From Mobula hypostoma (lineage: Eukaryota), in contig NC_086097.1 in assembly GCF_963921235.1 (NCBI RefSeq), forward strand, positions 104,100,001-104,164,000: a stretch of 64,000 nucleotides of DNA, written 5' to 3'. The notes beneath the pieces were generated by a model. That model was not told the DNA's origin. It saw only the letters and a list, made by a program, of their open reading frames with translations, and searched no databases. Below, in pieces: positions 1 to 64,000 of the stretch (position 1 is the first letter of the stretch; the number at the start of each line of letters is the position of its first letter). The translations under genes and the position numbers were made by a program.

Positions 1-650
1 AAAGTAAGGTACAAACTGAAATAGGTAAAGAACAATGTGGTTTTGTGAAAGACAAAGGTACAAGAAACGCGATATTGATGTTAAGGATACTATCAGAACG
101 AGCTATTCAAGTGCAAAAATATTTGTTTCTTTTATTGACTACACAAAAGCATTTGATAAAAGTGAAGCACAATAAGTTATTCCAAATATTACAGGAAACT
201 CTAGACCTGGATTCAAAAGACCTCCGCCTAATCAGTAGTCTGTACTGGGAACAAACCACCGCTGTAAGAATAGATGGAGAAGTGTCAGTTTACGAAAATC
301 AAGAGAGGCGTTAGACAAGGGTGTGTTTTCTCCCCTGATTTATTTAATGCGTACAGTGAAACAATATTACAAAATATAAGAGACATCTTGGGAATCAAAG
401 TTGGCGGTGAAAACATCAATAACTTTAGATATGCGGATGATACTGTGTTAATTGCAAGTACGGAGGAAGAACTACAAAACTTAATTGATATAGAACATAG
501 AATAGTACAGCACATTACAGGCCCTTCGGCCCACAATGTTGTGCCGACGATGTTGTTGAAGAAAGTGCAAAAATGGGTCTATCTATCAACTGCAAAAAGA
601 TAGAATGTATGATGATATCCAAAAAGGACAATCCTAATCTGCAGGCTGAG
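1..650 (+). mobile_element. RTE-clade LINE reverse transcriptase fragment (frameshifted)
   Basis: ORFs 45-314 and 274-603 give KGTRNAILMLRILSER..., [20 protein letters not shown] and [14 protein letters not shown] (YADD), which are typical RTE RT motifs. It is interrupted near 490-548 by a short antisense CR1-type tail. Confidence 0.85.
490..548 (-). mobile_element. ~60-bp CR1-type 3' tail inserted into the RTE RT
   Basis: Reverse complement is gtcggcacaacattgtgggccgaagggcctgtaatgtgctgtactattctatgttctat, like the CR1 tail at 2370-2410. Removing it restores the reading [12 protein letters not shown]. Confidence 0.75.
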
Positions 651-794
651 AATCTGAAAATACGGCTTTGAAAGGTCCTCCAAGTAATCTTAAGAGAACG
701 GTTACTTGGGAGAAGCACTAATTGCAGGCTTTGTATGAAAACATCGAAGAAAACCGTAAGTAAGCCTTTTCACCTCAAACCCACGTCTCTCGAC

Positions 795-830
795 CTCACC
801 TGTCCAAATCCTTCGTCCGCGAACCGGAAG
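795..830 (-). other. Candidate first exon and splice donor of a divergent (- strand) gene
   Basis: ctcacctg at 795-802 reads CAG|GTGAG on the minus strand, just left of the ETS and NRF1 sites. The start site is not determined. Confidence 0.45.
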
Positions 831-899
831 AGTTCATGCGCATGCGCAGTAGAGGCGGCGCAGGCGGTCAGGCGAATTTCCCAACGTGGTGACCTCACC

Positions 900-1134
900 A
901 GCCGCCAGAGTGCGTGCGTGTGGGCGCGCGATATTGGGTTTGACAGACGCTGCCACTTCTCCAGTAAGCAACAGCTATGGCGACGACGCTTTTGTCCGGT
1001 AGACCAACCGCAACACGACAGAGACAGGAGGCGGGATGCATCGGGTTGGTTTTCGCCCCGCCCTCTTCCACCTCTCCCTTCTCATCCCCTCCCCCGGCAC
1101 ACCAACGGAGAGGGCGCTTGGTGCGCACGGGCAG
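900..1134 (+). other. Candidate first exon of + strand host gene (unidentified)
   Basis: Strong donor CAG|GTGAGG at 1134/1135 and an alternative donor GAG|GTAAGG at 1283/1284. An ATG in good context at 977 is open to the donor (MATTLLSGRP...), but I do not recognise the protein. Start coordinate is approximate. Confidence 0.45.
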
Positions 1135-1719
1135 GTGAGGCAGGGCTGCGTGTTGGAGCCGCTGACTCAGCCACGTCTTTGGGGCTGAATTAGATTTCAA
1201 TTAGTTTCGTATTCCCGTTCCGCTGGTGACGGTGGGTTACCGCGCTGAGAAGTGCCCAGTCGGTCGGGCGGCCGGTCACTGAGGTAAGGTGTTCGCTCGG
1301 CGCCCCTGCACCCTCTCCCCACCCTTGTTTATTCAACGGCCGAGGCGCGGTCTGGAGGTCCGGGAGCGCGCCCGAAGCCCGGCGGCGCGTCGCCGATTGC
1401 ACTGGTCCTGCCCCCATTTAAAGTTGGTGGAGGTCGATGCCTCGCACCTGCCCTTGTCGGGTTACCCTTTGCCCCGGGTCTGTGGACTGTGGGACCGACC
1501 CTGCCGCCGCTAACTGGGCGCTCGTTCGACTACTCTTCCTGCTGTGTAATGGATGCTCGGGGGCTGCTCCAGGTCCTGGTCTCCCTGCCAGCCCAAAGCA
1601 GTTGGGTTGGTGGATACCTGAAAACACGCTTGCAGTAGTGATTCACTCGACAGTCATCGGGCGTTTCGTGCCTCACATTGATATCCTTCAGTAATTAAGC
1701 AGTCGATAAACCTTGCACA

Positions 1720-2830
1720 GGCTGTGACTAGTCGCAGGTATCGGTGTTTCGGGCCCAGCTATTCACCACATTCATCACTTGAAGCGACGCAATGCATAAT
1801 TCTTAAGTTTACTCCTGACAGCTAAACAAGTGGGAATAATGACAGGATGGAGAGTGTAAAGGGGTTTCAGGAAGATTTAGGGTAAATGTAGAGCCAAGAA
1901 ACTGCAGATGTTGGAATCTAGAACAAAAAGAAATCTGCTGGAGAAACTTGGTGCATCCAGTTGCATGGGTGGAGAGAGAAAGAAATCGCTGACTTTTTGG
2001 GATGCATGGCGGTGGATGGCATAGTTAGTGGGCAGTAGCAACGTAAAAATTGCTTATTTGGTGGGCAAAACAGAAAAAGTAGTCTATTAAAGATTGTGAC
2101 AGGAACATGTTGAGTCCATTTAAACAAGTCATTGACAGCCAATGTGAAGTACAGGACTTAGGAAGACAAATAATATGTTGTGCAATTATTGTGTACACTG
2201 ACACACAAGGAATTTGAGAGTAAACATGTTTGGCAGATACATTTAGGGGCATTTAAGAAATTCTTAGTTGCATGTCTGATAGAAAAAAGGAGGGCTATGT
2301 AGGAGGGATGTTAGATTGATTGATGTTAGAATGTTAGATTGATCTTTTAGAGTAGGTTAAAAGGTCAGCAGAACCTGGTGGGCTGAAGAGCCTGTACTGT
2401 TAATGTTCTATGTGTGACTATAGTTGTAGAGACCATAATGAGAAGGCACCTTGAGCATTGCACACAGTTTTGGTAACTGCCAGTTTTGCTGTATGAGGAG
2501 AGATTGAGTAGCTGAAGCCTCTATCCAGTTTAGAAAAATGAAAGAATGGATGATGAATGGAAGAATGAATTACTCTGGCTCAGTAATTTAACAGCAAGGG
2601 CCACAATCTCAGACTATGGGTAGCTCATTTAAAAAGTGAGAAAAAAGAGAAATTTACAGTGCACAAAGCGTTGAACCTTTGCAGCTCTCCATCTTGGAAG
2701 GCGGTAGAAAACTCTTGTTAGTTTAATTAAATACAGGGATCAATAGATTTCTGATATTTCAGGGATTGTGTAGGAAAATGAAATTGAGCAGGAAATTGGC
2801 ATGGATTTTCATGATACAGTGAAGCAGTAT
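1720..2830 (+). mobile_element. Highly decayed CR1 fragments including a 3' tail
   Basis: Degenerate matches to the CR1 RT and 3' UTR of the younger copies in this window; tail ...gggctgaagagcctgtactgttaatgttctatg at about 2380-2412. Confidence 0.55.
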
Positions 2831-2939
2831 TGATTAATGCTTCTCCCAGTTATGTTCTTCATTGCTGGCAAAGAGCTAGAAGCTTAGGCGGTGGTACGTT
2901 TGACCTTTCATGTCTTTAATGCTCGGTCAGTTGATATGA

Positions 2940-5520
2940 AGCATAGTATAACACTGTAAAGACTATTTGGCCCATGATATTGTCCCACATTGCTCCTCAC
3001 ATTGCCTTTAAACCTTACCCTCTAAATTTAAAGTCATGTCATCTGGTGTTCCTACCCACAGAGATTCTGACTGTCTACCCTTTCTATGCCCCTCATAATT
3101 TTAAAGCCTCTATCTGCTCCAGGGAAACAATCCAAGTTTGTCAAATCTTTCCTTGTCGCTAATAACCTCTAATCTCTCTTTCTCTGTAACTCTGAATCAT
3201 AGAGCACTACCACACAGAAACAGTACCTTTGGTCCATCTCATTTGTGCTGAAGTATTATTTTGCCTAGTCCTATCGTTCTTGCCCCTCCATTCCATGTAC
3301 TTATACAAACTTCTCTGTAATGTTGAAGTTGAATCTGCCTCCACCACTTACCCTGGCAGCTTGTTCAGCACTTTCACCATCCTCTGAGTGAAGAAGTTAC
3401 CATTCATGTTCCCCTTAAATATTTCGCCTTTCACCATTAACCCATGACTTTTAGTTCTAGTCTCACCCAACCTCAGTGGGAAAAGCCTGCTTACATTTGC
3501 CCTATCTGTACCCCTCATAATACTTCTCTCGAACCTTCATATCTCCCCTCATTCTCCTATGCTTCAGGGAATAAATTACCAGTCCATTCAATCTTTCCCG
3601 ATAACTCAGGTCCTCAAATCTTGGTGACATACTTGAAAATTTTCTCTGTACTCTGTAAATTATATTCATACATTTCCTTTAGGTAGGTGATCAGAGCTGC
3701 ACACAATGCTCATAATAGGCCTCACCGAAGTCTTATACAACTTCAACATAACATTCCAACTCCTGTCCTGAATACCTTAATTTATGAAAGCCAATGTGCC
3801 AAAGCTCCCTATATACCTGAGATGCCACTTTCAAGGAATGGATCTGTATCTCCAAATCCCTTTGTTTTATCACATTCCTTAGTGCCCTACTGTGTACTGA
3901 GTCCCCTCCTTTACTCCCTGTATACCCATGACTGTATCGCCACCCACAGCTCCAATCTGCTAATTAAATTTGCTGACGATACTACATTGATTGGCCTTAT
4001 CTCAAACAATTACAAGGTGGCCTACAGGGAAGAAGTCATCTCTGTGATACAGTGGGATCAGGAAAACAACTTCTCCCTCAATGTTGCAAAAACAAAGGAG
4101 CAGGTTGTGAATTACAGGAGGAATGGAGTTGGGCTAACCCCTATTGACATCAATAGATCTGGGGTTGAGAGGCATCCACATCACCGAGGACCTCAGTGAT
4201 CCACAGTGGTACACAACGGTGCCTCTTTCACCTCAGACAGTTGAGAAAGTTTGGTATGGGCCCCAAATCCTAAGAACTTTCTACAGGGGCACACCTGACT
4301 GGCTGCATCACTGCCTGGTATTGGAACTGTACCTCCCCTAATCGTAGGATTCTGCAGAGAGTGGAGCGGCCAGCCCAGTGCATCTGTAGCTATGAACTTC
4401 CCATGATTCAGGACATTTACAAGGACAGGTGTGTAAAAAGGGCCCATAGGATCATTGGGGACCCAAGCCATCCCAACTGCAATCTATTCCAGCTGCTACC
4501 ATCTGGGAAGCGGTACCACAGCATAAAAGCCAGGACCAACAGGCTCCGGGACAGGTTCTTCCACCAGGCCATCAGACTGATGAATTCATGCTGACTTGAG
4601 TGTACTCTATTTATTATAAATTACTATAATTGCATATTTAGATGGAGACGTAATGTAAAGATTTTTACTCCTTGTTTTGTGAAGGATGTAAGAAATAAAG
4701 TCAATTCAATTAAGTACTGTGCAAGTCCTATCCTGGTTTGTCCTTCCAAAGTGCAACACCTCACACTTGTCTGCATTAAATTCCATCTGTCATTTTCATT
4801 CCATTTTTCCAGCTGGTCCAGATCCCACGGCAAAGTTTGATGGTCCTCCTCACCCCCAATTTTGGTGTCATCTGCAAATTTGCTGATCCAGTTAACCACA
4901 TTATCATCCAGATCATTGATATAGATGACAATCAACAATGGACCTAGCACTGAGCCCTGCTGCACACTGCTAGTCCCAGGCCTCCTGTCAGAAGCAACTA
5001 TCTAATACCACTGTAGCTTCTCCTGTGAAGCCAATGTTTAATCCAGTTTATGATCACATCCTGAACGCCAAGCAACTGAACCTACTTGACCGACCTCCCG
5101 TGTAAGACCTTGTCAAAGGCTTTGCTAAGTCCATGTAGACAACATCCACTGTCTTTCCTTCAATAACTTTCCTGGTACACCTGAAAAGCTTTTAAAGGGT
5201 CTGAGTGAATACCTTGTCAGGTCACGGGGATGGGGATTTATTCATCCTAACTTGCCTCAAGACAGCAAGCATTTCCTCTTCTGTAATCGTATGTGATCCA
5301 TGAGCTCACTGCTGTTTTACCTCAATTCTCCAGATTCCGTTTGTCTCCCAAGTAAATACAAATATCAAAAAAAAAATCAATTTAAGATTTTCAATTCTTT
5401 CAGAGTGGCATCCTGGTAAACTATTACTGCACCTTTTCTGTTGTCTGCATCCTTCCTGTAATGGAGTGACCAGAACTGCACACTACTACCAAGTGTGGTC
5501 TGACTATAAAGTTTGATAAA
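2940..5520 (-). mobile_element. Decayed CR1 LINE pieces (antisense), split by a Rex insertion
   Basis: ORF 4624-4965 reads [36 protein letters not shown]; antisense 3' UTR sequence at about 3190-3880. Confidence 0.75.
3890..4712 (+). mobile_element. Rex1/Babar LINE, 5'-truncated
   Basis: CVLSPLLYSLYTHDC...KFADDTTLIGLISNN and GDPSHP...LFQLLPSGKRY...RTNRLRDRFFHQAIRLMNS; tail aataaagtcaattcaatt. Flanked by TACTGTG at 3888-3894 and 4715-4721 (target duplication or microhomology). Confidence 0.85.
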
Positions 5521-5814
5521 GCTGCAGCATAACTTCCTTACTCCAACCTGTTTGGCTGGAAAAGTTTCTGGTTAGTGGTGATTATACTTCTGCATATCCC
5601 CCATGTTAAAAAAAAAAGGCTGGGCCATTTGATGATGACATTGCCATTCATTGTTATGAGAATGTGGTTTGATTTCCCCTTGGATCCTGCCCAGCCCAAG
5701 AATTCTGAGCAGGTCCTGTTGCAATAAGTGAAGGATTAAATGTGGAATTTAGGAGTGAGCAAATTTTGTAGAGTTCCCATGGACTGCAGTTCAACTAAGG
5801 GTATTGATAACAGC

Positions 5815-6270
5815 TTTAAAAGTTTAAAGTAAATTTATTATGAAAATACACATGTCACCATATTATTACCATGAGATTCATGTTCTTGCAGGTATTCACA
5901 GTAACACAAGAAATATAATAGAATCAATGAAAAACTACACACAAAACTGACAAACAACCAATGGGGAAAAGAATACAATCTATGCGGATACAAAATAATT
6001 ATAAGTAAATAAATAATAGTGAGAACATGAGTTGTAGAGTCCTTGAAAGTGAGTTCATAGCTTGTGGAATCAGTTCAGAGTTGAGGTGAGTGAAGTTAGC
6101 CATGCTGGTTTGAAGCTTGATAGTTGAAGTGTAATAACTTCCTGAACCTGATGGTGTGGGACTGAAGGTTCTTGTACGTCTCTCTGATCACAGCAGTGAG
6201 AAGAGAGTGTGACCTGAATGGTGGGGGTCCTTGATGATGTATCCTTTGTTGCGGCAGCGCTCTCTGTACA
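5815..6270 (-). mobile_element. Rex/Babar-type LINE 3' end (antisense)
   Basis: Antisense tail aataaatttactttaaacttt and a decayed C-terminal coding segment; same family as 57760-58530 and 21760-22440. Confidence 0.65.
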
Positions 6271-6271
6271 A

Positions 6272-6605
6272 TACTGTGCAAAAATCTCAGGCACATACAA
6301 AAAAAATTCTGTGAAGCGAAAATGCTTTCAGAAGTAACAAAATAAAAAGTTTCTGAGTATCAAACGTTTATTATAATGAGCAGATAATAGTGAAATCAAA
6401 TCAATATTTGGTGTGACTGTTCTTTACCTTTAAAACTGCATCAATTCTCTTGGGTACACTTTTGTGCAGTTTTATTAGAAAATCGTCTGGTAGATTGTTC
6501 CAACCACCTTGGAGAACTTGCCACAGTTCTTCTACAGACTGGCTGTCTTATTGGCTTTTATCTCTCTGGGTAATCCCAGACAGCCTTGATGCTGTTGAGA
6601 TCTGA
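6272..6605 (-). mobile_element. Tc1/mariner DNA transposon fragment
   Basis: Tc1-like end tactgtgcaaaaatctcaggcac followed by the antisense end of a Tc1 transposase (decayed DLNxIE.VWD and KGxHTKY* motifs). Confidence 0.6.
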
Positions 6606-8374
6606 AACCATATATCTATAGAAGTTGGTCAAAATTTTACATGATTTGTGCTGAATCTGCAGAACCATCTAAGAAAATAGAGATGCTGTCATGTCTTCTG
6701 TGTAATGGTTAGGGATGTTTTGAAAAGAGGTTTAATGTATGTTCATGAATTTTGTTTGATGAGTGCTAATCAAGTGTCTAGCTCCCTAGACCAGTTGATC
6801 TCTGACTGTCCCCCCTGCCGCCCCCCCCCGAGTGATTTAAGTTTTACTTTAAAGTAGAAAGTACGCCAGGGATGTACACGTTTGTGAGTTGCCCTAGTCA
6901 TGGAGAGAAACCCTGCAGAAATGACACCTTCAATCCATCATTTAACTCTAATCCAATTACACTATTCTTGCTTCATCCTATTTTATGTTTTCGACATTCC
7001 CATCAATTCTCCCAAGGTTTTATTACTCACTAACACAATAGGGACAATTTACAGTGGACAATTAATCTACTAATCCAATTTTACCATGGGAGTTGAAAAC
7101 AAATATTCAAAAGTAAATGGGGGTAAAGTGTTAATTCAGTTTGTGAATTTTTGGTTATTGTTCTCTTTTTTTCTTCTCTATAAAATATTAGTTTCAGTAT
7201 CTTTCAAGTTTAGCCACATTTTTCTAGTGTACATCAAGGAAAACAATATGGTATCATGTCATCGCTTCTGTTCATTTCACTTAATGTAGATTTTAAGTTT
7301 TTTTTAGAAATGTGTACTGAAAAATGACGAGCAATATTGAAGTTAACGTCAATGTCAATGCTGTATTTCTGTTCAAAGATCTTTGCTTCAAAATAATAAG
7401 TCATAATTTGATAATGTATTGTACAAAGGACCTTAGTCATTTTATTAATATTTTTTTTATTCCAGTTCCATATATCCAAGATTAGATTTTAAAATATAAT
7501 TCTACTGGTAGCTACTCGGTAATGAATACTGAGGAATAAGTTTACAATGATCAGAGTATCCTCGACATTGCCTAGGTTTCCGTGAGCCATTGACTGAGTT
7601 ACTGACAAGATTGAATGTTAAATGGTTTGCTAGATCCTTATCCTGAAGAGTTTTTATTTCCTTCTTACTATCAGATATTTTAGGTAAATCTGTCATTATA
7701 CATGTTTATTTTACTAGTATTGTCAAATTGCAACCATGTTGTGCACAATGTGGAAGGAATGGGTTAAACACTCAGGTTTAGAAAATATTTCATACTTGGT
7801 CTTTTGGTATTATTCCTTCCAAGATAGTGAAGAGTTATAAGGCTGCATTTGACCTCAGACCTTGGATAGGCAATTAATTTGGGCAAGCTTCCCATTTCTG
7901 CTTACATTCTGATAATTAGTTGGGGAAAGTGTAAATACAAATGAAAGCACGGTTGCATATCAGTGGTTATTCTCATGGTTGAATAGCTTGCGAACTCTGA
8001 AATGTGTTAGTCTTGGTTAACATTAGAGTGATAAGGTTACTGGTGCGAGAAGGAAAATTCTTTTAGGGTTGAAAGTGAAGATGCTGAGTTGATGCCTCCC
8101 TCTGGGACAAGTTGCCGAAAACCTGGAGTTTCAGTTTCAAAATAGCTGTGCATTCAAGGCTAAAATAGGGTGAGGATTCTTTAGTAGGGCAGTGGTAAAT
8201 CTTTGCAATTCTATACCCAAAAGGGTGTAGAAACTTGGTTGCTGAATATATTAATGGATGTTTTTTGTATCTTGAAGGAATAGAAGAATAGGAAAGTGGT
8301 GCAGCCATAAAATTTGATAGCTTTGTATCAAATGGCAAAGCAGATGAATAGAATCAGGTGGCCTTCCTGCTTTT

Positions 8375-8480
8375 TTCAAGAGTCCTGCCAAAGGGTTTTG
8401 GCCCGAAAGTTGACTGTACTGTTTTCCATAGATGCTGCCTGGCCTGCTGAGTTCCTCCAGCATTTTGTGTGTGTTGCTTT
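8375..8480 (+). mobile_element. Penelope-like terminal repeat fragment with decayed hammerhead
   Basis: agtc-CTGCCAA-A-GGG-ttttgg-CCC-GAAA-gtt-gact followed by atagatgctgcctggcctgctgagttcctccagca, matching the terminal repeat at 54810-54960. Confidence 0.75.
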
Positions 8481-9567
8481 TATTTCATACAATCTGCATC
8501 CTGCGTACCAAGAGACATAAACAACCTACAATGGGCACCCCATAGCACTGGAATGGTACTGCTGACATTGCCTTTAATTTTCCAAATCCACTGGTAAGTG
8601 AATGATGTCCTCTCCCAAGTAGACATCCCTAGCATCAAGGCCCTTAGCTAGCTTGGATGGTGAGGCTGTATTATGTGCTTATTTGATGCAGGCTCATAAC
8701 ATGGACACTTAATACTCTCAATCACAGCAAGAGGGTTCTAGGCTGGAAGAGAAAATGCTTCAGGCATTCAAGTTAGCTGTTGTACAGACTTGCAGCAGTC
8801 CTTGTCTGTGACGATTTAAAATGGGCAAAGAGTATTTTGTTTCTTTGTTAGGATCAGTGGGAAAGATTGGAACATGTCCCACCTCTTGTGTGGACATTTC
8901 CTGCTACATCTGTGGTAGTCTGTAGATTCATGATTGGTCTCTTCAGCCACCTTGGAACCAACAAAACTGGAGCAAAGTCAAATTGTGCTCAATCCTGAGA
9001 GATTGTTGGAAATGAAGAAAGTTATTTTTTTCCCCATTTTGAGCAATTTCATCTTGAATTTGGACGGTATAGCTGAGCTGTTAAGAAGTTCGGACTGCTG
9101 TTTTCTCCCTCTCAGATACTGCTGAGAGAACTGACAGCTCATTGGCCCACTTCAAGGCACGAGTTCTGGCCTCGTCTGGGTCATTCTCATATATTGTGAA
9201 AAGAATTAATGAGAATGGTATTGATAGTGCTCTTTTACTGTATATCTACATTTTGTAAGCATGCTGAAGTCAGGCTGTATTTTAATTAAATGGCTAACAT
9301 AAGCAGTGCAGAATTTTCTGAAATTATGACCTCTGCATTATGTAAAAATCCATCTGTTTTACTAATATCTGTGAGGGAATCATCAAAGCACTGCAGAGTT
9401 ACCATCAATGTTGTCTGCAGATTGCTCCAAATATACTGCAAGGATAAACAAACCAGCTTCATTTTCCGCTCTGAGGTGAGTATTGATGCCCTGCTGACAT
9501 TTGAATGGCTTTGATCGGATGGCCTTGTGGCTGATACTGAATTCTCAAAGCAGACCCTTTATTCTGA

Positions 9568-10964
9568 GGCTACGTCCACACTGGACTGGATAATTTTGAA
9601 AACGCCGGTTTCGAGTAAAACGACAGGCGTCCACACTAGGTGTTTTTCAAAATATCTCTGTCCACACTAAAACAGATATTTGGGCGAATCTGCTCCTACT
9701 GTGCATGTGCAGACATATCTACAGAAAACAAGCGAAGAGGAAACGGTATAATATTTGTTTCCATGGCGGCGTTGTGCTATTTCCATTGGGCAAAGACTAG
9801 AGTACCTGCAACAACAGTGAAAGAAAGTTTTCAACAATGTCTTCGAGGAATACAAAGAAAACTTGGAAAATCAGACCTGACTTCTTCGTTTAGACAGACA
9901 ATGAAGTGGAGCTGTTTCTGTGAGTTACAAGCGACAACAAATTCAGCAAAGCAGTGGAGATGGTTAATTCCAAACAAGCTATTAACGTAGACAATAAAGT
10001 AAACAACACACGCATGAAGCCGTCCTGTACCCAAGATCAACAATTACAAAATGTTAAATGGTCAACTCGACATAGCTACCAATCCCACATCAAACCCAAG
10101 CAGAAGAGGGCACTCAACTCAATTTTAAATACTACCTACCAAGTCAGATGTGTACAGCAATTCATCCCCCCCCACCCCGCACAGTTGAAGCATGGAATAA
10201 TCTTAATCCTAACACAGTCACACAATCAAACCCAATTAAATTTAAGGCAGCTTTTCTTCTTCAAGAATCTCCTTCTTAAGCCCACCCTCCGCCACCTCGA
10301 GTTTAAATTCCATGCGGAATACTTTGGAGGATCAAGAACCAAGAGAGTGGAATCTTCTGCCGCCAGACCTGCGCGGTATTTCTGACATTAATATTTTTAA
10401 AGGTAGACTTAATCAAATCAATTTAGGAGATCTAGTCAAAAAAGTTCACTTTACAATTTAACTCTCACGCCGTTCACACTGACTGTGAGTTATAACAGCG
10501 ATGGTCAGTCAGCGACAGTGCTGGCTTGGAGACCCCGGGGTACAGGAGATCGAGGGTACGACCACCACAGACTGGGAGACCGGAGGGTACAGGCAGAAGA
10601 ACAGAGGATGTAAACAGAGAAACCGAGGGGACCAGCTTGAAAGCCACCTCCAGTTTAAATTCCATGCAGAATATTTTGGAGGATCAAGAACCAAGATCAG
10701 CCGTCCGGCAGTGCTTGCGCAGTACCAAGCAGAAGCAGAAAAAGCATTGTTGTTGTGGTGTTGTCATGACAACGTTTTAAAATCTCTCAGTTTACCCCGT
10801 CCACACTACAACATGAAACAATCGTTTTCAAATTTACACACTCTGGAGAATGTTTTCGAAAATCTGTTTTTGGGGGATGAAAACACCGTTTGTTTGGTGG
10901 AAAGGTCAAAATGAAGAGAAAAAGCTTTGTTTTCAAAATTATCCGGCGTAGTGTGGACGTAGCC
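9568..10964. mobile_element. Non-autonomous PIF/Harbinger DNA transposon
   Basis: Inverted repeats GGCTACGTCCACACT...GGATAATTTTGAAAAC at both ends; 3-bp target duplication TGA (9565-9567 and 10965-10967); no transposase ORF. Confidence 0.85.
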
Positions 10965-13048
10965 TGAGCTCTGTTGCAGCAAGAGATTACCAGGTGCACG
11001 ATTCAAAAATGTGGTCAATGCTTCCTTGGTAAAGGAACCTGTGGGAGGCCCAGCCCCATGACCACTCTGAATGGAGAGGAATGTCTGGGTGACATTGAAA
11101 ACTATGAATTCATGCATTCAGAGTATACAATATCAGGTTATCCAGTGAGACAGCACATCAGCTTCCAAAAAACCAATTGGGTGCCACAATTAAGCGTGCC
11201 ATGTCTCACCTGTCATGGATTCTTCTTGTTCCATATTGGCTTCGTGCACATAGAACTGGAGTGGAAGCAGATTATTCCTTATCCTGGAGCTGTTGAAGAT
11301 GATATGTCTGCAGTGAATGGAAAAGTGTATTTGAAAGCTTGTGTGCAGGCATTATGGTGTGCCTTTTGTCACTGGCGAAATACAGTGCCTATAAAAAGTA
11401 TATGTGTGTATATAATGTTGCAGTAAATCTCTTGGGTGTTAATTTCTCAAGTCAAGGTAATTAAAATATTAGTCGTTTGCTGAATTGTGATTCACAATGT
11501 AAATTTTTTCTTGAAGCCACCAAGTTTTATTGTGTAGGAGGGAAAGAACCACATGACTAAGAAGCAACCCAGGGTCTTCTCATCTGCTGTATGGCCGAAA
11601 TAGTCCCAGCAAAGAATCTGTGCTAGTTTAGTCACATAAAGCAGAAAGGAAACTACAATTTCAAAACATGTTCAAAGTGATTTTGAGTCCCCTCTTGATT
11701 TCCTCTGCTCCAAGAAAAACAAGCCCAGCATTTATAGTCTCTTCTTGTAAATGAAGCATTTCAACATCCTGGTGAATCTCCTCTTCACCCTCTCCAGAAT
11801 AACAGAACTCTACACATTACTCCAACTGTAACCTGATTAATGTTTTATAACACAACATGCAATGTGACATCCCTGCTCTTGTATTCTGTGCCCTGGCTCA
11901 TGAAGATTGGCATTGCTATTTGCTGCTTTTATCATCCCAGCTATCTGTTCGAACATCTTCAATGTTTGAACTTCTACATCAAGATCCCTGTGTTCCCTCA
12001 GTATGCTCTAGGGTCCTGTATTGATCGTGCATGTGCTAGCTTAATTCGACCTCTCAAAATTAATCAGTAGCACTTATCAGGATTAAATTCCGTCCCAGTT
12101 TATCAGATTATCAATAGCTTTCTGTAGCCTCAGACGATCCATATTGGACCATTAATTTCAAAACTAACCAACAATATGGGAAATCTGCCAGTCCAGCATC
12201 ATTAAAGTTATGAGAGGGTGCTGGGTTATTAGACTTTCACTCTGTTATTTAGTTTTTAATTGTTAATATGTAGGTATTTTTGTCACAACTTAATTAACCA
12301 TTGTTTCACTGTTTGAAGTAGCTTCTAAAGTTAAATTCCAGCTGAGCATGTTAGAAATGTTTCAAGATTTCTGGTACGTGTTCTAAATGTGGTTACACTT
12401 GCAACTTAACAGAATATGAGCTTGCACTTCGGCTACTTCACAATTTGAGTTGGTTTGGAAGTGTGGCAATAATTAAATTAAATTGACAGATAATACATTT
12501 AAGTTTCCTGGATAAGGATCCACTGAACAATACTGAGCTAAATCTTTCATGGTTGTTGGAATCTTGGTGATGGCAACTGGCTTCCACAGTGTTTCTTGGC
12601 CTTGTTATAAGTAATAAAATCAGTAGACTAATGCCCTTTTAAATGAACTTTAAACCTGCTTGCTTACATGTGGCTTTCTCTTTTGTTTTCCTAAAGCTAA
12701 TGTTAGGGATGGGCCTTCGTGAACACTAGTTACCCCTATGATGGTCATGTATGAAACTAACTTGTCAAGTATTAGGTTGCAGAAGTGTGTTGCATAATCC
12801 TACACTCAGCTGCTGTGAAGTGCTCACTGGGATGGACACAGGCTAATGATATGGAGCACTCCCACCCGCTTCCATCCCAGCTGATAATGTCTAAACTAGC
12901 ATAAAATTGGGAAACATTTTTAATGTAGAAAAACTTCAACATTATCTCACAACCGCTAAGCTTTAAAGCTTTGCAGTTATTTAATGGTAAAATGTTTGTG
13001 AATTTATGGCACATTTTCATCTTTCACAGTGTGCTTTTTTAAAATGAT

Positions 13049-13690
13049 TTGTGGCTTGGCTTTGCGAATGGAGATTTAGGAAGGGGGCTGCCCACATCTG
13101 CTGTAGGCTCGCTGGTGGTTGATAAGTCTAATACGGGACAGGCAGGCCCGGCCACAGCAGCTAAGATGTGGGTGTGTCCTTCGGCCTGCGCAATGGTATT
13201 TTAGGTGGAGTGCAGTATGCGCGGTATTGGCCCCGTCCTTTACACCCGGGGTTCATCTGCCATAGCCTAGCAAGCTGGGACGGTGACAGCGAGGTCCTGA
13301 GGTTGTAGGAGTTACGTCGGAGTGTCCTTCTCCTAGGTGGATGGCCTGACAAGGCTAACACGTCCCACCTGCCCGGGTTTGGATTCAGGGTTGTCCTTCT
13401 CTTAGGCTGGCTGCCAACCAAGGCTAACGAACCCAGCCTACCCATCTAGCTATACCGCCGGACACTGGGTTGCGCCATGGCGTAGCAAGCTCGGTGGAAA
13501 CGGGGGGCACCGACGAGAAGGTGTTGCTACGGACGCAGTAATGTAGGAGAGGCCATTTGCAGTGGCCTCTTGCCTAGCGGGCCAGACAGTGACCATGCGG
13601 CAATCACTACACCGGGAAAGGAGAGGCGATGATTGCATGTACACTTTCCCTGGGTGAGTGGGACGTCAGGCCCAGACCTCACCCGCACCC
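13049..13690 (-). mobile_element. Bipartite non-autonomous RTE derivative (5' UTR fused to 3' end)
   Basis: Minus strand carries the RTE 5' UTR motif gggtaggctgggttcgttagccttggttggcagccagcctaagagaaggacaacc, present twice in diverged form, joined to an RTE C-terminus (CGRACLSRIRLINHQRA). Flanks TTTT(A)AAATGAT look like a target duplication. Confidence 0.7.
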
Positions 13691-14839
13691 CTTTTAAATG
13701 ATAGTTACAATAAAAATATCAAAGATCATGGATTAGTCAAACTGAGCTCTGAATATTTTGTCAAAATCTTTTATAGATACATATTATTGCAAAGAAAATG
13801 AAATGAGTCTTGTGCATTGTCTTGAGCCATTAGCAGAGTCTGAGGAAGAAAATCGGAATAGGAGGTAGATTCCAGGCAATGGATGCATTCAGGCATGACT
13901 TTCCTGTGTATGGCCATCATCACCACACTGTCAGTAATCGAACTGATGAGCATCTGAGACCAATTTGAGAGGGCCCCAAGACCAGATATAATTCCAGCAA
14001 AATGTGAAGCAATACTTTGTGACAGCTGGTCCAGCTGTTCATTCCTGTTACAGTCACATCTTATTACCTGGAAATATAGTTTGGAGTAGTCGTGGCATTG
14101 GTCAGAGTGGAATATATGGCTAATGTGAAGCAGGAATTGGAAATGTGGGAGCCAAACTTCTCCATATATTGTGTGTGTGTGTGGCCTGTACCCATGCATC
14201 TGGTATGGTAGTGAACCAATCAATTTTCTATTTTGTCTTGAGATTTGCAAATTGTTTGTACAGACTTGATGTCCAAATGTTCGAAGAAAATTGGGAGTGG
14301 GAGAAAATGTATCCAACATTGCCCTCATTGTGATGGCTGTCATTTAGTGTCTGGCTTCACCAAGCTTTCTGTACACCTTGGGTGTCTCTGTGTGCTGAAG
14401 TTCTGTTTGTACCTTGTGATGTGAGGAATGGGTCTGGCCATACTGCTGTGGAAAATTCCTTTGCTTGTAGAACATTCTGAATGGAGGAGGGTGTTTGACT
14501 ATTAGTACATCAGAGAGTAGTCTGCACAGCATGTCCTCAGTGCTGAAGAAAAAAGAAATATTAGATCCTGTTATATGGCTCACTAGCTTCTTGAAAGATC
14601 CCTCTGGTTTGCCGTATATTTGCTGGCCTTTCAGAGAAAGCGCTGTCCATAGCCTATGATGCTGACCGACACATTCCAAAGTGCAGGACTGCTTGCTGAG
14701 GGCTGTACTGAAGCTTGTTTCACCTGCCACAAAGACTCCATCAGGCAATGTCACAGTAAAGTTTTTTGGATTGGGACAAGAAAGGTGGCATGAGAGCTAA
14801 ATTCTGAAGGAAGGCCGTTTTTTAAAAAAACTTCGAATA

Positions 14840-17800
14840 CAAGAAGGATGAGACTGCACCGGCGCATGACATAGACAGGACAGCGCGAAGTGTTTAAAAA
14901 GGAGACCACCCTATACAGTGGGCAGCGGAGTGTAGGGCTTTGGCTCAACAGGCTTAACAGGAAGAGGCGAGAGCGAGACACCAACTTTTTTTTCCCCTTG
15001 GCGAATCGGCCCGGACAGACAGAGGAACAGCAGAGCTCACACAACTAACGGTACGAGCTAACAGTTTATAAAGGTTCATGTGTTTGGCGAGGTAAGTAGG
15101 TGCATAGACTTAATTTTCCTTATTTCATTCCTGTAGAATTAGGTAGCATACCTGCAGGGTTAGTGCTTTGTTCAGGGTGTCAGATGTGGGAATCCTGGGA
15201 GACCTCCAGCCTCCCTGATGGCCACATCTGTGCCAGGTGCACCAAGATGCAGCTCCTCAGAGACCGTGTTAGGGATCTGGAGCTGTAGCTTGATGACCTA
15301 CTGCGTATTATGGAAAGTGAAGAGGGGATAGACAGGAGCTACAGGGAGGTAGTCATCCCTAGGCTACAGGGATCAGAAAACTGGGTGACTGTCAAGAGAG
15401 GGAAGGAAAATGCCTGGATAGTGGAGAGCACCCCTGTGGCTGCCCCCCTTAGCAACAAGTATCTCGTTTTGGATGCTGTTGAGGGGGACGACCTGACGGG
15501 GGACGCCCATGGTGACCGGGTCTCTGGCACTGAGCCTGGTGCTGTTGTGCAGGAGGGAAGGAGGGAGAAGAGGAATGTAGTAGTCATAGGGGATTCCATA
15601 GTCAGGGGAACAGACAGGAGATTCTGTGAGCCTGACAGAGATACCCACATGGTGTGTTGCCTCCCAGGTGCCAGGGTACGGATGTCTTGGATCGGGTCCA
15701 GAATATTCTGAAGGGGGAGGTTGAACAGCCAGCTGTCTTGGTACATGTTGGTACCAATGACATAGATAGGAAAAGGGAGGAGGTCCCGAAGAGAGATTTC
15801 CGGGAGTAGGAAGGAAGCTGAGAAGGAGGACCTCCAGGGTAGTAATCTCAGGATTGTACCTGTGCCACGTGCTAGTGAGGGCAAGAATAGTAGGATCAGG
15901 TAGATAAATGCATGGCTGAGAGACTGGTGCAGGGGGCAGGGCTTCAGATTCTTGGATCATTGGGAACTCTTCTGTGGGAAGTATGACCTGTTTAAACTGA
16001 TTTGGCAGGGGGATGGGAACCGGAATGATAGAGCAGAGGAGGGGGAAAACAGAAATAAATCTAAGATAGTGAGCAGTAAAGATGTCAGGAAGGACAGGCA
16101 TGTGATGGGGCAAATTTGTAGCCATTGGGATGAGTTGCAGTGCAAACAAAGCAAAAAGTACCAAATACCGGACTTAAGGTGTTATACTTAAATGCACGCA
16201 GCATAAGGAATAAGGTGGATGATCTTGTCGTACAGCTACAGATTGGTAGTTATGATATTGTGGCCATCACTGAGACGTGGCTAACGGATGCATGTCTCTG
16301 GGAGCTGAATGTCCAAGGATACACAGTGTATCGGAAGGATAGGCAGGTTGGCAGAGGGGGAGGCATGGCTTTATTGGTAAGAAAAGATATTAACTCATTA
16401 GATAGAGGTGACATAGGATCGGAAGGTGCAGAATCTTTGAGTTCAGCTAAGAAATCGCAGGGGTAAAAGGACCCTGATGGCAGTTATGTACAGGCCTCCA
16501 AACAGCTGCAGTGATGTGCACTACAAATTACAACAGGAAATAGAAAAGGCTTGTCAGAAGGGCAGTGTTATGATTGTGGGGGATTTTAACATGCGAGTGG
16601 ATTGGGAAAATCAGGTCGGCACTGGATCTCGAGAGAGAATTTGTAGAATATCTGCAAGATGGCTTTTTAGAACAGCTTGTTGTTGAGCCCACTAGGGGAT
16701 CGGCTGTACTGGATTGGGTATTGTGTAATGAACCAGAGGTGATTAGAGAGATTGAGGTGAAGGAACCTTAGGAGGCAGTGATCATAACATGATTGAGTTC
16801 ACTGTGAAATTTGAGAAAGAGAAGCCGAAATCTGATTAATCGGTATTTCAGTGGAGCAAAGGAAATTACAGTGGCATCAGAGAGGAACTGGCCAAAGTTG
16901 ACTGGAAAGGGACACTAGTGGGAAGGACGGCAGAGCAGCAGTGGCTGGAGTTTATGCTAGAAGTGAGGAAGGTGCAAGACAGATATATTCCAAAACAGAA
17001 GAAAGTTTCGAATGGAAAAAGGATGCAACCGTGGCTGACAAGAGAAGTCAAAGCCAAAGTTAAAGCAAAGGAGAGGGCATACAAGAAAGCAAAAATGAGT
17101 GGGAGGACAGAGGATTGGGAAGTTTTTAAAAGCTTGCAAAAGGAAACTAACAAGGTCATTAAAAGGGAAAAGATGAACTATGAAAGGAAGCTAGCAAATA
17201 ATATCAAAGAGGATACTAAAAGCTTTCTCAAGTATATAAAGAGTAAAAGACAGGTGAGAGTAGATATAGGACCGATAGAAAGTGATGCTGGAGAAATTGT
17301 AATGGGAGATAAGGAGATGGCAGAGGAACTGAACAAGTATTTTGCATCAGTCTTCACTGAGGAAGACATCAGCAGAATACCGGACACTCAAGGGTGGCGG
17401 GGAAGAGAAGTGTGCACAGTCACAATTACGACAGAGAAAGTACTCAGGAAGCTGAATAGTCTAAAGGTAGATAAATCTCCCGGACCAGATGGAATGCACC
17501 CGCGTGTTCTGAAGGAAGTAGCTGTGGAGATTGCGGAGGCATTAGCAATGATCTTTCAAAAGTCGATAGATTCTGGCATGGTTCCGGAAGACTGGAAGAT
17601 TGCAAATGTCACTCCGCTATTTAAGAAGGGGGCAAGGAAGCAAAAAGGAAATTATAGACCTGTTAGCTTGACATCGGTGGTTGGGAAGTTGTTGGAGTCG
17701 ACTGGCAAGGATGAGGTTACAGAGTACCTGAAGGCATATGACAAGATAGGCAGAACTCAGCAACCTTAAAGGAAAATCCTGCCTGACAAACCTATTGCAA

Positions 17801-18940
17801 TTTTTTGAGGAAATTATGAGTAGGCTAGACAAGGGAGATGCAGTGGATGTGTATTTGGATTTTCAGAAGGGCTTTGACAAGGTGCCGCACATGAGGCTGC
17901 TAAACAAGATAAGAGCCCATGGAATTATGGGAAAGTTACATACGTGGATAGAGCGTTGCCTGATTGGCAGGAAACAGAGAATGGGAATAAAGGGATCCTA
18001 TTCTGGTTGGCTACCGGTTACCATTGGTGTTCCACAGCGGTCTGTGTTGGGGCCGCTTCTTTTTATGTTGTATATCAACGATTTGGATTATGCAGTAGAT
18101 GGTTTTGTGGCTAAGTTTGCTGATGATACAGAGATAGGTGGAGGGGCCGGTAATGCTGAAGAAACAGAGTCTGCAGAGAGACTTGGATAGATTGGGAGAT
18201 TGGGCAGAGAAGTGGCAAATGACAATACAATGTTGGAAAGTGTATGGTGATGCACTTTGTTAGAAGAAATAAACAGGCAGACTATTATTTAAATAGGGAG
18301 AGAATTCAAAGTTCTGAGATGCAATGGGACTTGGTAAACTCTTAAGGTTAACCTCCAGGTTGAGTCAGTGGTGAAGAAGGCGAATGCAATTTTGGCATTC
18401 ATTTTGAGAGGAATAGAGTATAGGAACAGGGATGTGATGTTGAGGATCTATAAGGCACTGGTAAGACCTCACTTGGAGTACTGTGTGCAGTTTTGGGCTC
18501 CTTATTTAAGAAAGGATGTACTGATGTTGGAGAGGGTACAGAGAAGATTCACTAGAATTATTCTGGGAATGAGAGGGTTAACATATGAGGCCCGCTTAAC
18601 CGCTGTTGGACTGTACTCCTTGGAGTTTAGAAGAATGAGGGGGGACCTCATAGAAACATTTGAAATGTTGAAAGGCATGGACAGAGTGGATATGGCAAAG
18701 TTGTTTCCCATGATGGGGGAGTCTAGTACGAGAGGGCATGACTTAAAGATTGAAGGGCGCCCATTCAGAACAGAGATGAGAAGAAATTTTTTTAGCCAGA
18801 GGGTGGTGAATCTGTGGAATTTGTTGTCACAGACGGCAGTGGAGGTCAAGTCATTGGGTGTATTTAAGGCAGAGATCCGAGTAGCCAGGGCAATGGGCTG
18901 AATGGCCGACTTCTCCTTTGTCTAATGTCTTATGGTCTAA
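14840..18940 (+). mobile_element. Near full-length degenerate CR1 LINE (5' UTR, ORF1 zinc finger + SGNH esterase, ORF2 APE-RT)
   Basis: CSGCQMWE...HICARC; VVVIGDSIVRGTD; LKVLYLNARSIRNK...AITETWL; KSPGPDGMHPRVLKE; YLDFQKGFDKVPH; KFADDT; 3' tail. Several stops, frameshifts and deletions. Confidence 0.92.
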
Positions 18941-19609
18941 AGGGCCTCCTACCATTATGCATTGAGGAGCTGCATGTATATGGTATCTTGGAATTGAGGA
19001 AAACATTTTTTTAAAAATCATTTTTATCATCATTATAAATGGTTAGCATTCTTTTTCTGAAAATGGCATATTTTGTACAATTACAAACTTTATGAATAAA
19101 TTAACATTTTTGAAATAAAAAGCAAAAAGGAAGTGCAGTGCTCTGGAACATGTCTGTTTGCAACAATCAACCACAGAGCAATGGCTGCACCACAGGTTGC
19201 ACAATCGCCTCCAGCCTTCTCTGACATTTCATGTTATGACTAATTTAAATTCAGTTTTGCTTGGGAAAAAATGAAACAAAAATCTCTTTTGATCTTGATG
19301 CAGCAGTTGTGACTGTCTGACCCTCATCTGAGGGAGAATTAAGATTTCAATACCCTCATTGAGAAAACACACTTATTTCATCCGTAAGTAGGTTCAGCTT
19401 TAATTTTTAGGTCTGCATATATACCTCTCCCCAGCATGATCGCCTTGATTTCAATGAAAGAAACACTTCTCTGCATCTAGCTTCATCACATCCATCCATT
19501 ACGTTCAGTAAGATTATCTGTTAATCATTTAAACTTGGGGTGGAGGGGAGAGCTGTTTTGGAGGGCTGTGAAAATGTAGTGAGAGTCTATTCAAACTGCC
19601 TTGAATCCT

Positions 19610-21100
19610 CAGCAACACACACAAAATGCTGGAGGAACTCAGCAGGTCCAGCAGCATCTATGGAATTTAATAAACAGTTGGTGTTTCGGGCTGAGACCCT
19701 TCAGGAATGGAAAGGAAGAGGGAAGGCACCAGAATAAAAAGGTTGGTGGGGGGAAAGGAGGACCATCTAGAAGGAGATAGGTGAAGCCAGGTGGGTGGAA
19801 AAGCTAAAGAGCTGGAGAAGAAAGGCTCTGATCGGAGAGGAGAGTGAGTCATGAGAGAAAGGGAAGAAGGTGGAGCACCGCGGCAGATGACGAGAAGAGA
19901 TAAGAGGGCAGAGTGGGGAATAGAAGAAGAGGGAAGGAGTTAAAATTGATGTTCATGCCATCAGGTTGGAGATTAGCTAGCCGGAATATGAGGTATCTCT
20001 CCCTGAGAGTGGTTTCATCATGGAGGAGGCCATGGACTGACATATTGGAATGGGGATAGGTATGGGTGGCCACCAGTAAATTACACTTTTGGTGAATGGA
20101 GTGGAGGTGCTTGACAAAGCGGTCCCCTAATTTATGTTGCACACAAAATGCTGGAGGAACTCACCAGGCCAGGCAGCATGTATGGCAAAGAGTAAACAGT
20201 TGACATTTTGGACAGAGACCCTTCATCAGGACTAATTTATGTTGGGTCTCATCAATGTAGAGGAAGCAGCATCCGGAGCACCAGGTACAACAGATGACTG
20301 CAACAGATTCACAGGTGAAGTGTTGCTTCACCTGGAAGGATTGTTTGAGGCCCTGAATGGAGGCAAGGGAGAAGGTGAATGGGTAGGTGTAGCATTTCTG
20401 TTGCTTTATGGATATGTGCTTGGAGGGAGATTAGTGGAGAGGGACAAATGGATAAGGTAATCAGAGAGAGCAATGTCTGCAGAAAGTATTGGTGGGGGGG
20501 GGAGAATAGGTGAAGATGAGTTTGGAGGTAGGATCCCAATGAAAATGGTGGAAGCAGAGAATGATGTGCTGGAGAGGTAGGCGAGGCCAAGAGGAATTCT
20601 ATCCCTGTAAGGTGGGGTGAGCATGGATGCACGGGAAATGGAGAAGATGCAAGTGAATGTCGCATCAAGGAAGGGAAACCCTTTTCTTTGGAAGGAGGAA
20701 GACATCTTTCCTCGAAAGCCTCATCCTAGGAACAGATAGAGCAGAGACAAAGGAACTGAGAAAAGGGAATTGGATTTTTACAGGAGACGAGTGGGAAAAG
20801 GTATAGTCAAGATTGGTGTGGGAGTTCGTAGGGTAATGTTTGTAGACAATTTGTCTCTAGAGATGAAAAAGGAGGAGAGAGGTGTCAGAAATGGACCAAG
20901 TGAATTGAAGGGAGGAAGTTGGAGGCAAAGTTGATGAAATAGACAAGGACTGCATGGATGCATGAGGCAGCCCAATGCATGTTATTGTAGTGCAGGAAGA
21001 TTTGGGAAGCATTACCATGAAAGGCTTGGCACATGTAGCCAACGAAAAGGCAGGCATATCTGTGGCCCTTATGGGTGCCCATGCTTACCTCTCAAGTTTG
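19610..21100 (-). mobile_element. Decayed Penelope-like element (RT and GIY-YIG remnants) with an extra terminal-repeat copy at 20140-20235
   Basis: YACLFVGY, LGDRFVKHL and LIFRLANLQPDGMNINF align with the element at 54.8-57.4 kb; terminal repeat at 19610-19710. Confidence 0.8.
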
Positions 21101-21759
21101 CCCTCTAATATTTTTTGGTGAACCTTCCTGAACTGATTCCACTGACTAAAATATCTCTTGAGTTATGAATTCAATATTCCAGTACAAGTTTTGCCTCATC
21201 CATTCTATAGATGTGGCACAATTTCTTAATTTAGAATTTTAGTCAATTGAGATGAAGGGCAATCTTTAACAAGAATCATGCACAGATGTAATGTGATATT
21301 TGAGCCTTTTTGTGTATTCAGTGGGATGTTGCAGAAATGGGAGCATGATCTTGCAAGTTTTAACTTTTTCTGTTGGAACTGTTATTTATGACATTGTTCT
21401 CACTTTTGCCCCTTTTATCCAAGCCAAATTGCTGTTTTAGAGTTTCTGAAGCTTTTAAAGCTAAGCTAATTACCAAGATCGCTGACATAATTGGTGTTTG
21501 TGGAGAAAGAGACAGAACTCTGCAAACTCCATGAAAAACTGAATCTGACTTGATGTTGGTCATCAGCCAGATTGTACTTTTCTCAGAGCCATAGTCTAAA
21601 TTAATGACTTGGATAAAGCTACAGAGAGTATTATGGTCAGATTTATTCCTTACAAGTAGTTTAGAGTATACATGGAATGTGAAAGAAATGTAGCTGCATT
21701 AAGTAAATGGGTATAAAATAGAAGGAATAATTGTGAGGTTATCACATTGGGCCCTGAGG

Positions 21760-22440
21760 GTGGTGAATAACAACCCCTCACTCAATGTCAGACTACAGGA
21801 GGAGGAAACTGGAGTTCGAGCCACTTCTCGTCGGGGAATCATATGTGGAAAGGGTCAGTAACTTTAAATTCTTTGGTGTTATCATTTCATAAGCTCTGTC
21901 TTGGGTCCAGCATGTGCCATTACAAAGAAGGCATGTCATCCAAAAATTTGACAAACTTCTATAGATATGTGGTGGAGAGTATACTGGCTGGTTTGGGAAA
22001 ACCTGTGCTCTTCAACAGAAATGCAGTGGATATAACCTGGTCCATCACAGGTAAAGCCTTTTCCACCATTGAGCACATCTGCAAGGAGTGTTGTCACAGA
22101 AAAGCAGCTCCATCCAGTACATCCTCTCTTACTGAAGGAGGTACAAGAGCCTTGGGTAGAACACCACCAGATTCAGGAACAGTTATTACCCCTCTAACAT
22201 CAGACTCCTCAATCAGAGTGGACAACTTCACATACCCCAACACCGAACTGATTCCATAACCTATGGACTTGCTTCCAAGGTCTCTACAACCCATGTTCTC
22301 AATAGTTATTATTTATTATTATTATTTTTCTTTGTATTTTGCAGAATGGCTGTTTGTCCAGTTTTTCATTGATTCTATTGTTTCTTTGTATTTACCGTGA
22401 ATGCCCGCAAGAAAATGAATCTCAGGGTAGTACATGGTGA
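21760..22440 (+). mobile_element. Rex/Babar LINE 3' fragment; tail continues at 27035-27078
   Basis: LTNFYRYVVESILAG... and tail aagaaaatgaatctcagggtagtacatggtga | tatatgtactttgataaatttacttagaacttttgaac, split by the Tc1 element. Confidence 0.75.
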
Positions 22441-23142
22441 CAGTGGTGCTAGAAAGTTTGTGAACCCTGTAGAATTTTCTCAAGTTTGTATAAATATGAT
22501 CTAAAATGTGATCAGACCTTCACTTAAGTCCTAAAACTACAAATGTTTGTCGATAAATAGAACCTAATTAAATAAATAACACAAAAAACATTATACTTGT
22601 TCATTTATTTATTAAGAAAAATGATCCAATATTACATGTTTGTTGTGCTCCCTTTGTACAACAATAACGTCAATCAAATGTTTCCAGTAACTTGATCAGT
22701 CCAATATATCGGCTTGGAGGAATTTTAGGCCATTCTTCCTTAGAAAACTGCTTCATCTCTGGGATGTTGGTGGGCTTCCTTGGGTAAACTGCTTGCTGCA
22801 GGTCATTCCACAACACTTCTATGGGATTAAGATCAGGACTTTGACTCGGCCATTCCAAAACACAAATTTTCTTCTTTTAAACCATTCTGTTGTTGATTTA
22901 TTCTTTTGTCTTTCGAACATTGTCTTATTGCATTATCCAACTTCTATTAAGCTTCAGGTGATGGACTGCTACCCTGACATTCTCCAGTAAAATGTCCTGA
23001 TACAATTTTGAATTCATTGTTCCCTCAACGATTGCAAGCTGTCCATGCCCTGAGGTAGCAAAGCAGCCCCAAACCATGATGAAGTGCCCTTTTTCCTCCA
23101 AGCATAATGGTGTGTAATTCTGCCAAAAAGTTCAACTTTTAT

Positions 23143-24660
23143 AATAGTGGATGCATTAGTGATAATTTTTCAAAACTCTTTAGATTCTGGACTAGTTCCT
23201 GAGGATTGGAGGGTGGCTAATGTAACCCCACTTTTTAAGAAAGGAGGGAGAGAGAAACCAGGGAATTATAGACCGGTTAGCCTAACATCGGTGGTGGGGA
23301 AACTGCTAAAGTCAGTTATCAAAGATGTGATAACAGCACATTTGAAAAGCGGTGAAATCATCGGACAAAGTCAGCATGGATTTGTGAAAGGAAAATCATG
23401 TCTAACGAATCTCATAGAATTTTTTGAGGATGTAACTAGTAGAGTGGATAGGGGAGAACCAGTGGATGTGGTATATTTGGATTTTCAAAAGGCTTTTGAC
23501 AAGGTCCTACACAGGAGATTAGTGTGCAAACTTAAAGCACACGGTATTGGGGGTAAGGTATTGATGTGCATAGAGAATTGGTTGGCAGACAGGAAGCAAA
23601 GAGTGGGAATAAACGGGACCTTTTCAGAATGGCAGGCAGTGACTAGTGGGGTACCGCAAGGCTCAGTGCTGGGACCCCAGTTGTTTACAATATATATTAA
23701 TGACTTGGATGAGGGAATTAAATGCAGCATCTCCAAGTTTGCGGATGACACGAAGCTGGGTGGCAGTGTTAGCTGTGAGGAGGATGCTAAGAGGATGCAG
23801 GGTGACTTGGATAGGTTAGGTGAGTGGGCAAATTCATGACAGATGCAATTTAATGTGGATAAATGTGAAGTTATCCACTTTGGTGGCAAAAACAGGAAAA
23901 CAGATTATTATCTGAATGGTGGCCGATTAGGAAAAGGGGAGGTGCAACGAGACCTGGGTGTCATTATACACCAGTCATTGAAAGTGGGCATGCAGGTACA
24001 GCAGGCGGTGAAAAAGGCGAATGGTATGCTGGCATTTATAACAAGAGGATTCGAGTACAGGAGCAGGGAGGTACTACTGCAGTTGTACAAGGCCTTGGTG
24101 AGACCACACCAGGAGTAATGTGTGCAGTTTTGGTCCCCGAATCTGAGGAAAGACATCCTTGCCATAGAGGGAGTACAAAGAAGGTTCACCAGATTGATTC
24201 CTGGGATGGCAGGACTTTCATATGATGAAAGACTGGATGAACTAGGCTTGTACTCGTTGGAATTTAGAAGATTGAGGGGGGATCTGATTGAAACGTATAA
24301 AATCCTAAAGGGATTGGACAGGCTAGATGCAGGAAGACTGTTCCCTATGTTGGGGAAGTCCAGAACGAGGGGTCACGGTTTGAGGATAAAGGGGAAGCCT
24401 TTTAGGACCGAGATTAAGAAAAACTTCTTCACACAGAGAGTGGTGAATCTGTGGAATTCTCTGCCACAGGAAACAGTTGAGGCCAGTTCATTGGCTATAT
24501 TTAAGAGGGAGTTAGATATGGCCCTTGTGGCTAAAGGGATCAGGGGGTATGGAGGGAAGGCTGGTACAGGGTTCTGAGTTGGATGATCAGCCATGATCAT
24601 ACTGAATGGCGGTGCAGGCTCGATGGACCGAATGCCTACTCCTGCACCGATTTTCTATGT
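23143..24660 (+). mobile_element. Young 5'-truncated CR1 (RT and C-terminus, two premature stops)
   Basis: ORFs 23147-23839, 23843-24118 and 24122-24577 are nearly identical to the 62119-63543 protein; tail ttctatgt; probable TTTAT target duplication. Confidence 0.92.
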
Positions 24661-24684
24661 TTATCTCATCTATCTTCAGACTAT

Positions 24685-25447
24685 TGTGACGGGATCCTGA
24701 ATTATCCCTTATGAACTGTGCTTTTAAAAAAGTGGGAGGGGGGAGGGAGGGGCAGGCAGGCGAAGACTGCTCACAGTTTGTTTACACTCTTGCAAGGACA
24801 CTGCCAGCTTCTGAGTTCCTACTGAGAGAGAAGGGAGGAGCTACTTGATGGACAGCTGGTGTTCAATACAACAGTATTTAAATCAGCGTAATTGTTTGTT
24901 TCACATGACACGCAGACGCACTAAGGTGTGGTGAAGTTACCACTATCCTGTTCAGGTGCCCATGAGTGTGGGACTGAGGATTGATTACGAGGTATTGATC
25001 TGTGATTGTTAGTGCGTGAAAGAACGACCCTGTGGAGTCTACTAGTGTGTCTAACCTTTGCCTGGGATGGTAGACTAGCACTTGAAGACGGCGCTCTTAA
25101 GTTGGTCAAGTTTGGCTAACTTGGAAGTTTCGGAGGACAACGGGAAGAATCGATGGCATCGGCTTACTTGAACAACCACAACACCTCTCTCTCTCCATCA
25201 CTACTCAACTCAATACCACGAACTGAACTGAACTTTATCTGTCACCGTAAGACTGTATCCATTTATTCCCAAGGCTTAAAAAAGCTTGGTTTTTATATTT
25301 CCACACTTACATATAATCATTGCTAACCTGTTTGATTTATCTGAATTTATATTACTGTATTGGTAGTTACTAATAAATAGTGTTAGTTAACAGCAATACC
25401 AGACTCCAAGGTGCTTTCTATTTCTGCTGGTTTTTTAACCCGTCATG
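24685..25447 (+). mobile_element. Solo LTR (probably Gypsy-type) inside Tc1
   Basis: Starts TGTGACGGG and ends near CCCGTCA; AATAAA at about 25372; Tc1 sequence resumes directly after. No clear target duplication. Confidence 0.6.
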
Positions 25448-25839
25448 GAAGTGTTATGGAACATCCAGGTGGTCTTTTGCAAACTTGAGACATGCAGCGA
25501 TGTTTTTTTAAGGCAGTGGTTTTTTAGAAATGCTTTTGTGGCCTTTTTAAGCTTCATGCTTCTCTGCAATTCTTCTAAGGTCCCCTGAAAGCTTTGATTG
25601 AGTCATGGTCTACGTAAACAGACCTTTCTTGAGAAGAACAGGCTCTGTCAGTAACATGACAAATCTCATCTCATTGATTAGAACGCCTGACTTTAAATAG
25701 CTTTCATAGAAGGCATTACCCCAGAAGTTCATATACTTTTTCCAATAAATACATGTAATATTGGATCACTTTTCTCAATAAATGATGTTTATTGTGTTAT
25801 TTATTTAATTGGGTTCTATTTATCTAGTTTTAGGTCTTA

Positions 25840-26962
25840 CTAGTTTGAGAGAAGGGTAGTGCAGTCTGATGTGACCAGAATGAACATTAAATTTTCCTTA
25901 ATGCTATCGGTATCGCTTTGCTTTGGAAATTGAAGAAGAAAATCTCAGTTTATTAAAGAAGAACAACGTGTAGCAAGGCAAATATAGCTCCTCCTCGTTT
26001 AACGAAGGACACTTTTGATGGCATCATTTCTGGTTGATCTGCCACGAATGTGCCTGTCGTTGTCCTTTTATCCGCCATCTCTTCATCTCTTCTGCTGTTC
26101 GTTCTTTGTCTCTGATCCTGGAGACGTGCATTTCTCAGCTCCTTTGTCTCTTCATCTCTCCTCCTTCTCTGCCAGTTGTTGTCATTTTTGAGACGTGCGT
26201 GCCTCTCCTCCTCTGTCTTTTCTTCTCTCATCTTTTTTATCCTGACTCTTTAATCCTTGAGTCGTGCGGCCCTGGCCTCATCCGATTCTTGTTCTTTCCC
26301 TCTCCTTGCTGCTTCCTGATGATGTTTGGCGTCATAATATCCCCCTTCTCTTTCCACGCGGCATAATTAGGCCGACCATATTTTCTTTACCCGAATGCTG
26401 GGATAGTAACACCGCAGCCTCCAGGATGCTGATTATTCCTGATGATGTGGTTGGCGCTCTCCTAAATGGACGTGATGTAGTCAACGCTGTCCTTTGACTG
26501 CAGCGAAGGGTTTGATGGGTGTCTCGAAGTACGTCATTACGATAAGATTTAATTATCTCTTATTGATGGGTTTCAGTTTGATCTGTCCCAATCCTGCACA
26601 TGCTGATGGTGATCAGCAGAAAGTGACCGCTCGAAATAGAGCTGCCCTACCCTTTTGCTCAGGTTGGTGTTGCTGCTGTGAGCATCGTGAGTCGCTTCTG
26701 AGACTGGCCGTGCGCATGCGTCATGGTCTGGTGTCGCGGTTTCCATCATGGCTGACATCGACTCTCGGGTGAAAGTGGGTTTGTTGATTTTGGAGAGTGA
26801 GAAATTTTATACGAATATATAACCCTGAACTTTGCCTGCATTCTGTAAGTTAGCGCATTTTAAGTCGATTTAGCCAAAAATAGTGCCGCTGTAATGCACC
26901 GTTTGTGCTAATTGAGGCCACAAACAGACAAATAGAGCATGACAGTTTTAGTAGTATATAGA
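25840..26962 (-). mobile_element. Non-autonomous Helitron (internal-deletion derivative)
   Basis: Minus strand begins TCTATATACTAC and ends CTAG, inserted between A and T with no duplication in the Tc1 right inverted repeat. Encodes R/E-rich repeats (EEKTEEERHARL, DEETKELRNARL) typical of Helitron Rep/helicase N-termini. Confidence 0.85.
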
Positions 26963-27159
26963 TATGATGATCTGATCATATTTTAGATCATATTTATGCA
27001 GAAATAGAGAAAATTTGACTTTCTCAGACCACTGTATATGTACTTTGATAAATTTACTTAGAACTTTTGAACTTTGGGACAAGGAATGAACAAACAATTT
27101 ATTGCTTAAATGGGGTGAGACTACAGAATGTTGTAGAAAGAAAGAATTGGAACAAAAGG

Positions 27160-27845
27160 CGCAGCATTGAAATGAGGCACCTGTATCTCTATTTCCCACA
27201 CATCTGCCCCCATCTCTTCTACCTCCAACATGATAGGGATATGGTTCTTCTTTATTCTCACCTACTACACAAAAAACCTCCATATTTAACACAACATTCT
27301 CCAGTTTTCGCCATCTCCAGTGGAATCCCACCATCAATCTCATATTCCCCTCTCCCCTCCTCTTTCTCCAGGTATATCTCTCTCTGGACTCGCTTGTTTG
27401 CTTATCCCTCCCCACTGATTCTCCTCCAGGCACATATCCCTGTAATCATGGCTAATAGATGGTTACATCTGCCCCTGCCATCTCTCTCACCACCATGCAG
27501 GCCCAAAACAATCCTACCAGATGAGGTAGCACTTCACATATGAATCCATTGGGCTAAGTTATTGTATCTGATGCTCCCGGTGCAGCCATCTCTACATCGG
27601 TGAGATTCAACTTCATTGAGCACCTTTGCTCTGTCCATCAAAAAAGTGAGGACCTTCTGGAGGTTACCTTTGTAATTCCACTTCCCATTCCTATACTGGC
27701 ATGTGTGTCCATAGCCACCTCTGTTGCCACATTGAAGTCAAGCACAGTCTTGGTAGTCTCCAACCTCATGGCATCAACTCTGATTCTTTTAACTTGCCTT
27801 ATTCACTCCCACACCCCCCCCCCTTTTGCTTTCCCTTATCCCTTT
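27160..27845 (+). mobile_element. Decayed Penelope-like fragment
   Basis: Nucleotide similarity to the late RT and GIY-YIG region of the 54.8-57.4 kb element (tattgtatctgatgctcccggtgcagccatctctacatcggtgaga). Confidence 0.65.
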
Positions 27846-28505
27846 GGCTCTTGGATCAACAAATTCGTGAATGACATGAAGTTTGAGGCTATAATGGACA
27901 GGAAGGAAGACCATCAAAACTTGCAGCAGGATCTGGACCAGCTGGAAATATGGTTTGAAAAATGGCAGATGGAATTTAAAACAGACAAGTGTGAGGCTTT
28001 CACTTTGTGAGTACAAACCAGTATCAGACTTGTACAGTGAATGGTAGGACACTGACAATGCAGTAGAACAGAGGGATCAGGGAATACAGATCCATAATTC
28101 CTTGAAAGTGGCGTCACAGGAAGATGGGGCTTGTAAAGAAAGCTTTTAGTACATTGGCCTTTATAAATTAAAGTATTGAGTGCAGGAGTTCTGCTATTAT
28201 GTTGTTGTATGCGTTGGTGAGGCCAAATTTGAATTATTGTGTGTAGTTCTGGTCACCTACCTACAGGAAAAATATCAATAAGGTTGAAAGAGTACAGAAA
28301 ATCTACCAAGATTTTGCTGGTACTTGAGGGCTTGATTGGTAGGGAAAGGTTGAATAAATTATGACTTTATGTCCTGGAGCTGAGAAGAAAGAGGGAAGAT
28401 TTGCTAGTTTTCTAGTATTTTGTGTGTGTTGCTGAGGGAAGATTTGATAGAGGTCTAAAAAGATTGAGGGATATAGAGAGGATAAATGTGAGCAGGCTAT
28501 TTCCA
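27845..28505 (+). mobile_element. Decayed CR1 RT fragment
   Basis: SWINKFVNDMKF...LQQDLDQLEIWFEKWQMEFKTDKCE. Confidence 0.75.
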
Positions 28506-28524
28506 ATCTTCCCCAATAGAGGAG

Positions 28525-28870
28525 GAAATTTTGATTGGGGGAATCTTCCCTCCCTCTCCCTTCTATTCCTCATTCTGTCCTCTTACCTTTTCTCACCTGC
28601 CTATCATCTCTGCCCCTCCCTTTCTCCTATGTCCACTCTCATATCTGATTCCATTCTTTCCAGCCCTCTTCCTTTGCTACTCACCTGGCTTTACTTATTA
28701 CCTTCTAGCTGTCCTTCCACTCTCTGCCCCCTTTTATTTTAGTGCCCCCCCCTTTACTTTCTAATCCTGAAGAAGGATCTCGGCCTGAACCATCGACTAT
28801 TTATTCATTTCTGTAGATGTTGCCTGAGTTGCTGAGATCCTCCAGCATTTTGTATGTCTTGTCCAGATGT
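28525..28870 (+). mobile_element. Penelope-like terminal repeat with decayed hammerhead
   Basis: Pyrimidine-rich body, then atcCTGAAGA-aggatctcggcct-GAAC-catcgact and gatgttgcctgagttgctgagatcctccagcattttg. Confidence 0.7.
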
Positions 28871-29159
28871 TCAAGGGCTGAGTAAAGAACCAAACATCTG
28901 CTGTTGACCTGTTGTGATGGGAGGCAAATTAGAGTGGATCCATGTTACTCCTCAGGCAGGAGTTGATGTACAAAGCGCTTTATCACAGTGGATGTAATGT
29001 TAACCAGATTAGTGTGAGGGTTTGCATTTTGGTAAGTCAAACAGTGTAGCACTTTGACAGTGAATAGAAGAGTCCTGGGGAGTGTGTGGAACGGATGGAC
29101 TGAGGATTACAAGTACTTAGTTTTATGGAGTGGTGTTAAATTAGACAGAGCGGTAAAGT

Positions 29160-29780
29160 AAGCATTTGCCTCACACAATGTCAGTGGAAAAAGCCTGCTT
29201 ACATTTACCCTATCTATACTCCACATAATTTTGTATACCTCTATCAAATCCCCTCTCAATCTTCTATGCTGCAGGGAATGAAGTCGTAATCTATTCAACC
29301 TTTCCCTACAACTCAGGTGCTTGAGTCCTGGCAACATCCTTGTAAATTTTCTCTGCACTCTTTCAATCTTAATGTCATCTTTCCCGTGTGTAGGTGACAA
29401 TATCTTCACACAATATTTCACATTAGGCCTCACAACTTCAACATAACATCTCAACTTTTGCCCTCAATACTTTGATTTATGAAGGCCAATGTGCCAAATG
29501 TTTCTTTATGACCTTATCAATGAGTGATGCCACTTGCGAGGAATTATGGATCTGTATTCCAAGGTCCCTCTGTATGGCACTATTCAGTGCCCTATGCTCA
29601 CCGTGCAAGTCCCACCTTTCTTGGTCCTCCCAAAGTAGAACTCCTCACTAATGTCTGCATTTATCAGCCCATTTTTCCAGCTGGTCCATATCCCTCTGCA
29701 AACTTTGGTAGTCTTCCTCACTGTCCACTACACCCCCAATCTTAGTGTTTTCCATAAATTTGCTGATCCTATTTTGCACT
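29160..29780 (-). mobile_element. CR1 fragment (antisense)
   Basis: IERVQRKFTRMLPGL...RRLRGDLIEVYKIM; ISKFMENTKIGG. Confidence 0.8.
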
Positions 29781-30254
29781 GAAACATTCATTATTAATAT
29801 GTGGAATGTTACCAGTTCATTTATGATCCTTGAATAGATTGGGCAAAGCTGCATAAAGGAACTCTGGTAAGATATTTAATCATTGAAAGCAGATTCAGAA
29901 TTTTTGCACATGTGGAAAACCTCAAAGTTGCTGACAGTTTTAATAAATAATGTTGTCACATGTGATTACAACTTTGCATCCACCAATACACTGAGTATTA
30001 ACAAAATGTTAAATCTTACAGAATCCATGAAAAACACAACAGTATGTGCTCACTGAATAATTCCTTTAATAAAAACAGCCAGTTCTAAAATCTGCAGACA
30101 AATCATCGCAAACTCTGTTATCAACACCGCATCAGAGACCAGAAAAGGAAATGTGATTGTGTTTGATCGTAAATTATACTTAACATGCCAATGGGGTAGA
30201 GGGTGACAGCCTTTTGTGCGCAGTTTAAATAAGTTTGTATGCTAGTTGCAAAAG

Positions 30255-30745
30255 ATATGTATGTGCGCACACAGTTTAGAGCCGACAGGGATAGCACGAT
30301 AAAGCAACACTGACTCTGATAGATGGGTTATGTGCGTCTACTTGTGTCTCCCCAATCAGATCCTTTACTCCCAGTTGAAGGAAGGTCAGCAAGCCCCCTG
30401 GTGGGCGAAGGAAACACTTCAAAGATAACAGCAAGGTCAGTCTGAAGCAATTCAACATCACATTTAAAAACTGGGAAGACATTGCACTCAATAGATACAC
30501 CTGGAGGAAATCTGTTCAAGAGGGAGCTGTGCTACATGAGAATTACCTCAGCTGTGTGGCAGAGAACAAGCAGCAGCTGCAAAAGGAGAGACTGAAAACC
30601 AGAAGACCCATCCACTGACCACAGCCACCACTTACTCTTGTCCACACTGCACCAGAATATGTAGAGCCACCTGAGGACCTACCAAAAGACAATCCCTTAG
30701 GCGAACTTCATATTCAACTCATGATCGCACTACTGCTACTCCAAT
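30255..30745 (+). mobile_element. RTE (BovB-like) LINE 3' end
   Basis: Manual translation: PNQILYSQLKEG...HFKDNSKVSLKQFNITFKNWEDIALNRYTWRKSVQEG...YSCPHCTRIC, a typical RTE C-terminus. Confidence 0.75.
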
Positions 30746-31299
30746 TGCTGCTGCTGCCACACACTAATGTCAGAGACAATAATCTCGATTCTGATTCTGT
30801 TTCATGCACATCCAAAATGATAATTTCAACTTGTATTGGTCTAGATTTCACTATTTCACGTTGGTCGCTGTTGTCCTTTCTGCTCTAATTACCCTCAGCC
30901 AAAATACACCCCAGCTACTACTTCGTATGTACAGTGTTACTGAAAACTTTTGCTTTAGTGTTTCTATCTGTGGATTCTTGCAGCCTGTAAATTGGCTGTT
31001 GCATTTCCCATATTGAAGCAAAATCAATATTTAAATAAAACCTGAAAATGCTGCATTCAGGTTTGGCAGTTACAGGTCCAATGAAGGATTTCTGCCCTGA
31101 TGTATATTAACTGCTTTCCTTTCAGTTTCTGCCTGAATTGCTGATTGTTTTTATTTCATGTTTCCATTATTTGCATTTGCTTTGACTGGCAATATTTAAA
31201 TAGTGCTTCATTCTGTCAAGTGCTTTGGGACGTTCTGAGGTGGTTTAAAAACATTTGTTTGACATTTGTAATTGTGACTGATGTATTTAATTGATGAGC

Positions 31300-32370
31300 T
31301 CTTTAGAATGCAGATTTTTTTTGAGGAGATTATTGAAGGTAGCTAATGTTAAGTTATGTCGTGTGTGTAATATGTTTCTAGGTCTATACGGATTTTAGCA
31401 AAGCATTCAGTGAGATCTCTCATTAAGACACATGGTATCTTGGTAGACTGGATTCCTAATTAGCTATAGAAAACAAGCTATTGTTGGATGGATGTTAATC
31501 AGGTTTTATGTTTGTGATCATTGGTGTTCCACAGGGATCAGTGTTGGGACCCTTGTGGTATACAGATTGACATGAAAATATAGATTAGTGAGTTTGCAGT
31601 AGACATAAATATTACTGGAGTTGTGGATTTTCAGGAAGGTTGTCAACCGATGTAGCAGGACTAGTTGGAAAGGGGGTGGAGAAATGGCAGGTGGTTTTAA
31701 ACCAGACAAGTGTGAGCATGGCATTTTAGGAAGTCAAATGAAAGAGGAAAGTCAGAACTCTTTGGAGCACTGCTATACAAAGGGATCTTGGGGAACAAGT
31801 CCATAGTTCCCTGAAAGAGGCAACAGAAGTAAATCGGCTGATAAAAAGGCATACAGCATACTTGTCTTCATTAGTTAGAGAAGCTTCAGAGTCATGTTGT
31901 ACAAACTTTGGTTTGGCCATAAAGAGATGGTGTGTTGTTTTTGTTACACCTTACAGGAAAAATGTGGAACTTTGGAGAGGTGCAGAAGAGGTTTACCCGA
32001 ATCTCGCATAGATTGGAGAAAATTAGCTATAAAGAGAGGTCATGTAATTTTGGATTGTTTCCTGTGGGACATTTGAGGTTGGGGGGCAAGTGATGGGAGT
32101 ATTTAATACTGAAAAGAATAGATGGTGTGGATGGTCTGTTTTTCCCCACTGGAAATGTTTAACTAAAAATTAGGGGACATAGCTTTAAGTTGAGATGGGG
32201 AAAGGAAAACTTGTTTTTTTTAAACAGTAGTATATGTCTGGAATGTTGTGTCAGGGAAGTTGTAGAAGCAAATTTCATAGCAGCTTTTAAGAAGCAATTA
32301 GATAGATACAAGAACAGGGATGCATTACATGTGCAGCATAGAGAATTTGTTTGGATTGGAAACGTGTTCA
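31300..32370 (+). mobile_element. Old decayed CR1
   Basis: ggtgttccacagggatcagtgttgggaccc ([10 protein letters not shown]) and degenerate downstream CR1 sequence. Confidence 0.7.
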
Positions 32371-32389
32371 GTACAGATGTCTTTTTTTT

Positions 32390-32670
32390 TGGAGATGCAG
32401 CATGGAACAGGCCCTTCCATTCAAACGAGCTGCACTGCCCAGTAACCCACCATTTTAACCCTAGGTTAATCACAGGATAATTTACAATGACCAATTAACC
32501 TACTAACTGGTATGTCTTTTAATGTGGGAGGAAACTGGAGCTCCTGGAGGAAAATCCACATGGTCACAGGGAGGAATATACAAACTCCTTTCAGACGGTG
32601 TCAAATTTGATCTCCGAACACTGCTCCAAGCTGTAATAGCTTCGTGCTCATTGCTGTGCTACTGTGGTGC
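32390..32670 (-). mobile_element. tRNA-derived V-SINE (HE1-like) with CR1-type tail
   Basis: Minus strand shows a tRNA-like head, the V core ggagtttgtatattcctccctgtgaccatgtggattttcctccaggagctccagtttcctcccaca, the tail gaagggcctgttccatgctgcatctcc and an A run. Confidence 0.75.
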
Positions 32671-32804
32671 AAAAAGGGGCCAGTTCTGTGTTGTAAGAAA
32701 TATTTTCATATACATCTGACGAGACAGCATACCCTTGGCTATTTTTCCCCAGTCTCCTTTTGATAAGATCCACACACTGTCTGAAATCACATATGCCTCT
32801 TTGC

Positions 32805-33985
32805 AAGACCGGAACAGAGATGAGTTTCTGTGGGTGTGATAGAGATATTCAGATGGTGTGTTGTCTCCTTGGTGCCAGGATCAGGGATGTCTTGGATTGG
32901 GTCCACAGCATTCTCAAGGGCGAGGGTGAGCAACCAGAAGTCTTCATACATACTGGCATCAGTGACATAGGAAGGCAAGGTGAGGAGGTCTTGAAGAGAT
33001 TTTAGGAAGCCATGTAGAAAGGTGAAAAACAGGACCTTTAGGATAGTAATCTCTGAATTGTTGCCTGTGCCACGTGCCAGTGAGGGTGATATTAGGATGA
33101 TTTGGCAGATGAATGTGTGGCTGAGGAACTGGTGCAGGGAACAGGGGTTCAGATGTATGAATCCTTGGGATCTCATTTGGGGAAGGTATGACTTGAAGAA
33201 AAGGGACAGGTTACACCTGAACCAAAGAGGGTCCAATATACTTGGGGGCAGGATGGCGAGAGTTGTTCTGGAGAGTTTAACTGATTTGGCAGGGGGATAG
33301 GAACAGGAGTGATGGTGCTGAGGATGAGGTAGGTAGTTGGTTTACAAACAGGCAATGCGTAGTGAGACTCCTGGCAAGGAGAGGCTGTTGATGGGGCAAT
33401 ATTGCAGTTAACAGGATGAGTTGCAGTGTAAAAGGCAAACAAAATCGAAAAGGGTGAATACGGGATGGAAGATGTTATATTTCAATGCATGCGGTATAAG
33501 GAATAAGGTAAATGAACTTGTAGCACAGTTACAGATTGACATGTATGATGTGGGAATCACTCAATCATAGCTGAAAGATTATAGCTGGGAGCTTACTGTC
33601 CAAGAATACATATTATATCAAAAGGACAGGTAGGTAGAGGGGATGGCATGGCTCTGTTGGTTTAAAAATTAAATCAAGTCATTAGGATCAGAAGGCGTTG
33701 AATCATTGTGGATAGAACTGAGGAACTGCAGGGGTTTAAAAAAAATCCCTAATGGGAGCTGGATACAGACCCCCTAACAGTAGTAAGGATGTGGAAGCCA
33801 AGTCTTTATGTATATTTGAGGCAGAAGTTTATAGATTCTTGATTGGTCAGGGCATGAAAGGATGTGGGTGGGGAAGGCAGGAGATCAGGGATGAGAGGTA
33901 AAATGGATCAGCCATAATGAAATGGCAGAGCAGACAAAATGAGCCAAGTGGCCTAATTCTGCTCCTATGACTGAACGACATATGG
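32805..33985 (+). mobile_element. CR1 ORF1 esterase and APE start fused to 3' UTR (internally deleted)
   Basis: MVCCLLGARIRDV...IVISELLPVPRASEG...WLRNWCREQGFR, decayed APE, then a jump near 33795 to the CR1 3' end. Confidence 0.75.
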
Positions 33986-34414
33986 TCCGAAACTAAGATT
34001 TTGGACAGAGAAATGGCAGATGGCTTTAATCGAGACAACTAAGGTATTGCACTTTGGGAAGTCAAATGAAAGAAGAAAGTGTACAGTAAATGGCAAGGCT
34101 GATAAAAGCATTGATTTCTAGTGGGATCTTGGGATGCAGGATCAAAGCTGGCAACACAAGTGGGCATGATTGTAAGGAAGGCAGGTAGCATAGATGGAAC
34201 ACGGTTTGTTCTATGTTCCATTTCTTAATCTGTCATCTGAAATGGGTTTAGTGGGTGTCGGCTGATGCTTTTATAAATGTTTCAAGGAGATTTTATTATT
34301 TTGTGGAAATATTTGTAAACATAAAACTGAAGAAGTTAACAGGCCTAATTGAACTGCACGTGTCTCATTACCATTGTTTCAATTTGACTGCACTCGTTTT
34401 GTCTGGATGTAAGT

Positions 34415-34910
34415 AGAAACATAGAAAACCTACAGCACAATACAGGCCCTTTAGCCCACAAAGCTGTGCCAAACATGTCCCTACCTTAGAACTACCTAGG
34501 CTTTACCCATAGCCCTCTATTTTTCTAAGCTCCATGTAGCCATCCAGGAGTCTCTTAAAAGACCCTATCGTTTCTGCCTCCACCACTGCCACCGGCAGCA
34601 TATTCTACGCGCTCACTACTCTCTGCAGTTTTTTAAAAAAAACTTACCCCTGACATCTCCTCTGTACCTACTTCCAAGCACCTTGAAACTATGCCCTCTC
34701 GTGCTAACCATTTCAGCCCTGGTGAAAAGCCTCTGACTATCCACACAATCAATGCCTCTCATTATCTTATACACTTCTATCAAGTCACCTCTCATCCTCC
34801 ATTGCTCCAAGGAGAAAAGGCCGAGTTCACTACACCTATTCTCATAAGGCATGCTCCCCAATCCAGGCAACATCCTTGTAAATCTCCTCTGCACCCTTTC
34901 TATGGTTTCC
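34415..34910 (-). mobile_element. CR1 3' end (antisense)
   Basis: ORF 34616-34912 IERVQRRFTRMLPGL...; tail gtttctatgtttcta. Confidence 0.85.
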
Positions 34911-35224
34911 ATGTCACCAAGTGAACTAACCTTCCACTCGGGGTTGGGAGATTATTAACTAGCTTTAAACTGGGTGAAAACATTTCAAAAACATAATTTG
35001 CTTTAAACATAAAACACTGAGAAGTAATGAAAAACATCGTTGCTCAGGTTGAAAATGCTTCTTTGCTCAATATTTTGAATTGTGTTACTCACCATTTTTG
35101 AATGCTTGCTATTTTGAGTGTTTTGCACTGTGGTCCCAGAGGAACACTGTCTCATAAAGCTGTATCTATGTATGGTTTGAATGACAATTAAACTGGATTT
35201 GCTTTAAAACAGTTATTCGCTAGT

Positions 35225-35510
35225 CCCAGGGTGATACCCTTGTCCGTGCATAGAATCTCGATTTCCAACAGACAGAGCAAGTCTCACTCTGCTAGATTAC
35301 ACCCCAGACTGGTGGTGACTATAAATGAAACCTCACACTGGGTCCTCTGGAATTTCACCTGCAGTGGCTGGGTACGTGAATACGTACGTTCCGTGCGTTC
35401 GAACCCAGAGTGATTGTAGTGTCTGATGGCCGGTATCCCTTTTCCTATACCATCATAAACGGAATTAGAATTGCAGTATCTTGCAATATTATATTGGGCT
35501 CTTCCTGAGG
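35225..35510 (-). pseudogene. pro: Retroviral aspartic protease remnant
   Basis: GRAQYNIA (cf. DTGAxxS), SGFERTERTYSRTQPLQVKF (flap region) and LGCNLAE*DLLCLLEIEILC (cf. NLLGRDLL). The catalytic Asp is not seen. Confidence 0.55.
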
Positions 35511-35559
35511 GGTGGTACTCACGGTAGGAAGCATCCTTCTTCCTGCTGAACATATTCAC

Positions 35560-37626
35560 CTTTAATGTTAGTTCCCTTTGGGGTTGATCGGGATTCGAAA
35601 GCTGGGTTCCAGTAACGTGTCAAAGCTCGTCACATTCGATTTCGGTCATTGTCAGGCCAATCCATATTATTAGTGTACGGCTTTTTTTTGTATGTTAAAT
35701 TTAAAATGGCTTCTTTGTTATGTTATACTTGGGAATACTTCTTTTGTTATGTTAAATGCTGAGAAAGTCCTTCTCGTTAGCAGTTTGTTGAATCACGTTA
35801 CTTATAAGAAGCTGTTATGAACCAATTGGGATAGTTGTTATGTTTTTGGTGTATTTGAAGATACTGTATGCATGGGGTTTTGGGGGAGAAGGCGAGAGAG
35901 AGAGAGAGAGAGAGACAGAGAATGGACCAGGAGCTGTGAGTCTGCTAACGGGGTGTTCGGTGAGGAGGGGAGACGGAGACGGACTCGTGTGGAGCATCTG
36001 GTCGTCCACCGTTGTTGGTCCCAGGCGGCCGGTTGAGGTGGTCCGAGGGGTCGCAGGGTGAAGGAGAAGGGTCCTGAGCTCCAACTGTTTGTGCACGAAG
36101 AGATTGAACTTTGATAAGTGTGGCGCCTTTTATTTTCCTTTTATATTTTACTCTCTATTAATTATATAGTTCCAGTAATATCTATAAACTGTAAATCATT
36201 TAATCGTATCTGGTGTATTGTCTGTTATTTGGGTCGGGTGGAGTACATCACACAGCATCCACACAAACTAATTACCCAGTTTGCTGGGGCCGGGGCTGAG
36301 GGCTGTTTCCCTCGATGACAGCGAGCCGAGCGACCCTGAGGGTGGCCGGGGGGGGGGGGGGTGCTACATTAGTTTTAATCCTGTTGGTAAGCACTTGAGC
36401 AGCAGGGCATTAAACTGGGGGAATGGATTCCCATTATTAAAGGCTTGGTCTCCTGCGAAAGTGGCGTAGCAGGCCATAAATCGCTCCCAATAGGCTGGTC
36501 CTGATTTCCCAGGCTTAGGTTTGCATTCAAGTACTTTAGTGATATTTACAGGTTGTTGGAGAGCCTTCTTCAAGGCTTGAATAATCCAGTCTGTCTGTTC
36601 ATCCTCATTATGGATTTCCGCCGGTAACTCCTGATAAGTTTGGCATCTTAATTCTGCCTTCCATTTCCAGCCCTCATCAGATGAGAGAATCATGCAGCAA
36701 AGACCAAATAAATCTTGCGGTGTTGCATTATACATTTGTATAGTACTGCGGACATACCAAGCAAACTGTGCTGGTTTTTCTTTTCTATCGGGGGCCTGAT
36801 TCATGATCGTTACCATCTCTTGATGCTTCCAGGGTGCATACAAGAGTTACTGAGGGCTGTCCCTCCTTGGCTGCTCGTGGACTGGGCAGCATTTGGGTAG
36901 GCAGTTGTCTCTGTGGAGCCCTTAACTTTGGGGTTTTATTGGATTCTTCACTCCCTGTCTCAGAATAATCCCTTGTATTCCCTTTCTGGATCTCGGGTTC
37001 AGGGAGCCTTCCTTTCCCTGCTGCTGCTGTTTTACCCGAGCGGCCACCGTATCTGAATACTGGGAGGATTGGGGTTCGGTAGCACTGGGTGCACTCGGCT
37101 TCTGGTAATGTGGGGGATAAGGTGGGTGCCCAATCCTCATCGCGGTCACTGTCCTTAAACAGGGTCGGTATGCCAGATTTGGGATCCCGTATTGGCCCTA
37201 GATCTTTGGGCGCGGCACTGCCAATTTTAAACCTTCCTGTCTGTCCATATCTGCTTTTGCCTGTGTTCCTTGTTTCTCGTTCTCTTTTTCTTCTTCCTTC
37301 TACCCATTAGCACTCCGCCTGTAGTGTCTCCCAACTCTTGGGAGTCCTTTCTGCCGTACATACCTCTATCCCTTTATCACATGCATTATTCCTCCAGCTG
37401 GCCAGTAAGGTACTATTCCATTTAGTATAGGCCCTACCTTTCCATTCTTTAATCAATAATTTCCACTTTTTACCGCAATTCTTTTCCCAAATTAAATTTA
37501 ATACTAGTCTCCCCTGGTGGCCACACTGTTTCCCTAGTTTCTTTGTTAGCGCTGCACTTAACATCCGGAGGTCCTTTTCTTATCTGGTATTCGTTCACAC
37601 ATAGCTGTATCAAGGGCCTGTCCCAT
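35560..37626 (-). pseudogene. gag: Retroviral gag pseudogene (matrix, proline-rich region, capsid)
   Basis: N-terminal MG (myristoylation-type); PPY/PSAP late-domain-like motifs (HPPYPPHYQKPSAPS); capsid YAPW...YNATPQDL...W and a major-homology-like VLECKPKPGKSGPAYWERF. Frameshifted and split by a solo LTR. Confidence 0.72.
35674..36368 (+). mobile_element. Solo LTR (Gypsy-type) inserted in ERV gag
   Basis: TGTA...TACA ends with a perfect 4-bp duplication TTAG (35670-35673 and 36369-36372); internal (GA)n tract. Orientation is tentative. Confidence 0.85.
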
Positions 37627-38073
37627 TATTGCCTTTATCAGTTGTTCTTAATTATCAAGTCAAGTCAAGTATATAGCACATTTAAAAACAATCATGTTGA
37701 CCAAAGTGCTGTATAAAGTAAAGCAAGTAGCCAAAATCACAAATACACAAAACACAGACAAGCCAATGAGACAAGCAGCTTATAGACACAAAATACACAA
37801 CACAAGGGCCTAGGCACAAGCTACTGGGTGAGAAATTTAGCCAGCCTGCCTCCCCCTTAATCACTTTCAACTGGCCATATTATCAGGCGGCAGCTGATAT
37901 GGTCAAATCCATCAGGTAGCGGTGGCCGCCTCTCCTGACCGGGGTCCCCAGTCCCGATTCTTTCCTTAGGAACAATACAGAATACCCAATATCACCCGCA
38001 GCCTTTAATTCTCACAAAAACTGCTAGTCTATTTTCCGTTAATACTTGCAAAAAAAAAGACAACTCTCACATA

Positions 38074-39580
38074 CAGGTTTCCCCCGCCATCCGAAGGTGG
38101 AGCGTTCCTATGAAACGGTTCGTAAGCCGAAATGTCGTAAAGCGAAGAAGCAATTACCATTTATTTGTAAGGGAAAATTTTGTGAGCATTCGCAGACCCA
38201 AAAATAACCTACCAAATCATGCCAAATAACACACAAAACCTAAAATAACAGTAACATATAGTAAAAGCAGGAATGATGTGATAAATACACAGCCTATATA
38301 AAGTAGAAATATTTTTCCACAATTATTACTGAACTGTTCTCCGTAGCGAAAATCTCACACAAGCGCCGTTGGCAGAAAATCTCACGCAAGCGCTGATGAC
38401 AAGAACACTCTCTCCACTTACCTTTAAGCTAAGAAGCTGCCAAATCATACCAAATAACACATAAAAATACACAGCCAATATAAAGTAGAAATAATGTATG
38501 TACAGTGTAGTATCACTTATGGGAATCGGGAAGACAGCGAGCACACTGATGAAGGTGTGTTGGACTGAGTCGTTGGAGTTTGGGTGGTGCAGTGGCACCC
38601 ACCCTCCAGGCCGCCGACCGATATATTGCCGCGAAGCATGCAGGGGTCCAGCGGTAGCCGGGAGGCACACAGCACATCTTTAAGAAAAAAGCCGAAATAA
38701 ACAAGCTAATTAATTAGGTGCCGCCCGACATGTAATTGTCGGCCCAGATCAGTGCTGATTGCATCGCCTTTGATCTGGGCCAACAATTACGTGTTGGCGG
38801 CACATAATTAATTAGCATGTTTATTTTGGCTTTTTTCTTAAAGATGTGCTGTGTCCCTCCCGGCTACCGTTGCGTTCTCCGCGAATCTGTATCTGTCCGT
38901 GGCCTGGGGGTTGGGGTGGTGGGACACTGGGGTGTCATCTAGTCATCGTCTGTTTTCATTAGAGCAGGCAGCACATCTTCTTCTATCTCTACCTGCCTCG
39001 ATGTCAAAGGTCGAGGTTCGTTGTCTGCTGTGGCTGATGTGGAAGGCTTTCTTGACTGAGCCTCGCGCATTTCACTATCACACAGTTCTTTGTTAGGACT
39101 CAAACCATCCTGCAAATATCTCCTAAGCCGACGTACCCTTTCAAAATTAAAGTTGTACTTTATCATTACTCATTTGGTTTCGATTGTTATCCTTTTTTTT
39201 TCCAATTGCCTCAGCTCTTCATCTGTCAGTTCTTGGTGATGGGATGCCAAAACCTCTTCAACATCATGTTCATCAGCTTCCACAAGCCAAACTCGCGTTG
39301 TCCTTACTTCATTCACCACGATCAAAATGCTTAATTATGTCTAGTTTTACCGTAAGTGTAACACCCTTACGAGCTCTTTCAGGCTTTTCCGATACCTTAG
39401 AACTCATCTTGCAATGGCTCATGTTTAAGCAATGCCGGCGAGAATCTGGGGGAGAGCGGCTGCTCGGGAGGCGCGCTGCTTTTTTTTTCGTAACTGAAAA
39501 CACCTTCTGAAAGTGAAAACAGGGTCTTTCATAACAGTGAGGTTTCGTAAAGCGAACGTTCGAAAAGCGGGGGACACCTG
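38074..39580 (-). mobile_element. Tigger/pogo DNA transposon, internally deleted
   Basis: Inverted repeats CAGGT(T/G)TCCCCCGC; TA duplication (38072-73 and 39581-82); N-terminal CENP-B/psq-type helix-turn-helix MSSKVSEKPERARKGVTLTVKLDIIKHFDRGE joined to the acidic C-terminus; catalytic domain missing. Confidence 0.9.
38651..38870. repeat. Long inverted repeat (about 100-bp arms, about 19-nt loop) within Tigger
   Basis: ggtagccgggaggcacacagcacatctttaagaaaaaagcc...cagatca pairs with tgatctg...ggcttttttcttaaagatgtgctgtgtccctcccggctacc. Confidence 0.9.
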
Positions 39581-39993
39581 TACTTTGGAGGTCTTCCCTC
39601 CTTTATCCTGAACTTGTCTCATTTCAACCGGCCATATTTCTGCTGCCAAGGTGAGAAGTTTACCGGGCTGCCAGTTTCGTATTATTTACAAATTTCAACC
39701 GGCCATCTCGTGAGACATGCGCAACCCCTTTTCCGAATCATCAAATTTCAACCGGCCATATCCTGTCACCCGCAGCAATGTAAAAGAGACAACTGCTTAC
39801 CTAAAATCCTGTATCCAAACGGGTCGTCCGATCCCATCAAGGTACCAGTCCCAATGGGCGAGGGGCAAAAATGCTTGATCGGACACAAGGAGTAGCCAGA
39901 GGTAAACTACCTCGGGGTGCCTGCCACTCAAATTATGTTCGATTCAAGCCCCCTGTCACTTACTCAGCCCAGAGAGACGTTCCCTATGTTGGA

Positions 39994-40011
39994 ATCCGAG
40001 TCACGGCACCA
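39994..40011 (-). promoter_or_regulatory. Primer binding site complementary to tRNA-His
   Basis: TGGTGCCGTGACTCGGAT is the complement of the 3' end of vertebrate tRNA-His(GUG), as in HERV-H. Confidence 0.9.
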
Positions 40012-41239
40012 AATGTAAACGTAACTTTGCTAGATCAAATAACAACAGCACAAAAAGATGGTTACTTATCTTTCCACCCGTTTATTTCTTCGAGCTCAGC
40101 CGGCGAGTGAACTTGGACCCGACATCAGGGAGAGAACCAATCTCATCTCTCCGGCGGTTCAACAAGTTCACTGCCTGATGTCAGAATTGTCAGAAGTTAT
40201 AAGGCTACCGATACAAAAGAACAATCAGTTTGATAACTATTCCGCTCAAGTCAATGGACTATTGATACAAAAGTACAATCAATTTGTTAGACACTCCAGC
40301 CACCTTAATTAAAGAAAAGAATGTCCTACCTGGTTTGCTGGAGCCACAACTTAATTACAAAGATAAGAACATCCATCAAATTTATGCTTTAATTAAGAAA
40401 GGAATGTTCTGTCCAATTTCCATCAGGTACTGCTTTTTGTCAAAATCAAAAGGTGTGAAAAGCCCAGAGAAATCTTATGTGGATCTGGGTGAACTTTAAC
40501 CCTCATCTTACTCCAAAGAAAGCAGCTGTGAGACATTATTCAAACACACTGCAGTCACAGACATAGTCAGTACTTATTTCATTGTTTACAGGGATCTGAG
40601 AATCCCCCATTCCCTTAAATTTTATCAGTTTTTCTCCTCTTCTCAAGGAATATACTGTAGATGCCTCTGGAAGTGCATTTTCTTACTATTTTGGTAGTGT
40701 CTTTATTTATCCTCTTGGCTGTTAGATAATATATGAATTTATTTTCATTCCTTTCCGGGAGTGAAGCTGCTGAATATATTCTAGGAGTGTTTGACCTGAA
40801 GATTTAGATCCTATATGGAGCACTTTCCAGCACTTGGAGTTGTTGGCAAGAGTCATATGATATTTGTTGATACTAGGAGAAACAATGCTGATTATCAAGG
40901 GGATCTTTATTCTACTAATGAAAGTAAATATTTTCACACATCATCCAAATATGACAGCACACTGCATTGTAGCTGCATTAGCAAAGTATGCTATGTGAGT
41001 GTTGCTCAGAGTACATTATGAAGTACTAATTTTTCCCCTTGGCTTCACAAAGTGTTATTTTGGATTATTTAAAACAATCAGCAGATATATCTGACTGTGC
41101 AACTTGAAATAAGCTGCTTGCAAGAATATTAGTGAATTCAAAGAGGTTTTTTAAAAATTTAGTTTAACATCCCTATCTTAGTTGAAGTATCTTAATATGA
41201 ATTGAGAAAGCAACTTGCCTGTATAGTAAGTTTTTAAGT

Positions 41240-42390
41240 GCAAAGAGCAAGTGGCATCTGATAGGAAAGTTAGTGGAGAGGATTCTGAGGGATGAGATAC
41301 ACATGCGTCTTGAAAAGCAGGAGTTGATTCAGGGTAATCAGCATGGCTTTGTGCATGGGAGATCAGGTCTTGTGAATTTGAGTCTTTTGATGTGACCAGG
41401 AAAGTTGATGAAAGTAGAGTGGTTGATGTGGTTTATAAGGCCTTTAAGGTTTCACAAGGTAGGCAGCTCTGGAAGGTTAGATCACATGGAATCTAGGAAG
41501 AGCTGGCAAATTGGATATGTGATTGGCTTGATAGAAAACTGAGGGTGATGTTGGAAGGGTATTTCTTGGACTAGTGGTGTACCTCAGGAGTCGGAGCTGT
41601 TTCCATTGTTGTTTGTCATCTGTATTCATAATTTAAATGAGAATGTACAAGGCATGGTTCGTAAGCTTGCAGATGACACTAAAATAGCTGGTATAGTGGA
41701 GAATGAGGCAGGTGATCAAAAACTAGAGAGATCTTGATTTGCTGAGTAAGTGAGCCGAGGAATGACAAATGAAATTTAGTTTGGATAAATGTGAGGTTTT
41801 TCATTTTGCTCTGTCAAATCCAAGTAGGAATTTCAGTGAATGGCAGGGCTGTGATGAGTGTTGTCAAGCAGTGGGACTTGGAGTATTGTATTTAGTTTTG
41901 GTTGCTGTGCTATAGGAAAGATGTGAATATTTTCTGTTCGGTTTTATAACAAGTCTGTTGCCAAGATTTGAAGGACTGAGTTATAGGGAGCAGTTGGACA
42001 AACTAGGACTTTATTCCTTGGAGTGTAGGAGACTGAGAGTTGATGTATCGAAGTGAAAACAATTATCAGGAGTATAGGTAGAGTGAATGCACTCTTTTTT
42101 TCCATGTGGTTGGGGAATTAGAGGGCATGGGTTTAAGGAGAGGAGGAAAGATTTCATAGGAACTTAAGGACAATATTTTTTGTACAAAGGGTGTTAGCTA
42201 AGCAGATTGAACAGCCAGTGGAATTGGTTGAGGCAGGTACAACTTTAAAAGGCAGTTGGATAGGTATGTGGATTGGAACTATTTAGAAGGTTATGGGCCA
42301 AATACTGGCAAATGGGATTAAGTTGGATGAGACATCTTGGTTGGGATGGACCGGTTGAGCTATAGTGCCTTTTTCTGTGCTCTCTAACTC
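41240..42390 (+). mobile_element. Old decayed CR1 RT and 3' end
   Basis: cagcatggctttgtgcatggg (QHGF), aagcttgcagatgacactaaaatag (KxADDTK) and a CR1 tail. Confidence 0.75.
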
Positions 42391-42884
42391 TATGGTTTTG
42401 AACATGACATTGTGAGGAATTCTGCATTGTTTGAATCATGGGCCATGGGAACTTTTGATAATGCAGCCTTGCCTCAGTTGCACAAAAGTTCAGCCCAAGT
42501 TTATGTTAATATTCTAGTATTGATCTTGAATATGCAATCTAATGGCATTACAAATTTTATATATGATCAAAAAAAAACCTTGGCTCATCTTTAAGAAACT
42601 GTTTCATCGATTGGTGTGCTAGTTTTCTGGTTGAAAATACTGTTTATTTTTTCTTTGATAAATTGGCTTATACTGAAAGTGCGGTTTATAAAATGTTAAT
42701 ATATCTGCAAACATGTTGAATACCTGAAGGTGGTCTTTGACTCAAATAAGGACAGAATAGCTGAACCACAGTCACTGGCAACATTTACAGGTCGGAAGAA
42801 GTCACAGAGCAAGGGCAGGTACCACTTAGGCCATCTCCCCACTTCTCTTGAGAAGGTAGTGATTTCCATTTATCATTTCAAGTG

Positions 42885-43405
42885 CAGACACAAGAGATGA
42901 CTGATACTGGAATCAGGAATGGAAAGCAAATTGCTGAAGGAACTTCACAGGTCGGGCAGCATCTATGGATGCAACTGGACAGTTAACATTTTGGGTTGTG
43001 GCCCTGGCACTGAGAGGTAAAGGGCAAATGGCCAGAAAAGAGGTTGTGGAGGAGGGGTGAGGCAGTCTTTGACAAGCAATAAGTGGAACTTGGTGAGGAG
43101 GAGCTTGATGTGCAAATGGAACCAGGTGTTGGAGGATATGAAACTTAATGGGTTGAGGGTGTGAATAGAACCAAGTGGGTCAGGGGATAGAAACTGGGTC
43201 TTGAGGCTGGAGAAGTGATTGAAAAGGAGGAAGAGTGGGATGAGAGAACCTAGGTGGATCAGGACAAAAAGGAACATTGTGTGGGTTAACCAAAATTGTT
43301 TATATCATTGGATTATGGACTTCCCAGGCAGAATAAGAGGCTTTTTAGTTTGTATTTGGCCTCATGCTAGCAATGGATAAGACTGAGGGGAGACTGGTTG
43401 GTGTG
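42885..43405 (-). mobile_element. Old Penelope-like terminal fragment
   Basis: Degenerate match to the terminal repeat (gctgaaggaact...gggcagcatctatgga...gttaacattttggg). Confidence 0.55.
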
Positions 43406-43527
43406 TTTGCAAGTTCTCTTGTAATTAAAATGAAAATTTTATTATTTCACAATCTGTGATGTAATCTTTCAATTGTATGAGTGCAAATTATAGCATAATG
43501 AGTTTGTATGTAGCCTTATTTGAAACA

Positions 43528-43713
43528 TGTTCGTCCATCGTCATTGTCGATGAAGACCTCGACACAATTGATGGTGTTGAGACTAGCGTGTGATTTGGAT
43601 TTAAGTGAGGGAGAGTTGCGCAGCGTCAGCCTCACTCTCTCTTCCCAATTCCCATCTGGATCCAGTGGCAAGACAGAGTCGAGACGGCTGGAGATGGGGC
43701 TAGGCGCAGTGGA
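43528..43713 (-). mobile_element. Short RTE-derived non-autonomous element
   Basis: 7-bp duplication TGAAACA (43521-27 and 43714-20); RTE-like 3' end gtcttcatcgacaatgacgatggacgaaca; CpGs retained. Confidence 0.6.
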
Positions 43714-45119
43714 TGAAACAGCTTGTTACTGGTGATCATTTCAGAAGTCCCAATTTGCTGAGTGTTCTGTGTTCCACACCCCCAACTACCACTACTTAAT
43801 TATTTCCTGTCAGTCAACTTGTCTGGCGACACTCCCATACCTAGCACTATCAATCTGTGTAGAAACCTTCTTGTATATTTATATTTATTGTGTTTTTTTA
43901 TTATAATTGTTTGTGTTTTTTGTGCTGCATCAGATCCAGAGTAACAATTATCTTGTTCTTTACAATTGTGTACTGAAAATAACATTAAACAATCTTGAAG
44001 AATAGTATAGGATTAAATTCATATCTTTAAATAACTTGTTTCATCCGGTTTGTGTGTTTTCTGTTGAATGTTGAAATTTGTCACTTCCTGTTGCAAAGTT
44101 CATGTCATATGATTATTTTCTGCTGACCTCTTCCTTCTGAGTTTAATGATGCAACAGGCTCTGTCATTTTGTGTCTGTATTATAGACACAATCCTTGGAA
44201 AATATTCAGATTTCATTATATTGTCTTGACCTTGTTTAAACAATGAAGTTGGATGATTGGTAAACTCTGCTGCCAGTTACAAGAAATGGACATTTGCTGT
44301 GCTCTGGAATTTGCTTTCCTTACATGGTGACATTGCTGATGCAGTGGAGCAGTAATCCTCCCTCTACAGAATAGTTACAGTGGTGGCAGAGTTACTGGAG
44401 AAGCATCCAGACCCAGGTCGTGTCAAGGCCCTGCTCTAGTAGCTAGGGAAATTGATTTCATTAATTCTGCTATTAAAGAGAAGTGTCAGTAATAGTAGCC
44501 ATGAAGCTATTGATATTTTTTTTTGGTAAAAATCTACTTGGGACGGGATGGAAATGTGCTCCTCGATGTTTGGGGACAGGGTGGGAGGGGGGAGGAAGAG
44601 AGACAAGCATAGAAGGAGAATATAGCGTCCTTCTGGTGGCTTAAAAGTTGCTGATTAATTGCACATGGGTATATGCTGCATCAGATTGAAACATGGAGGT
44701 GAACGTGGAGTGGGAGCGCCTGCTGCCTGCCTCTTGATCGCTGGTGGGATAACTGCAACTGGAGAGGGGAGACTGCCGCAGCGCCCAGGAAATGTTACCC
44801 AGGTTTTCTGTGTTTTGGATATAGGTATTAATATGGACTTGGACTATGAACTTTTTCAGTATTATAGTTTTTTTATATTCTGTGTTTATTGTATGATCTA
44901 GTTTTTTTTTCTATGCAGGGGAGGGGGATTTGAGGGACGATGTGCCTGTTCCATTTTTCAGTTTCCTGTTTGGGGAGGAGGGATTTGGGGGTTGATAATC
45001 GTGCTACCATTCATTTCTTTCTTGGTTTCGTGGCTATCTGGAGAAGAATTTCAGAGTTAGATACTTTGATAATAAATGAACCTTTGAACCTGCTGCTGCT
45101 GCCAGGTGTTACACCTGTT

Positions 45120-45845
45120 TGTTGAATGTCACAAACAAAGGAGCTGGTGGTGGACTACAGGAGGAATGGAGACTGGCTAAACCCTATGGACATCGATGGA
45201 TCTGAGGTTGAGAGGGTAAACAGCTTTAAGTTCCTCAGAATACACATTATTGAGGATCTCACGTGGTCTGTACACACCAGCTGTATGGTAAAAAAGGCAC
45301 AACAGCGTCTCTTTCACGTCAGATGGTTGAAGTTTGGTTTGGACCCCCAAATCCTAAGAACTTTCTATAGGGGCACAATTGAGAGCATCTTGACTGGCTG
45401 CATCACTGCCTGGTATGGGAACTGTACCTCCCTTAATCACAGGACTCTGCAGAGAGTGGTGCAGACAGCCCAGCGCATCTGTAGATGTGAACTTCCCACT
45501 ATTCAGGATATTTACAAACACAGGTGTGTAAAAAGGGCCTGAAGGATCATTAGAGACCCAAGTCACCCCACTCACAAACTGTTCCAGCTGCTAGCATGCG
45601 GGAAACGGTACTGCAGCATAAAAGCCAGGATCAGCAGTCTCCGGGACAGCTTCTTCCACCAGGCCATCAGACTGCTTAACTCACGCTGACACAACTGTAT
45701 TTCTATGTTATATTGACTATCCTGTTGTACATACTATTTATTATAAATTACTATAATTGTACAATGCACATTTAGACGGAGATGTAACATAAAGATTTTT
45801 GCTTCTCATGTATATGAAGGATGTAAATAATAAAAGTCGATTCAG
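45120..45845 (+). mobile_element. Rex1/Babar LINE 3' fragment (same family as 3890-4712)
   Basis: TKELVVDYRRN...VERVNSFKFL...ILRTFYRGTIESILTGCITAWYGNC; matching tail. Confidence 0.88.
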
Positions 45846-46189
45846 TTGGCTGGGTTGAATGAATGGAAAAATGTGGGTGCATATGTGTGATCTGAGAACA
45901 CTTGCATCTGGCTGAAAGCAGTGTTGTGCAACTACTGAGGCTGGTCATAGAACTTCTCAGCACAAATAGGCCATCTCGTCCATCCCCAACTTATTTTGTC
46001 AAGACCCATCAACTTGCACCTGGACCATTCCCTTCCCATCCATTAATTATACAAACTTCACTTAAATGTTGAAATTGAACCTATATCCATCACTTCTGCT
46101 AGTAGCTCGTTCCACACTCTCACCACCTGTAAAGAAATTCCCCTTAAACATTTCACCTTTCACCATTAACCCATGACCTCTAGTTCTAA

Positions 46190-46388
46190 CACAAAATGCT
46201 GGAGGAACTCAGCAGACCAGGCAGCATCTATGGAAGAATATTCAGTTGACATTTTGGGCGAGACCCTTCAGCAGGACTGAAATGTCAATTGTTTTTTATT
46301 GCATAGATGCTGCCTGGCCTGCTGAGCTCCCCCAGCATTTTGTGCATGTTGCTTGGATTTCCAGCATCTGCAGATTTTCTCTTGTTTG
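46190..46388. mobile_element. Fold-back solo Penelope-like terminal repeat with 16-bp target duplication, inside an antisense CR1 tail (45945-46450)
   Basis: Inverted copies of the terminal repeat; duplication TGACCTCTAG(T/C)TCTAA at 46174-46189 and 46389-46404; the empty site is visible in the related CR1 at about 3445-3460. Confidence 0.85.
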
Positions 46389-46484
46389 TGACCTCTAGCT
46401 CTAATCTCACCCAACCTCAGTCGAAAAAGCCTGCTTGCACTTTATCTATGTCCTACACAACGTGTAATCTTTTATTTATATATC

Positions 46485-49420
46485 AAAAAAATACCAAGGT
46501 AAGCTAGCCAATAATATTAAAGAGGATACCAAAAGTTTTTTCAGATATTTAATGAGATGAGAGTAGATATTTTACTACTGGAAAGTGATGCTGGAGAGGA
46601 AACAGTGGACAAACTGAAGGTTCCTGGAAAACTGAAAGGTCTGAAGGTCGATAGGCCACCTGGACCAGATGGTGTACGCCCAAAGGTTCTGAAAGAGGTG
46701 GCTGAAGAGATTGCAGAGGCATTAGTAATGATCTTTCAAGAATCACTAGATTCTGGAAGACTGGAAAATTACGAATGTCACTCCAATCTTCAGAAGGGAG
46801 GGAGGCAGAGGAAAGGAAGCTATAGGCTAAGATGCTGGAATCAATTATAAAAGATGTAATAGCGGCATATTTGGATAGCAGTGGCAGGATAGGTCCAAGT
46901 CAGCATGGATTTACGAAGGGGAAATCATGCTTGACTAATCTTCCGGAATTTTTTGAGAATGTAACTATGAAAATGGACATGGGAAAGCCAGTGGATGTAG
47001 TGTACCTGGACTTTCAGAAAGCCTTTGATAAGGTCCCACATAGGAGGTTAGTGTGCAAAATTAGAGCAAATGGTATTGGGGGTAGGGTACAGACATGGAT
47101 AGAAAATTGGTTGGCAGACAGGAAACAGAGTAGGGATTAATGGGTCCTTTTCAGAATGGCAGGCAGTGACTAGTGGGGTACCGCAAGGCTCGATGCTGGG
47201 ACCACAGCTATTTACAATATACATTAATGATTTAGATGAAGTAACATTAGCAAATTTGCAGAGGACACAAAGCTGGGTGAAATGTGAGGAGGATGTTATG
47301 AGAATGCAGGGTGACTTGGACAGGATGGGTGAGTGGGCAGATGCAGTTTAATGTGGATAAATGTGAGGTTATCCACTTTGGTGGCAAGAACAGGAAGGCA
47401 GATTACTATCTGAATGGTGTCAAGTTAGGAAAAGGGGAAGTACAACAAGATCTAGGTGTCCTTGTTCATCAGTTACTGAAAGTAAGCAGGCAGTGAAGAA
47501 AGCTAATGGTATGCTGGCCTTCATGACGAGGGGAGTTGAGTATATGAGCAAAGAGGTCCTTCTGCAGTTGTACAGGGTACTGGTGAGACCACACCTGGAA
47601 TATTGTGTACAGTTTTGGTCTCTAAATTTAAGGAAGGACATTCTAGCTATTGAGGGAGTGCAGCGTAGGTTCACAAGGTTAATCCCCAGGATGGAGGGAC
47701 TGTCATATGTTGAAAGATTGGAGCGACTGGGCTTGTATACACTGGAATTTAGAAGGATGAGAGGGGATCTGATTGAAACATATAAGATTATTAAGGGATT
47801 GGACACACTAGAGGCAGGAAGTATGTTCCTGATGTTGGGGGAGTCCAGAACCAGAGGCCACAGTTTAAGAATAAGGGGTAGACAATTTAGAATGGAGTTG
47901 AGGAAAAACTTTTTCACACAGAGGGTTGTGGTTCTGTGGAATGCTCTGCCCCAGAAGGCAGTGGAGGCCAATTCTCTGGATTCTTTCAAGAAAGAGTTAG
48001 ATAGAGCTCTTGAAGATAGTGGAGTGAAGGGATATGGGGAGAAGGCAGGAAAAGGGTACTGATTGTGGATGATCAGCCATGATCACAGTGAATGGTGGTG
48101 CTGGCTCGAAGGGCTGAATGGCCTACTCCTGTACCTATTGTCTATTGGCTAGTTAGTCTGACCTCAGTGGTTGGGAAGATGTTGGAATCAATTGTTTAGG
48201 ATGTGGTTTCAGGGTACCTGGAGGCACATGATAAAATAGGCCAAAGTCAGTATGGTTTCCTTAAGGGAAAATGTTAGCTGACTAATCTGTTGGGATTCTT
48301 TGAAGAAGTAACAAGCAAAATAGACAAAGGAGAATCAGTGGATGTTGTGTACTTGGATTTTCAGAAGACCTTTTACAAGGTGCCACATGTGAGGTTGCTT
48401 AACAAGCTACAAGTCCTTGGCATTACTAAAGATTCTAGCATGGATAAAGCAATGGCTTATTGGCAGGAGGCAAAGAGTGGGAATAAATGGAGCCTTTTCT
48501 GGTTGGTTGCCGGTGACTAGTAGACAAGGGTCGGTGTTGGGACTGCTTTTTGTGTTATATGTCAATGATTTGGATGTGGCCTTGTTACAATGCTTGCAGA
48601 TGATATGAAGTTAAGTGGCAGGGCAGGTAGTTTTGAGGAAATAGAAAGGTGACAGAAGGACAGATTAGGAGGATGGCAAAGGAATGGCAGATGGAATGCA
48701 GTGTTGGGAAGCGTGTGTTCATGCACTTTGATAGAAGAAATGAAAAGGTTGACTATTTTCTAGATAGAGAGAAAATATTAAAAAAGAGATGTAAAGAGAC
48801 TTGGGAGTCCTTGTGTGGGATTTCCTAAAGATTAATTTACAGATTGAGTTTGTGGTGAGAAAGGCAAATGTGATATTAGCATTCACTTCAAGAGGACCAG
48901 AATATAAAATAAAGTATGTAATGTTGGGATCTTATAATGCACCAGTGAGGCCTTGGAGTATTGTGAGAAGCTTTGGGCCCTTATCTTAGAAAGAATGTGC
49001 TGGTACTGGAGAGGGTTCAAAGGAGGTTCACGAAAATGATTCCAGGATTGAATGGCTTGTCATTTGAAGAGTGTTTGGCTCTGGGCCTGTATTGACTGGA
49101 ATTCAGAAGAATGAGGGGTGGTCTCATTGAAACCTATTGAATGGTTAAAGACCTTGATAGAGTGGATGTGAAGGGGATGTCTCCTATGGTGGGAAAGTCT
49201 AAGAGCAGAGAACACAGACTCAGAATAGAGGGACGCTCATTAAGAACGGAGATGAAGAATTTCTTTCGACAAAGTGGTGAATCTGTGAAGTTCATTGCCA
49301 GAATTGGCTGTGGAGGTCAAGTCTCTGGGTATATTTACGGCTGAGGTTGATAGATTCTTGATTAGTCATGGCATGAAGGGATATGGGTAGAAAGTGGGAG
49401 ATTAGGGCTGAGGGGGTAAT
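46485..49420 (+). mobile_element. Older CR1 ORF2 with a younger CR1 (46830-48146) nested in the same orientation
   Basis: Two consecutive RT-to-3' UTR runs; the inner copy ends in ctattgtctatt and is flanked by GGCTA. Confidence 0.85.
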
Positions 49421-51905
49421 GCTTCTCTTGCAGGATATGAGAAGGCGGGGAGACCTCTAGTGTACCTGACGACTGCATTCAGCTGCAGCTTCTAGCAATC
49501 TGCGTTAAGGAGTTGGAGCTGGAACCAGATAAACTCCGGATCATTTGGGAGGCTGAGGCAGTAATAGGACATATAGAGAGGTAGTTGCATCTAACGTGCA
49601 GGACACAGGAAACTGGGAGAAGAGACTTGCTGTGATTATAGGGGATTCATTAGTGAGGGGAACGGACAGTAAATTTTGTAGGCAAGAATGAGATTCCCAG
49701 ATGGTGCCAGGGTCTGGGATATCTCTGATTCTGTCCTCAGCGTTCTTAAGTGGGAGGGTGAACAGTCAGAAGTTGTGGTCCACGTAGGTACCGATGGCGT
49801 GGTTAGGATGAGAGATGAGATTCTGCATAGGGAGTTGGTTGCTAAGTTAAAGGGCAGGACCTCCAGGATTGCGATCTCAGGATTACTACCCATGCCACGT
49901 GCTAGTGAGGCCAGAACAGTTTAACATGTGGCTAAGGAGTTGGTATAGTCATAGTCATACTTTATTGATCCCGAGGGAAATTGGTTTTCATTACAGTTGC
50001 ACCATAAATAATTAGATAGTGATAAAACCATAATTAAATAGTAATATTTAAATTATGCCAGGAAATGTCCAGAATCAGCCTATTGGTTCAGGGTGTCTGA
50101 CCCTCCAAGGGAGGAGTTGTAAAGTTTGATGGCCACAGGCAGGAATGACTTCCTATGACGCTCTGTGTTGCATCTCGGTGGAATGAGCCTCTGGTTGAAC
50201 GTACTCCTGTGCCCAACCAGTCCATTATGTAGTGGATGGGAGACATTGTCCAAGATGGCATGCAACTTGGACAGCATCCTCTTTTCAGACACCACCGTCA
50301 GAGAATCCAGTTCTATCCCCACAACATCACTGGCCTTACGAATGTAGGAGGGAGGGCATAAGGTTTTTGGAACATTGGGCTCTCTTCCAGGGAAGATAGG
50401 ACCTTTACAGAAGGGACAGTTTGTACCTGAACTGGAGGGGTACTAATATCCTTTCAGGAAGGTTTGTGTGATGGGGTTTTTAAACTAGAGTTGCAGGGGG
50501 ATGGGAACCAGAGTGCCAGAACAGTTAGTGGAGAGGTTGTGGAGGCAGATGTTGGTAAGATCTCAGACAAAGTTAGGAATCAAAAGGTTAAGCATAGTGT
50601 GGTGCCTGGTATCCTAAGCTGCATATATTTCAATGCAAGAAGTATCGTAGGAAGGGCAGGTACTATTATTGAAGATGAGGTAGCTGGTTTACAAACAGGC
50701 AATGTGTGTGAGGAGAGGTTGGTAGGGCAACATTGCAGTCAGCAGGATGAATTGCCATGTAAAAAGCAGACAGAATTGAAAAGGATAAATACAGGACTGA
50801 AAGTGTTGTATTTGAATGCATGCAGTATTATGGAAAAAATTAGATGAACTTAGAGCACAGTTGCAGATTGGCAGGTATGTTGCAGGCTGATGGAAGATTA
50901 TAGCTGGGAGCTTAATGTCCACGTGTATCGAAAGGAAAGGCAGGAAGGCAGAGGGTGTGGCGATGCTCTAGTAAAAAGTGAAATCAAATCATTAGAAAGA
51001 GGTGACATAGGGTTAGAAGGTGTTGAATCATAGTGGATAAAGCTAAAATGACATTGATGGGAGTTGTATATAGAACCCCAAACAATATTAAGGATGTGAT
51101 GTACAAATTGCAATGGGAGATAGAACATGTATGCCAAAAAGGCAATGTTAGAATAGTCATGGGAATTTCAATGTGCAGGTGTAGACTGGGAAAATCAGGT
51201 TAGTGCTGGATTCCAGGAGGAGTATTTCTAGAATGCTTACGAGATGGCTTTTTAGGGTAGCTCGTGGTTGAGCCCATGAGGGGTCAACTATTCTGGATTT
51301 GGTGTTACACAATGATCCGGAATTAATAGAGAGCTTAAGGGAAAAGAACCCTCAGGGGAAAGTGATCATAATATGATTGAATTCACCCTGAAATTTGAGA
51401 AGGAGAAGCTAAAGTCAGAAGTGTTGGAATTACAGAGGTATGAGAGAGGAGATGACCAGAATTGGTTGGAAAAGAACACTGGCGGGAATGATGGTAGAGC
51501 AGCAATGGCTTAAATTTCTGGAAGCAATTTGAAAGGCACAGGATGTATCTTAAAACAAAAGTCACTAAGAAGGTAAAGATGGAATATGAAAGTAAGCTAG
51601 TAAATAATATGAAAGAGGATACCAAAAGTTTCTTCAAATACATAAAGTAAATGAGAGGCGAGAGTGGATATTGGACCATTAGAAAACGATGTGTAATTGG
51701 GGACAATGAAATGGTGGAAGAACTGAATAAGTCTTTTGCATCAGTCTTCACTGCGAAAGACATTGGCATTGTGGTGGCAGTTCCAGGTGTCAGGGGTCAT
51801 GAAATGTGTGAAGTTTCTATTACTAGGGAGAAGGTTCTTGGGGAAACTGAAAGGTCTGAAGGTAGATAAGTGACCTGGACCAGATGGTGTACACCCAGAG
51901 TTCCA
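49420..51905 (+). mobile_element. Decayed CR1 5' half (ORF1 esterase and APE), apparently chimeric
   Basis: IIGDSLVRGTD, VVVHVGTDGV, IAISGLLPMPRASEAR; two tandem APE starts in ORF 50464-50847. Confidence 0.8.
49946..50343 (-). mobile_element. Rex1-type LINE 3' end inserted in CR1 ORF1
   Basis: ORF 50080-50322 LDNVSHPLH...RLIPPRCNTERHRKSFLPVAIKLYNSS; tail aataaagtatgactatgacta. Confidence 0.8.
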
Positions 51906-51969
51906 TCTGTCTATTCTGTTTATATTCACAATTTTAAATACCTCGTTTAGATATCTCTTTTGCCATGGT

Positions 51970-53900
51970 CATGTGGAAAGCATAAAAACTCTACAAGCCC
52001 TCTTGGTGAGGATTGACCTTGTGACCCTGGTGATGAGAGATCCATGCTGTTTCAAGAGCCTGATCATTGTTGGGTCATAATTGTTCCTGCAACTGCTGGT
52101 GTGGGACCTAAGTCTGTAGCTCCTGACAATGGAGTAGTGATAAGAGGGCATGGTCTTGGATGGTGGGGGTTCTTGATGATGTCTGCTGCTTTCTTATATG
52201 GCAGTACTCCAGTATTCTCAGTGGTGCTGTGAGCTTTGCCTGTGATGGACTGAGCTATATCCACCACTTTCTTTCGCCTTTTCCCTTCTTGAGCATTAGG
52301 GTTTGCATACAAGGCCGTGATGCAACCAGTTAGGATACTCTCCATTGTGCATCTATAGAAGTTTGTCAAAGTGTTTAACTCAAAACTAAACAAAGTTTTA
52401 AGAAAATTGATGTTTTGTTGTGCCTTGTTTGTGATGATCTCCCTTCTATCTGCCAATTTGTCATCACCTTTGACTAGGCCAACAGCTGTGGTGTTGCCAG
52501 CAAACTTAAATGTGGCATTTGAGCTTTATTTAGTCACACATTGGCTAAACAAAAGTGAACAGGAGTCTTAAGTACACCGCCATATGGTGCACCTATGCAG
52601 ATAGTGATTGTGGAGGAGATATTGTTGCTAATCCATAGTAACTGGGGTCTGCCAGTGAGGAAATCTAGGATCCAGTTGTGCAGAGAGTTAATGAGGCCCA
52701 GGTTTTGAACCTTAATGATGAGTTTTAAGGTGATGATAATATTGAATGCTGAACTGTCGTCAATGAAGAGTATCTTTATTATCCAGGTGTTTCAGAGCTG
52801 AATGTAGAGACATTGAAATGGCATTTGCTGTTGACCTGCTGTGAAGATAGTCAAATTGGAGTGAATTCGGGTCACTTCTCAGGTAGGAGTTGATATGCTA
52901 TGGCTAACGTCTCAAAGTATTTGTTTAGAGTGGATGTAAGTGCTACTGCATGATGGTCATTGAGACAGGTTACTACTTTCTTCCTGGGCATTGGTATGAT
53001 TGAAGCCTGCTTGAAGCTGAAGCGAGAGTTTGAAGATATTAGTAAGCATTCCAGCCAGCTGACGAGCATAGGTTTTCAGGACTTGGTCAGGTATGCCATT
53101 TGGTCCAGGTGCTTTCTGTGAATTCACCCTCCTGAAGGATGTTCTCACGTTGTCCTCAGAGACAGACAGTGAGATGACAGGATCGTTGAGGGCTGTGGGG
53201 GTTCGTGAAAGTGTCTCCATTTTCTGTCAGTCAAAGTGACAATAAAAAGCATTGAGCTAATTGGGAAGTGAAACCTCATTGCCATTTATGTTGTTTGGTT
53301 TTGCTTTGTAGGAGGTGATGACATTCAAGCCAACCATAGTTGTTGAGCATCCTTCTCTGATTTATGTTTAGATTAGAATTACCAATTTTGTATAGAATCT
53401 TCTGCTGGTCATATTTGGACCTCTTGTACTTTCCCAGATGTTGGTTCTAAGCACCACCAATATAGCCCTAAGCAGATTGTGAATCTTTTGTTTCATCCAA
53501 GGTTTCTGATTGGTAAAGATCCCGAATGATTTTGTGAGGACACACCTGTCCACATAATCTTTATGAAGTCTGAGACAACTGTTGCCTATTCATTCATGGC
53601 CCACTCCACTTACTCAAAGCAGTCCCAGAGCTACACCTCTGTCTCCTGTTACAGTCTCCTCTTGTCATTGCAATTTGCTGCCTTGTTCTTGTCTCTGCCT
53701 GGATGCAGATAGGAAGATTTTCTGAAATGCAGTCAAAGGAATGATAGGCATTTTTCTTGATGCTAGTGTAGTAGTGATCAAATGCATTGGATCCTCTTGT
53801 GCTACAGGTGATGTGTTGGTGGTAGTTGGGCAGAGATTTCTTTAAGCTAGCCTGATTGAATTCACCTCTAATGATAAAGCCCATATCTGCACATACTCTT
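51970..53900 (-). mobile_element. Decayed Rex/Babar LINE (APE and RT)
   Basis: GEFNQASLKKSLPNYHQHITCSTRG; NQKPWM; KAPGPNGIPDQVLK; LTNFYRCTMESILTGCITALY. Confidence 0.8.
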
Positions 53901-54809
53901 CTTTTTTCTTTAGAAATTGTACCCTCTAGTTTCTGTTTTAAAAAAAAATACAATTCTTGACACTTCTCAGCATTGAGTTATTGATAGAAGTAAGGGAGGA
54001 AATTGCAAAAGCCCACATCATGATCTTATTTAGAGTATTGGGACAGTTGGAAGAGGGTTGGCAAACTGTCAATGTTACACCATTAAAGTTATATAAGGTA
54101 AGCTAATAACCTCAAACAAGTCAGTTGAATGCATTCCTGGAGAAAATTCCAAAGACACTTCTGAATTCATTGTTGATAGGTAGAATAGATCTTGCTTGTG
54201 TGTTAAACTAATTGTTGTAATTCATGGAAAAGTCCTTTAGATATTATGCAATGTTTGTCCACTGTTAACACATTTGGGAATGTTCCCTAATCTAATATAG
54301 ATGGTGAAATGAAGGTAGATCAATCTCCAAGGTCTGACCGGGTATCTCTGAGAACACAGAGATATTGTGGGAGCTCTGGCTGAGATATAAGCATGGTCAT
54401 TAATGATGAGTGAAATTCCAAAAGACAGGCGGCTGATGTTGTATCTTTTTTTTTTAAACAAAGGCTACAAAGAAATTCTGGGAATTATATACCAGGAAGC
54501 GTAACATCTGTGGCAGGTATGCTACTAGAGAGGATACTGAGGGATTAGATATACAAGCATTTGGAAAGTAGCTTGATTTGAATAATCGGCGTGGTTTTAT
54601 GTACGGGAGATCATGTCTCATGAATTAGCGGTTTTTGAGGAAGTATCCAAGAAGGTTGATGAGAGCAGGACCATAGACATGGTCTACATGGACTTCAGAA
54701 AGGGCTTTGATATGCTGTGGAAAGTTGAATCACATGGAACATAGGAACAGCTAGCTTTCTTGTATACACAATTGGCTAGATGGTAGGAAGCAGAGGGTAA
54801 TGATGGAAG

Positions 54810-57377
54810 CGCAAACCCGAGGAAATCTGCAGATACTGGAAATTCAAGCAACACACACAAGAAGTGCTGGTGAACGCAGCAGGCCAGGCAGCATCTATAG
54901 GAAGAGGTACAGTCGACGTTTCAGGCCGAGACCTTTCGTCAGGACTAACTGAAAGAAGAGCTAGTAAGAGATTTGAAAGGGGGAGGGGGAGACCTGAAAT
55001 GATAGGAGAAGTCAGGAGAGGGAGGGATGGAGCTAAGAGCTGGACAGTTGATTGGCAAAAGGGATACGAGGCTGGAGAAGGGAGAAGATCATGGGATAGG
55101 AGGCCTGGGGAGAAAGAAAGGGGAAAAAATAATAATAAATAAGTATGGGATGGGGGAGGAAGGAGAGGTGGGGCATTAACGAAAGTTAGAGAAGTCAATG
55201 TTCATGCCATCGGGTTGGAGGCTACCTAGACGGAATATAAGGTGTTGTTCCTCCAACCTGAGTGTGGCTTCATCTTGACAGTAGAGGAGACCATGGATAG
55301 ACATATCAGAATGGGAGTGGGACATGGAATTAAAATGTGTGGCCACTGGGAGATCCTGCTTTCTCTGGTGGACAGCAAAACGGTCTCCCAGCCTGCGTCG
55401 GGTCTCGCCAATATATAGAAGGCCGCATCGGGAGCACCGGATGCAGTATATCACCCCAGCTGACTCTCAGGTGAAGTGTCACCTCACCTGGAAGGACTGT
55501 CTGGGGCCCTGAGTGGTGGTGAGAGAAGAAGTGTAAGGGCATGTGTAGCACTTGTTCCACTTATAAGGATAAATGCCAGGAGGGAGATCGGTGGGGAGAG
55601 ATGGGGGGGACGATAGGATAAGGGAGTTGCGTAGGGAGTGATCCCTGCGGAAAGCGGGGGGGGGGGAGGGAAAGATGTGCTTAGTGGTGGGATCCCGTTG
55701 GAGGTGGTGGAAGTTACAGAGAATTACATGTTGGACCCGGAGGCTGGTGGGGTGGTAGGTGAGGACCAGGGGAACCCTATTCCTAGTGGGGTGGTGGGAG
55801 GATGGAGTGAGAGCAGATGTGCGTGAAATGGGGGAGATGCGTTTGAGAGCAGAGTTGATGGTGGAGGAAGGGAAGCCCCTTTCTTTAAAAAAGGAGGACA
55901 TCTCCTTCGTCCTGGAATGAAGAGCCTCATCCTGAGAGCAGATGCTGCGGAGACGGAGGAATTACGAGAAGGAGATGGTATTTTTGCAAGAGACAGGGTG
56001 GGAAGAGGAATAGTCCAGGTAGTTGTGAGAGTCCGTAGGTTTATAGTAGACATCAGTAGATAAGCTGCCTCCAGAGATAGACAGAAAGATCAGGAAAGGG
56101 GAAGGAGGTGTTGAAAATGGACCCGGTAAACTTGAGGGCAGGGTGAAGGTTGGAGGCAAAGTTAATGAAGTCAACGAGCTCAGCATGCGTGTAGGAAGCA
56201 GCGCCAATGCAGTCGTCGATGTAGCGAAGGAAAAGTGGGGGACAGATACCAGAATAGGCACGGAACATAGATTGCTCCACAAAGCCAACAAAAAGGCAGG
56301 CATAGCTGGGACCCATACGGGTGCCCATAGCTGCACCTTTAGTTTGGAGAAAGAGGGAGGAGCCAAAGGATAAATTATTAAGAGTAAGGACTAATTCTGC
56401 TAGATGGAGCAGAGTGGTGGTAGAGGGGAACTGATTAGGTTTGGAATCCAAAAAGAAGCGGAGAGCTTTGGGACTTTCCTGATGGGGGATGGAAGTATAT
56501 AAGGACTGGACATCCATGGTGAAAATAAAGCGGTGGGGGCCAGGGAACTTAAAATCATTGGAAAAAATTCAGAACGTGAGAAGTGTCATGAACATAGATC
56601 GGAAGGGATTGAACAAGGGGGGATAAAACAGTGTCGAAGTATGCAGAAATGAGTTCAGTGGGGCAGGAGCAAGCTGAGACAATGGGTCTACCTGGACAGA
56701 CAGGTTTGTGGATCTTGGGTAGGAGGTAGAAACGGGAAGTGCGAGGTGTGGGAACTATAAGGTTGGTGGCAGTGGATGGGAGATCCCCTGAGCGGATAAA
56801 GTCGGTGATGGTGTGAGAGACAATGGCCTGGTGCTCCTTAGTGGGGTCACGATCGAGGGCTAAGTAAGAGGAGGTAGCCGCAAGTTGTTGCTGTGCCTCG
56901 GCAAGGTAGAGGTCAGTGCGCCAGACTACAACAGCACCTCCCTTATCAACGGGTTTTATAGTAAGGTTAGGATTAGTGAGGAGGGAGTGGAGAGCAGAGC
57001 GTTGGAAGGCGTGAGGTTGGACTTGGAACAAGGTGTGGTGAAGTTGAGAAGGTTGATGTCCCGTCGGCAGTTGGGGATAAAAAGGTCCAGAGCAGGCAGG
57101 AGGCCAGAGCGGGGTGTCCATGAAGGGGAGGAGGGTTGAAGACGAGAGAAAGAGTGATTGGTGGGGGTGGGAGAGTCCTTGCCGAAGAAGTAGGCTTGAA
57201 GACGGAGCCGGCGGAAGAAGAGTTCAGCGTCATGGCGGACGCGGAACTTGCTGAGGTGTGGGTGAAGGGGGACAAAGGTTAAGGCCCTTACTGAGGACAG
57301 AGGGCTCTGCCTCAGAGAGTTGAAGGTTGGAGGGGATGGCACGGATGAGAGCTGGGATCGGGGGGGGAGGGGGGAGG
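54810..57377 (-). mobile_element. Penelope-like retroelement (probably Neptune clade): RT, GIY-YIG endonuclease, terminal repeat
   Basis: IKPVDKGGAVVVW, FYLLPKIHKP..PGRPIVS, MDVQSLYTSIPH, GAAMGTRMGPSYA, FLRYIDD, YYKPTDSHNYLDYSSSHP, Cys linker NKCYTC, IYCIRCSRCGLLYIGETRRRLGDRF. Frameshifted. Confidence 0.93.
54911..54946 (-). ncRNA. Minimal type I hammerhead ribozyme motif
   Basis: AGUC-CUGACGA-A-AGG-ucucgg-CCU-GAAA-CGUC^GACU: stem I AGUC/GACU, intact core, stem II AGG/CCU, palindromic ACGU helix III, GUC cleavage triplet. Confidence 0.8.
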
Positions 57378-57759
57378 GTTGTGACTTGAGGTCGGTGCTA
57401 GGCTTGCTGTTCGTCATCTGTATAAATGATTAGGGTGAGAATATAGAAGCCGTAGTTAGTAAGTTGGTGGCTGACATGAGAATAGGTGGTTTTGCAGACT
57501 GTGAAAATGTTTACACAATTTAGAGTAATCTTGATCAGCTGGGGAAGTGGGCCAACAAATGGCAAATTGAGTTTAATTCTGATAAGTACAAGATACTATA
57601 TTTTGGCATGTATAATCCAGCTGGAATTTTACAGTGAATGGCAAGGCCCTGGTAAGTGTTTTAAAACGCAGGGACCTAAGAGTTACATGTAATTGGTTCC
57701 TTGAAAGTGGAATGGCTGATTGATAGGGTGGTGAGGAAGGCTTTTGGAATGCTAGATTT

Positions 57760-59095
57760 CGAAGTTCAAAGAGCATTTATTATGAAACTAAAGTATGTTT
57801 CTGTGACCATATACTATCTTGAGTTTTTTTTTGCAGTTGTTTATAGGAAAATAAATACAATAGAATTTAAGAAAAACTATAACAAAATCAAAGACTGGCC
57901 AACTACCAATGTGCAAAATAAGACAAACAGTGCAAATAATTAATCCAGTTTCCCTATTATTCCTGGGTTTCATCTCCTAAGTTAGAGAGAAAGGTTGAAC
58001 AAGTTAGGTCTTTATTCTTTGGAGGGTAGAAGGTTGAGGGGGGACTCGATAGAGGTATTTAAAATTATGAGGGGGATAGATAGAGTTGACATGGATAGGC
58101 TTTTTCCATTGAGAGTGGGGAAGATTCAAACAAGAGGACATGGGTTGAGACTTAGAGGACAAAAGTTTAGGGGTAACATGAGGGGGAACTTCTTTACTCA
58201 GAGAGTGGTAGCTGTGTGGAATGAGCTTCCAGCAGAAGTGGTTGAGGCAGGTTCTATGTTGTCGTTTAAAGTTAAATTGGACAGATATATGGACAGGAAA
58301 GGAGTGGAGGGTTATGGGCTGCATGCAGGTTGGTGGGACTAGGATAGGGTAAGAGTTCAGCGCTGACTAGAAGGGCCGAGATGGCCTGTTTCCGTGCTGT
58401 AATTGTTATATGGTTATATGGTTAATAATAAATATATACTGAGAACATCCACGGTAGAATACTTGAAAGTGAGTCTTTAAGTTGTGGAGTTAATTCAGCT
58501 TTGAGGTGAGTGAAGTTATCCATGCTATTTCAGGTGTGTGGATAACTTCACTTCCTTATTGGGAGACTACAGTCAGTATGAATCAGAAATAACATCCTCT
58601 TGCCTGACAGTTAACACCAGTGCACCTCAAGGATGTTTGCTTAGCCCACTGCTTTACTCTCTCTACATCCAGGACTGTGTGACTTGGAAAAAGATCTAGC
58701 ATTGGAAAAAGCTGCAAAAGATTGTAAACTCAGCCAGCTCCATCGTGGGCACTAGCCTCCCCACCATTGAGGATACCTTGAGAAGGTGATATCTCAAAAA
58801 AGCAGCATCCATTATTTAAGGACCCCCCTCTATCCATGACATGCCTTGATCTCATTACTACCATTATAGAAGAGGTACAGGAGCCTGAAGATGCACATTT
58901 AAAACATCTTAGGACAGCCTCTTATCTCCACCATCGTATTTCTAAACAGACAATGAGCCCATAAATACTGCCTCACTATTTTGTTGCTCTTTTTGCACTA
59001 CTTATTTAATTTTTTAATATAGTTATTATCATTTATAGTGTATTTTATGTATTGCACTGTACTGTTGTTGCAAAACAACAAATTTCATGATTCTG
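57760..59095. mobile_element. Rex/Babar fragments (antisense tail 57760-58530 split by a CR1; sense fragment 58540-59095)
   Basis: Tail matches 5815-6110; cacctcaaggatgtttgcttagcccactgctttactctctctac encodes PQGCLLSPLLYSL. Confidence 0.65.
57960..58422 (+). mobile_element. CR1 3' end
   Basis: ORF 57995-58342 LGLYSLEGRRLRGD...FFTQRVVAVWNELP; tail (GTTATATG)n. Confidence 0.85.
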
Positions 59096-59834
59096 AGCCT
59101 GATAGTTCAGTTGGGACATTGAGTATGGAAACTGGATTGTTATTTTGCATTTCTGAAGGTTGTTGGTGAGGCCACATTTGGAATATTGTTTAGTTTTGCT
59201 CACCCTGCTATATGGAAAATGCTATTAAACTGGCAATGGTTCACTTGAGATTCATAAAGATGTTGTCAAAACTTGGAGGAATGACGTAAGAAGAGAGGTT
59301 GAGTGGGTTTGGACCTTCTCTATGTTAAGATGAGAGAGGAGAAACTTAACAGGGCCCTGAAGGACAATTATTTTTCCACCAATCAGGTGGTCACTAAATG
59401 ACTTGCTGGAGTCAGCTCTATAAAAACATTTAGCACGTACTTGAAAAGGATATATGGATAAGAAAGGTTCAGAGAGATGTGGGGCAAAAGAGAGGAGTTT
59501 TAAAGGTTCCAACAGAAGACATCGAGGGTTGGGGAAGAGTGATAGCAGTTGAAAAGTTAATTGGTTTACTCAAAGCATCCAACCACTCGAACCACTGTGG
59601 TGTGATATTTGAAGTTTGTGATGAATTAGCTCAGAAGGGAAGGCGTGCTGCAGTGATAGGGGATACAGTGGTTAGGGGAACAGACAGGAGGTTCTATGGA
59701 TGAGCATGAGAAACATAAGGTTGTAATAGCAGGTGATTTTAACTTCCCAGGTATTGACTCGGACTCCTGCATAAAGAGGGCGAGATGGGATAGAGTTTGT
59801 CAGATGTGTTCAGTAAAGTTTCCTTATTCAATAC

Positions 59835-62800
59835 ATAAAACAGCACAGTACAGGCCCTTAGGCCCACAGTGTTGTGCCGACCCTCAAACCCTGCCTCCCA
59901 TATAACCCCCCACCTTAAATTCCTCCATATACCTGTCTAGTAGTCTCTTAAATTTCACTAGTGTGTCTGCCTCCACCACAGACTCAGGCAGTGCATTCCA
60001 CGCACCAACCACTCTCTGAGTAAAAAACCTTCCTCTAATATCCCCCTTGAACTTCCCACCCTTACCTTAAAGCCATGTCCTCTTGTATTGAGCAGTGGTG
60101 CCCTGGGGAAGAGGTGCTGGCTATCCACTCTATCTATTCCTCTTATTATCTTGTACACCTCTATTATGTCTCCTGTCATCCTCCTCCTCTCCAAAGAGTA
60201 AAGCCCTAGCTCTCTTAATCTCTGATCATAATCTATACTCTTTAAACCAGGCAGCATCCTGATAAATCTCCTCTGTACCCTTTCCAATGCTTCCACATCC
60301 TTCCTATAGTGAGGCGACTGGAACTGGACACAGTACTGCAAGTGTGGCCTAACCAGAGCTTCATAGAGCTGCATCTTGCGACTCTTAAACTCTACCCCTC
60401 GACTTATGAAAGCTAACACCCCATAAGCTTTCTTAACTACCCTATCTACCTGTGAGGCAACTTTCAGGGATCTGTGGACATGTACCCCCAGATCCTTCTG
60501 CTCCTCCACACTACCAAGTATCCTGCCATTTACTTTGTACTCTGCCTTGGAGTTTGTCCTTCCAAAAAAGCTCACTTCTCTGGGTTGAACTCCATCTGCC
60601 ACTTCTCAGCCCATTTCAGTATCCTATCAATATGTCTCTGCAATCTTCGACAATCCTCTACACTATCTACAACACCATCAACCTTTGTGTCATCTGCAAA
60701 CTTGCCAACCCACCTTTCTACCCCCACACCACTAGTCACAACCCTCCAATCCGAATGTTACTCCCTCCGTCACGACCCTCTGCCTTCTGCAGGCAAGCCA
60801 ACTCTGAATCCACCTGGCCAAACTTCCCTGGATCCCATGCCTTCTGACTTTCTGAATAAGCCTACCGTGTGGAGCTTGTCAAATGCCTTACTAAAATCCA
60901 TGTAGATCACATCCACTGCACTACCCTCATCTATATGCCTGGTCACCTCCTCAAAGAACTCTATCAGGCTTGTTAGACATGATCTGCCCTTCACAAAGCC
61001 ATGCTGACTGTCCTTGATCAGACCATAGTTCTCTAAATGCCCATAGATCCTATCTCTTAAGAATCTTTTCCAACAGCTTTCCCACCACAGACATAAGGCT
61101 GACTGGTCTATAATTACCCAGACTATCCCTACTACCTTTTTTGAACAGGGGGACAACCTTCACCTTCCTCCAATCCTCCGGTACCATCCGTGGACAACGA
61201 GGACATAAAGATCCTAGCCAAAGGCTCAGCAATCTCTTCCCTCGCCGCGTGAGCAGCCTGGGGAATATTCCATCAGGCCCTGGGGACTTATCCGTCCTAA
61301 TGCATTTTAATAACTCCAACACCCCCTCTCCCTTAATATCAATATGCTCCAGATCATCAACCTCACTCATATTGTCCTCGCCGTCATCAAGTTCCCTCTC
61401 ATTGGTTAATACCGAAGAAAAGTATTCATTGAGGATCTCACTCACTTCCACAGCCTCCAGGCACATCTTCCCACCTTTATCTCTAATCGGTCCTACCTTC
61501 ATTCCTGTCATCCTTTTGTTCTTCACATAAATGAAGAATGCCTCGGGGTTTTCCTTTACCCTACTCACCAAGACCTTCTCATGCCCCCTTTTTGCTCTTC
61601 TCTGCCCTTTCTTGCTTCCCTATATTCCTCAAAAGACCCATCTGATCCCTGTTTCCTAAACCTCATGCATGCTGCCGCCTTCCACCTGACTAGATTTTCC
61701 ACCTCACTTGTCACCCATGGTTCCTTCACCCTACCATTCTTTATCTTCCTCACCAGGACAAATTTATCCCTAACATCCTGCAAGAGATCCCTAAACATCG
61801 ACTACATGTCCATTGTGCATTTCCCTGCAAAAACATCATTCCAATTCACACCTGCAAGTTCTAGCCTTATAGCCTCATAATTTGCCCTTCCCCAATTAAA
61901 AACTTTCCTGTCCTTTCTGATTGTATCCTTTTCCATGGTAATGCTAAAGGCCAGGGAGCGGTGGTCACTGTCCCCCAGATGCTTAGCCACAGAGATCTGT
62001 GACCTGACCCGGTTCATTACCTAATACTAGATCTAGTATGGCATCCCCCTAGTTGGCCTGTCATTATACTGTGACAGGAATCTGTCCTGGACACACTTAA
62101 CAAACTCTGCTTTATTTAGTGATAAATTTAGTGATAATTTTTCAAAACTCGTTAGATTCTGGACTAGTTCCTGAGGATTGGAGGGTGGCTAATGTAACCC
62201 CACTTTTTAAAAAAGGAGGGAGAGAGAAACCGGGGAATTATAGGCCGGTTAGCCTAACGTCGGTGGTGGGGAAACTGCTGGAGTCAGTTATCAAGGATGT
62301 GATAACAGCACATTTGGAAAGCGGTGAAATGATCGGACAAAGTCAGCATGGATTTGTGAAAGGAAAATCATGTCTGACGAATCTCATAGAATTTTTTGAG
62401 GATGTAACTAGTAGAGTGGATAGGGGAGAACCAGTGGATGTGGTATATTTGGATTTTCAAAAGGCTTTTGACAAGGTCCCACATAGGAGATTAGTGTGCA
62501 AACTTAAAGCACACGGTATTGGGGGTAAGGTATTGGTGTGGGTGGAGAATTGGTTAGCAGACAGGAAGCAAAGAGTGGGAATAAACGGGACCTTTTCAGA
62601 ATGGCAGGCGGTGACTAGTGGGGTACCGCAAGGCTCAGTGCTGGGACCCCAGTTGTTTACAATATATATTAATGACTTGGATGAGGGAATTAAATGCAGC
62701 ATCTCCAAGTTTGCGGATGACACGAAGCTGGGTGGCAGTGTTAGCAGTGAGGAGGATGCTAAGAGGATGCAGGGTGACTTGGATAGGTTGGGTGAGTGGG

Positions 62801-63975
62801 CAAACTCATGGCAGATGCAATTTAATGTGGATAAATGTGAAGTTATCCACTTTGGTGGCAAAAATAGGAAAACAGATTATTATCTGAATGGTGGCCGATT
62901 AGGAAAAGGGGAGGTGCAACGAGACCTGGGTGTCATTATACACCAGTCATTGAAAGTGGGCATGCAGGTACAGCAGGCGGTGAAAAAGGCGAACGGTATG
63001 CTGGCATTTATAGCGAGAGGATTCGAGTACAGGAGCAGGGAGGTACTACTGCAGTTGTACAAGGCCTTGGTGAGACCACACCTGGAGTATTGTGTGCAGT
63101 TTTGGTCCCCTAATCTGAGGAAAGACATCTTTGCCATAGAGGGAGTACAAAGAAGGTTCACCAGATTGATTCCTGGGATGGCAGGTCTTTCATATGAAGA
63201 AAGACTGGATGAACTGGGCTTGTACTCGTTGGAATTTAGAAGATTGAGGGGGGATCTGATTGAAACGTATAAGATCCTAAAGGGATTGGACAGGCTAGAT
63301 GCAGGAAGATTGTTCCCGATGTTGGGGAGGTCTAGAACGAGGGGTCACAGTTTGAGGATAGAGGGGAAGCCTTTTAGGACCGAGGTTAGGAAAAACTTCT
63401 TCACACAGAGAGTGGTGAATCTGTGGAATTCTCTGCCACAGCAAACTGTTGAGGCCAGTTCATTAGCTATGTTTAAAAGGAAGTTAGATATGGCCCTTGT
63501 GGCTACAGGGGTCAGGGGGTATGGAGGGAAGGCTGGGTTCTGAGTTGGATGATCAGCCATGATCATAATAAATGGCGGTGCAGGCTCGAAGGGCCGAATG
63601 GCCTACTCCTGCACCTATTTTCTATGTTTCTATGTTTCTATGCTCCGTCTAAACTCTTGGAACTAATCAGGTGCCAATCAATATTAGGGAAGTTAAAGTC
63701 ACCCATGATAACAACCCTGTTATTTTTGCACCTTTCCAAAATCTGCCTCCCAATCTGCTCGGTATCTCTGCTGCTACTAGGGGGCCTATAGAATACTCCC
63801 AATAGAGTAACTTCTCCCTTCCTGTTCCTGACTTCCACCCATACTGACTCAAAAGGGGATCCTGCTACATTACCCACCCTTTCTGTAGCTGTAATAGTAT
63901 CCCTGGCCAGTAATGCCACCCCTCCTCTCCTTTTCCCCCTTCTCTATCCCTTTTAAAACACTGAAATCCAGGAAT
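59835..63975 (-). mobile_element. CR1 ORF2 (APE-RT-3' UTR), antisense, interrupted by a young CR1 and a Tigger
   Basis: ORFs 63638-63919 (VFYRPP, MGDFNFP), 61802-62017 (LGDSDH), 61050-61571, 60770-61156 and 59958-60602. Confidence 0.9.
62112..63640 (+). mobile_element. Young 5'-truncated CR1 with an uninterrupted 474-codon RT/C-terminal frame
   Basis: ORF 62119-63543 has no stops ([34 protein letters not shown]); (TTTCTATG)n tail; TGCT duplication (62108-11 and 63641-44). Confidence 0.95.
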
Positions 63976-63976
63976 A

Positions 63977-64000
63977 CAGGTTTCCCCCGCCATCCGAAGG
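63977..64000. mobile_element. Start of a second Tigger copy (runs off the window)
   Basis: TA + CAGGTTTCCCCCGCCATCCGAAGG, identical to 38074-38097. Confidence 0.85.

Follow-up and report, generated by a model that had tools for sequence, protein, structure and literature searches.

The minimal type I hammerhead motif at 54911-54946 of the window (the whole 64-kb stretch of DNA analysed here) is an ordinary copy of a known Penelope hammerhead, one dead copy among very many. It lies in a dead, 5'-truncated Penelope-like element (PLE), and the A-U pair at positions 10.1-11.1 of its helix II very probably arose by two unlinked steps, an inherited G.U wobble and one private G>A change after insertion. 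The first step would have supplied U11.1, and hence the wobble, by inheritance from the dominant subfamily; the second, a private G>A at 10.1 once the element had inserted, would have turned the wobble into A-U. A previous sequence-only reading had taken the two changes for compensatory and set this copy apart by them, a claim that is not supported, as U11.1 is the family majority in two organisms (A and B) and A10.1 stands at background level. The motif carries little weight as a single copy. The useful point is that, at a pair that is usually G-C, the most abundant subfamily has G.U in two organisms and a third has mostly G-C, a contrast that could be used to examine a link between the strength of the ribozyme and how far Penelope elements spread.

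Anatomy of the motif

Read from 54946 to 54911 on the minus strand, the motif is AGUC CUGACGA A AGG UCUCGG CCU GAAA CGUC GACU (Table 1). It has the minimal hammerhead (min-HHR) core, CUGANGA ... GAAA ... UH, with pairable helices I and II, together with two known traits of the class: an extra nucleotide, here the A at 54935, and a palindromic 15.2-16.2 with helix III minimal or absent, here ACGU. A fourth helix II pair, U.G, closes the CUCG tetraloop. Hammerhead numbering, applied to the sequence only, predicts the cut between C17 (54915) and G1.1 (54914). The consensus G10.1-C11.1 pair, to which published exceptions exist, is replaced by A-U in this copy and mostly by G.U in its subfamily; since 13 of 56 published representatives depart from G-C, the A-U pair is no bar to membership of the class. 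All four CpGs of the motif, its core and helix I are intact, and one private change lies within it. The position and letters given in the sequence-only reading, its cut site, and its description of a Penelope-like 3' terminal repeat carrying a minimal type I hammerhead whose helix III is the palindrome ACGU all agree with these features, as does its claim that no other copy in the window has a full core: a structural descriptor of the minimal type I form matches once in the 64 kb, at this motif.

Table 1. Features of the hammerhead motif, its host element and the flanking remnants (window coordinates).
Feature	Position	Strand	Basis or remark
Older LINE-type reverse transcriptase remnant, left part	54515..54809	+	matches 41263-41557 and RVT_1-coding 62204-62471
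3' untranslated/pseudo-LTR region	54810..55175	-	stop at 55176; lower end approximate
Minimal type I hammerhead motif	54911..54946	-	sequence; sole descriptor match in window
GAAA core, loop-less palindromic helix III ACGU (54919-54916), C17 (54915)	54915..54922	-	
Helix II AGGU/GCCU, CUCG loop	54923..54934	-	
Pair 10.1-11.1	A10.1 = 54934; U11.1 = 54923	-	A10.1 private; U11.1 subfamily letter
Core CUGACGA and extra A between positions 9 and 10.1	54935..54942	-	sequence
Helix I 5' strand AGUC	54943..54946	-	pairs with 54914-54911 GACU
GIY-YIG endonuclease remnant	55176..55466	-	Pfam GIY-YIG E 4.2e-06, above curated cut-off
Reverse transcriptase C-terminal part and linker	55467..56066	-	tblastn with P0015
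Penelope-type reverse transcriptase remnant, pieces over several frames	56074..57351	-	Pfam RVT_1, tblastn
Older LINE-type remnant, right part	57404..57660	+	matches 41606-41862, same sibling LINE continued

Host element and insertion site

The motif starts 229 nt past the stop codon, within the expected pseudo-LTR (pLTR), whose lower boundary is bracketed by family similarity reaching to ~54812 and flank similarity beginning at 54809. Reverse transcriptase (RT) followed by GIY-YIG in one open reading frame, the arrangement of C-terminal EN+ PLEs, is present as a pseudogene in pieces. The RVT_1 match (E 8e-04) falls below the Pfam cut-off; the RT piece is 84-85% identical to Mobula proteins and 76-80% to Hypanus proteins, and the best RT matches come from rays, indicating a ray-like host. 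Aligned by tblastn to a 955-residue homologue, the element lacks ~220 N-terminal residues and carries 4 frameshifts and 4 in-frame stops. Three in-frame stops lie in the linker-containing part, where the CX2-5CxxC motif has decayed with loss of its first cysteine. This motif is found in 52 of the 56 homologues (out of 120) that include the endonuclease start, and suggests a Neptune-type C-terminal EN+ PLE as defined in PMC8557442, here as a pseudogene; the linker does not distinguish Neptune from Nematis, which also has CX2-5CxxC in reduced form (PMC8557442).

The two flanks match adjoining parts of one older LINE sibling at another place in the window, so the element is a single 5'-truncated Penelope insertion of ~2.6 kb that splits a LINE-type remnant. 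The left part of the split remnant is presumably CR1-like. The insertion has neither a 5' repeat nor a tandem partner, and the search for a target-site duplication around it gave only 6-mers, none convincing. The two flanking pLTRs or partial tandem needed for activity are thus lacking in this solo copy; partial, 5'-truncated copies are the usual case among PLEs (PMC4209133, supplement). The host element of the motif is a dead Penelope-like copy.

Letter shares at 10.1-11.1 in the wider family

Contigs of four public runs (X1, X5, X9 and X11, of 24 listed) were aligned to 54860-55000 at a likeness of at least 80%, yielding 65,328, 48,957, 13,247 and 3,272 aligned contigs, respectively. Differences were tabulated only for 54896 to 54965, with some left uncounted in X1. 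The organisms of these runs carry 25-71% of the locus's words and may not be the window's species, and an orthologous copy in organisms A and B is not separable from paralogues at 80% likeness. The letter shares are depth-weighted, derive from short contigs, lean to the reference letters and are not linked between positions.

At 11.1, C accounts for 22.6/28.9/76.2/15.3% (X1/X5/X9/X11) and U for 77/71/24/85%, the majority in three runs. X9 is mostly C11.1, which indicates that copies bearing C are readily picked up by this approach. The majority of U11.1 implies that most close kin of the 54911-54946 copy have a G.U wobble, not G-C. Intact CpGs in X1 and X5 show 7-12% decay, far less than the 71-85% share of U11.1, which is therefore a subfamily character. 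The caution attached to the sequence-only reading, that the C>T change sits at a CpG and could be chance decay, was right as to the CpG but not as to decay in this copy, since a share of 71-85% greatly exceeds CpG decay of ~10%. Decay of the same CpG on the other strand (G12>A) is low, at 3.5-4.4% in X1 and X5, consistent with that CpG being present in only some quarter of the copies.

At 10.1, G accounts for 97.2/96.8/97.5/99.6% of depth (X1/X5/X9/X11), and the remaining 2.8/3.2/2.5/0.4% is a ceiling for A10.1. The neighbouring positions show G>A at 1.7/3.1/0.8/0.15% (10.2) and 2.0/1.1/0.9/0.1% (10.3). The non-G share at 10.1 is therefore near the neighbours' G>A rate in X1 and X5 (1.1-3.1%); in X9 and X11 it is ~3x that rate, a figure that includes transversions and reference bias. 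By our own arithmetic (0.77 x 0.02-0.03), ~2% of copies are expected to have become A-U by neutral decay.

The G.U form is dominant in organisms A and B (71-85%) and not in organism C (24%). Markers at 54897, 54909, 54954 and 54961 also differ between organisms A/B and C, pointing to putative lineage-specific subfamilies. The lower number of decayed letters in X11, for which RNA is a guess, was considered as a sign of expressed young copies and rejected, as contigs from a small run drop rare variants; none of the listed public runs carrying locus words is recorded as RNA.

Other copies in the window

Stem II is GGG/CCC in the three siblings named in the sequence-only reading (8381-8415, 19685-19705 and 46245-46279), as it had stated, but its list was incomplete, a profile search adding copies at ~20235 (-), 28762 (+) and 43012 (-), a partial copy at 46303 (+) and a weak match at 31077 (+). 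Among eight aligned window copies the 10.1-11.1 pair is G-C in six, G.U in one and A-U in one; at 28762 G10.1 is retained and faces U11.1, and A10.1 occurs in none of the seven copies other than 54911-54946. Covariation computed on the eight window copies only is unremarkable, with 363 of 500 shuffles reaching the observed score. The window siblings are only ~72-84% identical to the 54911-54946 copy and are thus not its closest kin. More generally, what looks like compensation beside a handful of old siblings can turn out to combine a subfamily letter with a single mutation.

Downstream on the same strand, the nearest motif (46278) is one whose core is broken. Two older Penelope remnants, at 21082-19611 (-) and 27191-28861 (+), are ~66% identical to the host element of the 54911-54946 motif over coding parts, and each ends in a decayed hammerhead. 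A terminal-repeat fragment of ~95 nt (20233-20138, -) interrupts the GIY-YIG region of an older Penelope remnant and is flanked by a 13-nt direct repeat; its start falls exactly on helix I rather than on the predicted cut site, and it lies ~530 nt upstream of the 19705 copy, the cores of both being broken. At ~46174-46398, two oppositely oriented terminal-repeat fragments are joined within the hammerhead and share the same 10-nt word at their outer ends; they are likely one insertion with a 5' inversion.

Constraint and decay

Variation of 2% or more is absent from all 16 non-CpG positions of the core and helix I but present at 16 of 34 positions in the flanks (Fisher p 0.0007, a post hoc value for positions that are not independent). 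The seven non-CpG positions of helix I are unchanged at that threshold in the contigs of the four runs. This low variation is read as constraint on the parent elements, rather than on inserted copies, because the flank variation reflects subfamilies. Once inserted, copies appear to decay roughly neutrally, since CpG decay in the core proceeds at roughly the rate seen in the loop: 7.3-11.0% and 9.7-11.6%, respectively, in X1, with the core somewhat lower in X9 (3.4-5.4% against 6.5-9.3% for the loop). Assuming independent decay and 1-2% change at unlisted positions, the whole core would be kept in 0.51-0.71 of aligned copies. Intact cores are therefore common outside the window, and the presence of a sole intact copy is a property of the window, not of the genome.

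Folding and predicted activity

In an active tandem parent element, helix III would form between two motifs by pairing of their self-complementary ACGU, and the dimerised motifs would then cleave 3' of GUC, possibly with assistance from the protein that the element encodes; this scheme is taken from PMC4209133 and the review PMC6765202. The minimum-energy fold of the monomer is a GACG/CGUC rod at -10 kcal/mol, and the active dimer, at -10.7, is far less stable than the best alternative dimer (-28.3) in an energy model that ignores the tertiary core and protein help. With no intact partner nearby, a monomer rod predicted to be inactive and a dead host element, the solo 54911-54946 copy is likely inert in vivo. 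Position N7 (54938) is C in the majority of copies (~81-93%), which allows the core GACG to pair with CGUC across the cut site into the monomer rod, and C at N7 could, on this model, be a built-in off state.

In helix II, the energy model gives -5.1 kcal/mol for G-C, -2.5 for G.U and -3.1 for A-U. The change from G.U to A-U is thus slightly stabilising, i.e. in the restoring direction, which counts against two chance steps. Swaps to A-U or G.U at 10.1-11.1 lower hammerhead activity. No rate for either swap at G10.1-C11.1 was found in the passages of PMC544870 and PMC2837043 on that pair. A related Penelope motif is inactive as a monomer and weakly active as a dimer or trimer (PMC4209133). The 54911-54946 sequence could cut weakly as a dimer in vitro.

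Alternative explanations

That the motif is a chance match has a negligible probability. The Rfam covariance models returned 5 matches up to E 10 with no hammerhead among them, folding of the 36-mer does not surpass that of its shuffles (z -1.13), and 8 of 200 dinucleotide-shuffled windows contain at least one descriptor match; the bare core pattern, with 5 matches against 10.5 expected, was uninformative. However, the motif stands where such a hammerhead should be, downstream of a Penelope GIY-YIG gene, displays both the extra nucleotide and the palindrome typical of the class and is common to a very large family (13,247-65,328 contigs per run in X1, X5 and X9), so that this reading is already refuted by context and family conservation. 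That the host has retained this copy as a functional cleavage site within a transcript is very improbable, if less so than chance. Its core, helix I and four CpGs are intact with a single private change while the reading frame is ruined, and two related organisms carry 54-71% of the locus's words; yet around half to two thirds of aligned copies would keep the core, so intactness is not a sign of selection, and no intact partner lies in the window. Nor was a clear host gene apparent when 71 long open stretches were compared with Pfam, a search that would miss short exons and that gave retroelement domains and one ALKBH8_N.

True compensation, in which a small active lineage passed from G-C through G.U to A-U by fixing A10.1 on U11.1 and left the 54911-54946 copy as a descendant, is improbable. 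A lineage of this kind comprising up to about 3% of copies is compatible with the unlinked letter shares, and it would have regained a Watson-Crick pair ~0.6 kcal/mol better than G.U; A-U is also the state of 3 among the 56 published representatives (counted by hand in Fig. S3 of PMC4209133), and the non-G share at 10.1 reaches 3% of depth and exceeds the neighbours' G>A in X9 and X11. In X5, however, that share barely differs from the G>A of a neighbouring position (3.2% vs 3.1%), it does not track the U11.1 share over the four runs, neutral decay alone would give ~2% of copies this appearance, and the other window copies lack A10.1. It is similarly a long shot that ray Penelope subfamilies record a walk of the 10.1-11.1 pair in which G.U swept two organisms and not a third, with the 54911-54946 copy in an active A-U lineage; if this were true, G-C, G.U and A-U would form a natural series on whether weaker cleavage favours element spread. 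Inheritance of the wobble followed by one private change remains the preferred account of the pair, and it can be combined with another, unlikely but less remote, suggestion about the family mechanism: that the motif is conserved for a role other than cleavage, such as protein binding or a reverse-transcription signal, with little or no cutting in vivo. The hammerhead of the anole Poseidon element cut only with protein, its core mutants had no effect on insertion in vitro, and no RNA-seq reads started or ended at its cut site (PMC11167929); in the ray family, no pile of loose ends occurs at 54914/54915 among the best-supported ends listed, and one short insertion begins at helix I instead of the cut site. 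Against such a role, the conserved letters are exactly those of the catalytic core and helix I, as set out above, and the anole motif does cut, with C3/G8 rescue (PMC11167929).

Relation to known systems

Minimal hammerheads are massively widespread in the pLTRs of metazoan PLEs (Cervera and De la Pena 2014; PMC4209133). The present motif shares with them the type I topology, the 4-bp helix I, CUGANGA with one extra nucleotide, GAAA, the loop-less palindromic 15.2-16.2 (C-G), a 3' position in a 5'-truncated element and the mass dispersal of single copies, and differs in its short helix II of 4 bp and in the 10.1-11.1 pair, where the usual G-C (PMC4209133) has given way to A-U in this copy and, for the most part, to G.U in its subfamily. 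In a hand count from the machine-read text of Fig. S3 of that paper, the 56 representatives, among which there is no cartilaginous fish, comprise 43 G-C, 8 G.U, 3 A-U and 2 U-A, so both the G.U and A-U states are already on record (PMC4209133). Compensatory changes at 10.1-11.1 have been described in cricket satellite hammerheads (PMC2837043).

The anole element PAc likewise carries a pLTR hammerhead in a vertebrate PLE, but belongs to the Poseidon clade and has been tested in vitro with its protein (PMC11167929). Non-LTR retrozymes, reported in one chondrichthyan genome, also contain type I hammerheads derived from Penelope pLTRs; they consist of non-coding repeats in tandem, every one with its own hammerhead, in contrast to the single motif on a coding remnant at 54911-54946 (bioRxiv 10.64898/2026.07.22.740005), and the window holds no tandem units with complete hammerheads, only one full-core motif in 64 kb. 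The ray family was not found in the literature surveyed on Penelope hammerheads in sharks and rays; the supplements of the retrozyme preprint may list it.

Further observations

LINE-type RT/endonuclease remnants (RVT_1, Exo_endo_phos) occur at 274-600, 3687-5001, 16134-18187, 23108-23836 and 60773-63540, the longest open stretch among them having 480 residues (62101-63540). An open stretch at 45126-45539 (+) matches Pfam ALKBH8_N at E 1e-09. As this model often matches the C-terminal part of LINE RT proteins, the stretch is not necessarily a host gene. The family anchor motif was found in 0 stretches in viral contigs and 0 in metagenome contigs, and its one match in prokaryote genome contigs was dismissed as chance, a hammerhead not being found beside it. 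Many contigs of the public runs cease to match right at the 5' edge of helix I (54945-54946). Those ending at 54946 have a common upstream sequence like that of the 19705 subfamily; those ending at 54945 (207, 168 and 147) are heterogeneous, with an agreement of 0.32-0.34, and may reflect 5' truncations accumulating at the hammerhead edge.
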